Counted from the stretch's first letter, positions 1 to 64,000 are shown. The stretch: 64,000 bases of DNA from an uncultured Bacillota bacterium (GCA_963804645.1 CAWDRG010000015.1:416001-480000); one strand, 5' to 3'. Translations and numbers: made by a program. The notes: a model not told the origin generated them from the sequence alone.

Positions 1-16
1 GTCGTCCGCGTCGCGG

Positions 17-655
17 CTAGTCCGGGTCCGAGATGGCGTGCGAGTAGCGCCGGAACACGGCGGCGTTCGCCGGAAAGATCAGAAGCGGCGTGTAGGACGC
101 GAGCGTCACACTGAGAAACGCCACGCCGATCGAGAGCAGAAGGATCAGCGGTGACACGAGCGTCCGCGCCATGAGGTAGTCGGCGACGGCCGGACTGACG
201 CCTGGGCTCGTGAGACCGCGCGTCCTCGCTCCTTGCCACAGCCACGCCAGCGTTAAACCCACCAGTGCGAGCGTGGCCGCATACACGATCCAGGCGGTCC
301 GCTCGTCGGCCAGCCTGGCGAAGTGCTCTTCGCCGATCAGGCTCGTCGGAAATGGAGTCAGGACGACGAACGCGAGAAACGCGAAGTTTCTCAGAAGCAA
401 CTGGCGATCATAGGCGACGATGTACGCGACGATACGATGGTACGCGATCCAGTAGATCGCGACGACGAAAAACGTGAGGCCGAAGCTGAATAATCTCGGC
501 CATAACGACAGGAGCTGCGCCGCGAGATACTCGACCGACGGGCCCAGCAGGTGCACGTCGAGGACGAGCAGGGTCATCGCCACACCGAAGATGCCGTCGC
601 TGAGGGCGGCGATGCTGGAGGAGTCGTACCGTTCGAGCACGCTTCTTGAAACCAT
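17..655 (-). CDS. TMEM175-family (DUF1211) potassium channel-like membrane protein
   Basis: LSDGIFGVAMTLLVLD first helix, F-x-V-x-x-YW-x-x-H and PFPTSLIG motifs, about 6 hydrophobic segments; start at ATG 655 (alternative 673) within ORF 17..931. Confidence 0.85.
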   Translation of the reverse strand: MVSRSVLERYDSSSIAALSDGIFGVAMTLLVLDVHLLGPSVEYLAAQLLSLWPRLFSFGLTFFVVAIYWIAYHRIVAYIVAYDRQLLLRNFAFLAFVVLTPFPTSLIGEEHFARLADERTAWIVYAATLALVGLTLAWLWQGARTRGLTSPGVSPAVADYLMARTLVSPLILLLSIGVAFLSVTLASYTPLLIFPANAAVFRRYSHAISDPD

Positions 656-756
656 GCGTCCACCCCCGACCATATGCGCGCCTTTTCGAGTTGGCACCGG
701 GCGGACCCTAGGCGGGGCCACGTGTGCGCGTGCGGGCACAGTCGCCGCGCTGTGGG

Positions 757-1200
757 TCAGCGCCGCGTCGGTGATCTCGGTGTATCCGCCTCGGGCGGCC
801 AGGCGCCGGGGTCCCCAAGCGCGCACGTGCCGCCGAAATAGCGCCGGTGCGCGGCGATCCAGTGGTACACCCATCGAATCACCCGCGTGCCCCCGGGCAG
901 CGCGCCGACAGCGATCAGAACCCACGCCCACCAGATCGACCGGATCTGGCGGGCGAGATAGATGCAGGCATCCGCTCCCCCGAGCACCCGGCCGTCATAT
1001 GCGAGAAGCCACACCTGAGAGAGCAGCTCGTCGGGCGTCACGCCGAGGCGCTCGGCCACGCCGCGCGCCTGCAGCGGTATGAGCTCGAATCCGTGCTCGC
1101 GCAGCGTGTGCCGCCATCGGGCCGCGAGCGCGGTGCACATGGAGCACTCGCCGTCGTAGAACACCCACCCGCCGCGGCGGCTCGGCGGCCGTTGGTCCAT
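757..1200 (-). CDS. DCC1-like thiol-disulfide oxidoreductase (DUF393)
   Basis: VFYDGECSMC (DxxCxxC) motif and Y-x-WIAAHR C-terminal motif; only the last 147 codons of ORF 757..2550 look real; ATG 1200 overlaps the upstream stop. Confidence 0.85.
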   Translation of the reverse strand: MDQRPPSRRGGWVFYDGECSMCTALAARWRHTLREHGFELIPLQARGVAERLGVTPDELLSQVWLLAYDGRVLGGADACIYLARQIRSIWWAWVLIAVGALPGGTRVIRWVYHWIAAHRRYFGGTCALGDPGAWPPEADTPRSPTRR

Positions 1201-2564
1201 CACGGCGGCTTGGCCCGGGTGGGCGTCGAGCTGGCACCCGGCCCGTGTGCTGCGTTCGCCACGATTCCGGCGGCCATCGCGGCGAGGCGTGCGGCACCGG
1301 TCCCGGCCGCCTCCTGCGTCACGGAGACGATCGGCGCCTGGAGTGCCGCCCCGATCCGCGCCCGCAGCGAGGGAAGGGCGGTCAGGCCGCCGGTCAGCGC
1401 ATAGCTCCGGGCGGCGACGCCGGCCGCGTGCGCATCCTCGACCAGCCGTCCGAGCGCATCGACCAGCGCCGCCGCTGCGGCCGTGTAGATCGCGTTCGCC
1501 GTCCAACCGCCCGCGCGCAGCGCTAGCACGCGCTTGGGGACTGGTGTCGGGTCGCGGTCCGGTAGCGTGAATGGCTGAGAGGTACTCGGATTGCCGCATC
1601 TCCCATTCGATCCGACGAGGGCGGCATGCCGCGCCGCGTCGGCGGGAATCGGCCCGCCGTCCAGGGCGGAGACGACCGCGTCGAGGAACCGGCCCGCGCC
1701 GGTGCATCCCCGGACCCACGCCCACGCGCCCGATGGGGCGATCGGATAGCCAAACGCGCCAGAGACGATCGACCCGGTGACGATCCGCACGACCGCGTTG
1801 GTCGACAGTGTGATGCACCCGTCTCCGTCGTCCGCGGCGCCCGCGCCGAAGGTGGCGCAGGAGCCATCCTGCGCACCGACCGCAACCGGGATGCCGCGCT
1901 CGAGCCCGAGGGCTGCCGCCGCGGCCGGGGTCAGCCGTCCTGCACACGCGTGCATCGGGCGGGAGGTCGGAAAGGCGGAGACGGGGACGCCCGCGAGGGC
2001 CGCGGCGGCCGGCGGCCACACCGGTCCTCCCGGGCCGGTCGCGTAGTCGGTCACCCAGACGTCGCACAGGCGGAGCGTCAGATAGTCGCGCAGCGCGCCG
2101 GCGCGCCGGACCAGACGGTGCCGATCCGGATAATGGCGAGCGAGCCAGCGGGCCGTCCCTACCAAGAGTGGGGCGTACGCGCACCCCAGCGGTCCGGCGG
2201 GACCCCAGCCGTCGGCGTGGTAGATGTCGCGCATCTCCGGATCGGCGCGGGTGAGCGGCGGGATGGGGTCGGCGGCGATTGCCGCCCCCCGGGCGTCGAG
2301 AAAGATCCCCGGATGGTGGCGGCACGAAGTGCCCACGGCGCGGACCTGCGTCGTGCCGGCCGGAAGCGCCGACAGCGCCGCGCGCGTCGCCTGGCAGACC
2401 GCCTGCCACCACGCGTCGAGCGCCGTGTCGTCCGGCGCCGGGCCGTGCGGTCCCGCGGGACTGGACGTCCGGCCGGCCGCCACGATCGTCCCCTGCGCGT
2501 CGCAGACGATCGCCTTGCACAGCGTCGACCCGACGTCGATGCCGAGGCACAGCGGTGCGCTCAT
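1200..2564 (-). CDS. FGGY-family carbohydrate kinase
   Basis: LGIDVGSTLCKA N-terminus, VAVGAQDG, LTGG motifs. Confidence 0.85.
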   Translation of the reverse strand: MSAPLCLGIDVGSTLCKAIVCDAQGTIVAAGRTSSPAGPHGPAPDDTALDAWWQAVCQATRAALSALPAGTTQVRAVGTSCRHHPGIFLDARGAAIAADPIPPLTRADPEMRDIYHADGWGPAGPLGCAYAPLLVGTARWLARHYPDRHRLVRRAGALRDYLTLRLCDVWVTDYATGPGGPVWPPAAAALAGVPVSAFPTSRPMHACAGRLTPAAAAALGLERGIPVAVGAQDGSCATFGAGAADDGDGCITLSTNAVVRIVTGSIVSGAFGYPIAPSGAWAWVRGCTGAGRFLDAVVSALDGGPIPADAARHAALVGSNGRCGNPSTSQPFTLPDRDPTPVPKRVLALRAGGWTANAIYTAAAAALVDALGRLVEDAHAAGVAARSYALTGGLTALPSLRARIGAALQAPIVSVTQEAAGTGAARLAAMAAGIVANAAHGPGASSTPTRAKPP

Positions 2565-2595
2565 TCAGCTCCGTGCGCGGCGGCGGCCGACCGCC

Positions 2596-3748
2596 TCACG
2601 GATCCGATCCCGGCCGAGCGGCCACGCAGGGAACGACCACCCCCGCCCGCACGGCGTAGACCGGCTCCAGCGTGTCCCGCGCCTGCTCGACCCGTCCTTC
2701 GGAGTCCCGCACCTCGACCGGGCCCGGCCGCAGCCGGAACAGGGTGACGTCTGCGCAGGCGCCCGGGTCGCAGGGTCCCGATCTCCCCATCGAGGCCGAG
2801 GGCCTGGGCCGGCCCCGCGGTCGCCGCGGCGACGACGCGGGGCAGGTCGAGTCCCAGGTGCAGCATCTTCGCCATCGTGGTCGCGAGATCATAGACCGGT
2901 CCGGCGAGGTTGCGCGCGTGCAGGTCGGTGCTGACCGCGTGGAGCGGCAGTCCCGCCGCGATCGCCCGGCGGCCGGTCTCGAACGAAAAACTCTCCGAGC
3001 CGTGGGCGAGATCGAACACAACGCCGCGGTCGACCGCGGCCGCGGCAGCCGGACTCGGACGTCCGCGCCGGTCCAGGAGGCCGCCCGGCTTGCCGTGCCA
3101 GCAGTGCGTCACGATGTCCCCGGCGTCGAGACACGCGAGCACGTCGTCGATGACGGGCGGGGCGTTGCCGATATGGCACATCACACGCGTCCCGGCGAGG
3201 CGCGCCGCCTGCGCGGCGAGCTTGACCGGGGTCACCCCCATGACGCCGCAGTGCGTGCGGCTCGCGAGGACTTTGATCCCGACGATCTCGCCGGCGTGGC
3301 GCTCGGCCATCGCGATCGTCTGCTGCTGGTTGAAGTTTTCCCAGATGCCGTGCCGCGGGGCGATCGTGGTATGGAGGGAGACGTTGAGGAACGCCAGCAC
3401 CCGCGTGGACGCGCCCGGAATGACGTAGGCGTGCATCGCGTCGTAGAGTCCGGCGCCGCACGACCCGGCGTCGACGACGGTCGTGACCCCGCGGGCGACG
3501 CCCGCGTCGCGGTCCGGATCGACGCTGGTGCGGCCGAGACGGTAGGCCACGTGGGCATGCAGATCGATCCAGCCGGCGGAGGCGATCAGCCCGGCGCCGT
3601 CGAGCGTCGAGGCGCTCATGCCGGCCGCGCGGCCCACGGCCACGATGCGTCCGCCCCGGATGCCGATGTCCGCCGGGCCGTCGAGGCGCTGCGTCGGATC
3701 GATCACGCGGGCGCCGCGGATCACGAGGTCGTACGACTCGCTCGGCAT
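2596..3748 (-). CDS. Amidohydrolase/deacetylase-family metallohydrolase (dihydroorotase-like), frameshifted near 2765
   Basis: GWIDLHAH, GVTTVVDAGS, VSTDLH motifs; C-terminus (G.CADVTLF..., LEPVYAVRAG) continues in another frame ending at 2596. Confidence 0.85.
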
Positions 3749-3861
3749 CTCAGCACCGCCTCCGGGGAAGGTTCGCGACGGCGCGCGCGCTATTCCTTGC
3801 GTCGCCGCCGGGGGCGCGTTGCGGGTCGGGGGCTCTCGCGTTACCATGAGACCGAGCGATC

Positions 3862-4770
3862 ATGCGCATCGTGTCCCTTGTGCCAAGCGCCACCGAGATC
3901 GTGTGCCGCCTCGGGCTCATCGGCGACCTGGTCGGCGTCTCCGGCGACTGCGACTATCCGGCGGAGATCGCCGGCGTGCCGGTGCTGAGCCGGCCCGTGG
4001 CCACGCCGGAACTCACGAGCGCGGCGATCGACCGGCGCATCCGCGAGGACGTGCACTCGGGGACGAGTGTCTATCACCTTGACGCGGAGACGCTGGCCCG
4101 GGTCGATCCGACCCTGATCCTGACGCAGGAACTGTGCGCGGTCTGCGCGCCGTCGTTCACGACGGTCCGGCGCGCGGCTCGGCTGCTCGAGGCGCCCGTG
4201 CGCATCGTGTCCCTGGAACCGCGCAGCCTCGCCGACGTCCTGGACAACGTTCAGCTCGTGGCGGACCTCTCGGGGATTTCCGCGCGCGGCCGCGCGGTCG
4301 TCGCCGAGCTCCGGGCACGGATCGATGCGGTCGCGGCGGGGACCGGCCCGGCGCGCCCGCGCGTCGCCGTCCTCGAATGGGTGGATCCGATCTTCGTCGG
4401 CGGGCACTGGGTGCCCGAGATGATCGCGGCGGCCGGCGGCGTCGACGTGCTCGGGGCCGCCGGGCAGCCGTCGGCGCAGGTCCCGTGGGACGCGGTGCTG
4501 GACGCGCGCCCCGAGGTGCTGATCATCGCGCCGTGCGGATTCCATCTCGCCCGGGCCCGCGAGGAGGCGGCGCTGTTGGCCCGGCGCGATGGGTGGCGCG
4601 ACCTGCCCGCAGTGCGCCGGGGGCAGGTCTACATCGTCGATGCGTCGTCGTACTTCAACCGGCCGGGACCGCGGTTAATGGACGGCCTGGAGATCCTGGC
4701 GTCCGTCCTGCGGGGGCACGGGGGCACGTTCGCACTGCCATCGGACGCGGTCGAGCCGTGGTCTGTCTGA
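3862..4770 (+). CDS. BtuF-like cobalamin/siderophore-type ABC substrate-binding protein
   Basis: MRIVSLVPSATEIV start, LEWVDP, GHWVPEM, FNRPGPRL motifs. Confidence 0.85.
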   Translation: MRIVSLVPSATEIVCRLGLIGDLVGVSGDCDYPAEIAGVPVLSRPVATPELTSAAIDRRIREDVHSGTSVYHLDAETLARVDPTLILTQELCAVCAPSFTTVRRAARLLEAPVRIVSLEPRSLADVLDNVQLVADLSGISARGRAVVAELRARIDAVAAGTGPARPRVAVLEWVDPIFVGGHWVPEMIAAAGGVDVLGAAGQPSAQVPWDAVLDARPEVLIIAPCGFHLARAREEAALLARRDGWRDLPAVRRGQVYIVDASSYFNRPGPRLMDGLEILASVLRGHGGTFALPSDAVEPWSV

Positions 4771-4818
4771 TCGTGATTGAGTGATCGGCGACATCACGCG
4801 CGACACAGGAGGACACTC

Positions 4819-5063
4819 ATGACGACGTGTCGCGCGTCGTGCTCTACGGGCTCCAGGGGCAGGTCACCGTCAACGGCCAATCGTACAACGGGGCAATGCC
4901 AGGATTTGCCTCGTCGCTGACGGATGACCAGATCAGCCAAATTCTGACCTACGTCGGGAGCTCGTGGGGCAACAACGCGTCCGCTGTCGCCGCCAGCGTG
5001 GTCGCCGCCGAGCGGGCGAACCCCGGCACCCCGGCCGACAACTACAAGAACTATCCGAAGTAA
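4819..5063 (+). pseudogene. Cytochrome c C-terminal half lacking the CxxCH heme motif
   Basis: ORF 4827..5063 has V-NG-x-YNG-x-MPGF and LTDDQISQILTYV...WGN typical of class I cytochrome c; RBS AGGAGG and ATG 4819 are out of frame with it. Confidence 0.7.
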
Positions 5064-5154
5064 CTCCGGCGTCGCGACGGCGCACCGCTTCTCGCACGGG
5101 ACGCGCGCGCCTGCGGTCGCGACGCCCAGTCTGCCGGCCCGCAGGTTGTCACGG

Positions 5155-6523
5155 TCACACGGCGATCGCGGTCCCCCGCTCGGGGACCGCCGCCGCGTAG
5201 CCGACCCCTCCGAGCTTCGCCGCCAGGGCCTCGGCCTGTGCCGCCTCCCCGTGCACGAGGACGATGCGGCCCACCGACGGCACGCGCCGGACCCACGCGG
5301 TCAGTTCGTCGCCGTCGGCGTGCGCGCTGAAGGAGGCGAGCGTGCGCACGGTCAGGCGGACCGCCTGCGGGTCTCCGAGGACGTTGACGCGGGACGCCCC
5401 CGCGGCCAGCCGGGCCCCGAGCGTGTACGGCGCCTGGTACGAGACGAACACGAGCATCGAGCGCGGGTCGCCGAGATGGTGCCGCAGGTGGTGGAGAATG
5501 CGCCCCGACTCACACATGCCCGATGTGGCGATGACGACGGATGGGCCGGAGAGATCGTTGACCGTCTTGGAGTCGTCCACGGACCGGAGATAGCGCAGCT
5601 CCCGAAATCCGAACGGATCTTCCTGCTTGAGAAAGGCCTGCGTCGCCTGGTCAAAGCACTCGGGGTGCCGACGGAAGATATCGGTCGCGTCGGCGGCCAT
5701 GGGGCTGTCGACAAACACGGGCACGGACGGGATCGCATGCGCATCCTTCTGCCGGTGGAGCGCATACGCGAGTTCCTGCGCCCGTCCGATCGCGAACGAG
5801 GGGATCAAGCACCGTGCCGCCGCGGGCCGCGGTCTCGCTGACCGCCTCGCCGAGGCGGCGTTCGCCGACGTCAATGGAGTCGTGTACGCGGTCGCCGTAG
5901 GTGGACTCCATGAGGAGGAGATCCGCCGCCGGCGGGACCGCGGGATCGCGAAGGATCGGCGTGGCGGGCCGGCCGAGGTCTCCCGTGAAGACCAGGGTCC
6001 GTCCTTCCGCCTCCACGACGATCATCGCCGATCCGAGGATGTGTCCGGCGTCGAGCAGCGTGACGCGGAGGCCGCCGATCGCCTGCGCCGTGCCGTACGG
6101 GACGGTGGCCATCCGCTCGATCACGCGGTCGACGTCGTCCTCGGTGTACAGCGGAACCGCCTCGGGCTGGCCCGGCCGCCGGTGTCGCCGGAGATAGGCC
6201 GCGTCCTGTCCTTGAATCTTCGCGCTGTCGCGCAGCACGAGCTCCGCCAGCTCGCGCGTCGCCCCGGTGCAATAAATCGATCCGGCGAAGCCGCCGCGCA
6301 CCAGGACCGGCAGATCGCCGCAGTGATCGAGGTGGGCGTGCGACAGCACCACCGCGTCGACGCTCCGGGCGTCGAACGGGAGAGTGCGGTTGATCCGGTC
6401 GGCCTCCTCGCGATGTCCCTGAAACAGGCCGCAGTCGAGCAGCAGCCGGGTGCCGCCGGCGGACGCCAGGTGCATTGAGCCGGTGACCGTGCGGACCGCG
6501 CCGTAGGGGGTGACGGTGAACAT
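5155..6523 (-). CDS. Beta-CASP metallo-beta-lactamase-fold hydrolase (YSH1-like RNA-processing family), frameshifted near 5810
   Basis: VTGS, LLDCGLFQG, SHAHLDHCG, AGHILGS, MESTYG, then IPSFAIGRAQE, SGMCESGRILHH, FSAHAD, VHGE in a second frame. Confidence 0.9.
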
Positions 6524-6650
6524 CCATGCACTCCTTGTTGGGAAGGGTCCCGCTCGTGCGCTGACGCTGCCAGCGGCCCGTCTTCCCCCGCCCAGGGATG
6601 GGCAGGACGCCATCAAAATGGCCATGGCTGGACACCACCGCGTGATTAGA

Positions 6651-6680
6651 TTGACACAAACGAACAGATTGTGCTAGCAT
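6651..6680 (+). promoter_or_regulatory. Sigma70-type promoter of the gntR operon
   Basis: TTGACA (6651-6656), 18-nt spacer, extended -10 TGcTAGCAT. Confidence 0.65.
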
Positions 6681-6696
6681 GCCGCCATGCGATGCC

Positions 6697-6711
6697 GATT
6701 GTCTGACAATC
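6697..6711. promoter_or_regulatory. Putative GntR/FadR operator
   Basis: Perfect palindrome GATTGTC-T-GACAATC just downstream of the promoter, matching the TTGT..ACAA type of FadR-subfamily site. Confidence 0.7.
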
Positions 6712-6733
6712 AGAAATCGGACAGACGCCGATA

Positions 6734-7528
6734 ATGCCACGAACCCAGCCGTTTGTCCGCCCCCCTACGCTCACAGCCACCGTGGTCGATCACATTCGGG
6801 CCGCTATTGTGCAAGGCCAGTTCAAACCAGGGGCGCCGCTCCACGAGGTCGACCTATGTAACCTGTTGGGCGTCTCGCGCGGCACCGTGCGCGAGGCGCT
6901 TCGTCAGCTCAAGGACGAGAATCTCGTGGAGATCGTGCCGCACCGTGGGGCTTGTGTCACGACGCTCTCGCCGAGACGCGCGTGGGAAATCTACACGCTC
7001 CGGGCCCAGCTCGAGCCCTACGCCGTTCGGCTCGCGCTTGAGCGCGAGGCCTATCGCGCGCAAGATCTTGAGGAATTGGACGCCCTGGTGGGGCGCCTCG
7101 GCGCGCTTGGACCGGCGGGCGATCCGATCACCGTGGTGTCCACGGACATGGAGTTCCACCGCGTCCTATGCGAGCGGAGCGAACACGCGCTCCTGATCGA
7201 CGCGCTGCGCAGACTCCGGTTTCAGACGCGTCTCTTCATTCTGAACACGCTGCTCTACCACTCAGACCGAGAGCAGGACGACCGGACGCACCGCGTCATT
7301 CTCGACATGGTCCGCGCGGGCCAGCCGGCTCCGGCCGAGGCGTGCGTCCGGGAGCATATCATCAACGCCGGGACCTACCTCGTGCACTTGATGGAAACCA
7401 CCGACGATGGGGTGGCGAGACCAACGCGGGTCGAGATGCCGCGCACGCCTTCCACCCCATTTGAGGCCGTGCCGTCGGTGCGGCGCGCAGCACTTGAACC
7501 CGCCGATGGGACGGAGCGTACACCATAG
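6734..7528 (+). CDS. GntR-family (FCD domain) transcriptional regulator
   Basis: LGVSRGTVREAL winged HTH, DMEFH and H-x-x-ILD FCD motifs. Confidence 0.92.
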   Translation: MPRTQPFVRPPTLTATVVDHIRAAIVQGQFKPGAPLHEVDLCNLLGVSRGTVREALRQLKDENLVEIVPHRGACVTTLSPRRAWEIYTLRAQLEPYAVRLALEREAYRAQDLEELDALVGRLGALGPAGDPITVVSTDMEFHRVLCERSEHALLIDALRRLRFQTRLFILNTLLYHSDREQDDRTHRVILDMVRAGQPAPAEACVREHIINAGTYLVHLMETTDDGVARPTRVEMPRTPSTPFEAVPSVRRAALEPADGTERTP

Positions 7529-7765
7529 CACCAAGGCACGGGCAAGGCCGGAGGGGGTGATGGGGGTGGCGCCGCTGGACGAGGCGGCGCGCGATGGTGG
7601 GTGAAAGCACGGTGGCGCCGAATCGTACGAAGAGTTCGCAGCCGCCGGAGCGCCGCAGGGGTGGGCGCCGGTCGTCTGGGCGGAGCACGGGTTGAGCTCG
7701 TTCGCGTTGAAGACCGAGAAGACGGATAGGCATTCGCACCGAACATATCGGGGAGGTGGTTGGGA

Positions 7766-9079
7766 ATGTCGGTGAGATACTCCCGTCGCAAGGTCTTGAA
7801 ACTTGCGGGCGCAGGTCTTGGGGGCGCGCTCATTTCGCGCAGTCTCAGGCCCAGTCTGGGCTACGCGCAGACCGGTCCGACCGAGATTGTGCATTGGAGC
7901 TGGTACTCCGCATCCGACAACACGGACTGGAGCCATCTGATCTCCACCTTCAACACCGCCAATAAGGACATGCAGATCCGGCAGGAGTTCGTGCCGGACG
8001 ACACGTACGGCACGAAGCTGCTGGCGGCGTCGGCCACCGGCAACGCCCCAGACTTCGGGACCGCGCAGAACGGCCGGACCGCGAACTGGGCCAAGCAGGG
8101 CGTGACCTACGCGCTGGAGCCGTCGCTCAAGGCGGCCGGCCTCGACCTCGCAGACTTTGATCAACGGTCCCTCGACGTGTGCACGTACTACGGCAGCCTG
8201 CACATGCTGCCGATGGATGTCTCAAGCATGGCCGTGCTGCTGAATGTGCCGTACGCGAAGGCGGCCGGCCTCGACCCGAGCAAGCCACCCAAGACCGGTG
8301 CCGAGCTCATCGAGTGGGCGCAGAAGATGACGGTCAAACAAGGCAGCACCGTCACGCGCTCGGGATGGATGTTGACGGGGTCGGGCGCCCAGCCGCTGGT
8401 GGTGTGGAGCGTCGTTGCCTATCAGATGGGCTTTCGCCGCGCCAGCCCGAACTTGAAGGAGGCCGGCCTGAACCCGGAGGCTGGCGCACGCGCGGCGCAG
8501 TGGGTGCTTGACTGTTTCGACAAGTATCAGGTGTCGACCACGCAGATCGCCGGTTCGGATCGCTACCGGGCATACGGTGCGGGCCAGGCAGCGATGTTCT
8601 TCACCGGGCCGTGGGCGATCCGAGGCTACGCCGATGCGAAACTCGATTTTGTGTCGTTCCCACTTCCGAAGATCGGGAATGACACCTCTACCTATTACGA
8701 GGTCGACGGCATCGAGATGTACACGCAGAAGGACACCGGGCGCTATAAGGCCACAGCGCAGGCGCTCAAGTGGCTGTCGGACAACAGCGTGCCCTGGGTC
8801 ACGACGGGACGCGTCGATTCCCCTCGCAAGTCCATCCGGGCGAGCGCCGCGTTCAAGAGCGGCGGATGGCCGAACGCGTACAAGGCTGGGTTTATCGACG
8901 GCATGGCGGAAGCGCAGATCACCGATATTCCGATTGTCTCCGCGGAGGACTTTGAAATCTACGGCGCGGGCATCTTCCCCGCGAAGACGATGGACTTGGT
9001 GTGGGCCAAGCAGCTGGCGCCCGCCGCGGCGATGACGCAGTTGACGCAAAAGTGGCAGGCCGATCTGAACGCCGGATAA
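7766..9079 (+). CDS. Carbohydrate ABC transporter substrate-binding protein, Tat-exported
   Basis: SRRKVLK twin-arginine signal; PKT..ELIEWAQKMT and AMFFTGPW SBP_bac_1/8-type motifs. Confidence 0.9.
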   Translation: MSVRYSRRKVLKLAGAGLGGALISRSLRPSLGYAQTGPTEIVHWSWYSASDNTDWSHLISTFNTANKDMQIRQEFVPDDTYGTKLLAASATGNAPDFGTAQNGRTANWAKQGVTYALEPSLKAAGLDLADFDQRSLDVCTYYGSLHMLPMDVSSMAVLLNVPYAKAAGLDPSKPPKTGAELIEWAQKMTVKQGSTVTRSGWMLTGSGAQPLVVWSVVAYQMGFRRASPNLKEAGLNPEAGARAAQWVLDCFDKYQVSTTQIAGSDRYRAYGAGQAAMFFTGPWAIRGYADAKLDFVSFPLPKIGNDTSTYYEVDGIEMYTQKDTGRYKATAQALKWLSDNSVPWVTTGRVDSPRKSIRASAAFKSGGWPNAYKAGFIDGMAEAQITDIPIVSAEDFEIYGAGIFPAKTMDLVWAKQLAPAAAMTQLTQKWQADLNAG

Positions 9080-9383
9080 CGAGGGTCGCGGATCGACAGC
9101 ACCGGGCGCGCGGCGCCCGGCGGACGGTGGCATCGTAGGCGGCGGCCGGCGCCGCTGATTCCCGCGGACACGAGAGGGAGGCGGCGGACTCGTCACCTCC
9201 CTCGACGTGTCCGGCGTTCGGCGGTGCCGTGGGCGGGGAGCGTGGCTCGGCCGGTGGTCGGTTGTGGATGGAACGCAGCCGCCCGCGCGGAAGGTACGTC
9301 TCCGATCGGAACCTGGCGGCGGGCGGATGACGGGGCGCCGCGCGGCTCGACGGCGTAGGTGGCTCGAAAGGTTGTGACGCACG

Positions 9384-10343
9384 GTGCAAATGCGGCGAAT
9401 CGTGCCGGGTCAGGGTGACTATCGAGTGAGCGGCCTGCCGCATCGCAGCCTGGTGTCGCGTCTCAAAACCGCGCGGTGGGCGGGCAAGCGCATCGACTGG
9501 TCCGCCTACCTGTTTATTCTTCCGTTCTTCATCCCGTTTACGGTGACGGTGCTCGGCGCGATCGGGTTCGGCGTGTTCGTGAGCTTCACCGATTGGAAAA
9601 TCATCGGGACGCCGCATTGGGTGGGGTTGAGCAACTACACGCAGGCGATGCACGACCACTGGGTCGTGGGCGCGTGGTCCAATACGGTGCGCTATGCCCT
9701 GCTCTATGTCCCGGGCACCTTGCTGGTCGCGCTGAGCATGGCCCTCTATGTCAACGGGCGGCGCCGCGGGTATGTGTTGGCCCGCGCCGCATTCTACATC
9801 CCGAACGTAATCTCCGTGACGGTCGTCGGCGTGGTGTGGGTCTGGATACTCAGCACGCAGAACGGCCTGCTGAACCAGATCCTCGGCCACTTTGGCGTCG
9901 CGCCCATTGGCTGGCTCACCGATCCGAAATGGGTCCTGATCGCGATCGCGTTGACGTCGATTTGGTGGGATGCCGGGTTCATCATGGTCCTGCTGCTTGC
10001 CGGTCTTCAAGACATTCCCAAAGAACTGCGCGAGGCGTCAAGCATCGACGGGGCCACCGGCGCGCAGACGCTGTGGCACGTCACGCTGCCGCTGCTGAGA
10101 CCTGCGCTGAGTTTGAGCTTGACGCTGCTGACCATCGCCGCGCTCAGGGTGTTCAGTCAAATCTACATCATGACCAACGGCGGTCCGGCGGATGCGTCCC
10201 AGTCGGTGATCGGGTACGTCTATGAAATGGGGTTTACGCAGTATCAGCTGGGCTATGCTGCGGCGGTCTCCATGATGCTGTTCGTGACGATTCTGATCAT
10301 TACCGCGGTGCAGCTGCGGATCTTCCGGGAGATGGCGTACTAG
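9384..10343 (+). CDS. Carbohydrate ABC transporter permease
   Basis: WVGLSNY, LAGLQDIPKELREASSIDGA EAA loop, MTNGGP; start uncertain. Confidence 0.92.
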   Translation: MQMRRIVPGQGDYRVSGLPHRSLVSRLKTARWAGKRIDWSAYLFILPFFIPFTVTVLGAIGFGVFVSFTDWKIIGTPHWVGLSNYTQAMHDHWVVGAWSNTVRYALLYVPGTLLVALSMALYVNGRRRGYVLARAAFYIPNVISVTVVGVVWVWILSTQNGLLNQILGHFGVAPIGWLTDPKWVLIAIALTSIWWDAGFIMVLLLAGLQDIPKELREASSIDGATGAQTLWHVTLPLLRPALSLSLTLLTIAALRVFSQIYIMTNGGPADASQSVIGYVYEMGFTQYQLGYAAAVSMMLFVTILIITAVQLRIFREMAY

Positions 10344-10353
10344 CGCCCGCGGC

Positions 10354-11292
10354 GTGATGGGGCAGCGGGGCGCTGAGGTCGGCGGGGGATTCGTTCGCGA
10401 GGGGGCGCCGAGACATATGCCTGGACCGAAGCCGCATCGGACGCAGCAGCTGCTCAACGTGGCCGTGTGGGCCGTCGGCATGATCTTCGCCGTGACGTGG
10501 GCCGTGCCGCTGATTCAAATGGTCACCACGTCGATCAAGCCGCCGGGCGAGGTGTTGACGCACGCGCTGTCATGGGTGCCCCTGCATCCCACCCTGCAGC
10601 CCTACGTCGATGTCTTCAAGAAGCCGGTGCTCGGATGGCTGATGAACAGCCTCGTGGTGACACTGACGTCCACCCTGGTCAGCCTGATGACCGGTGCGAT
10701 GGCCGGGTACGCGCTGGCCCGGCTCAACTTTCCGGGCCGGCAGTTTGTGTTTTGGGCCGTGCTCATCGTCCTCATGATCCCGGGCGAAATGACCATCGTG
10801 CCGCTGTTTATCGGTGCGCTCAGGACGGGCCTGTTGAACCGGACCCTCACCTACACGTGGATCGCGATGATCATCCCGCAAGTCGCGAGCGCCTTCAGCG
10901 TCTATTTGTTCCGCAACTTCTTCCTGTCGCTGCCGATCGAATTGGAAGACTCCGCGGCCATCGACGGGGCGAACCGGTTTCGAATTTTCGTGTCGCTCGC
11001 GCTGCCGTTGGCACGACCGGCCATGGTCGCGGCCGCGATCCTGCTCTTCGCCAGTTATTGGAATACGTTCTTGTGGCCGCTGCTCATCTCGTTTCAGGAC
11101 AGCATGAAAACACTTCCCGTGGGCATGCTGATCTTCAGCCCCGGCGGCATCGGGGGAGGCCCGACCGACATCAATGCGTACGATACGGTCATGGCCGCCA
11201 TGACCGTGCTGGCCATACCTACCCTGGTCGCGTTTCTGCTGCTGCAGCGGCACTTTATCGAAGGTGTGACCGGCGCAGGAATCAAGGGGTAG
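10354..11292 (+). CDS. Carbohydrate ABC transporter permease
   Basis: AGYALARLNFPGR, LPIELEDSAAIDGA EAA loop, WNTFLWPL, QRHFIEG. Confidence 0.92.
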   Translation: MMGQRGAEVGGGFVREGAPRHMPGPKPHRTQQLLNVAVWAVGMIFAVTWAVPLIQMVTTSIKPPGEVLTHALSWVPLHPTLQPYVDVFKKPVLGWLMNSLVVTLTSTLVSLMTGAMAGYALARLNFPGRQFVFWAVLIVLMIPGEMTIVPLFIGALRTGLLNRTLTYTWIAMIIPQVASAFSVYLFRNFFLSLPIELEDSAAIDGANRFRIFVSLALPLARPAMVAAAILLFASYWNTFLWPLLISFQDSMKTLPVGMLIFSPGGIGGGPTDINAYDTVMAAMTVLAIPTLVAFLLLQRHFIEGVTGAGIKG

Positions 11293-11297
11293 CCTGG

Positions 11298-12342
11298 ATG
11301 ACCTCGGTACTCGGGAGCGCGGCGGCCGTCTACCGCGACCCATTCGCGTACTGTTCTCATCCGAGCATCGTGCGGCTGTCGACTGGGGAGTGGCTGGTCG
11401 CGTTCATGGAGAGCGTCCGTCGGGCGGAGATCCTGCACAGTCCGGCGGATCCTCGGTTCTACAACGTGCTGACGCGCTCTGCCGATGAGGGTCGGACGTG
11501 GTCGGCCCCGACCGTGGCGCCCGGGTTCGACTGGTACGGCGTCGAGTGCCCGAGCCTCACGCTGCGGCGCGCCGGCGAGGTGCTGTTGTTCCAGTGGCGA
11601 TGGCGCTGGACCCCGAGGTCGACCGACGCAGCGCGCCCGCTCGGGCGGTACGAGCACCCCGGCTATCCGTGGGTCCGCGGGTGCGACGGCGCGTACGTCC
11701 ACCGGTCGCGGGACGGCGGGCGGACGTGGGAGATCGGACGGCGCATCGAGACGGAGCCGTTTGCCGGCGCGTACACGATCCGCGCCGCCGCCGAGCTTGC
11801 CGACGGCACCCTGCTGTACGCCGTCACGGACATCCCGCACTGGCGCCAGATCTATCTGCTGCGGTCCGTCGACGGCGGGAGCGCGTGGCGGGTCGGCGCG
11901 CTGATCGCCTCGGATCCGCAGCGGCAGTTTTCCGAGCCCGCGATCGTGCGCATCGGACCGCGCCTGCTGGTGCTGATGCGCGAGGAGGTAACCGGCTTTC
12001 TTCATCAAGCCTCCTCCGAGGACGGTGGCGCGACCTGGACGTCCCCGCAGGCGACGCCGATGTGGGGCGGTCCTCCGCACGTGCTCGACCTCGACGACGG
12101 GCGACTTCCTGTGCGTGTACGGGCGGCGCCGCGCGCCGTACGGCATCCGGGGCTGCGTCAGCGCCGACGGCGGCGCGACGTGGGACATCGAGCGCGAGGT
12201 GATCCTGCGCGACGACCTGCCGAACGGCGATCTCGGCTACCCGTCGTCGATCCTGGTGTCGCCGGGCCGGGTGTACACGGTCTACTACGGGCGTGACCAT
12301 GAGGGCGTGACGCACGTGCAGGGCCAGCAGTACGCGGTGTAG
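11298..12342 (+). CDS. BNR/Asp-box sialidase-fold protein, frameshifted near 12105
   Basis: Five Asp-boxes (SADEGRTW, SRDGGRTW, SVDGGSAW, SEDGGATW, SADGGATW) and DLGYPSS; no signal peptide. Confidence 0.85.
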
Positions 12343-12421
12343 GCGCCGGCGGCCAACTCCGGCGGCGCCGTCGAGCGGGGGCGGTTTGCCGACCCCGAGA
12401 CCTGAACAAAGGAGCGTGACG

Positions 12422-13588
12422 ATGTACCGAGTGGTCGATCTGAAGCGCGTGCACGTATACGGAGATCCGAACAATTTCTGCGCCGAGGTGTCGGTCGCCA
12501 ATCTGGGCGGCGGCGAGCTCGTCGGCGTGCTGGCGCAAAACCGCGGCCTCGTCCACACAGACACGGGGACGATTCTCCTCGTGCGGTCGAAAGATCACGG
12601 CCGCACCTGGGATCCGGCGTCTAAAGTGGTGGTGCTGGCCGAGGAAGAGGATGCTGGGTGGAACGTCGCCGCGGTGTGCCGTCTCGCCGACGGGACCTTG
12701 CTCGCGCACGCGAATCGCTGGCGCTACCTGCTCAACGGGCGCATCGACTCGAAATACGGGCAGTCGGAGATCGACGGCGTGTGGCTGACCCGATCGACGG
12801 ACAAGGGGTACACGTGGAGCGCGCCGGAGCGCGTCAACTTCGCGCCGATGCGAAACGCGCGGGTCCGCGACGCGATCGTGGAGCTGCCGAACGGGGACCT
12901 CATTCTGCCCCTGCACGGGTTTCGCTGGCAGCGCACGCATCCGGACATCTCGAGTTCCGAGCGCGAGCGGTCGTTCGTCCTGTGGTCGCCCAACAAGGGC
13001 AAGTCCTGGCACTACTACGGGACGATGGGCTATGATCCGGCCGAGATCATCCACTACCACGAGCCGGGCTTGGTGCGCCTGCACGACGGCCGCCTGCTCG
13101 GGGTGATGCGCACGCAGCGCTGGCCGTCCCCGGCCGATCCCGGCGAGCAGATGGGCCCCCCGAGCGGGTACATTTACACCGCCCTCTCCGAGGACGACGG
13201 CATGTCGTGGAGCTGGCCGAAGACCACGAAGCTGTGGGGCTACCCCAGCGACGCGATCACGCTCCAGGACGGCGCGGTGGTCGCCGCGTACAGCTACCGC
13301 ACGAAGCCGATGGGCGTGCGGATCGCGGTCTCGCCCGACGGGGAGCGTTGGTCCCAGGACGACGTCTTCACGCTCGCATCCTACGACCCCGCGAAGGTGC
13401 ACCCGGTATTCCCCACGTGGCAGGGAGAGCCGCTGAACTCGATCATCCAGCGGGGTGTGCTCTGGCACATCGGATACCCGAGCTCGATCCTGCTCGACGA
13501 CGGAAGCGTCTTTACCGGCTATCACCTCTTTAATGAGGCCGGCCGGCAGTACGTGGAAGGCGCGATCTACCGCATCGAAAAGAAGTAG
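12422..13588 (+). CDS. BNR/Asp-box sialidase-fold protein
   Basis: SKDHGRTW, STDKGYTW, SPNKGKSW, SEDDGMSW, SPDGERW Asp-boxes; IGYPSS; RBS AGGAG. Confidence 0.88.
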   Translation: MYRVVDLKRVHVYGDPNNFCAEVSVANLGGGELVGVLAQNRGLVHTDTGTILLVRSKDHGRTWDPASKVVVLAEEEDAGWNVAAVCRLADGTLLAHANRWRYLLNGRIDSKYGQSEIDGVWLTRSTDKGYTWSAPERVNFAPMRNARVRDAIVELPNGDLILPLHGFRWQRTHPDISSSERERSFVLWSPNKGKSWHYYGTMGYDPAEIIHYHEPGLVRLHDGRLLGVMRTQRWPSPADPGEQMGPPSGYIYTALSEDDGMSWSWPKTTKLWGYPSDAITLQDGAVVAAYSYRTKPMGVRIAVSPDGERWSQDDVFTLASYDPAKVHPVFPTWQGEPLNSIIQRGVLWHIGYPSSILLDDGSVFTGYHLFNEAGRQYVEGAIYRIEKK

Positions 13589-13597
13589 GAGGGGCCG

Positions 13598-14332
13598 ATG
13601 CCGCGGCGATTGAGCACCGAGGAGCTCCAGGCGCTCGGGCGCCTGAGCACGCCCACGCTCTCCAATGCCATCGAGACGTTTGACGTGCGCCCGCACAACG
13701 AAGGGTTTGCGGGACCCGAGATCCGGGCCGTGTTCCCGGAGCTCGGGGCGATGGTGGGCTACGCCTGCACGCTGCGGGTCGCCGCCGACCGGCCGGCGCC
13801 GGCCGGCACCGGCGGCGTGCCGCTCCCGTATTGGTCGTACGTCGCGGGCAGCCCGGGCCCGAAGGTCGTCGTCGTCCAGGATCTGGATGCGGAGCCCGTC
13901 GGCGCATTTTGGGGCGAAGTGAACGCCAACGTGCACACGGGGCTCGGGGCGGTCGGCACGGTGACGCACGGCGGCGTCCGCGACCTGGACGAAATGCGCC
14001 GGGTGGGGTTTCGCGTGTTCGCCTCGGCCGTGCTCGTGTCGCACGCCTACGTCCACGTGGTCGACTTCGGCGGGCCCGTGCAGATCGGCCGCCTGACCGT
14101 CTCGCCCGGAGACCTGATTTGCGCCGATCAGCACGGCGTCTTGGTGGTGCCGCCGGACATCGCGCCGGAGCTCGGCCGGGTCGCCTCCGAGATCGAGCGG
14201 CTCGAGCACGAAATTATCAGCTGCGCCCGCGGCTCCGCGTTCACGCCCGAGCGGCTGGCGGAGGTGTGGATCAGCGCCGTGTCGCGCTGGCCGGCGCCCA
14301 GGCGGCGCGGCGCCGCGCCGGAGCAGCCGTGA
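13598..14332 (+). CDS. RraA-family protein (HMG/CHA aldolase-like)
   Basis: AFWGEVNA, GGVRD, V-x-PGDLI-x-AD-x-HGV motifs. Confidence 0.88.
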   Translation: MPRRLSTEELQALGRLSTPTLSNAIETFDVRPHNEGFAGPEIRAVFPELGAMVGYACTLRVAADRPAPAGTGGVPLPYWSYVAGSPGPKVVVVQDLDAEPVGAFWGEVNANVHTGLGAVGTVTHGGVRDLDEMRRVGFRVFASAVLVSHAYVHVVDFGGPVQIGRLTVSPGDLICADQHGVLVVPPDIAPELGRVASEIERLEHEIISCARGSAFTPERLAEVWISAVSRWPAPRRRGAAPEQP

Positions 14333-15285
14333 CGGCCGCGGTGCGGACCTACCGGCCGGACGACTTCGAGGCGCTGCGCGACCTGATCAACGCCGGCGGG
14401 GGGCCGCGCGTGATGACGGATACCGCGCTGCGGGAGTTTCTGGACTATCCGTGGTTTGCGCCCGAGACCGATCTGTTCGTCGTCCCGGCGGACGGCGGGC
14501 CCGGCCTGGCCGGTGCCCGCGACATCCGGGTGTGGGCGCGCGGAGACGAGCCGGTGCCGATCCTCGAGTCGTGGGGCGCCCGGGACGAGCGGCTGGGGGA
14601 CGGGCAGGCATCGGCGCTGTTCCGAGCGATGCTGGCACGGGCCGGGCAGATCGTGACCGCGCGCGGTGCGGACCGGGGGACCGTGCAGGTGCGCTGCGAC
14701 ACGAACGACACCCGCGCCATCGCGCTGTTCGAGTCGTTCGGCCTGCGGCCGGCGCGGGTGCTGCTGTCGATCCTGCGGCCGACCCTCGACGGTCTGAACC
14801 CCGCGCAGTTTCCGCCCGACATCGAAGTCCGGCCGTACCGCGTCGGCCGCGACGAGGAGGCGTGGGTCCGGGCGTTCAACGAGGCGTTTGCGGACCATTG
14901 GGGCGGATTCATGGGGATGTCGCTCCCGCTCTGGAACCGCTACGTGCGGCGTCCGTGGTTCAAGCCCGAAATGAGCCTGGTGGCGTGGGACGGGGAGGAG
15001 ATCGCGGGATTCGGTCACTTCGTGATCAACGACGAGCAGAACGAGCTCACCGGGACGAAGCGGTCGCTGATGCGGTACATCGGCGTGCGACCGCGGTGGC
15101 GCGGCATCAAGCTTGGGGTCGCGCTCACCCGCGCCGGCCTGATTCAGTCGTGCGAGCGAGGCATGAAGGCATGCGCGTCGGGGGTGGATTCGGAAAACGT
15201 GCAAGGCGCGCACCATATCTACGAACGCGAAGGATTCGTGACGACGAAGCGCCACTGGCTGTACCGGACGGAGGTGCCGGTGTGA
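14329..15285 (+). CDS. Tandem-domain GNAT acetyltransferase (MshD-like architecture)
   Basis: FNEAFADHWG, IGVRPRWRGIKLG acetyl-CoA loop, YEREGF; GTG start overlaps upstream stop. Confidence 0.85.
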   Translation: MTAAVRTYRPDDFEALRDLINAGGGPRVMTDTALREFLDYPWFAPETDLFVVPADGGPGLAGARDIRVWARGDEPVPILESWGARDERLGDGQASALFRAMLARAGQIVTARGADRGTVQVRCDTNDTRAIALFESFGLRPARVLLSILRPTLDGLNPAQFPPDIEVRPYRVGRDEEAWVRAFNEAFADHWGGFMGMSLPLWNRYVRRPWFKPEMSLVAWDGEEIAGFGHFVINDEQNELTGTKRSLMRYIGVRPRWRGIKLGVALTRAGLIQSCERGMKACASGVDSENVQGAHHIYEREGFVTTKRHWLYRTEVPV

Positions 15286-15365
15286 GTCGCGGCCGGCGAG
15301 CGTGAGGCCGCGACGGGCGCATCGGCCCTCGGATCCTCCGTGCTCCGCCGCGCACCGGGCCGGGG

Positions 15366-15415
15366 TTGTGCCCGGGAGCGCCGTTTGGTACCATTTTTGA
15401 GTGATAATCGTCACA
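15366..15415 (+). promoter_or_regulatory. Putative promoter with overlapping CRP/FNR-like site
   Basis: TTGTGC-N17-TACCAT (with extended TG) followed by AGTGA-N6-TCACA at 15400-15415. Confidence 0.45.
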
Positions 15416-15525
15416 GGTTTCTCGACCCAGCGCCCGCGAGAGTGCATCTGTCCCTAGCGGAGGTCACGAGCCTCCGCGTCCCGTTCCACCCCCTGTACTG
15501 ACAACAATCTAGGAGGTTTCTCTGT

Positions 15526-16524
15526 ATGCGAACGACCGAGCCTCGCTTGGGCGTGGTCTACGAACATCCCGAGTGGTTTGCCCCGCTCTTTGCCGAACTG
15601 GACCATCGCGGCATCCCCTATGACCGCGTGGACGTGAGCGCGCACGCGTTCGATCTCGACGTCGTCCACGTCCCCTGGGCGCTCGTGCTCAACCGGATGA
15701 GCCCCTCGGCGTACCTGCGCGGTCACGCCGCCGCGATCGTCCATGCCCGCGAGTATCTGCGCTATCTGGCCGCCAGCGGTGCCGATGTGATCAACGGCGC
15801 CGACGCATTCGCGCTCGAGACGTCCAAGGTGGCGCAGTTGCTGCTGCTGCGGCGGCTTGCGCTGCCGGCGCCGCGGACGCGGGTGATCAACGACGTCCGC
15901 CTCGCGCCGGACGCGGCGGAGGGATTCCGGTTCCCCGTTGCCGTCAAGCCGAACATCGGGGGCAGCGGCGCTGGCATTCAGCGGTACGAGACCCCCGAGG
16001 CGCTGCGGCGTGCGGTGAACGACGGCAGCCTCGATCTCGGGATCGATCGCACGGCGCTCGTGCAGGAGTTTCTTCCGGCCCGCGGCGGCCACATCGTGCG
16101 CGTCGAGGTCCTGGGCGGGCGCTTCCTGTATGCGATCAAGGTGTACCCGAATCCGGACGGATTCAACTTGTGCCCCGCGGATATCTGCCAGCCCGGCGAG
16201 GAGGTCACGGGCGGCGCGGTGTCGGCCGCGGATCTGTGCCCGATCGACCTGCCGAAGGTCGCGCTGCGCGTCGAGGCCTACACGCCGCCGGCGCCCGTGA
16301 TCGGAGCGGTGCTCGCGATCGCGCGCACCGCGGGGCTCGACATCGCGGGCGTCGAGTATTTGGTGAACGACCGCGACGGCGAGATCTACTACTACGACAT
16401 CAACGCGCTGTCCAACTTCGTCGCGAACGCGCAGGCGGTGATCGGATTCAACCCCTACGCCTCGCTGGTGGACTACGTCGCGCTGCGGGGCCGGTTCCGA
16501 GTACCCGTGCCCGCCGGCGTCTAG
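15526..16524 (+). CDS. ATP-grasp ligase, RimK/glutathione synthetase-like
   Basis: NRMSPSAYLRG, VKPNIGGSGAGI, VQEF, DINALSNF; strong RBS AGGAGG. Confidence 0.88.
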   Translation: MRTTEPRLGVVYEHPEWFAPLFAELDHRGIPYDRVDVSAHAFDLDVVHVPWALVLNRMSPSAYLRGHAAAIVHAREYLRYLAASGADVINGADAFALETSKVAQLLLLRRLALPAPRTRVINDVRLAPDAAEGFRFPVAVKPNIGGSGAGIQRYETPEALRRAVNDGSLDLGIDRTALVQEFLPARGGHIVRVEVLGGRFLYAIKVYPNPDGFNLCPADICQPGEEVTGGAVSAADLCPIDLPKVALRVEAYTPPAPVIGAVLAIARTAGLDIAGVEYLVNDRDGEIYYYDINALSNFVANAQAVIGFNPYASLVDYVALRGRFRVPVPAGV

Positions 16525-16559
16525 ACGCCCGCAAGGCCGGGCCGACCCGGGAGCCCGCC

Positions 16560-17435
16560 GTGCCTGAACTGCCGTTTTTGACGGTCTTGAGCGAGAATCT
16601 CAAGCGGCAGGTCCAGGGCCGCGAGATCCGCGAGGTGGTCGTCCGCGGCGTGTCGGCGCTCAAGACGTTCGATCCACCGATCGACCGGCTCCGCGGCGCC
16701 CGCATCACCGACGTCCGCCGCCGCGGGAAATATCTGCTGCTCGACCTGCTGCCGGACCTGGTCCTGGTGATGCATTTGATGCGCAACGGCCGGCTCCAAC
16801 TCGCCGCGGAGCCGGCGGCGGGCCGGCGCCCGTCGGGCCGCGCCGGTCGAGACGTGGCGCTCACGCTCACGCTGGACGACGGGCGTACGCTGCGCTTGAT
16901 CGAGATGGGGACGAAGAAGCGCGCCGCCGTGTGGCTGTTCCGCCGCGGCGAGGAGAGCGGGGGGCCGCTCGCGGGGTTGGGGAGCGAGCCGCTCTCCGAT
17001 GCCTTCACGCCGGCGGCGCTGGCCGAGATGCTCCGCGCCGGGCGCATGCGCCTCAAGCAGTTCCTGACGACCCAGCGCTACGTCGTCGGCATCGGCAACG
17101 CGTACGCCGACGAGATCCTGTGGGAGGCGCGCCTCTCCCCACAGGCCATGACCACGACGCTCGGGCCCGCCGAAGTCGATCGGCTGCACGCGGCGATCCG
17201 AGCGACGCTCGCTCGCGGCATCGACGGCCACCGCCAGGTCCTCGGCGACGCGCTGCCCATGAAGGAGCCGCTGCACCTGCTCTCGGTCCACCGCCACGGC
17301 AAGGAGCCGTGTCCGCGGTGCGGCGCGCCCATTGCCGTGATCTTCTACGAGGACCGTGAAACGTACTACTGTCCCGCCTGCCAGTCCGGGGGCCGGGTGT
17401 ATGCCGACCGGAGGCGGTCGCGCCTGCTCCGGTGA
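16560..17435 (+). CDS. Fpg/Nei-family DNA glycosylase/AP lyase
   Basis: N-terminal PELP, RRGKYL, HLM..G, GIGNAYADEILW H2TH motif, CPRC...CPACQ zinc finger. Confidence 0.92.
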   Translation: MPELPFLTVLSENLKRQVQGREIREVVVRGVSALKTFDPPIDRLRGARITDVRRRGKYLLLDLLPDLVLVMHLMRNGRLQLAAEPAAGRRPSGRAGRDVALTLTLDDGRTLRLIEMGTKKRAAVWLFRRGEESGGPLAGLGSEPLSDAFTPAALAEMLRAGRMRLKQFLTTQRYVVGIGNAYADEILWEARLSPQAMTTTLGPAEVDRLHAAIRATLARGIDGHRQVLGDALPMKEPLHLLSVHRHGKEPCPRCGAPIAVIFYEDRETYYCPACQSGGRVYADRRRSRLLR

Positions 17436-17513
17436 GCGCCCGGCCATCGGAGGAACGGCGGCGGCGAGCGTCGTAGCCGAGTCGCACGGAACCGTCCGCG
17501 CAGGGGGGCCGCG

Positions 17514-18896
17514 ATGGGGATCGAACGAGCCGAGGCGCGCATCGACGCGGAGTTCGAGCAGCATCTCGACCGCGTGCGAGCGTTCGTCCGCCAGCCGAGC
17601 GTCAGCGGGGAAGGCGTGGGCATGCAGGAGATGGCGCGGCTGGTCCACGACACGATCGCCGGTCTCGGGGGGCGCGGGGAGATCGTGCCGACGCCGGGCT
17701 GGCCGGTCGTGTACGGCGCGATCGACGCCGGCCGGCCGAAGACGCTGCTGCTGTACGGGATGTACGATGTCCAGCCGGTCGACGGGGAGGACTGGCAGGT
17801 GCCGCCGTTTGCCGGGGAGACCGTCAACCTGCCGGAGTTCGGGCCCAGCATCGTGGCCCGCGGGATCTACAACACCAAGGGGCCGCTCGCGGGAATGTTC
17901 AACGTGCTCGAGGCCATCCAGCGGGCGGACGGCCGCCTGCCCGTGAACGTGAAGTTCGTCGTCGAGGGCGAAGAGGAGCTGGGCAGCCGGAATCTGCCCA
18001 GGTTCGTGGAGGCGTACCGCGACAAACTCCGCGCCGACGCCACGTACTTCGCCTTCTACTGTCAGGACCGCCACGGCAAGCCGGTCCTCTGGCTCGGCGT
18101 GAAGGGAATCCAATACTTCGAAGTGGCCTGCCGCGGCGGCGTGTGGGGCGGCCCGCGCTCACGCGGCGTGCACGGGAGCAACGCGGTGTGGGTCGGGAGT
18201 CCGGCGTGGCGCCTCGTGCGCGCCCTCGCGACCATGATGGACGACGACGAGCAGATTCAGGTCGCCGGGCTGCGCGACGACGTGGTGCCGCCGAGCGCCG
18301 AGGACGAGGCGCTCCTCGGCGTCCTCGCGGAGACCTTCGACCCGGCCACGCACCTGTGGGACTGGGACGCCGGCCGGTTCAAGTATCCGCACGATCGCGC
18401 GTCGCTGCTACGCCACTATCTGTACGATCCGACGCTCAACATCGACGGCATCTGGGGCGGGTACACCGGCCCTGGGATGAAGACGCTGCTGCCGCACGAG
18501 GTGCGGGTCAAGATGGACGTGCGTCTCGTGCCGAACATGGAGCCCGAGCGGGTGCGCGAGGCGCTGCGCGCCCATCTCGCGCGGCTCGGCCGGCCGGACA
18601 TCTCGGTGCACTTCTACGACGGCTATCCCCCGGCGAAGACCAGCATCACGGAGCCGTCGGTGCAGGCGCTGCTGCGGGCGCTGCGCTCGCTCGGCCGGGA
18701 GCCGGAGGTGTGGCCCCACCTTGCCGGATCCGCGCCGTTCTATCTGTTTCGGCGGACGCTCGGCCAGCCGTTCGTGGCCGGCGGCCTCGGACACGGCGGC
18801 CGCCCCCACAGCCCGAACGAATACGCGACGATCGAGGGCATGCGTCTGTTCGAGCGGTCGGTCGCGCGCTTCTTCTACGAGTTCGCCGGCGGGTAG
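17514..18896 (+). CDS. M20/M25/M40-family metallopeptidase
   Basis: YGMYDVQP, ARG...KG, EGEEELGS, HSPNE motifs. Confidence 0.9.
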   Translation: MGIERAEARIDAEFEQHLDRVRAFVRQPSVSGEGVGMQEMARLVHDTIAGLGGRGEIVPTPGWPVVYGAIDAGRPKTLLLYGMYDVQPVDGEDWQVPPFAGETVNLPEFGPSIVARGIYNTKGPLAGMFNVLEAIQRADGRLPVNVKFVVEGEEELGSRNLPRFVEAYRDKLRADATYFAFYCQDRHGKPVLWLGVKGIQYFEVACRGGVWGGPRSRGVHGSNAVWVGSPAWRLVRALATMMDDDEQIQVAGLRDDVVPPSAEDEALLGVLAETFDPATHLWDWDAGRFKYPHDRASLLRHYLYDPTLNIDGIWGGYTGPGMKTLLPHEVRVKMDVRLVPNMEPERVREALRAHLARLGRPDISVHFYDGYPPAKTSITEPSVQALLRALRSLGREPEVWPHLAGSAPFYLFRRTLGQPFVAGGLGHGGRPHSPNEYATIEGMRLFERSVARFFYEFAGG

Positions 18897-18928
18897 ACGC
18901 GCCGCGGGCCCGTGTGAGCGCGCGCCCG

Positions 18929-20767
18929 CTAGCCCGCCCGCTCGCGCTCCTGATCCTGGAACTGCAGCCGGTACAGCTTGGCGTAGATCCCGTGCTGGCG
19001 GAGCAGGTCTTCGTGCCGGCCCTGTTCGGCGACGCGCCCCTTGTGCAGCACGAGGATGCGGTCGGCGTGACGGATCGTGGACAGCCGATGGGCGATCGTG
19101 ACCGACGTCCGGCCGCGCATGGCCGTCGCCATGGCGCGCTGGATCAGCGCTTCGGTCTCCGCGTCCACGCTGCTCGTCGCCTCGTCCAGCACGAGCAGGA
19201 TCTCCGGGTCCGCGGCGAGCGCCCGCGCGAATGCGATCAGCTGCTTTTGGCCGACCGACAGCCCGCCGCCCCGCTCGCGGAGTTCCGCCGCGTACCCTCC
19301 GGGCAGCGCCGAGATGAACCGATCGGCGCCGACGCGCTCGGCGATCCGACGCACGTCGTCCGTCGAGAGCGCGGGGTTTGCGAGGCGGATGTTGCTCTCG
19401 ACGGTGCCCGCGAAGAGGAACACGTCTTGGAGGACGAGGCCGATGCGTCGGCGCAGCTCCCGCTGCGCGACCTGCCGTACGTCGACGCCGTCGACCAGCA
19501 CCTGTCCCCGCTGCGGGTCGTAGAAGCGGGTGAGCAGATTCAAGATCGAGGTCTTCCCGGCGCCGGTGTGCCCCACGAGTGCCACGGCTTCTCCCGGTTC
19601 GATCGTGAATGAGACCCCGCGCAGCGCCCACGTGTCGTCGTTATCGTACGAAAACCACACGTCCCTGAATTCGATGCGTCCCTGGGGCGCGGGCAGCACG
19701 ACCGGGACCGGCGGATCCTCCACGGTCACCGGTTCGTCGAGGACGCGGAAGATGCGCTCCGAGGACGCCATCGCCGTCTGGAGGATGTTGAATTTGTCCG
19801 ACAGGTCGCGCAGCGGGTCGAAGAACCGCTCCGCGTACTGGACGGCGGCGACCAGCACCCCGAGGGTCGCGGCGTGGCGGACCACCTGGCCGCCGCCGTA
19901 CCACAGCAGGACGGCGACCCCGGCGGATCCCAAGAACTGAATCGCCGGGTAGAACAGCGAGTAGTTTTTCGTCGAGTTCAGATTGGCCGCGTACAGATCC
20001 GTATTCAGCTCGTCGAAGCGCCGCAGTGTCTGGGGTTCCTGGTTGAACAGCTGGGTGATCGTCATCCCCATGATGTGTTCGTTCAGGAACGCGTTGAGGC
20101 GGGCGAGGCGAGTCCGCACGGCACGGTAGATGTCCCGCGATCGCAGCCGGAAGCGTTCGGTCACCGCGTACACCACCGGCAGCACGGTGAACGCGGCGAG
20201 CGCCAGCCGCCAATCCATCCACAGCATGATCGCCGCGATGCCGAGGAGCGTTGCGATGTCGCCGAAGATCGCCACCACGCCCGAGGTGACGAGGTCGTTC
20301 AGCGCGTCCACGTCGTTGGTGACGCGCGTCACGAGCCGTCCCACCGGCGCCCGGTTGAAGAACGCCATCGGAAGCCGCTGGAGGTGCTCGAACATCTGCC
20401 CCCGCATGTCCGCCATCACGCCCTGGCCCACGAACTGCATCAAGTAGCTCTGGAACCAGTGCGCGACAAACCCGATCGCCAGGATCACGACGTACAGCAC
20501 GGCCACCCCGGCGAGCCCGCGCAGATCGCCGGCGCTGGATCCGGGCCCGCCGGGCAGGTGCGGGACGCCGGCGGGCGCGATGTAGCGGTCGATCGCGATC
20601 CGGTACAGCCACGGGCCGGCCAGATCGGTCGCGGAGCCGAGGAGCAGCGCCGCGATGGCGGCCGCCACCGCGCTCCGGTACGGGCGGACGTACGCCAAGA
20701 GACGCCGCATCAGGCGAGCGTCGTACGCCCGGCCGAGGATGTCGTCGTCTTCGAGGAGGTGACTCAT
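18929..20767 (-). CDS. ABC exporter fused permease/ATPase subunit
   Basis: TM domain plus GHTGAGKT, LSVGQKQ (degenerate signature), LDEATS, AHRLST. Confidence 0.95.
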   Translation of the reverse strand: MSHLLEDDDILGRAYDARLMRRLLAYVRPYRSAVAAAIAALLLGSATDLAGPWLYRIAIDRYIAPAGVPHLPGGPGSSAGDLRGLAGVAVLYVVILAIGFVAHWFQSYLMQFVGQGVMADMRGQMFEHLQRLPMAFFNRAPVGRLVTRVTNDVDALNDLVTSGVVAIFGDIATLLGIAAIMLWMDWRLALAAFTVLPVVYAVTERFRLRSRDIYRAVRTRLARLNAFLNEHIMGMTITQLFNQEPQTLRRFDELNTDLYAANLNSTKNYSLFYPAIQFLGSAGVAVLLWYGGGQVVRHAATLGVLVAAVQYAERFFDPLRDLSDKFNILQTAMASSERIFRVLDEPVTVEDPPVPVVLPAPQGRIEFRDVWFSYDNDDTWALRGVSFTIEPGEAVALVGHTGAGKTSILNLLTRFYDPQRGQVLVDGVDVRQVAQRELRRRIGLVLQDVFLFAGTVESNIRLANPALSTDDVRRIAERVGADRFISALPGGYAAELRERGGGLSVGQKQLIAFARALAADPEILLVLDEATSSVDAETEALIQRAMATAMRGRTSVTIAHRLSTIRHADRILVLHKGRVAEQGRHEDLLRQHGIYAKLYRLQFQDQERERAG

Positions 20768-22590
20768 GCGTCCGGTCCGTCCGGCGGGACCAGCGCCGCG
20801 GCCGCGTCGCGGTGGTCGGGCGTGGGGTCTGCCGCCTCCAGCTCCTCTTGCAGCAGCTGCCGCTCATAGAGATCCGCGTACAGGCCCCCTTGGGCGACGA
20901 GGGTCTCGTGCGCGCCTTCCTCCGCGACGCGGCCGTCGCGGAGCACGACGATCCAATCGGCGTGCTTGATCGCGGAGATGCGGTGCGAGATCACGAGACA
21001 CGTCCGCGACGCCATGACGTCCCGCAACCGCGCGAGAATGCGCCGCTCCGTGTCCGTGTCGACGCTGCTCAGCGCGTCGTCGAGAATCAGGATCCGCGGG
21101 TCGCGGATCACCGCCCGGGCGAGCGCGGTCCGCTGCTTCTGTCCTCCGGAGAGGGTCACGCCCCGCTCGCCCACGACCGTCTCGTAGCCCGCCGGGAAGC
21201 CCTCGATGTCGACCGTGAGCTGGGCGACGTCGGCGGCCGCCGCGACCGGGTCACGCCCGTCGGTCAGCGCACGCCGGCCGGCGTCGCCGTGATCGTCGCG
21301 GCCGAGGGCGATGTTTTCCCGGAGCGTGTCGGAAAACAGGAACGTCTCTTGCGGCACGAGCGCGATCGCACGCCGCACCGACGCGAGCGTCAGATGGCGG
21401 ACGTCCTGACCGTCGATGAGCACCTGGCCTTCGACGGGATCGTACAGGCGCGGGACGAGTCCCACGAGCGTGCTCTTGCCGGCGCCGGTCGGCCCGACGA
21501 TCGCGACGGTGCGGCCCGCGGGAATGGTCAGCGAGACGTCCCGGAGCACCGGCTGGCCGTCGAACGCGACGGTGACGTGCCGGAACTCGATCGCCCCGCG
21601 GGGCGCCGTGAGGACGCCCGCGTCGGGGTCGTCCCGTACATCCGGGGGCGTGGCGAAGATCTCGTCCAGTCGAATCATCGACGCGCTTCCCTGCTGCCAC
21701 AGGTTCGTGATCCAGCCGAGCGCGATCATCGGGAAGCTTAACCGGGCCAGGTAGTACGAGAACTGCACGAGCTGCCCCAGCGTGAGGCGACCTCCGATCA
21801 CCTCGCCGCCGCCCTGCCAGAGGAGGATGACGGACGCGACGCCGACGACGAGGCCGATCGCCGGCCACAGGGCGCCCTGGACCCGCGCCAGCCGCAAGTT
21901 CGTGTGGCCGACCAGATCCACCTCGCGGCGGAAGCGCGCGCTCTCGGCCGGCTCCTGCGCGAACGCCTTGACGACGCGGATGCCGCTGAAGTTTTCCTGC
22001 GCCCGCGTCGACAAGGCGCTGAACTGCGCCTGGACCTGATCGAACCGCCGGTGAATCTCACGCCCGAGGAACAGAAACAGCAGGGTGATCACCGGCAGGA
22101 CCGAGAGCATCGAGAGCGTGAGCCGCGGGCTCAGGCTGAACATGAACGCGATCGAGGCCACCAGCATGATGGTGGTCTGCACGGAGCGCATCAACCCGAC
22201 GCCCGCGAGGCGCTGGACCGCGCGGATGTCGTTCACGGCCCGGGCCATCAGGTCGCCGGTGGGCACCCGCTGGAAGAACGCCAGCGACATGCGCTGCAGG
22301 TGCGCGAAGTAGTCGTGGCGCAGCTCCGATTCAATCCGGTACGCCGTGCCGAGGATCTGGATGCGTGTCAGATAGCTGGAGGCGTTCTCGGCCAGCGCAA
22401 AGAGCAGCAGCGCGCCGGCGAGCAGCGCGAGCCGCGTCCCCGCCTGTCCGCGCTGGATCGCGTCGATCGCGCCGCGCAGGACCCACGGCGCGGACATCGC
22501 CATGGCGACGGAGAACGCCGACGCCGCGTACCCGATCACGTACGCGCGCCGGTGCCGAAGGACGTACTGCCAGAAGCGTCTGCTGTGCAT
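20764..22590 (-). CDS. ABC exporter fused permease/ATPase subunit (heterodimer partner)
   Basis: GPTGAGKS, LSGGQKQR, LDDALS (non-canonical Walker B), SHRIS; overlaps partner by 4 nt, as in MdlAB/TM287-288-type heterodimers. Confidence 0.95.
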   Translation of the reverse strand: MHSRRFWQYVLRHRRAYVIGYAASAFSVAMAMSAPWVLRGAIDAIQRGQAGTRLALLAGALLLFALAENASSYLTRIQILGTAYRIESELRHDYFAHLQRMSLAFFQRVPTGDLMARAVNDIRAVQRLAGVGLMRSVQTTIMLVASIAFMFSLSPRLTLSMLSVLPVITLLFLFLGREIHRRFDQVQAQFSALSTRAQENFSGIRVVKAFAQEPAESARFRREVDLVGHTNLRLARVQGALWPAIGLVVGVASVILLWQGGGEVIGGRLTLGQLVQFSYYLARLSFPMIALGWITNLWQQGSASMIRLDEIFATPPDVRDDPDAGVLTAPRGAIEFRHVTVAFDGQPVLRDVSLTIPAGRTVAIVGPTGAGKSTLVGLVPRLYDPVEGQVLIDGQDVRHLTLASVRRAIALVPQETFLFSDTLRENIALGRDDHGDAGRRALTDGRDPVAAAADVAQLTVDIEGFPAGYETVVGERGVTLSGGQKQRTALARAVIRDPRILILDDALSSVDTDTERRILARLRDVMASRTCLVISHRISAIKHADWIVVLRDGRVAEEGAHETLVAQGGLYADLYERQLLQEELEAADPTPDHRDAAAALVPPDGPDA

Positions 22591-22642
22591 GCTCTACGTG
22601 GAAGGAACGAGCAAACGGGACGGCGTATGCCGCCCCGCGCCG

Positions 22643-23284
22643 CTACCGCCGCTGGGCGAGCACCACCCCGTCGCGCAGCGGCACGAGCACGCTCGCGAAC
22701 TCGGGGTCTGCAAACACGGTGCGCGTGAGCTCCCGGACCCCCTCGGTATCCGGGTCCGTGGCCGACGCATCGAGGACGCGACCGGACCACAGCATGTTGT
22801 CGACGATCATGAGCCCGCCGGACGGCAGGTGGGACTTGATCACCGGGAGCGACGCCGGGTACGCTTTCTTGTTGATGTCATTAAAGATGATCTCAAACGT
22901 GCCGTCCGTGCGGCCGAGCTCCGCGACGGCTTCGCCTACCCGGTACCGGACGATCCCGTCGAGGCCGAGCCGGCCGAGATACCCTCGCGCCGAACCCGAC
23001 AGCGCCTCGTCCCAGACCACATGGGTCACCTCTCCGCCGCCGTTGTCGCGGACGCCCATCGCGAACCATGCGGTGGAGTATCCGAACCCCGATCCCATCT
23101 CAAAGACCCGGCGCGCACCCCGGAGCCGGGTGAGCAGATAGAGCAACTGGCCGACGGCGGGGCCGACGATCGGGAAGCGCTCCTTCCGGGCGCGGGCCTC
23201 CATCTCCTCGAGCACCGGGTCCCGCCGGGGCATGATCTCCTCGAGATACTGCGAGATCGCGGATAGGTCGAGCGGTCGGGCCAT
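22643..23284 (-). CDS. Class I SAM-dependent O-methyltransferase
   Basis: FPIVGP, EMGSGFGYS, D-x-x-K-x-x-Y, DNMLWSG, PLRDG; RBS GAGGAG. Confidence 0.9.
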   Translation of the reverse strand: MARPLDLSAISQYLEEIMPRRDPVLEEMEARARKERFPIVGPAVGQLLYLLTRLRGARRVFEMGSGFGYSTAWFAMGVRDNGGGEVTHVVWDEALSGSARGYLGRLGLDGIVRYRVGEAVAELGRTDGTFEIIFNDINKKAYPASLPVIKSHLPSGGLMIVDNMLWSGRVLDASATDPDTEGVRELTRTVFADPEFASVLVPLRDGVVLAQRR

Positions 23285-23536
23285 GGTGATCTCCTCTCCT
23301 CGGCACCTGTCGGGCGTCCACGTCCGTGACTGCCGCCGTACGTTTGTCTGCGCGACCGTGTGCGGTATCTCCTTGTTGGAGCCGGGGCACGGCAGGTGTT
23401 CGGCGCAGGTGTCGCCGGAGCGCCGCGTCGAATGGCGCGGGGGCAGCGGTTCGGTCTCGCCTGGGAGCGGGCCGAGTCGGTTGACACGGATCGGTGGCCC
23501 AACGGACGCGGCGCGGCCGCGCAGAGCGGGGGAGCT

Positions 23537-24311
23537 ATGTATCTCGGGTGCAGTTCTCAATCGTACGACGACGTCCTGCAGAGCGGGGAGCTCACGCTGG
23601 TCGATTGGCTCACGCTGGCGGCGGACGACCTTGGGCTCCGCGCGGTGGAGTTGGAGGACAAGCACATCGGAGACCCGACGCCCGCGCGGCTGGATCAGCT
23701 GCGTGCCGCCGCGGAACGACACGGCCTGGAACTTGTGAACATCGCGTTGATGAACAACTTCGGCGTCGAGCGCGCAGACCGCCGGGCCGGCGAGGAGGCC
23801 CGCACGATCGAATGGATCGCTGTCGCACGGCGTCTCGGGGCACGGCATCTGCGGACCTTCGCCGGGTGGCCGGAGGGGGACCGCGAGGCGCGCTGGCCGG
23901 GGATGGTGGCGTCGCTGCGACTCGTGTGCGCAGGCGCGGCGGCGGCGGGGATGCCGCTCGTGATGGAAAACCACAACCACGGGGGATTCGTCCAGACCGC
24001 CGCGGATGTGGAGGCGATTTTCGGCGCCGTCGCGAGCCCCGCGCTCGGGCTGCTGCTGGATACGGGGAACTTTCTCGACGGTCTGCCGTCGATCATCCGG
24101 ACGGCGCCGCTGGCCGCGCACGTCCACGCCAAATGCATGCGCATCGCACCGGACGGGCATGACGAGCGGGTGGACAACGAAGGCGCGCTGCGTGCCGTGA
24201 GCGGCCGCCGGCTACCGGGGCTGCGTGTCGGTGGAGTACGAAGGCGAGGAGCCGAGCCGGACCGCCGTGCCTCGCGCGATCCAGTTTCTCCGCCGGCTGC
24301 TCGGCGAGTAG
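23537..24311 (+). CDS. Sugar phosphate isomerase/epimerase (xylose isomerase-like TIM barrel), frameshifted near 24200
   Basis: MENHNHGG, LDTGNF, HVHAK, then GYRGCVSVEYEG...LLGE-stop (TAG 24309-24311) in a second frame. Confidence 0.85.
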
Positions 24312-24333
24312 CTTCCGCCCGGGCGCCGGTCGC

Positions 24334-25248
24334 ATGCGCACCGTCGTCGTCACGGGTTCGCACGGGCTGATCGGGTCGGCCCTCGTGCCCGCGCTGGAGG
24401 CCGGGGGAGCCCGTGTGATCCCGCTGGTGCGCGCCGCAGGCGCGCCCCGGCCGGGCGCGCTGTCCTGGGATCCCAGCCGGGGGCGGCTCGATCCGGGCGG
24501 CCTGGAGGGCGTCGACGCGGTCGTTCACTTGGGCGGGGAGAATATCGCGGCGGGGCGGTGGACGGCCGACCGAAAGACGCGCATCCGGCGCAGCCGGATC
24601 GAAGGCACGGCGCTGCTCGCGCGTACGCTGGCAGGGCCTGGGACGCGCCCGCGCGTCTTTGTGTGCGCGTCCGCCACCGGCTACTATGGCGATCGCGGCG
24701 ACGAGGTATTGGATGAGGAGAGCCCTCCGGGAACCGGCTTTCTGGCCGACGTGTGCCGGGAGTGGGAGGCCGCGGCCGATCCCGCCCGGGCCGCAGGCGT
24801 CCGTGTCGTGCATCTTCGAACGGGAACGGTGCTGTCGACGACCGGAGGGGCGCTTGGCCAGCTGCTTCCCGTCTTTCGCATGGGGGCGGGGGGACCGCTC
24901 GGCAGCGGCAGGCAGTACATGAGCTGGATCGCGCTGGCGGACGCGGTGGCGGTGATTCAGCACCTGCTGGCGCACGAGGAGATCGCGGGACCCGTGAATG
25001 TCGTGGCGCCCCACCCCGTCACCAACCAGGAGTTTACCCGGGCGCTGGGCCGGGTGCTCCACCGGCCGACGCTTGTCTCTGTTCCGGCCGTGGCGCTGCG
25101 GATGCTATTTGGTGAGCTCGCCGACAGCGCGCTGCTGGCGAGCGCGCGCGTCGAGCCGGTCCGGCTGCTCCGGTCGGGGTATGCGTTCCGGCTGCCCGAG
25201 ATCGAGGGCGCCCTTCGCGCGCTCGTGTCCCCGGGCGCACGTAGCTGA
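24334..25248 (+). CDS. TIGR01777-family NAD-dependent epimerase/oxidoreductase
   Basis: TGSHGLIG, RWT..RK..IRRSR, SATGYYG, FLADVCREWE, GSGRQYMSWI. Confidence 0.92.
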   Translation: MRTVVVTGSHGLIGSALVPALEAGGARVIPLVRAAGAPRPGALSWDPSRGRLDPGGLEGVDAVVHLGGENIAAGRWTADRKTRIRRSRIEGTALLARTLAGPGTRPRVFVCASATGYYGDRGDEVLDEESPPGTGFLADVCREWEAAADPARAAGVRVVHLRTGTVLSTTGGALGQLLPVFRMGAGGPLGSGRQYMSWIALADAVAVIQHLLAHEEIAGPVNVVAPHPVTNQEFTRALGRVLHRPTLVSVPAVALRMLFGELADSALLASARVEPVRLLRSGYAFRLPEIEGALRALVSPGARS

Positions 25249-25257
25249 ACGGGGGGG

Positions 25258-25287
25258 TTGCGGGCGAGGCGACGGGTTGGATATAAT
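25258..25287 (+). promoter_or_regulatory. Promoter of tRNA-Ala
   Basis: TTGCGG-N18-TATAAT about 75 nt upstream of the tRNA. Confidence 0.55.
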
Positions 25288-25361
25288 TGGGTCGGCCTCC
25301 TGGTGTGAGCGGGGCGGCGGTCCGTGTGCGGCGGAACGCGACAAACGGTGCGAACGTCTGT

Positions 25362-25437
25362 GGGGACGTAGCTCAGCTGGGAGAGCGCCTGAATCGCACT
25401 CAGGAGGTCGGCGGTTCAAATCCGCTCGTCTCCACCA
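25362..25437 (+). tRNA. tRNA-Ala (anticodon CGC)
   Basis: 76-nt cloverleaf: acceptor GGGGACG/CGTCTCC with G3:U70, anticodon arm CCTGA-ATCGCAC-TCAGG, GGTTCAAATCC T-arm, encoded CCA. Confidence 0.97.
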
Positions 25438-26500
25438 TCGAAAAGAATTCGAACCACCGTCCCGGTTTGTCACTTCCTCGGGGGTTTCCAGGAGCGTCAG
25501 GGTATTGAGTGACGTGGTGGCTCGGTAGTAGGGGGCGGCCGATCCGGCCTCTCGTCGGCTCAAGGCGTAACGGACCGAGCAGGGTCCTGAGGATCGGTCC
25601 GGAGCGGCCGGGGGTTCGCTCGAGGATCTCTTTGAATTGACCGAGGCGCTCCTCGAGCCATTCCAGCGGTGGCGCTTGGAAGACTTTGTCCCGACTGCGG
25701 CGCAATCCGTGAAGCTCGTCGTTGAGCGAGGTCACTTTGCGTTCGGTGTCTTCCAGGGCCTGCGCGACGCTGCGGCTGCCGCGGCCCTCGCCGATGAAAT
25801 CGAGAAAGTTCGCCAGCCGCCGTTCTTCGGCGATGGAGTTCGGTCTCCTTCAGCCGGATGGCGTCCGGGACATGCGCATACAGTTTGGCGACTTCCTCCT
25901 CCACGCGCCGGAGGGTGTACTGGAGGTGTGCGGGCTTCGACAGCCGTTCGCGGACGGCCTCGAGGACGATCCGTTCCACCAAGGTGCGGCGGACGAGCAA
26001 TTTGTTGTCGCAGGCGCCCTTGGTGGCGCCAATGCACCCGTAGTACCCGCCCGCTTTCCCGCTCACCTGGCCGATGGTGGCCCCACAGAGACCGCAGACG
26101 AGCGTCCCGGAGAGCAGGTGGGTGGGGAAGAGCTGCTCGCGGCCTCCTTGGGCGGCGGAGAATCCGCGGCGTCCCTTCCCGCCCGGCCAGCTGCGTCGGA
26201 CCTCGAGGCGGCGGGCGCGGACAGCGTCCCACACGTCCGCCGGCACGATGCGCAACGTCGCGTCCTCGTGGGCGATCCATTCCGAGGCCGGCTTCGGAAA
26301 GGGACGCCGTCTGCCGGTTTTGGGATCTCGGCGCAGTTCGTGCTTGTTCCAGACCCAGTGGCCCACGTATTTCTCATTGTCGAGGAGGCGGCTCACCGTC
26401 GCCGGCGACCAGCCGTTGGCGGATGCGAATGCGGCCGGGCACGGCATCCTGATTCAGCAGGCGGACGATGCGGATGAGGGCCACGGCGAATTCGAGCACA
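25430..26500 (-). pseudogene. Large serine recombinase remnant (recombinase, Zn-ribbon and coiled-coil parts; catalytic N-terminus missing)
   Basis: WSPATVSRLLDNEKYVG, LRIVP..VWDAV, HLLSGTLVCGLCG, YYGC; several frameshifts; 3' end runs into the tRNA. Confidence 0.88.
25458..25923. repeat. Direct repeat copy 1 (about 460 bp, 3' end of the recombinase gene)
   Basis: Near-identical to 36853..37312 (starts CGTCCCGGTTTGTCACTTCCTCGGGGG, ends GGAGGGTGTACTGG). Confidence 0.95.
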
Positions 26501-26549
26501 TTCCGGGCGGAGAAGCGGCGACTGCTGCCGCGCCCGTTGGCACGTGCTC

Positions 26550-26813
26550 TCATGACGGCGCAAGACGCGCGCTCGTCAAATGGGTGTGCCTGTGCTTGTT
26601 CGCGTAGTGTCGCCGACGTCCGCGTTGTCCGCTCCCAACCACCCACCGCCACAGTCTCGGGCGGCTGAGACGAACCGCACGACCCAAGCGAATAGTGATC
26701 CCCTCCGGGAAAACACCCTGAGCTACAAGCGCATACAGTCTCCGCGGCGACATGCCAAGAAGCCTTGCAGCTTGCGGGACTGTGAGGAGCAACATGTTCT
26801 CTACTGCACTCAC
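26550..26813 (-). CDS. Excisionase-like HTH (MerR/HTH_17-type) protein
   Basis: LLTVPQAARLLGMSPRRLYALV...IRLGRAVR; directly upstream of the recombinase remnant; RBS GAGG. Confidence 0.82.
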   Translation of the reverse strand: MSAVENMLLLTVPQAARLLGMSPRRLYALVAQGVFPEGITIRLGRAVRLSRPRLWRWVVGSGQRGRRRHYANKHRHTHLTSARLAPS

Positions 26814-26959
26814 CTCGAGGTCTCGAAGGTGACGGGACCGGTTGCTGCGGGATCAGTGCGCCGGTGTATGAGGCTGTGGCGGGGGTTACCCGTGTTGAGG
26901 TTCGTCGTGATCGCCACCATGCGAACCCGTCTGATTGGCAGACCCAATTTACTACCGGT

Positions 26960-26988
26960 ATATTACTAATAGGAGGTCAGTTTGTCAA
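26960..26988 (-). promoter_or_regulatory. Leftward sigma70 promoter for xis/recombinase
   Basis: Minus strand TTGACA (26988-26983), 17-nt spacer, TAATAT (26965-26960). Confidence 0.6.
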
Positions 26989-27010
26989 GAGAGTCAAGAG
27001 AGTCAAGAGA
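26984..27010. repeat. Tandem 9-mer GTCAAGAGA x3
   Basis: Three exact copies between the divergent promoters. Confidence 0.9.
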
Positions 27011-27041
27011 GTTAGTATATGAGTGAGGGTAATAGAGTTTA

Positions 27042-27050
27042 TGGTATAAT
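27042..27050 (+). promoter_or_regulatory. Extended -10 promoter, probably giving a leaderless transcript
   Basis: TGGTATAAT ends 6 nt before ATG 27057; no Shine-Dalgarno. Confidence 0.6.
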
Positions 27051-27056
27051 CGGTCT

Positions 27057-27221
27057 ATGGCCAAGGTGAAATTATCGGGTTACCGCTGTGAGCGTTGCGG
27101 CCACGAATGGGTACCCCGCGAGAAGGGGCAAGAACCACGGGTATGCCCTAAGTGCAAGAGTTCCTATTGGGATGTCCCTCGCGGTAAGGGTAATACGCGA
27201 GACAAGAAGTCTCCAACATAG
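27057..27221 (+). CDS. 54-aa zinc-ribbon protein (absent from the supplied ORF track)
   Basis: Hand translation MAKVKLSGYRCERCGHEWVPREKGQEPRVCPKCKSSYWDVPRGKGNTRDKKSPT; CxxC-x15-CxxC. Confidence 0.8.
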   Translation: MAKVKLSGYRCERCGHEWVPREKGQEPRVCPKCKSSYWDVPRGKGNTRDKKSPT

Positions 27222-27249
27222 CCTGCAGCGGCGGGAAGGAGAGGGGTAA

Positions 27250-27522
27250 GTGCGGACTATCAAGGCAAAATACAGGACGCACGGCGGGTTCTTCGAACCA
27301 CTCGAGCCGGTGGAACTTCCCGATGAGGCTGTCGTCGATGTTGCTGTCCCCGACGCCGAAGCCGGAGAGAACATGGATGCTATCATCGTGGCCGAGCCGA
27401 CCGAGGAGACGATCGAGGCCTTTCACCGCTCCGCTGGTGGCTGGAAGGACCTGCTCACGGAGGAGTTCATCGCGGAGGTCCACAAGCGACGGGAAGTTCA
27501 GCGTCCACCGATTGACCTGTGA
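27250..27522 (+). CDS. Antitoxin, DUF104/AF2212-like (VapB-type)
   Basis: MRTIKAKY..GGFFEPLEPVELPDE N-terminus; overlaps the toxin start (GTGA). Confidence 0.8.
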   Translation: MRTIKAKYRTHGGFFEPLEPVELPDEAVVDVAVPDAEAGENMDAIIVAEPTEETIEAFHRSAGGWKDLLTEEFIAEVHKRREVQRPPIDL

Positions 27523-27929
27523 GACTGGCATACCTCGTCGACACCGATTGGGCCGTTTGGTGGATGCGCGGCCGGTCCGAAGTGATCGCGCTTCTTACCC
27601 CAAAGGAGCGCGATGGGCTCGCGATCAGCGTCGTGACCCTGGCGGAGCTTTACGAGGGGATCGAAAGCACGAGGGACCCCAGCGCGGCCCGGCCTGTGCT
27701 GGATGACTTCCTGAAGCTCGTGACGGTCATTCCTTTCTCAGAGAAAGTGGCAGCGCGTTTCGGGGTAGAATCGGCCAGGCTGCGACGTCTGGGGCAACCT
27801 CTTCCTGACTTCGATCTTGTCATTGCGGTGACGGCCATGCAGCACGCGCTTACCCTGCTGACAGAGGACCGCCACTTCGAGCGGTTCCCGAACCTTGTCA
27901 TTGAATCGATGTACGGGACCGGTCGTTGA
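27519..27929 (+). CDS. vapC: PIN-domain type II toxin
   Basis: YLVDTD, ISVVTLAELYEG, DFDLVIA, LLTEDRHF with the conserved acidic residues present. Confidence 0.92.
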   Translation: MRLAYLVDTDWAVWWMRGRSEVIALLTPKERDGLAISVVTLAELYEGIESTRDPSAARPVLDDFLKLVTVIPFSEKVAARFGVESARLRRLGQPLPDFDLVIAVTAMQHALTLLTEDRHFERFPNLVIESMYGTGR

Positions 27930-28088
27930 AGGCGAGAGTGAAAGGGTATGCGCTGTGCCGGTCGCTTGCCCGCCAGTCTTTTCGCGACCCGCTTCCTAGG
28001 CCGATGAGCCACTCGCCAATCTCCATAAATAACATCAAACAACATCGCCCCGTATAGTGGTCGGGGTCCGGCCGGTCAAGGGCGCGAT

Positions 28089-28247
28089 ATGATGAACTTG
28101 GTCGTCCAGAACGCAATGGCAAAACCGGAACTCCCAGCCACGATTCGCATCGTCCGTGAAGGCGATGCGTTGATCGCGTACGCCACGGAGCTTGACGTTG
28201 ACCTACCAGGAGAAGATCGGGCCACTGGGCTTGGCCTTTCACTGTGA
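28089..28247 (+). pseudogene. Possible HicB-like antitoxin fragment
   Basis: Short ORF containing IVREGDALIAYATELDV, reminiscent of the HicB N-terminus, then diverges. Confidence 0.3.
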
Positions 28248-28383
28248 TGGCGCTCAGTAGCCAAGATGCTCCCTCAAGCGACCTCAGGGCGCGGTAGGAA
28301 GTCGACTGCCCTGTGGTCAGCTGGCTCGCCAGCGTCCGCGTAATCGTGAGACGGTTTGAGCCATTACTTCGAGACGTTCCGCG

Positions 28384-30333
28384 TCATGTGGCATCAAGCA
28401 GCTCCGTGAGCGCCGCCCGCAGGTCGACCGGGACCACAGCGACTCGTGCGCGTTTGGCTTCTACCGCTGCCCGGCCGACGAAGACCAGGCTGGCGAGTCG
28501 CAGGCGACCCAGCGAGCTTGCCGGCGGGTCGTCGCCCCAGAAGTAGCCGTCGTCCTCGTCGCTGCCGAACCGGCGGGTGATTGTTCCCACTCGCGCCCAC
28601 CCGCCCCGCTGCAAGAGCAGCCTGAGCAGCATTTTGCCCTGGCCGTCGTGGTCCAAACCGGCCAGTACACGTAGGGCCGCCGCGGGGTCGCTCACAATGA
28701 CGCGGGCGACCTGACGGGCTCGGTCGCGACGGAGGCGGGCAGGCGATCGGACGGAGTAGAGTCTGCAGGCAGCGTCCAGCCACTCGGCCGGAATTCGGTC
28801 GAGCGCGCGCGGCAGAGTGAGCGTCTGCGGTGAGATGGGACGCTCGTCGACCTGCCGGCGGTACTCCTCTTCGGCCCGCTCCATGAGGTACTCCGGCAGC
28901 AAATGGGGCTCCAGGCGGTCGGTCATCGCCGTCAGTTTCTCGGCCAGCCCCGGCGGCAGGTCGTCGGTATCGATGGCTTCGAGATGCCGCCGCGCAGTCG
29001 TATAATCGCCCTCTTCGGTACACACGCCGGCCAAATTGAACAGGACCACTGGATGGTCGGGGAGCACCCCCTGCAGCAGTTCGAGAAGACTCCGTGCTTC
29101 CTTGCGTTCGCCCTGCGTTCGCAGGATGTTGGCATATGCCACTGCGGCGGCGGCGTAGAGCCGGTCGCCATGGACCAGTGGCTCCAGAATCCGGCGTGCG
29201 TCACGCAGCCGGCCGGCGTCGCGGTGCGCGAGCGCCTCGCGATAGCGCGCCTCCAATTCCGGGTCCGGCTCCGTCACGAGTTCCACCCGCTTGAGGGCCA
29301 CCTGCATGGAGCGGCCTTCGATCAGCATCGTGACGGGCGCGTCAATGGCGATGGCGCCGGATCTGTGCAGACCTTCGAGGGCGGCCATTTTCCACGGCGT
29401 CGGCGCGCGCGAAGCGGCGAACAGCGAGTGCGCCAAGCGCTCGCCCCATTCGCCACCGCCGCCGACCAGCGCACCAATCATGGCCGCCCTGCTCTCGACC
29501 GTCGATCCGGCCATCGGGGCATCCGGGACGAAGAGGTTGTAGAGCAGCACGAGAAGGTTCGCCGGGTCCGCGATGATCCGAGCCGCCACGTCCTCGGGCG
29601 GTGCCGAGTTGACGTCCCCGACCGCCCGCGAAAAATCCTCCTCGCTGGGCGTGGCATACGGAAGGCGGAACGGCGGTACCATTCCGAGGTCGCACAGCTC
29701 GGCGACCCCGGCGTACGCCTCGAGCATCCGCCACTTTGGGTGACGGACTCGCCGCCAGACTCGCCCGGCCTGCTCGAACCTGCCGAGGTTGAAGAGCGCG
29801 GTGCCGGCAAAGAAGCCGCACAAGGGAAGGACATGCCACTGCTGCCACCGCTGAAAGAGCGTCCATACCTGCCGGTCGTCGCCGATGTCGCCGGCCGCCT
29901 GGAGAATGATGGCGGTGTACTCGGCCACATTCACGAGCTCGCTGCCCAGCTGGCCGCCGAATCCCTCGACGACGTCTTCGAAATGGCGGATCGCGGCATC
30001 CAGGTGGTGACGGGCGAGGGCCGCAAAACCGAGGCTGGAGTGACAGCGCGCCGCGAGCGCATGCGCGTACGGCTGCGGGGCCGAATCCTCGAGGTTGGGG
30101 GCGAGGGTCTCGAGCGCTGCGGTAGGGTCGTTCCGATGTTCGAGTTGGATCAGCGCGAGGTTGTTGAGGGCAGCCGGTACGGCGCACGCTTCGACGGCCT
30201 TCTCGAAATACTCGGCGGCCTTCGCCAGATCTCCGCTCGCGGCGAAGCCGCGGCCCTCGTCAAGCAGGCGCTCGGCCTCGGCCACCGCGTTCACGTCGTG
30301 CAGGCCGTCCTCGAATCCAAGGTGCCCTTGCAC
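28384..30333 (-). CDS. Tetratricopeptide-repeat protein with uncharacterised C-terminal domain
   Basis: TPR-like helices (AAEYFEKAV, ALNNLA, VLFNLA); GTG 30333 with GGAGG RBS inside ORF 28384..30786. Confidence 0.8.
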   Translation of the reverse strand: MQGHLGFEDGLHDVNAVAEAERLLDEGRGFAASGDLAKAAEYFEKAVEACAVPAALNNLALIQLEHRNDPTAALETLAPNLEDSAPQPYAHALAARCHSSLGFAALARHHLDAAIRHFEDVVEGFGGQLGSELVNVAEYTAIILQAAGDIGDDRQVWTLFQRWQQWHVLPLCGFFAGTALFNLGRFEQAGRVWRRVRHPKWRMLEAYAGVAELCDLGMVPPFRLPYATPSEEDFSRAVGDVNSAPPEDVAARIIADPANLLVLLYNLFVPDAPMAGSTVESRAAMIGALVGGGGEWGERLAHSLFAASRAPTPWKMAALEGLHRSGAIAIDAPVTMLIEGRSMQVALKRVELVTEPDPELEARYREALAHRDAGRLRDARRILEPLVHGDRLYAAAAVAYANILRTQGERKEARSLLELLQGVLPDHPVVLFNLAGVCTEEGDYTTARRHLEAIDTDDLPPGLAEKLTAMTDRLEPHLLPEYLMERAEEEYRRQVDERPISPQTLTLPRALDRIPAEWLDAACRLYSVRSPARLRRDRARQVARVIVSDPAAALRVLAGLDHDGQGKMLLRLLLQRGGWARVGTITRRFGSDEDDGYFWGDDPPASSLGRLRLASLVFVGRAAVEAKRARVAVVPVDLRAALTELLDAT

Positions 30334-30653
30334 GGTGAGGCCTCCCAGGAACGCATGTGTCGCGCTTTTGCGGCGGTTCTGTGGATTACCTTGTGGGCAA
30401 CCGGTGAGTTGCAGATATCGCCGTGTCCAATGCTGTTGGGCACCTGTGACGCATGCGCGCGCTCGGGTCGTTGGCGGTTCTTCCCCTCTTGGGCAGCGCG
30501 CGGGTGGGCAGTGTGAGTATCGCGCTGGTGTGCTCAACGAATAGGGGCTTTCCCCAATCGTGAGCATTACGCCTTCGTGTCCCCCGCGAATCGTCGCGCG
30601 ACATCGCTCATCGGAGTCCTCGGCGTGCCAGCGAAGTAGCCTCTTTTCGTCGG

Positions 30654-30940
30654 TCAGTCCAGCCTGTATTCCCAGTAGGGACGCCAGTGGAACGGTGTTT
30701 GGATTACTTCGGGGAGCGCCTTTCCTTCGAGCAGGACCTGAAGGCTCCACTTCGTCGCGCGGTGGCCAATGATCAACGGCCGGCACGTGGAACCACTGTC
30801 TTTGATCTCCCGCAGGAACGCCTCCACCATGGCCACCCGCTGCTGGTAGCTTTCGCCGTTCGGGAATGGCACCACGATGTGCCTAATTCGAAGCGGCTCA
30901 ATATCGTCAACCCTCATGCCGGCGCAATCGCCATAGTGGA
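30654..30940 (-). pseudogene. Histidine phosphatase C-terminal fragment
   Basis: HYGD, PFPNGESY, LIIGHRAT; N-terminal RHG motif absent. Confidence 0.65.
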
Positions 30941-30941
30941 A

Positions 30942-31169
30942 GCAGCTGGTGGAGGCCTCCGGGAAAACCCAGAAGGTCATCGCCAAGACGGCCCAAGTGC
31001 CGGAGCCGAATCTCACCAAGATAAGCGTGGGGAGATAGTACCGACTCTCGACACGATTGCGCGCTTGACGCGAGCGGCACTTGGGGCCGGTTTGGAGGTT
31101 CGCGTTGTGCGGCCGAGATCCCCAAGGAGGAAGGTCGGTAAGGTTGACCCGATTGTGCTGAACGCGTAG
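30942..31169 (+). pseudogene. XRE-type HTH fragment
   Basis: SGKTQKVIAKTAQVPEPNLTKI / RGEIVPTLDTIARL across a frameshift near 31025. Confidence 0.5.
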
Positions 31170-31394
31170 CCACGGAAGATACCCATCCGTCCCGTGCCGC
31201 TGCTGGCCACCCAGGAGAGTGTGGTGGGAGGAGTTGGGCGGTCGGAGGAGTGCATCGCCTAAGATCCGGAGACACCTCCGTATCGGCGGTCTCCTGGAAT
31301 TAGACAAATGGTATGCGGCGAATTATACTGTTTGTGTGCACAATTTTAGAACGATGATATGCGCTAACCTATCCAAAATATATGCAGGAGTTTC

Positions 31395-31700
31395 ATGGTG
31401 ACTAAATCGAGGGGTACACGGCTTCCTTCCTCGCAGAGCCCCCGCGAAGTCGGCGTGTCCTGGTGGCGGCGTAGTGCTGAGAACCAGCGTTACGTCGTAG
31501 CATCCAGTGAACAGCCCGGTGGTGCAGCGAGTCGGTTTCTCCGTCAAGAAGGATATGTGGTTGAGGTTGCTGGCGGCAAGGTGTGGATCCTAAAGACGCC
31601 CGATCGGGACGACGTTCGAGAGCTGTGTCTCGCTAACTACTGGTCCATCGTTCGGCTGATACTAGAGCAATACGTGCCGGCGATCGTCAACCGCTGCCAG
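31395..31700 (+). pseudogene. Truncated gene, possibly the N-terminus of a Fic-family protein
   Basis: Good RBS and start; FLRQEGYVVEV.G..WI....D...L.NYWSIV pattern; sequence character changes near 31700. Confidence 0.3.
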
Positions 31701-31762
31701 TACGTCCTCAACGGGCGCAGATCCAAGCACCGAGATGAGAATTGCGCCACCCGCGGCGTGAC

Positions 31763-33224
31763 GTGTTGATCGCGGGGAAGAAGGACAAACTGCCTCACTT
31801 CACGTGCAGTCTTTCGCAACAGCCGACGTCATTTGTGCACTTTTGGGAGCACACCGTTGGGAGTGGACATGCCCCGCTCGCGTTGCGCGCTGATTGGCAA
31901 CGGCAACTGCTCCGCTGCCACACCGAATTGGGATTTCGTTACGTGCGCTTTCACGCGCTTCTGTCGGACGAAATGGGCACCCTCGTCGATGAAAACAATA
32001 CATTGCTCCATTCCTTTTTTAATGCCGATCAGATCATGGATTTCCTCGTCTCAATCGGGATGCGTCCATTTGTCGAGCTGAGTTTCATGCCCGAGACGCT
32101 CGCGTCCGGATCGACAAAGGTATTCAGTTATCAGGCGAACGTCACGCCGCCAAAGAATTACCGGCAATGGTCAGCGTTGATCCACAAGCTGGTTGCGCAC
32201 TGGGTCGACCGCTTCGGGATCGACGAAGTGCGTGAGTGGTTCTTTGAAGTGTGGAACGAGCCGAACCTGAAAGCGTTCTGGACGGGCACGCAGCAAGAGT
32301 ATTTCAAGCTCTACAAGGTCACGGCTGAGGCGATCAAAGGGATCGACGCACTGCTCCAAGTGGGCGGCCCAGCTACGGCGAACAACGCGTGGATCCCGGA
32401 GCTGTTGGATTTCTGCCAGCAGCATCGTCTGCCCATCGATTTCATCAGTACCCACCATTATCCGACTGACGCGTTTGGGGAGATTGGGGCGAACACTACC
32501 ACGCAACTGCAACATGCCCCGCCGAGCATCCTGCGTGATGATGCGCGGCACGTTCGCGATCAAAGCCGAGGCCTACCGGTGTATTACACGGAGTGGAATA
32601 TCTCATCAAATCCCCGCGATCCGTTTCACGACGAACCCTTCGCTGCCGCCTACGTCACGAAAATCATCATGCAGGCAACGGGCCTGGTGCGCGGCTACAG
32701 TTTTTGGACCTTCAGCGATATTTTCAGCGAGAACTATTTTCCGTCCGTTCCCTTTCATGGCGGCTTCGGACTGCTGAACATTCACGGGATTGCCAAACCC
32801 ACGTATCGAGCCTTCCAAATCTTGCACGCGTCTGGGCACGGATTTGCTCGCGGTAGAGGGCAGTTGCGGGACAGTCGACGCGTGGGCGGTTCGCAAAGCG
32901 CATGCGGTCGCCATCCTGCTCACGAACCACGCGATGCCGCGCCACTCAATTCATACGCAGGAGGTCAGCGTTCGTGTCACCAGCGCGCAGAAGCCACGCT
33001 TGTGTTATGTGGAGAGAATCGACGACGACCACGCGAATCCGCGCCGTCACTGGGAGGCCATGGGCAAGCCCACTTACTTGAGTGCAAAACAATTGGATGA
33101 GTTGCAGCACGCGTCATTGGTCCGCAAAGATCCGCAATCCTGGAGATACAGTCATCAAAGTGTCGATCTCAAAATCACCCTGCCGCCTCACAGTGTTGCG
33201 GCGGTCACGATGGAATTTGCCTAA
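31763..33224 (+). CDS. GH39 beta-xylosidase-like glycoside hydrolase, frameshifted near 32828
   Basis: GFRYVRFH, RPFVELSFMP, FEVWNEPN (acid/base), YTEWN (nucleophile), FHGGFGL; C-terminus in ORF 32790..33224; start approximate. Confidence 0.9.
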
Positions 33225-33547
33225 GCGCGGGACGTACCGATGCGACAACGGCTCTGCTCCGGCTCACGCATGTCATCTGAATTGCCAGCAGGGTTAATCG
33301 GGATCCAACAAGAAATATTCGCCAACTGATCTCGCTGCGGCGAGATTCTGTACTCGTGTTGAGGGTTTTGGCGCCGGCGTGAATCGACATGGACAGCCCA
33401 GAGCCTTATTCTTCGAGCAGTAGACATGCGTGAAATCACTTCATCACTCACTATGCATTGGTCCCGCCGACCTGACCGAGAGCGTATGGTGATCATCGAG
33501 GTCGAGCCGCCGCCGCAAAAAACCGTAAGTACCGATTTGGCGCTGCC

Positions 33548-34888
33548 ATGAAAGTGCCCGTTCCCAACCCCCCGTTGCCGGTTCTTGATCCTCAGGGGAC
33601 CGATGCAGAGATGCTTGGGAGTTTGCAGCGCGCGACATTCGAATATTTTCTGAACGAAGTCAATCCGCAAACCGGGTTGATCGCAGATAAGACGCAACCG
33701 GGAGCACCTTCCAGCATCGCGGCGGTGGGCTTGGGCATCGGCGCCTATGTGGTCGGGGTTGAACGGGCATTCCTTTCACGCGCCGACGCGATCGAACGGA
33801 TCCTAGCAATTTTTCGGTTCTTTGACTCCAGTCGCCAGGGACCAGAAGCCGATGCCACGGGATACAAGGGATTCTATTACCACTTCCTCGATATGCAGAC
33901 CGGCCGACGGGCCTGGCACAGTGAATTGTCAACGATTGATACCGCGATCTTAATGGCCGGAGTGCTCACCGCCCGAAGCTACTTTACCGGTGACAGCAAA
34001 GAAGAAACCGAGATTCGTGAACTTGCCGATCGTCTCTATCGCCGCGTTGACTGGAACTGGGCGTTGGATAACGGGACGACTATTTGCCACGGGTGGAAGC
34101 CGGAGTCAGGTTTTCTCGCGTATCGATGGGATCGCGGCTATAGTGAGGCGCTAATTCTTTACACACTTGCGATCGGCTCGCCCACGTTTTCTGTCGATCC
34201 AGCAAGCTACCGAGCATGGACGTCTACGTTTGAATGGCGGAAGATCTACGGCGTCGAACAGCTCTACGCCGGACCCCTGTTTATTCATCAGATGTCCCAT
34301 CTGTGGCTGGACTTTCGCGGCATCCATGACGATTTTAATCGAAAAACCGGAATTGATTATTTCGAAAACAGCCGACGGGCCACATACGTGCAACGACAAT
34401 ATGGCATAGAAAACCCACTGGGTTTTGTCCACTACAGCAGAAATGCCTGGGGACTGACCGCGAGCGATGGACCGGGCCCGGCGGTCCGGAAGATCCATGG
34501 GGTGCAACGAACATTCTATGACTACATCGCACGAGGCGCTCCGTTTGGCCCGGATGATGGCACCATTTCACCATGGGCGGTTGTGGCATCTCTCCCGTTC
34601 GCACCTGAGATTGTGATCGACACGATTCGTCACGCGATCGAACGCCTCAATTTAAGAGACCCTCGGTTATATGGGTTTGATGCGAGCTATAATCCGACGT
34701 ATCCGGAACGAGGCAGAAATCCGTACGGTTGGGTGTCGCCGTGGAGATTTGGCTTGAACCAAGGTCCGATTGTCCTCATGATCGAGAATTTTTACTCGGA
34801 GTGCATTTGGAAGATCATCCGGGAATGTCCGTACATCGTGGATGGCTTACGTCGCGCTGGCTTTCGCGACGGTTGGCTTGACAGTTAA
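33548..34888 (+). CDS. Glucoamylase-like/GH144-type (beta-1,2-glucanase-like) glycoside hydrolase
   Basis: PSSIAAVG, GYKGFYYHFLDM, STIDTA, HGWKPE, GPLFIHQ.SH.W.DFRGI, YFENSR, WGLTASDGP, GLNQGP. Confidence 0.88.
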   Translation: MKVPVPNPPLPVLDPQGTDAEMLGSLQRATFEYFLNEVNPQTGLIADKTQPGAPSSIAAVGLGIGAYVVGVERAFLSRADAIERILAIFRFFDSSRQGPEADATGYKGFYYHFLDMQTGRRAWHSELSTIDTAILMAGVLTARSYFTGDSKEETEIRELADRLYRRVDWNWALDNGTTICHGWKPESGFLAYRWDRGYSEALILYTLAIGSPTFSVDPASYRAWTSTFEWRKIYGVEQLYAGPLFIHQMSHLWLDFRGIHDDFNRKTGIDYFENSRRATYVQRQYGIENPLGFVHYSRNAWGLTASDGPGPAVRKIHGVQRTFYDYIARGAPFGPDDGTISPWAVVASLPFAPEIVIDTIRHAIERLNLRDPRLYGFDASYNPTYPERGRNPYGWVSPWRFGLNQGPIVLMIENFYSECIWKIIRECPYIVDGLRRAGFRDGWLDS

Positions 34889-35113
34889 GTTTAGAATACC
34901 GTTTTGGGTACGATCCGAAATCTCCGCTTTGGTTCTTGACGTGCATTCGGGTTGATCCCACGGCAACACCCTTCGATAGCGGGAGAGACCGTATCCGGCG
35001 TGCGGGTCATTGCGATCGACTCCTTACCCGGGAACGGCGGCGGCCCCCTCAGCAAGACGAGGCGCCCGCCCGAGGCTCAAGCGTCCTGAGTTGCGCTCCG
35101 AACGGACGGCGTT

Positions 35114-36625
35114 TTAGAAATAGACGACCTCAAGCCTGGGCGCCTTATACTGTGTCATGCAGGCGGACGGGGTGACCGGCTTGAGTGCGGGGTTATCTCC
35201 CGCCACCCGGAGAATGAATCCGTCGTCGCCAGCATCGTGGTCGTTGGCCCAGGTCTGCACGATGGACGTGACGTCGGTCTTGATGGACGTCGCGGGGCCG
35301 TAGGCGAAGGACGCCTTTTGAGAGTGGTAGCCCCACGCGTTCAAGTTTGCCACGGTCCACCATTGTCCCGCGGCGGCGTCGGCTTCCGTTACGCACGAGT
35401 AACCGCTCGTGCGCGTGAACTTGCCGGACCGGATCACCACCGACGGACCAACGCCCATCATCAAGGTCGCCGAGTACACGCGATGTCCGGAAAGCGGCCC
35501 CAGTGGAAATGCGACGCCGCTGAGCGAGTACGCGTCGGCGTTGTTATTCGTCGTATTGTACGAGCCCAGCTTGCCGCAATCAAGAAATGAAAATGCCTGC
35601 GTGCTCGAGTGAATCTCGAAGGCGGCACCCAGCGCTCCCACTTCGAGGACGGAGCTTTGCCGGTTTACTGTCCAGTTACCGCCAGCTGTTGCGCCGCTCA
35701 GCCATGAAAAGTACGACGTAAACGTCGTGCCGAACAAGGTCTTCAAGCCAGTGAGGATCTGGTTCGGATCGATATTGAGGCCGCAGGCGTTGTTATAGTT
35801 CTGCAGGCTCACGCTCCGCGTGGTCAGGGAGGACGACTGATTGGGCGTGAGCGTCTTGACCGTCGCCGTGGAGTCGCTGGTGGCGCAGAAGCGATCGCTG
35901 GGCCGGGATTCGAGCGTACCGGAATAGGCCTCGACCACATAGCAGCGCCCCGCAAACGGTCCCTGTGACTTGGACAGCCCCACGAACCTGGCAGCTGCCC
36001 CGTTTGAAACGGTAGCGACGAGGGTGTGCTGGCCGCCGTCGACCCGATAGACCTTGTAGCCGTTGAGCGTCGTGGCATCGTCGTTCCACGCCAGCATGAT
36101 CCCGCCGCTGCGGATCAGGCCATCGCAAATCAACGGACCGGCGATCGGCGGCGGGACGGTACCGCACCCCTTCCTGCTCGTGATTTCGTGCACGTCGTGC
36201 GGCGCTGCAAGCGAGAAGCATGATACCTTGATGGACGCCTGCTTGACGGGCCCGCCAGGCTCGACCGCCGTTACCGCGATGTAGTCGTTGGGGCCGGTCA
36301 GCACCGGAACAGGGACGGCGTAGGTTGCTTTTGCCACTCCCGAAGCCGGCATCGTGGCCGTGACGGGCGTACCCAAGATGTCGGCAGGCGGCTTGCCGTT
36401 GAACGCCGTTGTGTACGTGACGGTGAGGGGCTGTCCGGGCGTTCCGTGGGCGGTCCCGGTGACGTGAACGGTGCCGGGGCATCGAACGTTCCGGTTATCC
36501 GTCGAGGTCAACGTGACCCTCGTAATTGCAGCCGAGGCCGGCTGCGCTATGGCAGCAACGCCGAGGGCGACGACGGCCGCCAAGCTGCACATGCGCCGCA
36601 GAGAAGGTTCCATCAAGGCCTCCAC
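35114..36625 (-). CDS. Secreted multidomain beta-rich protein (Fn3-like middle, DNRLRE-like C-terminus)
   Basis: Signal peptide ending QPASA; LAWNDD...GYKVYR; DVTSIVQTWA...GFILR...PRLEVVY. Confidence 0.7.
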   Translation of the reverse strand: MEALMEPSLRRMCSLAAVVALGVAAIAQPASAAITRVTLTSTDNRNVRCPGTVHVTGTAHGTPGQPLTVTYTTAFNGKPPADILGTPVTATMPASGVAKATYAVPVPVLTGPNDYIAVTAVEPGGPVKQASIKVSCFSLAAPHDVHEITSRKGCGTVPPPIAGPLICDGLIRSGGIMLAWNDDATTLNGYKVYRVDGGQHTLVATVSNGAAARFVGLSKSQGPFAGRCYVVEAYSGTLESRPSDRFCATSDSTATVKTLTPNQSSSLTTRSVSLQNYNNACGLNIDPNQILTGLKTLFGTTFTSYFSWLSGATAGGNWTVNRQSSVLEVGALGAAFEIHSSTQAFSFLDCGKLGSYNTTNNNADAYSLSGVAFPLGPLSGHRVYSATLMMGVGPSVVIRSGKFTRTSGYSCVTEADAAAGQWWTVANLNAWGYHSQKASFAYGPATSIKTDVTSIVQTWANDHDAGDDGFILRVAGDNPALKPVTPSACMTQYKAPRLEVVYF

Positions 36626-36852
36626 CTGTGATTGAAGTCAAGTCGAAACGAGTGTTCGTCGTCGACTCATCGCGCCCTCCATTCCCCATGGTTGTTCAGG
36701 CGGGAGCGAGTGAGTGGTGAGGACACGTCTTCCCTTCGCGCGACTCGGGGATTGCGAGTTCCGCGCGGATGAACACCCGTGCGTATCCTCGTCGTGGACC
36801 TCTTCGGGGGCTGCGCTCAAACTGACAAGGTTGTCGGCGCACACCGCGAGCG

Positions 36853-37312
36853 CGTCCCGGTTTGTCACTTCCTCGGGGGTTTCCAGGAGCATCAGGGTAT
36901 TGAGTGACGTGGTGGCTCGGTAGTAGGGGCGGCCGATCCGGCCTCTCGTAGGCTCAAGGCGTAACGGACCGAGGGTTCCTGAGGATCGGTCCGGACCGGC
37001 CGAGGTTTCGCTCGAGAATCTCTTTGAATTGACCGAGGCGTTGCTCGAGCCATTCCACCGGTCGCGCTTGGAAGACTTTGTCCCGACTGTGGCGCAATCC
37101 GTGAAGGGTCGTTGAGCGAGGTCACTTTGCGTTCGGTGTCTTCCAGGGCCTGCGCGACGCTGCGGCTGCCGCGGCCCTCGCCGATGAAATCGATAAAGTT
37201 CGCCAGCCGCCGTTCTTCGGCGTGGAGTTCGGTCTCCTTCAGCCGGATGGCGTCCGGGACATGCGCATACAGTTTGGCGACTTCCTCCTCAACACGCCGG
37301 AGGGTGTACTGG
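36853..37312. repeat. Direct repeat copy 2 (orphan 3' fragment of the same serine recombinase gene)
   Basis: Near-identical to 25458..25923; encodes QYTLRRVEEEVAKLYAHVPDAIRLKETELHAEERRLANF on the minus strand. Confidence 0.95.
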
Positions 37313-37382
37313 GGCACGGCCTCTTTTCCGCTCCCTTATAATGGGACAAGAATACGGTTGTGTTTTTGTGAGGTGAAGGGCC

Positions 37383-38437
37383 TTGGATGAATACATCGTG
37401 GGCCTCGGTGAGTCGTGCTCTGATTCCAGCAGCGGAATAGCATGGGGAACCTCACGCCCTCCGCTCGCCTCGGTCATCGTCGCAACGTACAATCGCGCGA
37501 AGGAACTTGGTGTGACGCTGGAAACGCTGCTCACACAAGAGACCGACTTCCCATACGAAGTCATCGTTGTGGACAACAATTCGTCCGATGACACCAAGGC
37601 GCTGACCACTGGCCTGGAGCAGAGAGACGGGCGTGTCCACTATCTCTTTGCCCCACGCCGGGACTGTCCAACGCTCGGAACGCCGGTGTCTCGGCCGCGC
37701 GTGGGGAGATACTTGTCTTTGCGGACGACGACATCACGGCCCCTCCTCATTGGCTCGCGGGGATCGTAGCGACGTACCGGAATCTTGATGACGCGTGGTG
37801 CGTCGGCGGAAAGATCGTGCTGGCGCTGCCAGAACGAGGACTTCCGGATTGGTTCGATTCTCGATTAGGATGGGTTCTGTCGGGGCTTGACCTCGGTGAC
37901 AAGGTGGTAAAGCGTCAGTATCCCAACGATGTCTGGGGAGCCAACTTTTCAGTGAAACGCGACGCTTTGCGTAGGGTGGGCCTGTTCAACCCTAACCTCG
38001 GTTCCCGGGGGGAGCGGAAGATGGCCGCTGAGGAGACTGAATTAGTGTGGCGGATTCAGAGAGCAGGAGGCTCGGTCTACTATTGCGCCGATGCGGTGGT
38101 CATGCATCGGGTACCCAGTTCACGGTTCACGAAGAGATTCTTCCGGCGCACAGTTTACTGGCGAGGCAGGGCGTATGGACTGCTGCGGTTCAACGACGCC
38201 CAGTACACTTGGCGCAGGTTGGTCGCTAGAGTGGCACTAGTCGTAAAGACTTGGATCAGGTCGCGACTTCTCCTTGCTCGGGTGGACGACACACTTGCCT
38301 TTCACGAAGAACTTTTGCTGTGGTGGAACATCGGCCATGTTCATCAGCGCTTGTTACGAGAACGATTGGGTCAAGCACCGGTCCTAAAAGAGGTACCCAC
38401 CGCACCGGGAAGCGTCCAGCCTGGGGCAGCGATCTGA
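37383..38437 (+). CDS. Family 2 glycosyltransferase, frameshifted near 37660
   Basis: SVIVATYNR, EVIVVDNNSSDDT, then LSNARNAG, FADDD, WGANFS, EETEL in the next frame. Confidence 0.88.
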
Positions 38438-38453
38438 GTTTGCATCAAGACCG

Positions 38454-38849
38454 ATGCTGACTTCCGTTCGTCGTTCGGTAATTGGGGAACTCAGGGCCGC
38501 AATGCAGGCGGTTGCCGACGTATTTGCATGGATCGCTCGTGAGCACGAAACTCAAGGGGCGGCCATTGAAGGGAAGTGGACCAACGACGGAGACGTCACC
38601 GCCGCCGCTGAGGGTCGGCTTCGCTCGCACTATTTGGGCCTCTATCTTCGGGTCGACGGCAACGACGTGTCGGGCATTGTGCAGTCTCGCGCCCTCAACT
38701 CCGGAGCGACGCTACACAACGGGTTCCTCAAGGGACGGCGACAGTGGGGACGTATCTCCGCGTCCATGGTTCGACAAGAGCGGTTGGTCACCTACGGTCT
38801 TGCTGCGTTGCGCTTGCGCGGTCGCAAGCTGAAACGATTGCTTGAATAG
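38454..38849 (+). CDS. Hypothetical protein
   Basis: 131-aa ORF directly after the GT2 gene with plausible composition; no recognised motif. Confidence 0.4.
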   Translation: MLTSVRRSVIGELRAAMQAVADVFAWIAREHETQGAAIEGKWTNDGDVTAAAEGRLRSHYLGLYLRVDGNDVSGIVQSRALNSGATLHNGFLKGRRQWGRISASMVRQERLVTYGLAALRLRGRKLKRLLE

Positions 38850-39318
38850 CGCCTCGTGGACGGCACTGCAGATCACCGGCCCAAAGCGACGGTGCTGTGG
38901 AAATACGATCCCGATGCTGTCAGATGGGTGCAGGAAACGATCCCCGGCCTTACAGGTTTTCCCGCGCGCTTGTAGGTAGGCTGGAAAACCACAGTGAAGT
39001 TGCTTGGCCGCGAATGGACGCCCGAGGAGGCGGAACGTCAGCACCCCGCTTGGTACGCTGCGCTGACCGATGAATGATCGCGCTCTGGCTCCACGTAACG
39101 AACGAGCTTCGCCTCGCAGAAGTCAAAAGGACGGGGGCCGAAGTGGATGATAGTGTCCTGGGATGGCCCCCAAGGGCTAGGAGGAAGAATGACAAACTTC
39201 GCCATCGCAGCCCTCAGGGGGTACAGCGCCTTGCGAGGCTGGAGTGAGCATGGCGAAAGCTTTGGGCGGAGGGCAGTGAGCCTGGACATCGATTCTAAGA
39301 GTCTTGCGGAAAGCAAGT

Positions 39319-40098
39319 TTAGCCTACGTCCCTTTTGGCCTTATTCACGATGAAACTGTTTCGCCACGGCCCTTCCTTCTGGTAGTGGGTGGCAATCCAT
39401 TCAGGATGGGATGCGAGCCATTCGCTCCACGCCCGCTGCTCTCCCATATTTGGGTTCCCGCGAAACGTGTACCAATCATCAAAGATGATAACGGTTCCAT
39501 CTACTAGGAGCGGCGTGACGAAGGCCAACGCCAGCTTGGCCGATTCGTACAGATCCGAATCGATATGGACGATCGCGGCGTTTCGCAGATTGTGTTTTTG
39601 GATGGTGGCCTCGGTCAGGGTGTCAGCAAACCACCCAGGCACGATGATGGCACGATCTCGCGGCACGCCCGCGCGCGTGATGTTCTCTTCGAATCCGCGC
39701 TGGGAGATCGTGAATTTCCCCTCAACGAAATCCCTCGACTGGGCATCGATCCCTGCGGAGGCGGGGAGACCCTGGAACGAATCAAACCCCACGAATCGGA
39801 TCTGCTTCCAGAGTTCGCGCCGTTCCACAACATCCCGCGCCGTGTTCCAAGCGTCCAGGGTCGATGCATCTTGGAAGGCTCTCTGCATCGCATGAAATGC
39901 GGAGGCGAACGAGGCGCCGGTGTACACGCCGAACTCGAGGTAGTCCCCCACCACCTTCTCGGCCGCAATGAGCCGTGCGGCCTTGTAGATGATGGTATCT
40001 TGGGACGGCACCGAAGGGGTAGGAAGAATGACGAACTTCCCCATCGTAGCCCTCAGAGGGTACAGCGCCTTGAGAATGATCGATTTGACTCGTCTCAT
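39319..40098 (-). CDS. TylF/MycF/NovP-family O-methyltransferase
   Basis: GDYLEFGVYTGAS, FDSFQGLP, GWFADTL, HIDSDLYES, IIFDDW, GEQRA. Confidence 0.92.
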   Translation of the reverse strand: MRRVKSIILKALYPLRATMGKFVILPTPSVPSQDTIIYKAARLIAAEKVVGDYLEFGVYTGASFASAFHAMQRAFQDASTLDAWNTARDVVERRELWKQIRFVGFDSFQGLPASAGIDAQSRDFVEGKFTISQRGFEENITRAGVPRDRAIIVPGWFADTLTEATIQKHNLRNAAIVHIDSDLYESAKLALAFVTPLLVDGTVIIFDDWYTFRGNPNMGEQRAWSEWLASHPEWIATHYQKEGPWRNSFIVNKAKRDVG

Positions 40099-40600
40099 CC
40101 GCGGACGGGCCCCCTTAGTTCCACGGCGGGTATCTCGAATTGGGCGTTCCGGCAGCTTCCGTGCGTATCATTTTGCGCTCAGGCAGAAACCCCCTTGTAC
40201 CACCGTGGATGCCCGTCGAACCCATCCGCCGAGTCCGGCATCGGGGCGTCGCTCATGCCGTCCATATCGCACGTGCCCGGTCCCAGTGGTCTTGGCTCGA
40301 TCCTCGCGTCAGCCCCTTTCAGTCTGGCGGTTCGCCAGGCTGTTGTTCGTCGCCTTATTCATATCCCCCAGGGAACCGGGCAAGGATCGGTGCGGGCAGG
40401 GCGTTGTCCAGACCCACGAGCAGCGTGTTCCCGCCGTCCAGCGTTGGCACGGGTGGTGGGCGTTCTCACATCGGCCCTCCCAAAGTCTCACCATTTCGGG
40501 GTCAGACGCCTTGAACGTTCGGCTCCCGCGGAGTACCATCGTGACAGGCCGCAGGCGTGTACCCGCGCGAGAACTGCCTGCCCGGGAAGGGAGCACACGC

Positions 40601-40969
40601 ATGGCAACGACTGCCGTCAAGGTTCAGGCCGTCGCCGCGAAGGGTGCGGCAGCCGCAGGCAATAACAACAACGCCCATATTCTGGTGGTGGTCACGGAGC
40701 CGGCCACCGGGGCCGGAGTGGTGACCCTGGCGCAGGCAGATTTCGCCGTGATCGATCACTTTTCACTGCCCGGCCAAGCCTGCGGCTTCAGCAACAACAT
40801 CACCGGCTTCAACAATGTTGGAACGGGCGCCTACCAGATCCTGGTGGCCACGCACTCGACCACGCCACCGCCGGGTGGGTGCAAATGGGTCGGCGGAAAC
40901 TATCTCGGGCAAGTCATCGTGAAGACGGCGGCGGTGACGGGGCAAGCGGTGTTCGTGTTGTCGATCTAG
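40601..40969 (+). CDS. Hypothetical 122-aa beta-rich protein
   Basis: GGGAG RBS, GC-rich third positions, two Cys, followed by a strong hairpin. Confidence 0.7.
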   Translation: MATTAVKVQAVAAKGAAAAGNNNNAHILVVVTEPATGAGVVTLAQADFAVIDHFSLPGQACGFSNNITGFNNVGTGAYQILVATHSTTPPPGGCKWVGGNYLGQVIVKTAAVTGQAVFVLSI

Positions 40970-41010
40970 TCCCAGCGCACCGAACCGGCGCGGACTGCCG
41001 GGTGAACGAC

Positions 41011-41053
41011 CGTACAAGATGCGGCGGCGGATGCCGGCGCATCTTGTACGTTT
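41011..41053 (+). terminator. Putative intrinsic terminator
   Basis: 13-bp perfect inverted repeat CGTACAAGATGCG/CGCATCTTGTACG followed by TTT. Confidence 0.65.
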
Positions 41054-41132
41054 GGGGCCGACGCGGATGGGCGGCCGTATCGCGTGTCCAGAGGGCACGC
41101 GCGATGGAAGGAGGTGGTGTCGGGAGGATTGA

Positions 41133-43152
41133 GCGCGTAGCCCGTAAGCTCGTCACCGCCAGCGGGTGAAAGTCCCGTCCAGGTAATCGCCAGGGAGCCT
41201 GGTAGCAGGCTCCCTGGCGGCGTCAGGGGGAAACGCTTGACGCCGAAGCCCAGCGTCGGAAGCCTCACGGAGGTAGCAACCGAGCGGTCCGCAGCATGAC
41301 GTGAAGTCTGCCGCGGCGTTAGACCAGCCCGAAAGGGACCAAGGGGGAGCCGAGCCCGGAATACCAGGGCGAAGGCCACGGAAGGCGTGGAGAGCCTGGA
41401 AATGCAGCGCCGAAGAACCCCCCGCCGTAAGGGGCGCGGAACGTTCGGACGGTGGTGACGGGAACTGGAGAGGCCCTCCCCGGCCCCGGGTCTGCGATCC
41501 GGGAGCAGCCAGTGCGTATAACCGCCAAACGGGAAGTCGCACTGAGCCGGGAGGGCGTCGGATGGGGCCATATTAGCGACGACCGGCGGGACAACATAAC
41601 CCGCCCGAGCGAAGGGCCCCTGCTTCGTCCACGTTTGTGGGAGAGGGAGGAACTGGTGCATGGCCGTGAGGCCCAACAACACCCTCGATAAAGTTCGAGC
41701 CCTTCAACACAAACTGTACCGGACGGCCAAGCAGTCGCCGAATCGACGTTTCCACGCGCTGTATGACCGGGTCCATCGCAGGGACGTTCTCCGGCGCGCG
41801 TGGTTGGAGGTGCGCGCCAACCAGGGAGCACCGGGAATCGACGCCATCACCATCGCGGATATTGAGGCGGCCGGCGTAGAGGTGTTCCTTGACGACCTAG
41901 AGGCCAGCCTGCGCGACGGGACGTACCGTCCGCAGCCGCTGCGGCGCGTCTGGATTCCCAAACCGGGCAAGCCGGACAAGCTGCGTCCGCTTGGGATCGC
42001 GAACGTGCGGGACCGGGTGGTCCAGCAAGCGCTGAAGATCGTCATCGAACCGATCTTCGAGGCGGACTTTCTGCCCTGCTCGTACGGGTTTCGGCCCCGG
42101 CGAGACGCCCATCAAGCATTGCAAGCAATGCGGGAGGCAATTCGGGCAGGAAGGACATGGGTGGTGGATGCCGACATCGAGAGTTGCTTCGATCGACTTG
42201 CGCATGGCCGCATCCTGGAGTGTCTCCGGGAGCGGATCAGCGACCGGAAGGTCGTGGAGCTCATTCGGTGCATCCTGTCCGCCGGGATACTCGACAGCGG
42301 TACGCTGACGACCCCGACGGAGGGCTCTCCACAAGGTGGGCCGCTCTCGCCAGTCCTGGCTAACGTGGTCCTGCATCATTTGGACCGAGCCTGGATGACG
42401 GAGCACCAGCCGTTGGGAGTGCTCGTTCGCTACTGTGACGATCTTTGCATCTGCTGCTCAACTCGGGAGAAGGCTGAAGCCGCGAAGGCGGTTTTGGCAA
42501 CAACCCTGGAAGAGCTGGGGCTGACATTGTCCGGCCCCAAGACGCAGATCGTTGGAGTCGCAAGCGGGAGCGCGGGATATGACTTTCTGGGTTTCCATCA
42601 TCAGATGGTGCCCTCGCGGCGTAGACCGAGCTTTCGCTATCCGGCGTGCTGGCCGAGTGCCAAAGCCGTGCTCCGGTGCCGTTCTCGGATTCGGGAACTC
42701 ACCGGGCGCAATCGTCGCCACGTCCCCACGCACACGGTTGTGGGCGACCTCAATCGTTTTCTCGGGGGATGGCGCGAGTACTATCGGTATGGCAACTCGA
42801 CTCGTTGCTTCGCCAAGTTGGACCGGTATACGGTCGAACGAATGGCGTTGCTGCTCTCCAAACGACATGGACGGAACGGGCGGGGACGCGGCATGAAGTA
42901 CATCATCATGTCCGGCAACCGCCTCAGTTTGCTCCGGTTGGTCGGAAGCGTTCGATTCGAGCGGGGCGAAAACCGTCGGTGAAGGACGTCGGTGAGCCGA
43001 GTGACCGGAAAGGTCATGCTCGGATCGATGAGGAGGGGTTGGAAACGTGTGTCGCCCGGGACGAGGGCTGGAGGCTGCAAGCCACCGATGGAGGTGGACA
43101 GGCTGTACCCCTAATCGGCAGGGCGGCGCGGCGCGCCAACTCCTTACTCTAC
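41133..43152 (+). mobile_element. Group II intron (ribozyme plus intron-encoded RT)
   Basis: 5' structured RNA with GGGTGAAAGTCCC; domain V GAGCCGAGTGACCGGAAAGGTCATGCTCGGATC (42994-43026, AGC triad); 3' end CCTTACTCTAC; 5' boundary tentative. Confidence 0.9.
41660..42982 (+). CDS. ltrA: Group II intron reverse transcriptase/maturase, no endonuclease domain
   Basis: RFHALYD, GAPGID, RPLGI...DRVVQ, SYGFRP, GSPQGGPLSP, RYCDD, FLGF, X-domain GWREYY. Confidence 0.95.
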   Translation: MAVRPNNTLDKVRALQHKLYRTAKQSPNRRFHALYDRVHRRDVLRRAWLEVRANQGAPGIDAITIADIEAAGVEVFLDDLEASLRDGTYRPQPLRRVWIPKPGKPDKLRPLGIANVRDRVVQQALKIVIEPIFEADFLPCSYGFRPRRDAHQALQAMREAIRAGRTWVVDADIESCFDRLAHGRILECLRERISDRKVVELIRCILSAGILDSGTLTTPTEGSPQGGPLSPVLANVVLHHLDRAWMTEHQPLGVLVRYCDDLCICCSTREKAEAAKAVLATTLEELGLTLSGPKTQIVGVASGSAGYDFLGFHHQMVPSRRRPSFRYPACWPSAKAVLRCRSRIRELTGRNRRHVPTHTVVGDLNRFLGGWREYYRYGNSTRCFAKLDRYTVERMALLLSKRHGRNGRGRGMKYIIMSGNRLSLLRLVGSVRFERGENRR

Positions 43153-43379
43153 TCCGGCGCGGGGCCTTATCACGCTGATCGATCACACGGAAATATTCCC
43201 CGGGAAGGTGTCACCAGCGCGGCCCGCGGTGCGACTGCGGGCCGGACGCGCTAGGCGTGGCGCCTTCGGTGGCCCCACGGCCGCGGAGGCGTAGCGATCG
43301 AGGCGTAGCGATCATTGATGTGTGCTACCTGGGCAAGATCATGGGGGAAGTGTCGAGCCCGAAAGCCACGACCGGTTTC

Positions 43380-43671
43380 ACCTCCTCGGGCTACACTTCA
43401 CGCGCGAGCAGGCGAAGTTTGTCGCGCTGAACGGCATCCGTGGCGGGCTTGTCATCATGGCCGGATCCGGGATGGGCACGGGGGGACGAGTCCGCCATCA
43501 CCTCGAGCACAACCTGGGGCGCGAGGAGTCAAGCGTGGTGTTCGTCGGGTACGCGGCCGAGGGGACCCTCGCGCGACAGATCATCCACGGCGCTGCCAAG
43601 GTGCATCTCTTCGGGGAGGAGATCCCGGTGCGCGCGCGTGTATACGATCAACGGGTTCTCCGCGCACGCCG
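43380..43671 (+). pseudogene. Second beta-CASP metallo-hydrolase gene remnant, interrupted by IS21 (continues 49270-49340)
   Basis: IMAGSGMGTGGRVRHHL, VFVGYAAEGTLAR, INGFSAHA; removing the IS restores FSAHADRDELL. Confidence 0.88.
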
Positions 43672-43777
43672 TGCGTATTCCGATGAATTCGTCCAGCAAT
43701 TCCGGGGTTATTCGTCCACCGATTCCAATTTGAAATCGTCCACCCGTTCCAACGGATTCCGACCAAGCCTCGGAGCG

Positions 43778-44257
43778 TCAGCGACGGCGCGGCTTCTCCT
43801 CCCCGGGTTGATTTGACGGTCCCTTGCCCATTACCTTGCGCATCGACTCTCCTTTCTTAAGACTGAGCTTGTGCGCATGGTGCACCAGCCGATCGAGAAT
43901 CGCGTCCGCCACTGTGGGATGGGCGATCGCCGAGTGCAGGTTCTCGAGGGGCAACTGAGACGCGATGAGGGTCGCGCGCGCCTGCACCCGATCCTCGATC
44001 ACCTCCAAGAGTTCGCGGGCGTCCGGCGCCGCGAGGGGCGCCAAGCCCCAATCATCGAGGATGAGCAGGTGCGCCTTCGCGAGTCGGGTCAGCAGCCGCG
44101 GGTACGACCCATCCGCATGCGCGAGGTTGAGATCGGAGAGCAGCCGCGGCACGCGATAGTAGCGGGTGCTGAAGCCCTGGCGACACGCCGCATTGCCCAA
44201 GGCGCACGCGAGCCACGACGCGGGTCACGCTCGTCTTGGTGCTGTCGGATACCACTG
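43778..44257 (-). pseudogene. istB: IS21 helper ATPase, 3' part
   Basis: [38 protein letters not shown]; Walker A region degraded and 5' part missing. Confidence 0.92.
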
Positions 44258-45870
44258 TCTTTGAAAGTCAAACGGAAATTGCCTGACACAGGGATCGCCA
44301 ACTGTATTTCGAGGCGTTCCTCGGTGACAATCACGCGTTCGACGAGAAGGCGCAGGATGGTCTGTTTGGTATCAAAGTCCGCTTCCAGCAGGTGAGGCCG
44401 CAGCTGTTCGACGAGGGCGGCGGCACCATCGGCCCGGGTGCGAGTCACTTCCGCCTCCAGGCGCGCCGTTTTCAGTTCCGCCAGTGCAAGCTCGGCTGAG
44501 CGGAGCGACTCCTCGACGACTTCAGTCCGTGTGCGAAAGACTGCAAGAGAGAGGGCACCGAGCTGATACGCATCGGTGAGGCGATCGCGCTGCCGGCACA
44601 GCTCCTTGACCCGTTGCTCAGCGTGCTGAAACTGCGGATCCCGTTCCGGCCGCGTCGTGGTCGTTCGCTCCACCCAGGCCGCGAGCTGCTGGTGTAGCTC
44701 GTCCGAGTTGAGCAGCAGATCGCGGACGGTGGTCCAGACGGCCTCGTTCACCCCCGCGACATGAAGGCGCCAGTTTTTACAGCGGTGACGTAACCCACTG
44801 TTGATCGTCGTAATGCGTGCACAGCAGGTGTAATAGTGGTAGAGGTATTGACTGCCGTCGCGGCGGCGTCGGGGTTCATGGTGAGTTTCGCCGACGTACG
44901 CGTGACCGCAGACGCCACATTTGAGGAGGCCTTTGAGAAGAAAGACGCCCTCCTGCTTCAGCCGCCGGCGCGCGAACCGCCGATTCTCCTGGATGCGCTG
45001 TTGCACACGCGCAAAGAGTGGTTCGTCGATGATAGGCGGGACAGCCACCGCGATCCATTCCGCGGGAGGCCGCGGGATCAAGGTCATCTTTGCGATCTTC
45101 CGCCCTGAGCCATCGGGCCCGGATCGCTCGTTGCTGCGGCTCCGGGTGCGATTGTAGTAGGCCTTGCCGATGTACCACTCGCATCGCAGCATGCGCAACA
45201 CGGTCGTCCCTGTCCACGTGGGCTTGCCGCACTGAGGCCGCCACGGGGAGACGTTGAGACGTTGCAGCAGTTTGTACAGCGTCATCCCGTCTTCGGCGTA
45301 CCACGCGAAGATCTGACGGACCGTCGTCGCTTCTTCTTCATGGATGCGGATACGCCCGTCCCCGCCATAGCGCTTTGGCGCATAGCGGTAGCCATACGGA
45401 GGATGACTGTGGCCAAGCTCTCCCAGCCGGGCGCGATAGAGACGCCCGCGGCGACATCGCTCGAGAATCTTGGCCCGTTCGTATTCGGCGATCGCGCCTT
45501 GGATCTGCAACAACAGTTGATCATCTGGCGAATCGGTGATGGGGCGCTCGCAAAAGTGGACCGGCACGCCGACACGCGCGAGCTCCTCGATCAACAGCAC
45601 TTGGTACGCATACTTGCGCGCGAGCCGATCCGGACAGAGCACCACGAGGGCCTGAAACCGTCCTTCGCGTGCGTGATCGCGTAACTCGTCCAGCGCTGGC
45701 CGATCGAGACGGCTGCCGCTGAAGCCTTCGTCGATATAGGTGAGCGCCGCCATCGTGTGGTATCCGTGATCCTCTGCGTAGTGTCTAATGGCAGCCAACT
45801 GGCTCTGGATGGTCTGCTCCTGTTCTTGCAGTTCCGTCGACACCCGTGCATACAACGCGGTCATGGTCAT
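44089..45870 (-). CDS. Large serine recombinase (resolvase, recombinase, Zn-ribbon, coiled coil)
   Basis: ALYARVST catalytic Ser, DEGFSG...[29 protein letters not shown]; last ~55 codons derive from flanking istB DNA. Confidence 0.95.
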
Positions 45871-46236
45871 GGCGGCCTCCTCGGCGCGAGGCGATCAGGT
45901 TCACCAGCACCTCATGCAAACGCGCGGCGCGGACGTGCGCATCTGCGGTGCCAACGGGAACGACTTCCACATGATACGGCTCCGCTGCGGTGACGCCCCA
46001 GGCGTGGCCTGCAGGATCGCGGTCGAGAAGGCCAAGCATGCCGAAACGCTCCACGCGCGTCAGAAGAAACCGCGCCACGCTGGTCTGGGGACGCTCGTGG
46101 CTCGGCAATAACATGTAACTCCGGACGGTCTCGTAGCGCTGTTGGGCAAGACCACCGAGCGCCGCGAATGGGACCGTGAGTGGCTCGGGAGGCAACTCGG
46201 GAGTCGGCGCGAGGGGCGCGGCGCTTCCATCAGCGG
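45785..46236 (-). CDS. Small hypothetical protein of the recombinase element
   Basis: Open frame between the HTH gene and the recombinase (AQQRYETVRSYML...RFGMLGL); no clear start codon, start uncertain. Confidence 0.55.
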
Positions 46237-46688
46237 TTTTTTTTGACGCGCGCGGCAAGCAGGCGCTCGATCGTTCGGCGATGCACATCGATGCCTTGCT
46301 CGGCTGCCAGGCGCTGCGCGATTTCCTGCCCACTCAATTCGGGATGCGCCCGCAGCAGTGTCTCGACCCATCGCACGGCGTCGGGCGTCAGCTTGAGCGG
46401 CCCGCGGCGCCCGCGCTTTTCATCGGTAAGGCCGACAACGCCGAACGCCTGGAAGTCGCGCAACGTCACATAAAACGTTTCCCGCGAAAAGCCAAACTCA
46501 CGTGCGACCATGGTTACATGCTGGCCGTCGAGCGCGTGGGCGCGCAACATCTCATATTTAACCTGCACCTTGTCCAAAGGGTCGAAGAAACGATGCCGTA
46601 CGAACAGCGACGCCCGCACGTGCTCGGGATGCAGATGCAGGGCGCCGATGGACTCGAGGAACGCGCGTTTCGGATGCCGGCTCGGCAT
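46230..46688 (-). CDS. Helix-turn-helix DNA-binding protein of the recombinase element
   Basis: FFDPLDKVQVKYEMLR, AREFGFSRETFY, KRGRRGPLKL, VHRRTIERLL; RBS GGAGG. Confidence 0.85.
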   Translation of the reverse strand: MPSRHPKRAFLESIGALHLHPEHVRASLFVRHRFFDPLDKVQVKYEMLRAHALDGQHVTMVAREFGFSRETFYVTLRDFQAFGVVGLTDEKRGRRGPLKLTPDAVRWVETLLRAHPELSGQEIAQRLAAEQGIDVHRRTIERLLAARVKKNR

Positions 46689-47050
46689 GCACCACCTCCG
46701 TTGGCGCCAGCATAGGCTCCCTGGAGCGTTATGTCAAGTATTGTATGACGCACACATCTCCCTCGCCCGGGGCCTCGAAAGATAACCGCGTTTCTTTATG
46801 CATCACTACGGTGGAATCCGAGCGACCGCGCGTTCCACTGTCAAGTGGTCGAATCTGATCGCCATAGATTACCGGACACTTTTCGCGCCCGATTGCCTTT
46901 GAGCCTGCCTGCCGCTATCTCCTTCTGTGTGCGGCGTTGCCGGCGCAGGACCCACCAGCCCGTATAGTCGTCCGTGACTACCGAAAAGCGGATCCGGTGA
47001 TTTGAGATTCTAAGACAAGCACCTCGCTGACGCCGCCGAAATAGTCAAGG

Positions 47051-48458
47051 AGTCAATACCAAAGTTCGTTGAGAAATAGGGGAGCGACCACCCGGCATGG
47101 TCACGCCGCCGGCACCTCCTTCCCCAACGCACGTTGTAGCGCTTCGCGAAGTTTAGGCAGCGCCCGGTAGCCGCGCACCCGGCGCAGCCGCGGTTCGATG
47201 TCCAGCAACGCGCTCGCCAGCCACCGCTGTTTCTGATCACTCGTGCGCCACCGATCGACTTTGCCGGTCCGCGCTTCCACCTGCGCCATCACCGACTCCA
47301 GCGCGTTCGTGGTCTTGAAGCTGCGGCCCAGCTCGCCGACGACGCCAAGCCGGTGCAGCGTCAGGGTTTCGTCCAGGCCCTCGGCCAGACTCCGCGCCGC
47401 GCTCTCATTCAGCACCCGGAGCTCACGCGCCAGTCGGTCCAGCGCGGCCTTCGCCTCCGCGTGCGTCGGCTGCTCGTACGCCCGCTGGAGCTTCTGCCGC
47501 CACGTCGCCTGCTGCCCCTTGGGCAGATGCGCGACCACATTCTCGCGCTTGTGCCAGGTGCACCGTTGCACCGCGGCCGCGTCCCCGAAGACCTCCTGGA
47601 CCCCGCGGCGCAGGCCCTTGCTCCCATCGATGACGACCAGCAGGCCTTGCTCGTACCGCAGCCCCCGCGCCACCAGATCGCGCAGCAACTCGGCGCAGAC
47701 CCGGGCGTTCTCGGTGGCGGTTTGCACAAACCCCAGGAGGACCTTGTGGCCTTGGACCGTCACGCCGAGCACGATCACCATCTCGTCCTCGGCGAACGTC
47801 TTGCCATCCAGCAGCACCGCCACCAGATCGTAGCTCTCCAGGCGGCGTTCATTGAGCGCCCGCAGCTGCCGCGCGCTGGCCCGAATGTAGCGCCGGGAGA
47901 CCGTCGACGGCGCCAGCCCAAAGGCCTCGGGCACCGCCTCGGCACACTCCGCATACCGCCGGCAACTCAGGCCCAACAGCACCCGCCGCATCAATCCCTC
48001 ATCCAAGGCCCGGGGTTGCTGGAAGCGCTGGTACGTCTCGAGCGGGACCTCGACGTCGCGGAGCTGATCACGCACACGCTGATAAACAATCGGGAGTTTT
48101 TGATCGCCCAGGTACACCGAGCCACGCTCCTTGCTCCAGCGGACGTGGCCGGGCCGGCCACCCTCACGCGCGTAGCGCGCCCCGGCGAGGCTCCTCGACC
48201 TCCCGCTGTAACACGTCCCGCACGGCCTCCAAGCCCGAGGGGAATGAGCGCCTGGATCACGGCCACCCGCGTGCCCAGATCCTCAGCCAACTCCCCCGCC
48301 TGCCGCCGGCCGACAAACTGCACCTGGCCCTTTGCGCCCACACGTAGTACCTTAGACATGGAGCGTCCTCCTCAGCACGGTTTGTGGACTTGTCCGCAAA
48401 CAATCCATTCACCATGCCGGGGGTCGCTCCCTATTTCTCAACGGACTTAACACACACC
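47051..48458 (-). mobile_element. IS256-family insertion sequence inside istA
   Basis: About 50-bp imperfect IRs (AAGTTCGTTGAGAAATAGGGGAGCGACC vs AAGTCCGTTGAGAAATAGGGAGCGACC); flanking AGTCAAGG (47043-47050) and AGTCAAAGG (48459-48467); removal restores istA RAFDYFGGV. Confidence 0.92.
47101..48359 (-). CDS. IS256-family (Mutator-like) transposase, frameshifted near 48180-48230
   Basis: LLDGK, VIDGSKGL, QRCTWHKREN, TTNALES motifs. Confidence 0.9.
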
Positions 48459-49059
48459 AGTCAAAGGCACGCGTGTGGGCGCCGATCCAGATCGGCTGCG
48501 TCTGGGCGAGGGCGCCCTCAAGGTAGGTGAAGTTGCTCATGCCCAGCGTGGCGACGAAGATGGACACGTCCCGGACCTGCCCCGTCGCCGGGTCCACGAT
48601 CGCCAGCGTGAGGCCCGCCCAGTCGACGAACATCTTCTCGCCCGCGCGGTGCGGCTGTCGGAGGACCACATCGAGCTTGCCTTCCCACCGGCGATCCCGC
48701 TCGCAGAACCGGCTGTACTGGTACCCGTCGGGATAATCGCGGCGGTACTCCTGCCACAAGAGCCGCAGGGTCACCCCTTTGCGGCGCAGTTCCCGATAGA
48801 TCGCCTCCCACGCTGGCTCCCCCCGGCCCGCGGTCTGCCCCGCCGTCGGTGGGTAAAGCTTGCCTTCCAGCGTGGCATCGTCGAGCTCGGCAGGCAGGGG
48901 CCATGCCAGGCCCAATGCCGCGGCTCGATGGAGCACGCCCATGACGGTGCTGTGCGCCAGGCCCAGGCTCTGGGTGATCTGCCGGCCCGCCAACTGATGC
49001 TCAGTGTGCAGCCGAAGAATATCGCGAACGTTGCGCATCGGTAGTCTCCTGCGTGCCAC
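48459..49059 (-). pseudogene. istA: IS21 transposase, 5' part (short continuation at about 47000-47050)
   Basis: RLPMRNVRDILRL, GVTLRLLWQEY, GYQYSRFC, HRAGEKMFVDWAG, FVATLGMSNFTY. Confidence 0.93.
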
Positions 49060-49167
49060 GGTGCTCGCACCCCGCTCCCGGTGAGTCATGCTCACCGGGG
49101 TTGCGGTGGAGTAACACGAACACCTGTACGCCTCGACTGCCGACGCTCACGATGGCCGAAATGCCCC

Positions 49168-49254
49168 GGAATCGCTGGACGATTTAGCCCGGATTCAGTG
49201 GACGATTTGCCCCGGAATCACTGGACGATTTGGATTGGAATCGCTGGACGATTT
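49168..49254. repeat. IS21 subterminal repeats, four 18-mers at 23-bp spacing (three inverted copies at 43686-43750)
   Basis: GGAATCGCTGGACGATTT-like units at 49168, 49191, 49214 and 49237. Confidence 0.9.
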
Positions 49255-49776
49255 GCGTCGGAATACGCACGCCGATCGAGACGAACTCCTGCCCTGGCAC
49301 CGCCACACGGCGTCGGGGCGCACGTTTCTCTTGGTTCGGCTGGCGGCCTGCCTGGGGTGCGCAGCCTCGGTTAGAGGGATCGGCGTAACCGGCCAGCGCG
49401 GGGCGTCCCGCGCGTCGCCAAGGGGTGGATAGGCTGGCGCGGTCCCCCGGGGCGTTCACGGTTCTTCACCGGGGCGTCATCGAGGCGGGGCGCCGCCTTT
49501 ATCCCTGACACCTGCTATGGACGGCCTCGCCCAACTGTCCCTCTGATAAGTGAGAATCTTTCGAATGGAGGATGGGCGAGTCGTCCCGCAAGTGCAACAT
49601 TCATATAAAGGGCAAGAACTCGGTGGTGCGTCTGACTTTGGGAGGGGTCATGATAGCAACCACGACACGGCTTTCCCTGGGGGAATGTTGAACTACCCGG
49701 GGTCCCTGGGGCGAGTTCCTCGTCCTAGGGGGGGCTTGTGCTATTGGGGCCAGCTTATTCCTGAGAGGAGCGTCAA

Positions 49777-50652
49777 ATGACAAAAGGGAAAATAGGCTTA
49801 CTCTCTGGGGTGTTGCTGAGCGTAGTGTGTCTCATAAGCTTCTCAGGCACCGCCAGCGCAGATGAGTACATTTACGGCAACAATGCCAGCTACGGTCCGG
49901 ACACTGTCTCCCAAATCGACATCACGACAGGAACGGTAACCAACAACATTGTTGTATCGCCCGGAAATGGGCGAGGCGTCGTCCAAGTCGGCAACATCCT
50001 GTATACAACCACAGCCAGTTCCAATGACGTATACAAGTACGATCTCGTCTCAAACACCAGCTCAGTCGCCTTCTCGGTAACCGGCTCAAGCGCGCTATCA
50101 ACGATCTCCTACGATGGCACAAACTTCTGGATCGGCGACTACAGCGGTAGCAACAATGTGTATGAGTACTCGCCGACGGGCACCCTCCTGAAGACCGTTC
50201 CCTTGTCTCTGTGCACCGGTTATTGCGACGGGGTGGGGTATCTCGCTGCAAACGGCGGGGAGCTCATCTCCAATGAGTTCGATGGGTATGACGCTAACTC
50301 CCCATACGATATCTACAATCTCAGCGGAACGCTACTGCAGGCCGGTTTCATCAATTCGGCGACCGGCTGCACCACCAGCCCCGGATCCACCGGACTGGCT
50401 TTCGACGGGACTGACTATTTCATCTCGTGCATTAACGAATCCACGTTGGCTGAGTATAATCTCGCTGGAACGTTTGTCCAAGACATACCATTCACGGGTG
50501 ATAACAGCAACGCTGGCCCTCTGGTGGAGGGCATTTCGGCCAATTACGCAGTGGTCTTGGGCCCGGTGCCTGAGCCCAGCACGCTGATGCTTTTCGGCCC
50601 GCTTGGGCTCGCGATGCTCCCAATTCTTCGGCGCCGCAGGTTCCGCAAGTAG
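49777..50652 (+). CDS. PEP-CTERM sorting-signal surface protein (beta-propeller-like body)
   Basis: Signal peptide ending ASA; Ser/Thr/Asn-rich body; C-terminal VPEPSTLMLFGPLGLAMLPILRRRRFRK. Confidence 0.93.
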   Translation: MTKGKIGLLSGVLLSVVCLISFSGTASADEYIYGNNASYGPDTVSQIDITTGTVTNNIVVSPGNGRGVVQVGNILYTTTASSNDVYKYDLVSNTSSVAFSVTGSSALSTISYDGTNFWIGDYSGSNNVYEYSPTGTLLKTVPLSLCTGYCDGVGYLAANGGELISNEFDGYDANSPYDIYNLSGTLLQAGFINSATGCTTSPGSTGLAFDGTDYFISCINESTLAEYNLAGTFVQDIPFTGDNSNAGPLVEGISANYAVVLGPVPEPSTLMLFGPLGLAMLPILRRRRFRK

Positions 50653-50705
50653 GACGAAGAACCAGGGCTGCAAGGCTGGCTCGCAGTCACGGCGAAAGCG
50701 GAAAC

Positions 50706-50739
50706 AGAGAAGGCGGCCGCCCTCCGGTCGCCTTTTCTG
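50706..50739 (+). terminator. Putative intrinsic terminator
   Basis: AAGGCGGCCG-loop-CGGTCGCCTT followed by TTCT downstream of the PEP-CTERM gene. Confidence 0.6.
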
Positions 50740-51129
50740 CTTCCTGGCGACGGACCGACATCGACGCGCTCCGAATGAGGGGAGGGCGTCGCGCCCGCGC
50801 CAGCGGTCCGGGTGGGTCCGCGTGACGTTCCGAGGCGCCGGTGAGGCTGACCGCGATTTGACACGTGATGTCCGAGAACGTTGCGGCAAATTCCTTTCAT
50901 ATGGTTGGTCTGATGTGGCGGAGTGCGTCGGACCAGTTTCGTCGATTCTGTTCCATACCCGCCGATAATACCGTTACGCTCGATGCGAAACGGCTCAAGC
51001 GGGAATTCCGCGGCGAACTGTAGGCTAAGAAGTGGAAGTCTGCGCCGTCCTGGGTCGCCTGTTCAGCCGCGTGCAACGTCGTGATCGGCTTCCCGAAGCT
51101 CACCTCACCGCAAGTTTCGGAATCGGTCC

Positions 51130-51989
51130 TGCAAGCGGCCGATGGCGCGCGCGCCGCGGTGGCTAGAACCATTGTCTCGATCCAGAAGACACGGTGCGCC
51201 CGGGCATAGGCGCGCGTCGTCATCACTTGCTCCACCAGCCGATCGAACGGCAGGATCCCCGTGCGTGGTTCACAGCGTCCAAAGAGCTTGGCCTGGTGGC
51301 AGTCCCAGGCGGCGAGATATTGCAACGTCCCCCCTCGCTCATACTCGTGCTCGACCCGCATCGCCCGCGCCCGGGCGGCGGCGGCAGCGGGCCTGGATCG
51401 ACGTCTTTTCTTCGGCCGACCGCACATACTCGTCAGGGCGCAAGACGTGGCCGTCAAACGTACGTTGGTAGAGGTCCAGGACGACACCGGCCCGGCGCCC
51501 AACCGCGGGTCCCGGGGGAAGACCCAGCGGCGGTGCTGCCACGGGTTGATGGCGTCTTCCGACAGCCAGTGCCAGATCGTCGTGTCGGAGATCGCGGCCA
51601 CCACGCCGCGCGCGATCGCCGCCGCCCGAATATCGGGAATCTGGAAACGCGACAGAGGGACGCCCAGTTTGGCGGGCATTTCACAGGCCAGCGCCTTGAC
51701 CTCGACGACGACGTCGGGCGGGAAAGACCGCCGGGGGTCCGGTCCGGCTGCGTTCTTGCAGGCCCGGCAGGCCTTCTTCAAAGAATCGCTTCCGCCATTT
51801 CGAGACGATCTGCCGCGGCAAATCGATGCGCGCCGCGATGGCTTCATTCGACAGGCCCTGAGCCGCATAGAGTACGACTTTCGCCCGCACGACGTCCCGA
51901 TACGATGACGAATATTTCCCCGCGACGGCTTCCAGGGCCTGCCGTTCGGTTGTGGAGAGCTCGATGCGAAATGGACTGCTCCTAGCCAT
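51130..51989 (-). pseudogene. IS630-family transposase remnant
   Basis: HTH part (VVRAKVVL, IVSKWRKRF), PWQHRRWVFPRDP, EKTSIQAR, RVEHEYERGGT, FDRLVEQVM; multiple frameshifts, 3' truncated. Confidence 0.88.
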
Positions 51990-52074
51990 CCCCCCTCCCT
52001 TCGAGGAGAGCATACCCTGAACGACCGGTAGAAAGCTAGAAACTATTCGTCATCGTATGTATGGTGGAGACTGC

Positions 52075-52794
52075 TTAGGGCAACGGGCCAGGGGGGTCGG
52101 TGGTTCCCGACCGCGCTCCGTTGGTGGCGAGGGACCCATTGGTGATGGCGACGGCCAGGGCCTGAGTGCGGTTCCGGACCCCGAGCTTCCGGTAGATCGC
52201 CCGGAGATGACTCTTGACCGTGGACTCAGACAAGAACAGCTTCGTCGCCGTCCGCTTGTCGCTCAACCCCTCGGCGAGAGCGGCGAGGATGTGCAGTTCT
52301 CGTTCGCTCAGACGGTGCGGGCCCCTTCGTGCGGGGTCGACGCGCGACCTGTCGTGCGTGCCGTTGTTGAGCACGTACTGAGCCATCTCCGCGCCGACCA
52401 TCGCATGGCCGTGGCGGATGGCTTGGATCGCGGTCACCAGTTTGTCGGGGTCGACGTCCTTCAGGAAGTAGCCGGCGGCCCCCGCGGCTGAGGCTCGCCG
52501 GAGGAGCTCGGGACTTCCGTGCGACGCCAGGATCAAGACCTGCGTCGCAGGGCACTCCTGCCGGATCGCCTGGGTCGCCTCGAGTCCGTCCCCGTCGCGC
52601 CACTCGAGGTCCATCAACACCACGTCCGGGCGTAGCTCGCGCGATCGGATGACGGCCTCGCGCGCCGCGCTCGCTTCGCCCACGATCTCGATGTCTCGCG
52701 CCCACCGCGCGTGTTCCAGCAGGGCGTGCAATCCCCGCCGGAACAGGGTATGGTCATCGGCGATTAGTGTTCGGACTCTCGGTTCATCCATCAT
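52075..52794 (-). CDS. NarL/LuxR-family response regulator
   Basis: IADDH, PDVVLMD, GYFLKD receiver; LSERE...TKLFLSESTVKSHL HTH. Confidence 0.93.
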   Translation of the reverse strand: MMDEPRVRTLIADDHTLFRRGLHALLEHARWARDIEIVGEASAAREAVIRSRELRPDVVLMDLEWRDGDGLEATQAIRQECPATQVLILASHGSPELLRRASAAGAAGYFLKDVDPDKLVTAIQAIRHGHAMVGAEMAQYVLNNGTHDRSRVDPARRGPHRLSERELHILAALAEGLSDKRTATKLFLSESTVKSHLRAIYRKLGVRNRTQALAVAITNGSLATNGARSGTTDPPGPLP

Positions 52795-53205
52795 GTGTCC
52801 ACCAGGCCCACGGACGGGCGTCACCCGGCCCGTCGCATTCAGTAGTGACTCATCGCCCCGCCAGCCCGCGGTTTACAGATTTGGCCTGCTCGTGCCCCCA
52901 CCCGCTTGTACCCGTTTCGATCGAGATTCGAGACCACGAGTGCATACACGGGGTCCGCGCGATGCGATCATGCCATCGTTCCGTGCCGGGTATGCGGGGT
53001 CGCGCACGCCGCGTGCGGGGCCCTGAGATTACACGCGTAGTGTAGATCACGCGACCCGATCGCACCATGGGATCTTGGGACTAGCCCGATCGGCCTACGG
53101 CAAGCGAGCGGGAGCGCGGACCGGCGCCGCCGCCGCGTCCCGGGGATCGCGCGCCGTGGTAAGGTGAAGTGTGGGCCGGATCGACGTGGTTCGTGGAGGT
53201 GGAGG

Positions 53206-53454
53206 GTGGCATTTGATGCGGGGCAGCAGCGTTTCCTAACCAACCCGTTGTGGCGGTGGCGCATCGTGCATCGTCGCGACGCCCGCGAGGTCGAAAACAT
53301 TCTGCGGCTCGTGCCGGGGCGGGTGGAGCGTCTTGAACTCGGCGACGCGGCACCGACGCCGCTCGAGCTACGGAAGTTGGAGCGGTTGACCGGCCTCGCC
53401 GACCTCGAACGCCAATGGGAGGTGTGGGCGGCTCAGCGGCCCACCGTATCGTAA
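53206..53454 (+). CDS. Hypothetical small protein, possibly HTH-like
   Basis: GGAGG RBS before GTG 53206; VERLELGDAAPTPLELRKL resembles an XRE helix. Confidence 0.45.
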   Translation: MAFDAGQQRFLTNPLWRWRIVHRRDAREVENILRLVPGRVERLELGDAAPTPLELRKLERLTGLADLERQWEVWAAQRPTVS

Positions 53455-53548
53455 GACCGCCGATATCCGGGCCTCGGGTTCGCGTCTTTGTTCGGGGCGG
53501 GGTCCGGAACGCGCTCGACGGCGGTCGCGGCAGGGAGGGGGGACGTTC

Positions 53549-54568
53549 GTGTTGGGTGAGCCGATCCGGGTGGCGGCCGCCGACTTTTCTGTCCGAGATA
53601 TCCCGGTGGGCGTCCGGCAGCGGCTTCGCTTGGTGATCGACCGGCTACCCGATGGCCAGGATCTCGCCATGCCGGCCCTGGTCGCGCGCGGGTGCAAGGC
53701 TGGGAAGACGCTGCTCGTGACCGGCGCCGTCCACGGCGACGAGTACGAGGGACCGATCGCGATTCAGGACGTGTTCGCGGAGCTGGATCCGGCGAGGATG
53801 CGGGGGACGTTCGTCGGGGTGCCCGTCACGAATGGGCCGGCGTTTTCGGTGGCAACGCGCGAGGGCGCCTGGGATCACCAGAACTTGGCGCGGATCTTTC
53901 CGGGGCGCCGGGACGGCACGCCGAGCGAGCGAATCGCGCACGCGTACGTGACGCATCTGCTCCCGCAGGTCGACCTGCTGCTCGACATGCACAGCGGGGG
54001 AAACGGATACGCGATGCACCCGCTTGCGGGCTATCAGATGCGCCAGGGTGATCTGGGACGCGTCCAGCGCGCTGCGGCGATCGCCTTCGGCTTGGACCTC
54101 GTCTGGGGCACCGGTGGGCTGCCCGGCCGTTCGCTCTCGGCCGCCGGCGAGCGCGGCCTGCCCGCGATCTACGTGGAGATGCCCGGTGAGGGGCGCTGCC
54201 GGCCCGTGGACCGGCGCGTGGCAGCCCGCGGCATTCGAAACGTCATGACGTTCCTTGGGATTCTTGAGGGCGCGTATCCAGTCGATCCACCGCGTCATCT
54301 TGTCGAGATGTCGGCGCAGGGGTCCGGTCACCTGCAGGTCGATCATCTGAGTCCGACGTCGGGGCTGTTTGTGTCCGCGGTCGCCGTCTGGGACCGCGTC
54401 ACGGCTGGCCAGCGGCTCGGCGAGGTGCGCGATCCGGATGGGGCGGTGCTCGCCGAAGTGGCGGCGGCCCGTGCGGGGCGCGTGCTGTTTCTCCGCACAC
54501 TTCCGCGCGTCGTGTCCGGCGATGCGTTGGCATTCGTGCTGCCGCTGGCCGAGGATGTCGCTCCGTGA
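53549..54568 (+). CDS. Succinylglutamate desuccinylase/aspartoacylase-family (M14-like) hydrolase
   Basis: GAVHGDEYEG, NLARIFPG...G..SE, LDMHSGG, C-terminal biotinyl-like domain. Confidence 0.9.
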   Translation: MLGEPIRVAAADFSVRDIPVGVRQRLRLVIDRLPDGQDLAMPALVARGCKAGKTLLVTGAVHGDEYEGPIAIQDVFAELDPARMRGTFVGVPVTNGPAFSVATREGAWDHQNLARIFPGRRDGTPSERIAHAYVTHLLPQVDLLLDMHSGGNGYAMHPLAGYQMRQGDLGRVQRAAAIAFGLDLVWGTGGLPGRSLSAAGERGLPAIYVEMPGEGRCRPVDRRVAARGIRNVMTFLGILEGAYPVDPPRHLVEMSAQGSGHLQVDHLSPTSGLFVSAVAVWDRVTAGQRLGEVRDPDGAVLAEVAAARAGRVLFLRTLPRVVSGDALAFVLPLAEDVAP

Positions 54569-55116
54569 CCACGGCTGCACACGTTCCGCCGGTCGCGACG
54601 CCGGTCCCGGCAGCGTAGCGCATCTCCCGCGGCAGGGGTCTCGGCCGGGGCCCCACCGCGTGTCTTGCCGAGGGGCGACACGTATCCGCCCGCGGACGAT
54701 CGTTCGGCGAAACGCGGGCTGCGCAGCCTGGCGACATAGCCTTCCGCATCCGCACGTGTGAAAATTGCCTGGCCCGTGAGACAACTCTGCGGCTCGAACG
54801 TCTTCAGAGATGAGGGCGCACCGCAGGGTCGCGGGGTGGTTGCAGAGGGCCGAACTGGTGCCTCGTGCGCTTCCTCCGGCGAGGGTGCGGAGTGGTTGGA
54901 CGCTTCCGGCGGTTCGGTCGCGAGAGCAGCAAAGGTACGTGGTACGCGACTCGTCGGGCCTGGGGGGGAGTCGACGAGCTCTGCGGGCCCCTTGCGGTTG
55001 GCCGCCGGAAGCGAAGTTTCCATCGTGGACGAGAAATCTCTGGCGGTCGCGCTCGGGCCCGCACGGCCGTGGGTGACGAGTGGCCCAGTCGCCGCCAGGC
55101 CTCTCTTGGCCGGCAG

Positions 55117-55791
55117 ATGTTCCCCCCCATCGGGACCGGCCAAACACGGCCGGACGCCAAAGACGCGAAAGATGATGGGGGGCGGGGCGTGGATCGGCGT
55201 CGTCTGGCGGTTCGGGGCATGCTCGTCGCGGCCGGAGCGGCCCTCGTGTCCCAGCTCATCGTGGTCGGGGCGGTGCCGCGCGTTCTCGGCGCCATCGAAC
55301 CCGAGTCCTACGTCCTCCCATATCGCGCCACCGACGCGCAGCCGAGCAATGTGCTCGCGCGTGAGGCGTTCGTTCTGCTGAACCAGGCCCGCGCCGCCGT
55401 GGGGCTCGCGCCGCTCGAGCGCCAGGATGCGCTCGACGCCATTGCCCGCGGGTACGCATGCGCACTGTTCGCGGCCGGCTTTCTGTCTCACGTGTCCCCA
55501 GACGGCGGGGGTCCCCGAGCGCGTCTCCTCGCGGCCGGCGTCCAGGCGGATGTCTTGGGAGAGAATCTCGCGTATGCCGCGAGTGTGCCTGACGCACACG
55601 ATGCGCTGATGGCCAGCCTGCCGCACCGGGAGAACATCCTGTACGCCGGATACCGCCGGCTAGGGATCGGCGTCGCCGATGGGGCCCGGAAAGGCGTGGT
55701 CGTGGTCGAGGACTTCGCGAGCGACGTCCGCTTGTCCAGGCGGCCACCCGCGCCGGAAACGGAACTGCTCGTCGGGCCCACAATTCCCTAA
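55117..55791 (+). CDS. CAP/SCP-domain membrane-anchored protein
   Basis: LLNQAR..GL.PL, FLSHVSPDG, GENLA, LMASLPHRENIL, LGIGV; start uncertain. Confidence 0.85.
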   Translation: MFPPIGTGQTRPDAKDAKDDGGRGVDRRRLAVRGMLVAAGAALVSQLIVVGAVPRVLGAIEPESYVLPYRATDAQPSNVLAREAFVLLNQARAAVGLAPLERQDALDAIARGYACALFAAGFLSHVSPDGGGPRARLLAAGVQADVLGENLAYAASVPDAHDALMASLPHRENILYAGYRRLGIGVADGARKGVVVVEDFASDVRLSRRPPAPETELLVGPTIP

Positions 55792-56371
55792 CACGCTCGG
55801 CACGGAGGGGGCGGGCGCCCGCGCGCTCAACCGCCTCGCCCAGAGGCGGGCATCGCTTCCGGGAGAGGTCACTCGCGGCATGCGGCGTCCTGCCATCAAA
55901 GCGTATTCTGAACCTCACTTTCCCCGAGCAGCCGAAGCCCCGTATCGGATTCGGCCGATAGATCATCGGCAGAATGGGCGCGGTCTGGGGGTATCCCGGG
56001 TTGGGTTCACGCGGCGCCCGACGTCGGTGCGACCGGCTGGTTCCACCTACAGCGGGCCGCGGTGGTCCATCGGTGCCCGTTCGGCTGCTAAACCGCGCGG
56101 GGCCTGTTGCAGCGATCCACGGTGTCCGCCACGCTTGCCATCATCCTTTTGGAGCAAGATCCCTCATTCGATTGATCCAGGAATGACCTTTGCAGGGCGC
56201 AAGAAACAGGTGTGACGACCAGACCCCCGTCACGGGTTCGCCCGGACGCGCTTTGCGGTCTCGGCGCGAGACGGAATCGTTCAAGCGCAAGATGGGAATC
56301 ACGTCAAAAGATGACTAAATCACACACTGCCCGATGTGGTTCAGGTCGAGAGTGTTCGGTCAGACGCCGCT

Positions 56372-56680
56372 GACCTGTCCCTCCGCCTGCTGGATCCCGC
56401 CCGTGGTGCGATACAGAGTTCGTTCTGAATGCGAACGGCACGTTGAGCACGTTGGCGAACTCACCGAACCCGTACGACGGCGCTGACGACCAGCTGATCG
56501 GCGTCATCAACAACGATCCGAACTTCAATATCGGTGGCATCAACCTCACCAGGCCGTCCGACCTCTTCGGGTTCGACGGCAACGGCATCTGCACGCACGG
56601 GCCGTTGAACCCATTCGGGAACACCGTGGCCACACCGTCGGGGATTCTGGGGTACTGCACGCAGGACCAGCGCAACCCCG
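56372..56680 (+). pseudogene. Fragment of a secreted protein of the kind usually carrying PEP-CTERM
   Basis: PYDGADDQLIGVINN...LFGFDGNGIC; no intact start or sorting signal. Confidence 0.5.
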
Positions 56681-57043
56681 CTCACGAACGGGGAGCCACA
56701 CGTCGTGGCGAACGAAGGCCCGGTCTCCCGGACCGTCTCCGGCTCGCGCAACCACTAGCGCGTTGTGGCAGCCGCCGGGCCGCGCTGCTCCGTGGTTCTC
56801 GAGGGTAAACGGACACGTTCCGCGGATGCGCCGCGTGTCCCGCGCTCAGGGCCGGCGCCGCCGCTCAGCAGACTCCTGTTGTGCCGCCGCGCCGCCGATA
56901 AGCTCGCCGGCCTCAGCAGTGAGTGTCCGAGGCACGGTGTCTCCTGATCGATGCGAGAGATCCGAGCGCGGGGCAACTGACGCCGTACACGCGGCGACGG
57001 GGCGGCCGCGCGTCCTCATCCTCCGCTCTCCGCTCGGCCGGGA

Positions 57044-59365
57044 CTAGCCGCCGAGCGCTGACAGAGTCCTGCGCGCGTCGTCGGAGCCGACAAACGGCTG
57101 GTGCAGGCCGAGCGCCGTGGTCAGTTCCTGCTTCGCCATCGCATGGTTTCCCGCACTGTCGTACGCCATTCCGAGATGGTAGTGGACCGCGGCATCGTTG
57201 GAAAGCCCGCGCGCGCTCTCCTGCAGAAGCGGAATGGCGTCCTGGACGCGTCCCTTGCGATAGTACGCCCATCCGAGTGTGTCCGCGATGCGGGGGTCGT
57301 TCGGGGACGCGCGCCGCGCCGTCTCCGCCAGGGTGACGGCCCGATCGATACTGCCCCCGTGCTCGAGGTAGGACCAGGCGAGATTGTTCGCCGCGGGTGC
57401 GAACGTGGGAGAGATGGCCAGCGCGCGCTGGTACGCCGACTGGGCCTCCGCGCTGTTCCCCTCCTGCTCGTACAGTCCCCCGACGACGACGTAGGGGGGA
57501 AGAAAGTGGGGGTTGCGCTGGATGGCTTCGTTGTACTTGCCCACCGCCATTTCATACGCATGCTCGTGCGCGTACAAATTGGCCAGCATGAGATATGATC
57601 CCGGGGTGTTTTGGTCGAGCGCGATCGCTTTGTAGAATGCTTGCTCGGCCCTGTCATTCTGGCCCAGCACCTGGTAGGTCGTGCCGAGCAGATCCTGCAA
57701 CGCCGGGTTCTTCGGGAAGCGCGCGATGGTGGCTTGGATGCGTTGAATCGCCAGATCGTTCTGATGTGCGGTGATGGCGATCGCCGCCTCCTGTTCGAGC
57801 GCCTGAATCTGCTGGGGATCGATCGCGAGGGCCGCGTCGAACGCGCGCATGGCGTCCGCCGTGCGGCCCGAGAACCGATACGCGATGCCGAGGCGAATCA
57901 GCACGTTGGGGTCCTTCGGCACCAACGCGGCCGCGCGCTGGTAGGCATCGATCGCCTGGGGAAACTGGTGCACGTTCACGAAGAAATCGCCGAGCAGTAC
58001 CTGCGCGGCCGGGTTCCGCGGGGTGCTTGCGACGAGGTGTTCCACGTCGCTTCGCGCCACGTCGATGTGGCCGGCCCGCACGTCCAGGCCCGCCAGCGCC
58101 GACACGGCGTCGACCAGGCCTGGATTGATACTCACCGCTTCGGCAAACTGTTCGCGCGCCAGCGCGACGTCTCCGTTTGCCAGATACGCCTTGCCCAGAT
58201 AGTCGCGCGCAATCGCCGCGCGCGGCTGCGCCTCGATGACCTTCTGAAACGCCTGGACCGCCCCGGTCGGGTTGTTCATCGCCAGCGCGAGGCGCCCCGC
58301 GAAGAACTGCACCACTGGGTCGTCAGGATGGGCCGCCGTAAGCTGTTGGACGCCGGCCTGCGCTTGGGCGAGTTTCCCCTGAGATTCCAGCAACCCGATC
58401 AGCTTGATCGCCGGCACGGGCGAGCCCTGGGCGCTGGCCTGCGCATGCTGGTACGCTGCGGCCGCCAAGTCGGAGTGTCCTTGCCCTACGTAGAAATCGC
58501 CGAGCGCGACCCACAGGTTCATGTTGGCTGGTATCGCACGGACGGCCGCCGCAAGCGTCGCTTGCGCCTCCGGCAGGTGATGGGTTTCTTCCAGTAGCAT
58601 GGCGAGGGCAAGGCGCGGTTCCGGATCGTTCGGGGATGCCGCGATACCCCGCTGGAACGCCTCGACCGCCGCGGCGCCGTTGCCGCGTACCGCGTACAGG
58701 GTTCCGAGGACCGCGTACGCGTGACCGGACGGCGCCTGTGCGGCGGCCTGTTCGGCCTCCTTCAACGCATCCGGCCAAGATCCGGTCCCGGCGAGCCCCT
58801 GCGCCAGGATCAACCGCGCGGCCGCGTTGCCGGGATCGGCACCCAAGACCACCTGTGCCTCCCGCGTCGCGCCGGCAAAGTTTCGACTCTTCAGCAACAG
58901 GTCCGCCATCTGCAGATGCGCGTCTCGGTCGGTCGGGGACGCCTTAAGCGCTCGGTTGAGGGCGTCGTAGGCGAGCTGCGGTTTGCCGAGCGCGAGTTCG
59001 GTGCGCGCCAGCTGATCCAAGGCGGTGACCGACGGCGACATCTGGACGACGTTCTGGAAATCGATTTCGGCTTCTTGGTAGCGCCCGGCGGCGAACGCCG
59101 CATTTCCCTGCCGCCAGTACCGTCCGAGTCGGTGGCTCGGCTGATTCGTCCACCACAGGACGGACGCGGCGGCGACGACAACGGCAAATGCGGCGATCGG
59201 CACCACGCGGCGCAACCCGCGAGATCCCCCACGGGATTGGGGGGGTACGCTGGTGCCGGTCGCGGGCGTGACCGAAGACGGACGTCGGGTGCCCAAACCG
59301 GGCAAGGCTCTTAGAAAGCGCACGATGCCCCCCTTTTGGCGGATGACCGACCGGCCAGGATACAT
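57044..59365 (-). CDS. Long TPR protein with N-terminal membrane anchor (PrsT-like, exosortase-associated)
   Basis: About 18 TPR-like repeats; C-terminal AANNLAW...ADTLGWAYY...YHLGMAY signature; start uncertain. Confidence 0.9.
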   Translation of the reverse strand: MYPGRSVIRQKGGIVRFLRALPGLGTRRPSSVTPATGTSVPPQSRGGSRGLRRVVPIAAFAVVVAAASVLWWTNQPSHRLGRYWRQGNAAFAAGRYQEAEIDFQNVVQMSPSVTALDQLARTELALGKPQLAYDALNRALKASPTDRDAHLQMADLLLKSRNFAGATREAQVVLGADPGNAAARLILAQGLAGTGSWPDALKEAEQAAAQAPSGHAYAVLGTLYAVRGNGAAAVEAFQRGIAASPNDPEPRLALAMLLEETHHLPEAQATLAAAVRAIPANMNLWVALGDFYVGQGHSDLAAAAYQHAQASAQGSPVPAIKLIGLLESQGKLAQAQAGVQQLTAAHPDDPVVQFFAGRLALAMNNPTGAVQAFQKVIEAQPRAAIARDYLGKAYLANGDVALAREQFAEAVSINPGLVDAVSALAGLDVRAGHIDVARSDVEHLVASTPRNPAAQVLLGDFFVNVHQFPQAIDAYQRAAALVPKDPNVLIRLGIAYRFSGRTADAMRAFDAALAIDPQQIQALEQEAAIAITAHQNDLAIQRIQATIARFPKNPALQDLLGTTYQVLGQNDRAEQAFYKAIALDQNTPGSYLMLANLYAHEHAYEMAVGKYNEAIQRNPHFLPPYVVVGGLYEQEGNSAEAQSAYQRALAISPTFAPAANNLAWSYLEHGGSIDRAVTLAETARRASPNDPRIADTLGWAYYRKGRVQDAIPLLQESARGLSNDAAVHYHLGMAYDSAGNHAMAKQELTTALGLHQPFVGSDDARRTLSALGG

Positions 59366-59558
59366 CTGGCCTTCAGGGTCAGACCGCTCTCATCCTAGAG
59401 CAGGAGGTCGATCGGATCTCTCCCGCAAGTGAAGGAGATCTTCTCGTTCCTTCGAGCGCATAGTTTCGGTCGCGGGATGGCTAGTCGAAATATGACGTAC
59501 GTATGTGCGTGGGTACGAAGCCAACTCTTTGACAGTCGAGGACTGGATCATCAGAGCG

Positions 59559-60008
59559 TTACGTGAAAACCGGGGTCGCGTTCACGCTCAACCAATACTG
59601 GCCGAGCGCCCTCACGACCTCGCTGAACTGCTTGAAATCCACCGGTTTCACCACGTAACTGTTCACGCCGAGGCGGTAGCACTCCAAAACATCGTCGGCC
59701 TCGAGCGACGATGTCAACACGACCACGGGGATCGTCCGAGTCACAGGATCCGCCTTCAGTCGCGTCAGCACCTCGCGGCCGTCGATTTTCGGCACGCGGA
59801 GGTCCAGCAGGACCACCTTGGGGCCGTCGCGGTCGGGCCGTCTCGGGGTGTTGCCCTCCGGGCCGAACAGGAACGTGAGGGCTTCCACGCCATCGCGCAC
59901 CACATGCACGTGCGGCGCGAGGCTGTGCACGCGGAGCGAATGCAACGCCAGTTCTACCTCGTCGAGGTTGTCCTCGACGAGAAGGATCTCGATGGACCGG
60001 TCACTCAT
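59559..60008 (-). CDS. Single-domain response regulator (Rcp1/CheY-like)
   Basis: ILLVEDN, VLLDLRVPKIDG, PVVVLTSS, NSYVVKPV. Confidence 0.93.
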   Translation of the reverse strand: MSDRSIEILLVEDNLDEVELALHSLRVHSLAPHVHVVRDGVEALTFLFGPEGNTPRRPDRDGPKVVLLDLRVPKIDGREVLTRLKADPVTRTIPVVVLTSSLEADDVLECYRLGVNSYVVKPVDFKQFSEVVRALGQYWLSVNATPVFT

Positions 60009-61677
60009 GACCGGACCCTGCGGGCAACGAGAAGTAGAATGTCGCCCCCCGGTCGAGTTCGCCCTCGGCCCACACACGTCCGCCGTGGCGGTCGATGATG
60101 CGCTGGATGATCGCGAGGCCGACGCCTGTTCCCTCGAACTCCTCTTCCCGGTGCAACCGTTCAAACACTCCAAAGATCTTGTGGGCGTACTGCATATCGA
60201 ACCCGACCCCGTCGTCCCGCACGAAGTACACGTGGTAGCCCGGTGTGGCGCCCTCGTTGCGCGAGCCCACTTCGATGCGCGCGTGCGCACGGGGACGCGT
60301 GAATTTCAACGCGTTGGAGAGGAGGTTTGTGAACACCTGCTTGAGCAGCCCGAGGTCCGCATAGCAGATTGGCAGATCCTGCACGAACACCTCGATGTCT
60401 CGGCCCTCGTATTCCCCTGCGAGTTGCTCGAGGACTTCGCGCACGAGTTGCGTCGGGGCGAGCAACTGTTTCCTCAGCGCCTGCCGGCCCAGCCGAGAAA
60501 AGAGAAGCAGGTCGTCGATCAGGCGTCCCAGCCGCTCCGCGTTCGCCTGCACCAACCCCAGATACCGCTGCGCTCTATCGTCGAGGGTGCCGGCGGCCGT
60601 ATCAACGAGAATGTGGGCGAATCCGTCGATCGCGCGCAGCGGCCCCCGTAGGTCGTGGGCGACCGAGTAGGTGAACGATTCCAGCTCCCGGTTGGCGGCC
60701 TCGAGAGATGCGGTGCGGTCGGCGATCCGCTGTTCCAGGGCGGCGTTCGCGGCGCGCAGCGCGTCCTGCGCCCGGTTGCGCTCGACGGCGCGGCCCAAGA
60801 GCAGTCCGACATTGCGCACGATGAGCAGAAACAGATCGTCCGCCACGGCGGGCACGTCCGTGAGGAATTCGAGGACGCCTGCGACATCGGTGCCGACGAG
60901 AATCGGGGCCGCGATCGCCGCGCGCACGTCGTTTCGTAGGCGGGAACCCAGCGAACCGGCGGCATCGGTGACCCAGAGCGGCGCCGCACTGGCCCGGACG
61001 CGTGCGACGAGGTCGTCGGGCGGGACGGCGTCCAGGCCTTCCGAACGGAGGCGGAGCGCCCGGAATCGTTCCTCGTCGTTGACGTGCCAGATCCGTGTCG
61101 ACACGAGCCGCGCAGGGTTGTCGTCTGCGGCCAACCAGATATGCCCGACCGGCCATCCCGCGTGCTCGCACACGCGATCAAGCGTCACGCGAAAGAGCTC
61201 CGAGACGTCCGTCGACTCGTTCGCGGCGATGAGCACCCGATGGAGCAGCTCCAACTCGTGCTCGCGCCGCTCGAGCGCTGCATCGGCGCGGTGCCGGTCG
61301 GTGACGTCGCTGATCGCCACAAGGCGGTCCCCGCGACCTCGTCCAACGGACCACGGCGACGCGCTCACTCGCATCGTCCGGCGCTCCCCGGACACGTGGA
61401 ACTCCAGTTCCATGTCCTGGATGTCATCCTGGCCGCTGATGAGTTCGAGGAGCGCCGACCGCAGGTGGGAGAAGTCGTGGGTCGAGCCGGTCCCGCGCAT
61501 CGGCGCCATGTTGAACAATTGGCGGAACGTTCTGTTGACCGCGACCACGCGCCCCGCGCCATCCACCACCAGGAGCGGTTGGTCGAAGGCATCAAGGATC
61601 GAGTCCGGGTCGCTTGATGCTGCCGGTTGTCCGGCGTTGTGAGCGTCGCGAGATGCCATGCACCACACCGCTTCCAT
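60001..61677 (-). CDS. Cytoplasmic PAS-GAF sensor histidine kinase
   Basis: PAS (LLVVD..GRVVAVN), GAF, H-box YSVAHDLRGPL, NLLSNALKF, DDGVGFD, GTGVGLA; start uncertain. Confidence 0.93.
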   Translation of the reverse strand: MEAVWCMASRDAHNAGQPAASSDPDSILDAFDQPLLVVDGAGRVVAVNRTFRQLFNMAPMRGTGSTHDFSHLRSALLELISGQDDIQDMELEFHVSGERRTMRVSASPWSVGRGRGDRLVAISDVTDRHRADAALERREHELELLHRVLIAANESTDVSELFRVTLDRVCEHAGWPVGHIWLAADDNPARLVSTRIWHVNDEERFRALRLRSEGLDAVPPDDLVARVRASAAPLWVTDAAGSLGSRLRNDVRAAIAAPILVGTDVAGVLEFLTDVPAVADDLFLLIVRNVGLLLGRAVERNRAQDALRAANAALEQRIADRTASLEAANRELESFTYSVAHDLRGPLRAIDGFAHILVDTAAGTLDDRAQRYLGLVQANAERLGRLIDDLLLFSRLGRQALRKQLLAPTQLVREVLEQLAGEYEGRDIEVFVQDLPICYADLGLLKQVFTNLLSNALKFTRPRAHARIEVGSRNEGATPGYHVYFVRDDGVGFDMQYAHKIFGVFERLHREEEFEGTGVGLAIIQRIIDRHGGRVWAEGELDRGATFYFSLPAGSGHE

Positions 61678-61869
61678 CACAGAATACCTGGCCGAGGGCT
61701 CGGCGGCCCGGCCGCGCACCCATCGAGGTCCGCGGGCGGTGCACCGCGGCGGCGCGGGGCGCGGCAGGCGTTCGGTCTGCGGTTAGGGTTCTCACTGGTA
61801 TGGCGATCCCCCTCCCGCCAATGCCACTCAGACGTCGCTGGACCATGCCGTTGGTGTCTAGGGGAGGCG

Positions 61870-62526
61870 TCAATTCGGAAGGAGCCGCGAGAGCGCCGGG
61901 AAGGCGGCCTGCACAAAGGAAATCTCGCGCGCGATTGTGGCGTCCACCGAACCCGCGAGCACGGTGTTGATCCGCACGAGCGCCTCGTCGCTGTGCCGCT
62001 CGGTCAGCGCGGTCCAGGCCAGGGTCGCGGTGGCCGGGAGTTCCTTGGCGACCACCTGTCCGTGGATCTGATACCAGTAGACGACGACTTGCTGGACATC
62101 GTCCTTCTGAATGAGGTTGCTGTTGACCACGATCGTACGGGACCCCAGGCGGATCGGGGTGACGCCAGAGCGGGCGATGACCCAGCCGGCGCCCGGCAGG
62201 CAGACCGAGGGCGAATGGACGCGCTCTTGTCCGAGGCGCTGCGCGCCCCAGTAGCCAACGTACAGCCACATCGTGCCGGTCGTCGAGGTCTGATAGCGTC
62301 GCAGGACGTAGTCATCGACGTGCAGCGCGGCAACGATATCGGGATCGAAGTAATCAGTTTCACCGCGCCATGACCCCAAGGTATCCGGGAGTCCTTGAAG
62401 GGGGTGCGTAATAGGCACGTTCTCGGTGCCCAACCCGTTCAGCAACCCTGCGCTCAAGAGAAGCGTCGCGCAGGCGATGACGTAGCTGGGCAGCCACCGT
62501 CGACCCCGTCCGATGTCGGGGGACAC
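61870..62526 (-). CDS. epsI: EpsI-family exosortase-associated protein
   Basis: LP..LGSWRG, LYVGYW, HSPSVCLPGAGW, VVYWYQ, DEALVR; start uncertain (ORF open to 62742). Confidence 0.9.
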   Translation of the reverse strand: MSPDIGRGRRWLPSYVIACATLLLSAGLLNGLGTENVPITHPLQGLPDTLGSWRGETDYFDPDIVAALHVDDYVLRRYQTSTTGTMWLYVGYWGAQRLGQERVHSPSVCLPGAGWVIARSGVTPIRLGSRTIVVNSNLIQKDDVQQVVVYWYQIHGQVVAKELPATATLAWTALTERHSDEALVRINTVLAGSVDATIAREISFVQAAFPALSRLLPN

Positions 62527-62717
62527 GCCGCCTGTCTGAGAGTGGTGCAGCGCGGCCGCCGCGAGGGGCACCCACCGGCGTGCTCGGTTCCATGCGCGCG
62601 CTCCCGCGGCGCACAGGCGGACGCCGAGCCGTGCGGCGAGGGCCGCGTGGCCGACAGCACGCGCGGGCGCGCGCAGCGGGGGCGCAAGGAGGCGCCCCGA
62701 CGGTCCGGAGTATCGCG

Positions 62718-63605
62718 TCACGCGCGTGCCCGCTCCTTCCATCCGAGTAGCAGTCGCGAGAGCACCAGGCCCTCCGCAGCGAGCAGCAAGAACGCGAGCA
62801 CGAAGATCACGAGGCCCGAGAACTCATGATAGAATCCGAGGCCCGCGCCCGGCCCGAAGATTTCCACGAGAACGCCGGTGAGCGTAATCCGCGCGGCGTT
62901 GGTGACGATCGCGATGGGAACCGCCGAGAGGGCCAGAAACACCCGGGGCCCCCAGCGCCGCTGCGTCAAGTAGGCGAAGATGACGGCGAGCGCGAGCAGG
63001 GCGACGAGTGACCGGATGCCGCTACATGCTTCCGTGACTTCCAAGCGCACCGCCGCGAGCGCGATGACGTTGCCTTCGCGGAAGACCGGCACCCCCAGCA
63101 CGTCCAGGGTATTGGTCGCTAACTTGGCCGCCATCGTTTGCAGGGGAAAGGCGACCGCATTCATCACGACGGCCGGTGGCGGAATCATGAACAGTAAGTA
63201 GGCGAGCGGGAACGTGACAATGCGCAGCGCGTCGGCGCCCCGGAGGAACACGATCAGGCCGGCGAGCGCCAGCAAAAACGAGACGCGGGCCGCGTAGCCA
63301 AATGTCGCGGCTTCGCCCACCATGAGCAAGGCGATGCTGGCCACGAGGAGGACGTACCCCCACGCGTTGCCGCGGTCTCCGGAGCGCTGCAGTGCCTCGC
63401 GCCGCTCCCACACGAGATACGCGGTGATCAGGGGAATGACAAATCCGTGGGAGTAATTGGGATCGCTCACCCACTGTGCAACGAGATCCTGCAAGACCGG
63501 AAGGTATAGGTACAGCAACGCGGAGCCAACGGCCACGCCGGGCAACCATCGGGCCGCCGCCACGCGCAGCGCCTCTGGGCCGTCTAGCCGCACCTGCTGC
63601 CACAA
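62718..63605 (-). CDS. xrt: Exosortase (EpsH family)
   Basis: YSHGFVIP, FPLQ, V.REGNVI, EACSGIRS (Cys), NAARI (Arg), YHEFSG (His); multiple TM helices. Confidence 0.95.
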   Translation of the reverse strand: MWQQVRLDGPEALRVAAARWLPGVAVGSALLYLYLPVLQDLVAQWVSDPNYSHGFVIPLITAYLVWERREALQRSGDRGNAWGYVLLVASIALLMVGEAATFGYAARVSFLLALAGLIVFLRGADALRIVTFPLAYLLFMIPPPAVVMNAVAFPLQTMAAKLATNTLDVLGVPVFREGNVIALAAVRLEVTEACSGIRSLVALLALAVIFAYLTQRRWGPRVFLALSAVPIAIVTNAARITLTGVLVEIFGPGAGLGFYHEFSGLVIFVLAFLLLAAEGLVLSRLLLGWKERARA

Positions 63606-63716
63606 GTCCGCGTACCTGAGAATCGCTGCGCCCCTTAGGCCGGCATCGGATGTACCCGCTCAAGACCCAAGGATAACCCGGCGTAGGCCTGTTGGCCTTC
63701 GTTCGATCGAAGGATC

Positions 63717-64000
63717 TCAGAAACTCGGGCGCGGGATGCGGGCGAAAGTGGGGAGCGCGCCGGCGCCCGATCGTTCTGTCTGATCCGTCGGACTTCCGCG
63801 CCCGGCCGAAGGCTCGGGCGATTGCCGGTCCGCGCCCAGATCGATCGGCGCGGCGTCGACGAGATTCCGCTCGATCGCGAATGCCGCCGCGTGTGCGCGG
63901 TTGCGCAGCCGCAGTCGCCGGTACACCGTCCGCAGATGGCTCTTGACGGTCGATTCCGAGAGGAAGAGCTTCGCCGCGATCTCCTTGTCGCCGAGTCCGC
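63717..64000 (-). CDS. NarL/LuxR-family regulator, C-terminal part (gene runs off the window)
   Basis: GLGDKEIAAKLFLSESTVKSHLRTVYRRL; close paralog of the 52075..52794 HTH. Confidence 0.85.
   Translation of the reverse strand, partial: GLGDKEIAAKLFLSESTVKSHLRTVYRRLRLRNRAHAAAFAIERNLVDAAPIDLGADRQSPEPSAGRGSPTDQTERSGAGALPTFARIPRPSF

Follow-up and report, generated by a model that had tools for sequence, protein, structure and literature searches.

A compact serine-recombinase element whose attachment site probably lies within its own recombinase gene, found in the transposase gene of another insertion sequence

Among tools for the insertion of large DNA segments, large serine recombinases (LSRs) hold a leading place. 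A central question is how an LSR decides between integration and excision, a choice usually made through a separate directionality protein, which works on the coiled coil. In this study, we analysed a recombinase gene that has no stop codon of its own, located in a stretch of 64,000 nucleotides (the window) from an uncultured Bacillota bacterium with a host genome (G000) of 5.3 Mb and 68.6% GC. Where does this enzyme end, and what unit does it move? The initial annotation had proposed an autonomous cargo-free element moved by an LSR whose C-terminus is supplied by the target DNA. The genes and their signals lie as follows.

44089-45870, minus strand: recombinase ORF, 593 aa (Resolvase + Recombinase + Zn_ribbon_recom)
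44257..45870, minus strand: recombinase body, 538 element-encoded codons (Pfam domains, AF2 model, SprA alignment)
44089..44255, minus strand: run-on of the recombinase frame into the target, outside the element (ORF call, copy comparison)
45785-46333, minus strand: ORF2 open frame (ORF call)
45785..46243, minus strand: ORF2 from A-run to stop, about 150 codons, +1 frame (alignment of relatives)
46230..46688, minus strand: HTH gene, 152 aa (Pfam HTH_32/HTH_28/HTH_29/HTH_23)
46237..46244, minus strand: A8 slippery run, 6 nt ahead of the HTH stop codon, proposed site of HTH-ORF2 fusion
46709..46737, minus strand: promoter-like TTGACA-17-TATGCT (10/12 matches), 5' of the HTH gene

The extent of the element was determined from a second copy in the same genome (copy B, at G000:C4:170702-173463), which shares 98.4% identity with the window copy (copy A) over 2,763 columns and lies in a different IS21 in the opposite orientation. 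The match between the two copies breaks off precisely at window positions 44256 and 47017. The bounds given at first, 44089..46760 with the end of the recombinase at about 44260, were short by 257 bp at the left end. Within these ends there are three overlapping co-oriented ORFs on the minus strand (HTH, ORF2 and recombinase), and no cargo, phage or conjugation genes were found by ORF calls and Pfam. With 2,762 bp, mobility genes only, defined ends and two copies in G000, the unit corresponds to an insertion sequence (IS). Gene content and the second copy with identical ends agree with the proposal of an autonomous cargo-free element. The features at its ends are listed below.

44256..47017, minus strand: mobile element, 2,762 bp (same-ended second copy)
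44256..44274, minus strand: right att arm (P arm), 12-mer CGTTTGACTTTC + 7 nt AAAGACA (imperfect inverted repeat of the left arm)
46999..47017, minus strand: left att arm (P' arm), 7 nt TGTCTTA + 12-mer GAATCTCAAATC (comparison of copies and relatives)
44254..44255, minus strand: crossover dinucleotide of the right junction, GT (within the stretch skipped by empty-site contigs)
47018..47019, minus strand: crossover dinucleotide of the left junction, CT (empty-site contigs, flanks of relatives)
44278..44289, minus strand: motif GTGTCAGGCAAT in the PVSGNF codons (second copy at 46868-46879)
46844..47017, minus strand: putative recombinase tail, 58 codons (CLRISNHRIRFSVVTDDYTGWW...), stop at 46841-46843 (frame, selection, docking)

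Metagenome contigs from runs X1, X2 and X4 (3/4 runs; two studies) join 44253 to 47018. They skip 2,764 bp, the element plus 2 nt, and leave the target uninterrupted; their shorter side spans only 30-31 nt. The element is thus present or absent at one locus across metagenomes, and the empty-site contigs could represent the ancestral allele instead of the excision product. With one crossover dinucleotide counted, a circle would measure 2,764 bp. The back-joint of such a circle was not seen among the contig joints of the 4 runs, a weak test on Logan assembled contigs. An exact right-end 28-mer had 1 match in metagenome contigs, the copy A insertion itself, with no new target and no junction. DNA of 60 relatives held no close copy, with weak matches at 65-69% identity only. 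An ORF2 profile matched 1/94 genomes of the phylum, G000 itself, and the phylum relatives therefore give no empty sites. Rfam gave no match over 43700-47300 at E up to 0.1.

We then considered where the recombinase ends. In copy A, the frame runs on for 55 codons, including a junction codon that starts at 44256, and stops at TGA (44089-44091). Because the copy match ends at 44256, the gene consists of 538 element codons followed by 55 flank codons, and the element end comes one base after ...TFKD. Copy B continues for 10 different flank codons to a different stop. A stop codon of its own is absent from the recombinase in both copies and in 7/7 close relatives with the right end within the contig. 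It is likewise missing in the wider clade of group-2 elements, which are about 2 kb long and carry a single gene without HTH-ORF2. As first supposed, there is no fixed element-encoded stop. The recombinase homologues were 515 to 718 aa long, with unrelated C-terminal ends. In an annotation, such genes resemble "recombinase family proteins" that are truncated or run on and vary erratically in length, and some may have been entered as pseudogenes.

The body itself has the architecture of an LSR, with an N-terminal catalytic domain, a recombinase domain, and a zinc ribbon with an embedded coiled coil. Pfam placed Resolvase (PF00239, E 2e-33) at residues 5-150, Recombinase (PF07508) at 178-296 and Zn_ribbon_recom (PF13408) at 311-383. 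The nucleophile S11 in YARVS was almost invariant across 26 sequences. The alignment with SPbeta SprA/YokA (9dxh) covers residues 51-517, and the AF2 model (pLDDT 75) had SprA, PhiC31, Bxb1 and LI integrases as its best Foldseek matches, and it shows a beta-ribbon (317-362), long helices (371-495) and a closing hairpin (510-524). DUF4368 was absent among Pfam matches at E up to 0.01; this domain occurs in 63% of a multi-targeting LSR clade, according to the accessible text of Durrant et al. (bioRxiv 10.1101/2021.11.05.467528). Domain searches and modelling show that all canonical LSR domains are complete in the 538 codons, and attP x attB catalysis is presumed.

The HTH protein (HTH_32, E 6e-13) is similar to the DNA-binding N-terminus of transposases of the IS630/IS481 type and matched NCBIfam transpos_IS630 at positions 8-107 of 299 (E 7e-15, under the curated cutoff). 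For ORF2, no family was found in Pfam, PHROGs or NCBIfam, the best scores in a protein atlas were 0.75-0.77 (under the usable range), and the AF2 model had a pLDDT of 51. Its core motif is FLxxGGxAQxRYE...RFGLLGLL...VPVGTxDA, and its start codon is not conserved among relatives. An A8-A9 run is located at the HTH/ORF2 overlap in 10/10 group-1 elements, the group to which copies A and B belong; L044 and L057 have A6 and A9 runs there. Across the genome, just 8 A/T runs reach a length of at least 8, and 2 of them are the element A-runs. This pattern implies that HTH and ORF2 would be fused by slippage, with one A lost or a +1 shift, so that what had been taken for two separate factors looks like one product. 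OrfA/OrfAB of IS3- and IS630-type elements are made by frameshifting or transcriptional slippage on A-runs. The element here would similarly make an N-terminal HTH product and a longer fusion at a slippery A-run; unlike in those elements, the downstream ORF2 has no DDE catalytic domain by Pfam, PHROGs and NCBIfam. Linkage of HTH and ORF2 homologues to the recombinase, which the initial annotation expected, was found in 9/9 close relatives. The promoter TTGACA is kept in relatives. A TGTCA-N9-TGACG dyad is present as described, and it overlaps the -35 hexamer of the minus-strand 46737-46709 promoter, not the -10; in 8/9 relatives, its left half is CGACA, not CGTCA.

Short inverted-repeat arms around a 2-bp crossover, a feature of LSR att sites, were seen at both junctions. 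As had been predicted, the att site falls in the last element-encoded codons. The left and right flanking dinucleotides were equal in 6/9 group-1 elements with both ends (copy B AC, L018 TA, L019 GA, L021 TC, L023 AC, L024 GA). The two ends differed by one base in 2/9, copy A (CT/GT) and L016 (AC/AT), and such unequal crossover dinucleotides are disfavoured by textbook LSR chemistry. In L017, the flanks share CAC and the left spacer has 6 nt instead of 7. In group 2, TG directly precedes the tail in 22/22 loci and ends the last recombinase codon in 19/19.

What the enzyme would gain on a circle is encoded at the opposite end of the element. A conserved tail of 40-58 codons lies at the left end, and its frame was open from the first base of that end through a conserved peptide in 11/11 elements. 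It is in frame with the recombinase body across the 2-nt crossover, and the joined gene would have 597 codons. The 7+2+7 geometry puts the tail in the recombinase frame in 8/9 elements; in L017 (1/9), body and tail would be out of frame. An open frame of 40-58 codons alone is weak evidence in DNA of 63-69% GC. Residues T15, W21, W22 and R26 are invariant in the tail. The C-terminus first ascribed to the target thus describes only the integrated state.

Conservation at the left end could have another cause, namely that the recombinase ends in target-encoded residues in every state and the left end is conserved as DNA, for instance as part of a promoter, as a longer att arm or as sites for accessory binding. 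The region does contain DNA sites, since the motif GTGTCAGGYAAT occurs near both ends; the motif GTGTCAGGCAAT had 2 matches vs 0.22 expected and is kept in relatives. The body alone already has every canonical LSR domain, and the joined protein was not found in databases: the tail motif occurred in 0/81 recombinase homologues of 400 aa or more, and 0/35 tail-bearing representatives were recombinase-sized, all having 40-313 aa with the tail C-terminal. However, the tail codons diverge most at the third position (0.53 vs 0.39 and 0.36), and dN/dS beyond the att arm was 0.39 (group 1) and 0.22 (group 2), in the recombinase-continuous frame only. The alternative frames gave 0.9-2.0 (0.89 and 1.86 in group 1) and were closed in 5 and 6 of 9 group-1 sequences. 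The tails of the two groups are unrelated in sequence and both show selection in the recombinase frame. In group 2, one conserved stop follows ...DAxFP in 19/22 loci, and 3 extend 2-4 residues more. These results show that the tail is under purifying selection (dN/dS 0.2-0.4).

Structure prediction also argues against a DNA feature. Docking of the tail with recombinase residues 300-538 scored 0.68, whereas the best of 3 controls scored 0.01. The 0.68 mark was reached by 116/157 solved complexes and 2/215 mismatched pairs, counts that hold only roughly because own alignments were used. The runs had at least 79% contact agreement, with a partner pLDDT of at least 57. In the model, residues 9-15 of the tail are paired to the last beta-strand (520-526), and its residues 15-18 contact 377-381 at the coiled-coil base. 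The tail is thus predicted to pack as a beta-strand on the zinc-ribbon/coiled-coil base; the docking pass may partly mirror solved structures because the partners are halves of one protein in a structurally solved family. Taken with the codon pattern, this makes a DNA feature without a coding tail unlikely.

It is very unlikely that the tail has nothing to do with the recombinase polypeptide and forms a small protein of its own or is translated from host transcripts that come from upstream. The three bases ahead of the tail at group-2 attL sites are GTG or ATG in 22/22, and in predicted proteomes, short ORFs have the tail as their C-terminus. However, [GA]TG stands there because the crossover TG is fixed, group-1 tails lack a start codon both at the end and close to it, and a conserved ribosome-binding site is impossible because the upstream sequence is target DNA that varies by site. 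The upstream parts of the short ORFs vary in length, from 0 to about 276 residues.

We next examined the target, for which relaxed choice had been proposed. The neighbourhood is as follows.

47018..47046, minus strand: target istA fragment (D)YFGGVSEVL, directly upstream of the insertion (read from sequence)
44219..44255, minus strand: target istA fragment, 12 residues, directly downstream of the insertion (sequence comparison)
43778..44218, minus strand: istB 3' part from Walker A onward (IstB_IS21 positions 112-232 of 238, Pfam; NCBIfam IS21_help_AAA)
47047..48457, minus strand: IS256-family element, a second insertion in this istA at a distance of 29 nt upstream (transpos_IS256, E 1e-59)
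48458..49095, minus strand: istA 5' part of the host IS21 (NCBIfam transpos_IS21 positions 1-173 of 294, E 3e-33)

The gene interrupted by copy A is istA and not istB, as had been read. An internal deletion in the host IS21 joins the istB part to the istA fragment; after ...TFKD, the first 37 nt (44219-44255) are istA, and the istB flank recognised earlier (SWLACALG...) starts only at 44218. In the comparison of istA flanks, the C20 IstA carries YFQGVPEAAMPDNPKTGV, an X3 contig reads HIHAFEYF... upstream of the target, and contigs of X1, X3 and X4 run on into ACRYEP(T/D)LNR downstream of the target fragment. A look-alike "TCAAAGACA" beside a truncated istB on C15, at about 231,150, was rejected as coincidence, the recombinase and the element end being absent there. 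Both copies in the genome occupy the homologous IS21 istA codon, and relatives recur at identical spots of IS21, IS91 and IS256 transposase genes. Target choice is therefore specific, not relaxed.

The relatives also bear on whether integrated copies can still move. Clade hosts include soil Gemmatimonadota, Acetobacteraceae, Rhizobiales, Planctomycetota and Actinomycetota, and the contigs of relatives are often close to element length. In archaea, gene splitting traps elements, as stated in the text available for PMC7253208. By analogy, integration here could kill the recombinase, as in SSV-like elements, and the integrated copies would be trapped relics of old events or strain differences. 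The broken recombinase of L024, the spacing defect of L017 and the lack of a circle among the contig joints of the 4 runs fit with this. However, group-2 copies are 99.7-100% identical inside single genomes (e.g. L026/L028 and L067/L090), and new copies need excision because these elements of 2-2.8 kb have no replication genes. The split removes just an appendix after a complete LSR domain set, and presence or absence of the element at one locus in metagenomes also speaks against trapping. We consider such a suicidal element quite unlikely.

The reading that we favour, with a probability of about 0.72, is a split-recombinase LSR element that carries attP inside its own frame and re-inserts in IS transposase genes. 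Frame, selection and docking point to an attP within the recombinase gene, and integration would therefore split that gene. In the integrated state, the 538-codon body would lack a stop at the right end, with the 58-codon tail at the far left. Recombination of end with end at the 2-bp crossover would release the 2,764-bp circle and restore the target. On the circle, 12-mer + 7 nt, 2 nt and 7 nt + 12-mer would form attP, and body and tail would become one gene of 597 codons. The circle would re-insert at attB-like sequences within conserved stretches of transposase genes from other ISs, for copy A the FGGVxxxL|VxDNxK region of IS21 istA. The left-end promoter would drive HTH, A8-A9 slippage would fuse HTH to ORF2, and the recombinase would follow. 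Such circles would form in the host, the full-length protein would be made, and the truncated and full-length forms may differ in activity. Our preferred view of the tail is that it sets or tunes the direction of the reaction.

A tentative extension is that the split gene serves as a state sensor in an undescribed family of IS-parasitising LSR-ISs, in which the tail-less form excises and the tailed form integrates. The integrated element would make tail-less recombinase only, competent for attL x attR excision with HTH-ORF2 (group 1) or alone (group 2). The full-length enzyme of the circle, with the tail docked at the coiled-coil base, would be locked into integrative mode. Directionality could then be achieved without a separate directionality factor, and the clade would parasitise conserved motifs in IS21, IS91, IS256 and ISL3 transposase genes and travel along with them.

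Several known systems share parts of this scheme. In mycobacteriophage BPs and its relatives, integration by a tyrosine recombinase splits the repressor gene, and the free and integrated products behave differently. Unlike in BPs, the gene split here would be that of the recombinase itself. The available text on integration-dependent immunity in BPs describes attP in a gene, with C-termini that differ by state (PMC4557955). SSV-type tyrosine integrases, in the passages available, have the site inside the integrase ORF and integration splits the gene (PMC7253208, PMC8371274). Frame, selection and docking suggest the same position of attP here, in a serine recombinase of a bacterial IS, whereas the SSV-type enzymes are tyrosine recombinases of archaeal viruses and plasmids. 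The SSV-type split disrupts the enzyme; here it would drop a short C-terminal appendix after the complete domain set. IS607 is likewise a minimal serine-recombinase IS without classical target duplication, as far as the available text of PMC6188088 and PMC4058570 goes. However, its TnpA, a small serine recombinase, has the DNA-binding domain N-terminal to the catalytic domain and shows minimal target specificity, and the element here has LSR domain order with an N-terminal catalytic domain, att arms that form inverted repeats, and specific targets that recur. The NCBIfam model transpos_IS607 matched the catalytic core only, at 34.6 bits vs a cutoff of 110, which places the recombinase outside IS607.

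Tn4451 (TnpX) and Tn5397 (TndX) bring cargo or conjugation genes with them and have a recombinase gene that is wholly internal with its own stop. In contrast, the element here is 2.76 kb and cargo-free, with attP apparently within the recombinase ORF. It resembles these transposons and the multi-targeting LSRs, as far as the accessible source describes them, in an excised circle (putative here), several sites, a 2-bp crossover and no target duplication beyond the shared dinucleotide (bioRxiv 10.1101/2021.11.05.467528). Descriptions of an LSR whose own ORF contains attP, or of an LSR-type IS, were not found in the literature covered, subscription journals and ISfinder being outside this coverage. 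The elements thus apparently form an undescribed, widespread group that inserts in the transposase genes of other mobile elements.

With an att site in the recombinase gene, the integrated and the free element would encode two different enzymes. These forms would differ by an appendix predicted at the coiled-coil base, which offers a testable switch of directionality without a cofactor. If true, the finding adds a serine-recombinase IS family of about 2-2.8 kb to the insertion sequence catalogue. Insertion at conserved catalytic-motif codons of other transposase genes would represent parasitism of IS on IS.

The large serine recombinase (LSR) element of the window is present twice in its source genome, G000 (22 contigs). 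Copy A, in the window, and copy B, on contig C4, share 98.4% identity, and the match breaks off at precisely window 44256 and 47017, which gives the element a length of 2,762 bp. The initial annotation had placed a mobile unit at 44089..46760. Copy B, with its identical ends, supports the mobile unit, and comparison with it extends the coordinates, which had left out the left 257 bp. Left and right ends are named as seen on the minus strand.

44256-47017, genes on the minus strand: copy A
C4:170702-173463: copy B
44089-46688, minus strand: three overlapping ORFs (HTH, ORF2, LSR)
Left end, minus strand: TGTCTTA + GAATCTCAAATC
Right end, minus strand: CGTTTGACTTTC + AAAGACA

The two ends form an imperfect inverted repeat, and each has one GTGTCAGGYAAT motif close by. 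The HTH gene is preceded by a promoter-like TTGACA-17-TATGCT. The 152-aa HTH protein matched Pfam HTH_32, HTH_28, HTH_29 and HTH_23 and, below the NCBIfam cutoffs, models of IS630 and IS481 transposases over positions 1 to ~100. ORF2 had no family match in Pfam, PHROGs or NCBIfam. The recombinase carries the Pfam domains Resolvase, Recombinase and Zn_ribbon_recom, and its body of 538 element-encoded codons aligns over residues 51-517 with the solved SPbeta integrase SprA. An AlphaFold model of the body (pLDDT 75) shows a catalytic domain, a recombinase domain, a zinc ribbon, a long coiled coil, a closing beta-hairpin at 510-524 and disorder at 525-538. Foldseek ranked SprA and the PhiC31, Bxb1 and LI integrases at the top for this model. 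The alignment, model and ranking together indicate that the 538 residues form a complete LSR.

This complete enzyme is encoded without its own stop codon. The recombinase frame crosses the right end in both copies, with 55 flank codons in A and 10 different ones in B. Scanning a single genome of each species gave 79 loci with relatives. In each of the nine closest (group 1, L016-L024, 57-66% identity), HTH, ORF2 and recombinase are present and follow that order. HTH is also present in the more distant L044 and L057, and the remaining 68 loci have neither HTH nor ORF2. In all seven group-1 loci whose right end lies inside a contig, the frame continues for 18-618 unrelated codons or off the contig end. 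The 87 database homologues (298-718 aa) likewise have unrelated C-terminal ends. In group 2 (~40% identity), the recombinase is the sole gene of elements of ~1.95-2.0 kb, which are multicopy within genomes at 99.7-100% identity (e.g. L026/L028, L085/L086, L067/L090). Its frame also lacks an own stop, ending ...LR[ST]D[GR][VLM] before it diverges, and more distant recombinases, e.g. L087, have one. These results extend the missing stop codon, noted in the initial annotation for copy A, to copy B, to 7/7 group-1 loci and to group 2, and its linkage of HTH and ORF2 to the recombinase to the 9/9 closest loci.

An open frame encoding a conserved peptide begins at the first base of the opposite, left end in 11 of 11 group-1 elements, one of them truncated at a contig end. 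This tail (58 codons in copy A, 46844-47017) reads xLRISNxRIRFxxxTDxYxxWWxxxRxRR, with T15, W21, W22 and R26 invariant, and has no start codon of its own. Its divergence is highest at third codon positions (0.53 vs 0.39 and 0.36), and beyond the att arm its median dN/dS is 0.39, compared with 0.89 and 1.86 in the other two frames, which are closed in 5 and 6 of 9 sequences. The tail of group 2 is unrelated to this one and reads H[DGN]PNAIDxxRFxxxxPFxGAG...RRRRxDAxFP; a strict pattern locates it in 22 of the 68 loci, where it precedes the recombinase start by 320-370 nt (dN/dS 0.22 vs 1.8 and 2.0 in other frames). These sequence comparisons show selection on the left-end tail and indicate that it is coding. 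The earlier proposal that target DNA supplies the C-terminus describes just the appearance of integrated copies, in which the frame enters the flank; it had missed the selected tail.

The frame relation was examined from the junction geometry, in which the right arm is a 12-mer plus 7 nt, the left arm is 7 nt plus a 12-mer, and the dinucleotides just outside are compared. These were identical on both sides in 6 of the 9 two-ended group-1 elements and one base apart in two.

Equal dinucleotides: copy B, AC; L018, TA (contig ends); L019, GA; L021, TC; L023, AC; L024, GA
Dinucleotides one base apart: copy A, CT/GT; L016, AC/AT
Copy A positions: 44254-44255 (right) and 47018-47019 (left)

This pattern is the signature that a serine-recombinase 2-bp crossover would leave. 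If 2 nt separate the ends, the element's final base (codon position 1) forms one codon with the dinucleotide, and the tail continues in frame; the joined frame of copy A has 538 + 1 + 58 = 597 codons. Group 2 has a single invariant dinucleotide: TG stands immediately before the first tail codon in 22/22 loci and, in 19/19, supplies the second and third bases of the final recombinase codon, which is V, L or M throughout. The unequal pairs in copy A and L016 suggest a tolerated one-base crossover mismatch or later mutation; among the best-supported matches for the metagenome copies, no base differed at the copy A junctions. L017 is an exception, in which the flanks share CAC and a left spacer of 6 nt puts body and tail out of frame. 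This locus counts against the in-frame model, and it may be a decayed copy.

Logan contigs from four metagenome runs (X1-X4) were then compared with the element region. In three of them (X1, X2 and X4; two studies) a contig joined 44253 to 47018, the shorter side of these joints being just 30-31 nt. These contigs are the uninterrupted target, either ancestral or restored via excision, and the 2,764 bp that they skip, the element plus 2 nt, agrees with the 2-bp crossover. X3, from a separate study, contained a ~95% element copy whose flanks match over 17 nt (left) and 37 nt (right), with different sequence further out. No circle junction was found among the contig joints listed for the four runs.

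No joined protein was seen among 81 homologues of at least 400 aa, none of which carries the tail. The tail profile matched 35 representative proteins, each of 40-313 aa and each carrying the tail C-terminally. Complex prediction of the tail with recombinase residues 300-538 scored 0.68, and the best of three controls scored 0.01; the runs had at least 79% contact agreement and a partner pLDDT of at least 57. Of 157 solved complexes, 116 attain this mark, compared with 2 of 215 mismatched pairs; since the prediction used our own alignments, these proportions are approximate here. In the predicted complex, the final beta-strand of the zinc-ribbon domain (520-526) is paired with tail residues 9-15 (IRFSVVT), and tail residues 15-18 contact 377-381 at the coiled-coil base. 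The pass may partly reflect likeness to solved structures, because tail and body would form one protein of a family with such structures. The prediction supports binding of the tail to the recombinase body.

The sites occupied by the element were also informative. The 29 nt left of copy A encode (D)YFGGVSEVL, preceded by HIHAFEYF in an X3 contig, and the 37 nt to the right encode a 12-residue istA fragment that goes on as ACRYEP(T/D)LNR in X1, X3 and X4 contigs. Both flanks correspond to the IstA region reading YFQGVPEAAMPDNPKTGV in the IS21 of contig C20. The interrupted gene is thus istA, not istB as initially annotated, and istB begins only from 44218. There, an internal deletion of the host IS21 (44218/44219) joins istA, after ...VTR, to the istB Walker A region. 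X1, X3 and X4 contigs show an undeleted version adjoining the same insertion, which therefore occurs in at least two IS21 backgrounds. This istA has a second insertion 29 nt further upstream than the element, between the 5' ORF and the 29-nt fragment.

47047-48457, minus strand: IS256-family element (transpos_IS256, E 1e-59)
48409-49095: istA 5' ORF (positions 1-173 of 294 of the IS21 transposase model)

The IS256-family insertion may be older than the recombinase element, because the empty-site contigs retain the 29-nt fragment. An 86% relative lies at G000:C15:371622-372891. The same mobile-DNA pile holds a group II intron reverse transcriptase/maturase ORF (41660-42982, plus strand, 440 aa, RVT_1 and GIIM) ~800 bp past the 3' end of the istB fragment. 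Another istB, at G000:C15:230771-231700, is cut near the same Walker A position; unrelated DNA before it encodes a small Cys-rich ORF (MAASQQQYDALKQAV...CGNPGCRC...), and no recombinase was found near it.

Copy B occupies another IS21-family element (neighbours with Mu-transpos_C_2 and IstB), at the homologous istA codon (...GGVP.EA|VVCDCLKSGV) in the opposite orientation. C-terminal run-ons of the 87 homologues fell into recurrent classes by rough patterns of our own: xRQSQ in 11, the istA PDNLK codons in another frame, and PPLRL in 7, an IS91-type transposase region in another frame. The right flank of L017 matched IS91/ISCR transposase models from position 142. Six group-2 loci were checked for targets. 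For four (L067, L053, L056 and L068) the target is an IS256-family transposase gene on the opposite strand, split at Pfam profile position ~254-257; L026 is inserted in an ISL3 transposase gene, and L030 is adjacent to an IS66 one. These results indicate that the clade inserts at conserved spots in other transposase genes. Target choice, initially described as relaxed, is instead multi-site with recurrent spots in istA, IS91-type and IS256-family genes.

In 10 of 10 group-1 elements the HTH gene stops 6 nt past an A8-A9 run, and distant relatives have A6 (L044) or A9 (L057) at the same spot. The conserved part of ORF2 starts at this run in the +1 frame (...EKKTAD...) and lacks a conserved start codon. 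The 5.3-Mb genome G000 (68.6% GC) has eight A/T runs of at least 8, two of which are the HTH/ORF2 runs of the element copies; four lie within 620 bp at C9:1098454-1099076. From this arrangement we infer that an HTH-ORF2 fusion would arise by loss of one A in the transcript or by a +1 ribosomal shift. OrfA/OrfAB schemes are known for IS3- and IS630-type elements, and the putative fusion resembles them. The database protein P0004, from a poor source contig, has both parts in one frame. The ORF2 structure model was poor (pLDDT 51), and ORF2 had no usable match in the protein atlas. At L057:4640-5010, the ORF2-like +1 frame after A9 reaches the recombinase start without a stop, so all three products could be a single polyprotein in that locus.

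Group-1 hosts are MAGs labelled Gemmatimonadota, Acidimicrobiia, Anaerolineales, Acidobacteriota and Bacteroidia. Among 94 genomes of the window's own phylum, ORF2 was detected in one, G000 itself, which points to horizontal acquisition. Relatives at 40% identity or less lie on 46 PLSDB plasmids (Microvirga, Roseomonas, Rhizobium and others). For many of the plasmid relatives (H2-H4, H7, H8, H12-H15 and others), the match covers no annotated protein, or two 'hypothetical proteins'. The PLSDB annotation table excludes pseudogenes, so run-on recombinase genes on plasmids may be annotated as such.

LSR transposons and 'multi-targeting' LSRs are already known (bioRxiv 10.1101/2021.11.05.467528), and IS607 is a known serine-recombinase IS with an enzyme architecture different from that of the present LSR (PMC6188088, PMC4058570). 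Further reports describe archaeal SSV-type tyrosine integrases split by their own att site (PMC7253208) and a phage BPs repressor gene truncated by attP (PMC4557955). In the literature searched, with subscription journals and ISfinder outside its scope, neither an LSR whose ORF contains its attP nor an IS family of the LSR type came up; given this scope, such elements may have been described before.

In the proposed cycle, the tail-less enzyme made from integrated copies would recombine attL with attR, in group 1 perhaps helped by HTH or HTH-ORF2. The resulting circle would rebuild attP together with the full recombinase gene, and the full-length enzyme would insert the circle at attB-like sites. 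Our preferred reading, a tentative hypothesis to which we assign a probability of about 0.3, is that the tail may tune the direction of the reaction. This reading rests on the predicted position of the tail at the base of the coiled coil, the region through which PhiC31 integrase is reported to control directionality (PMC2475636).
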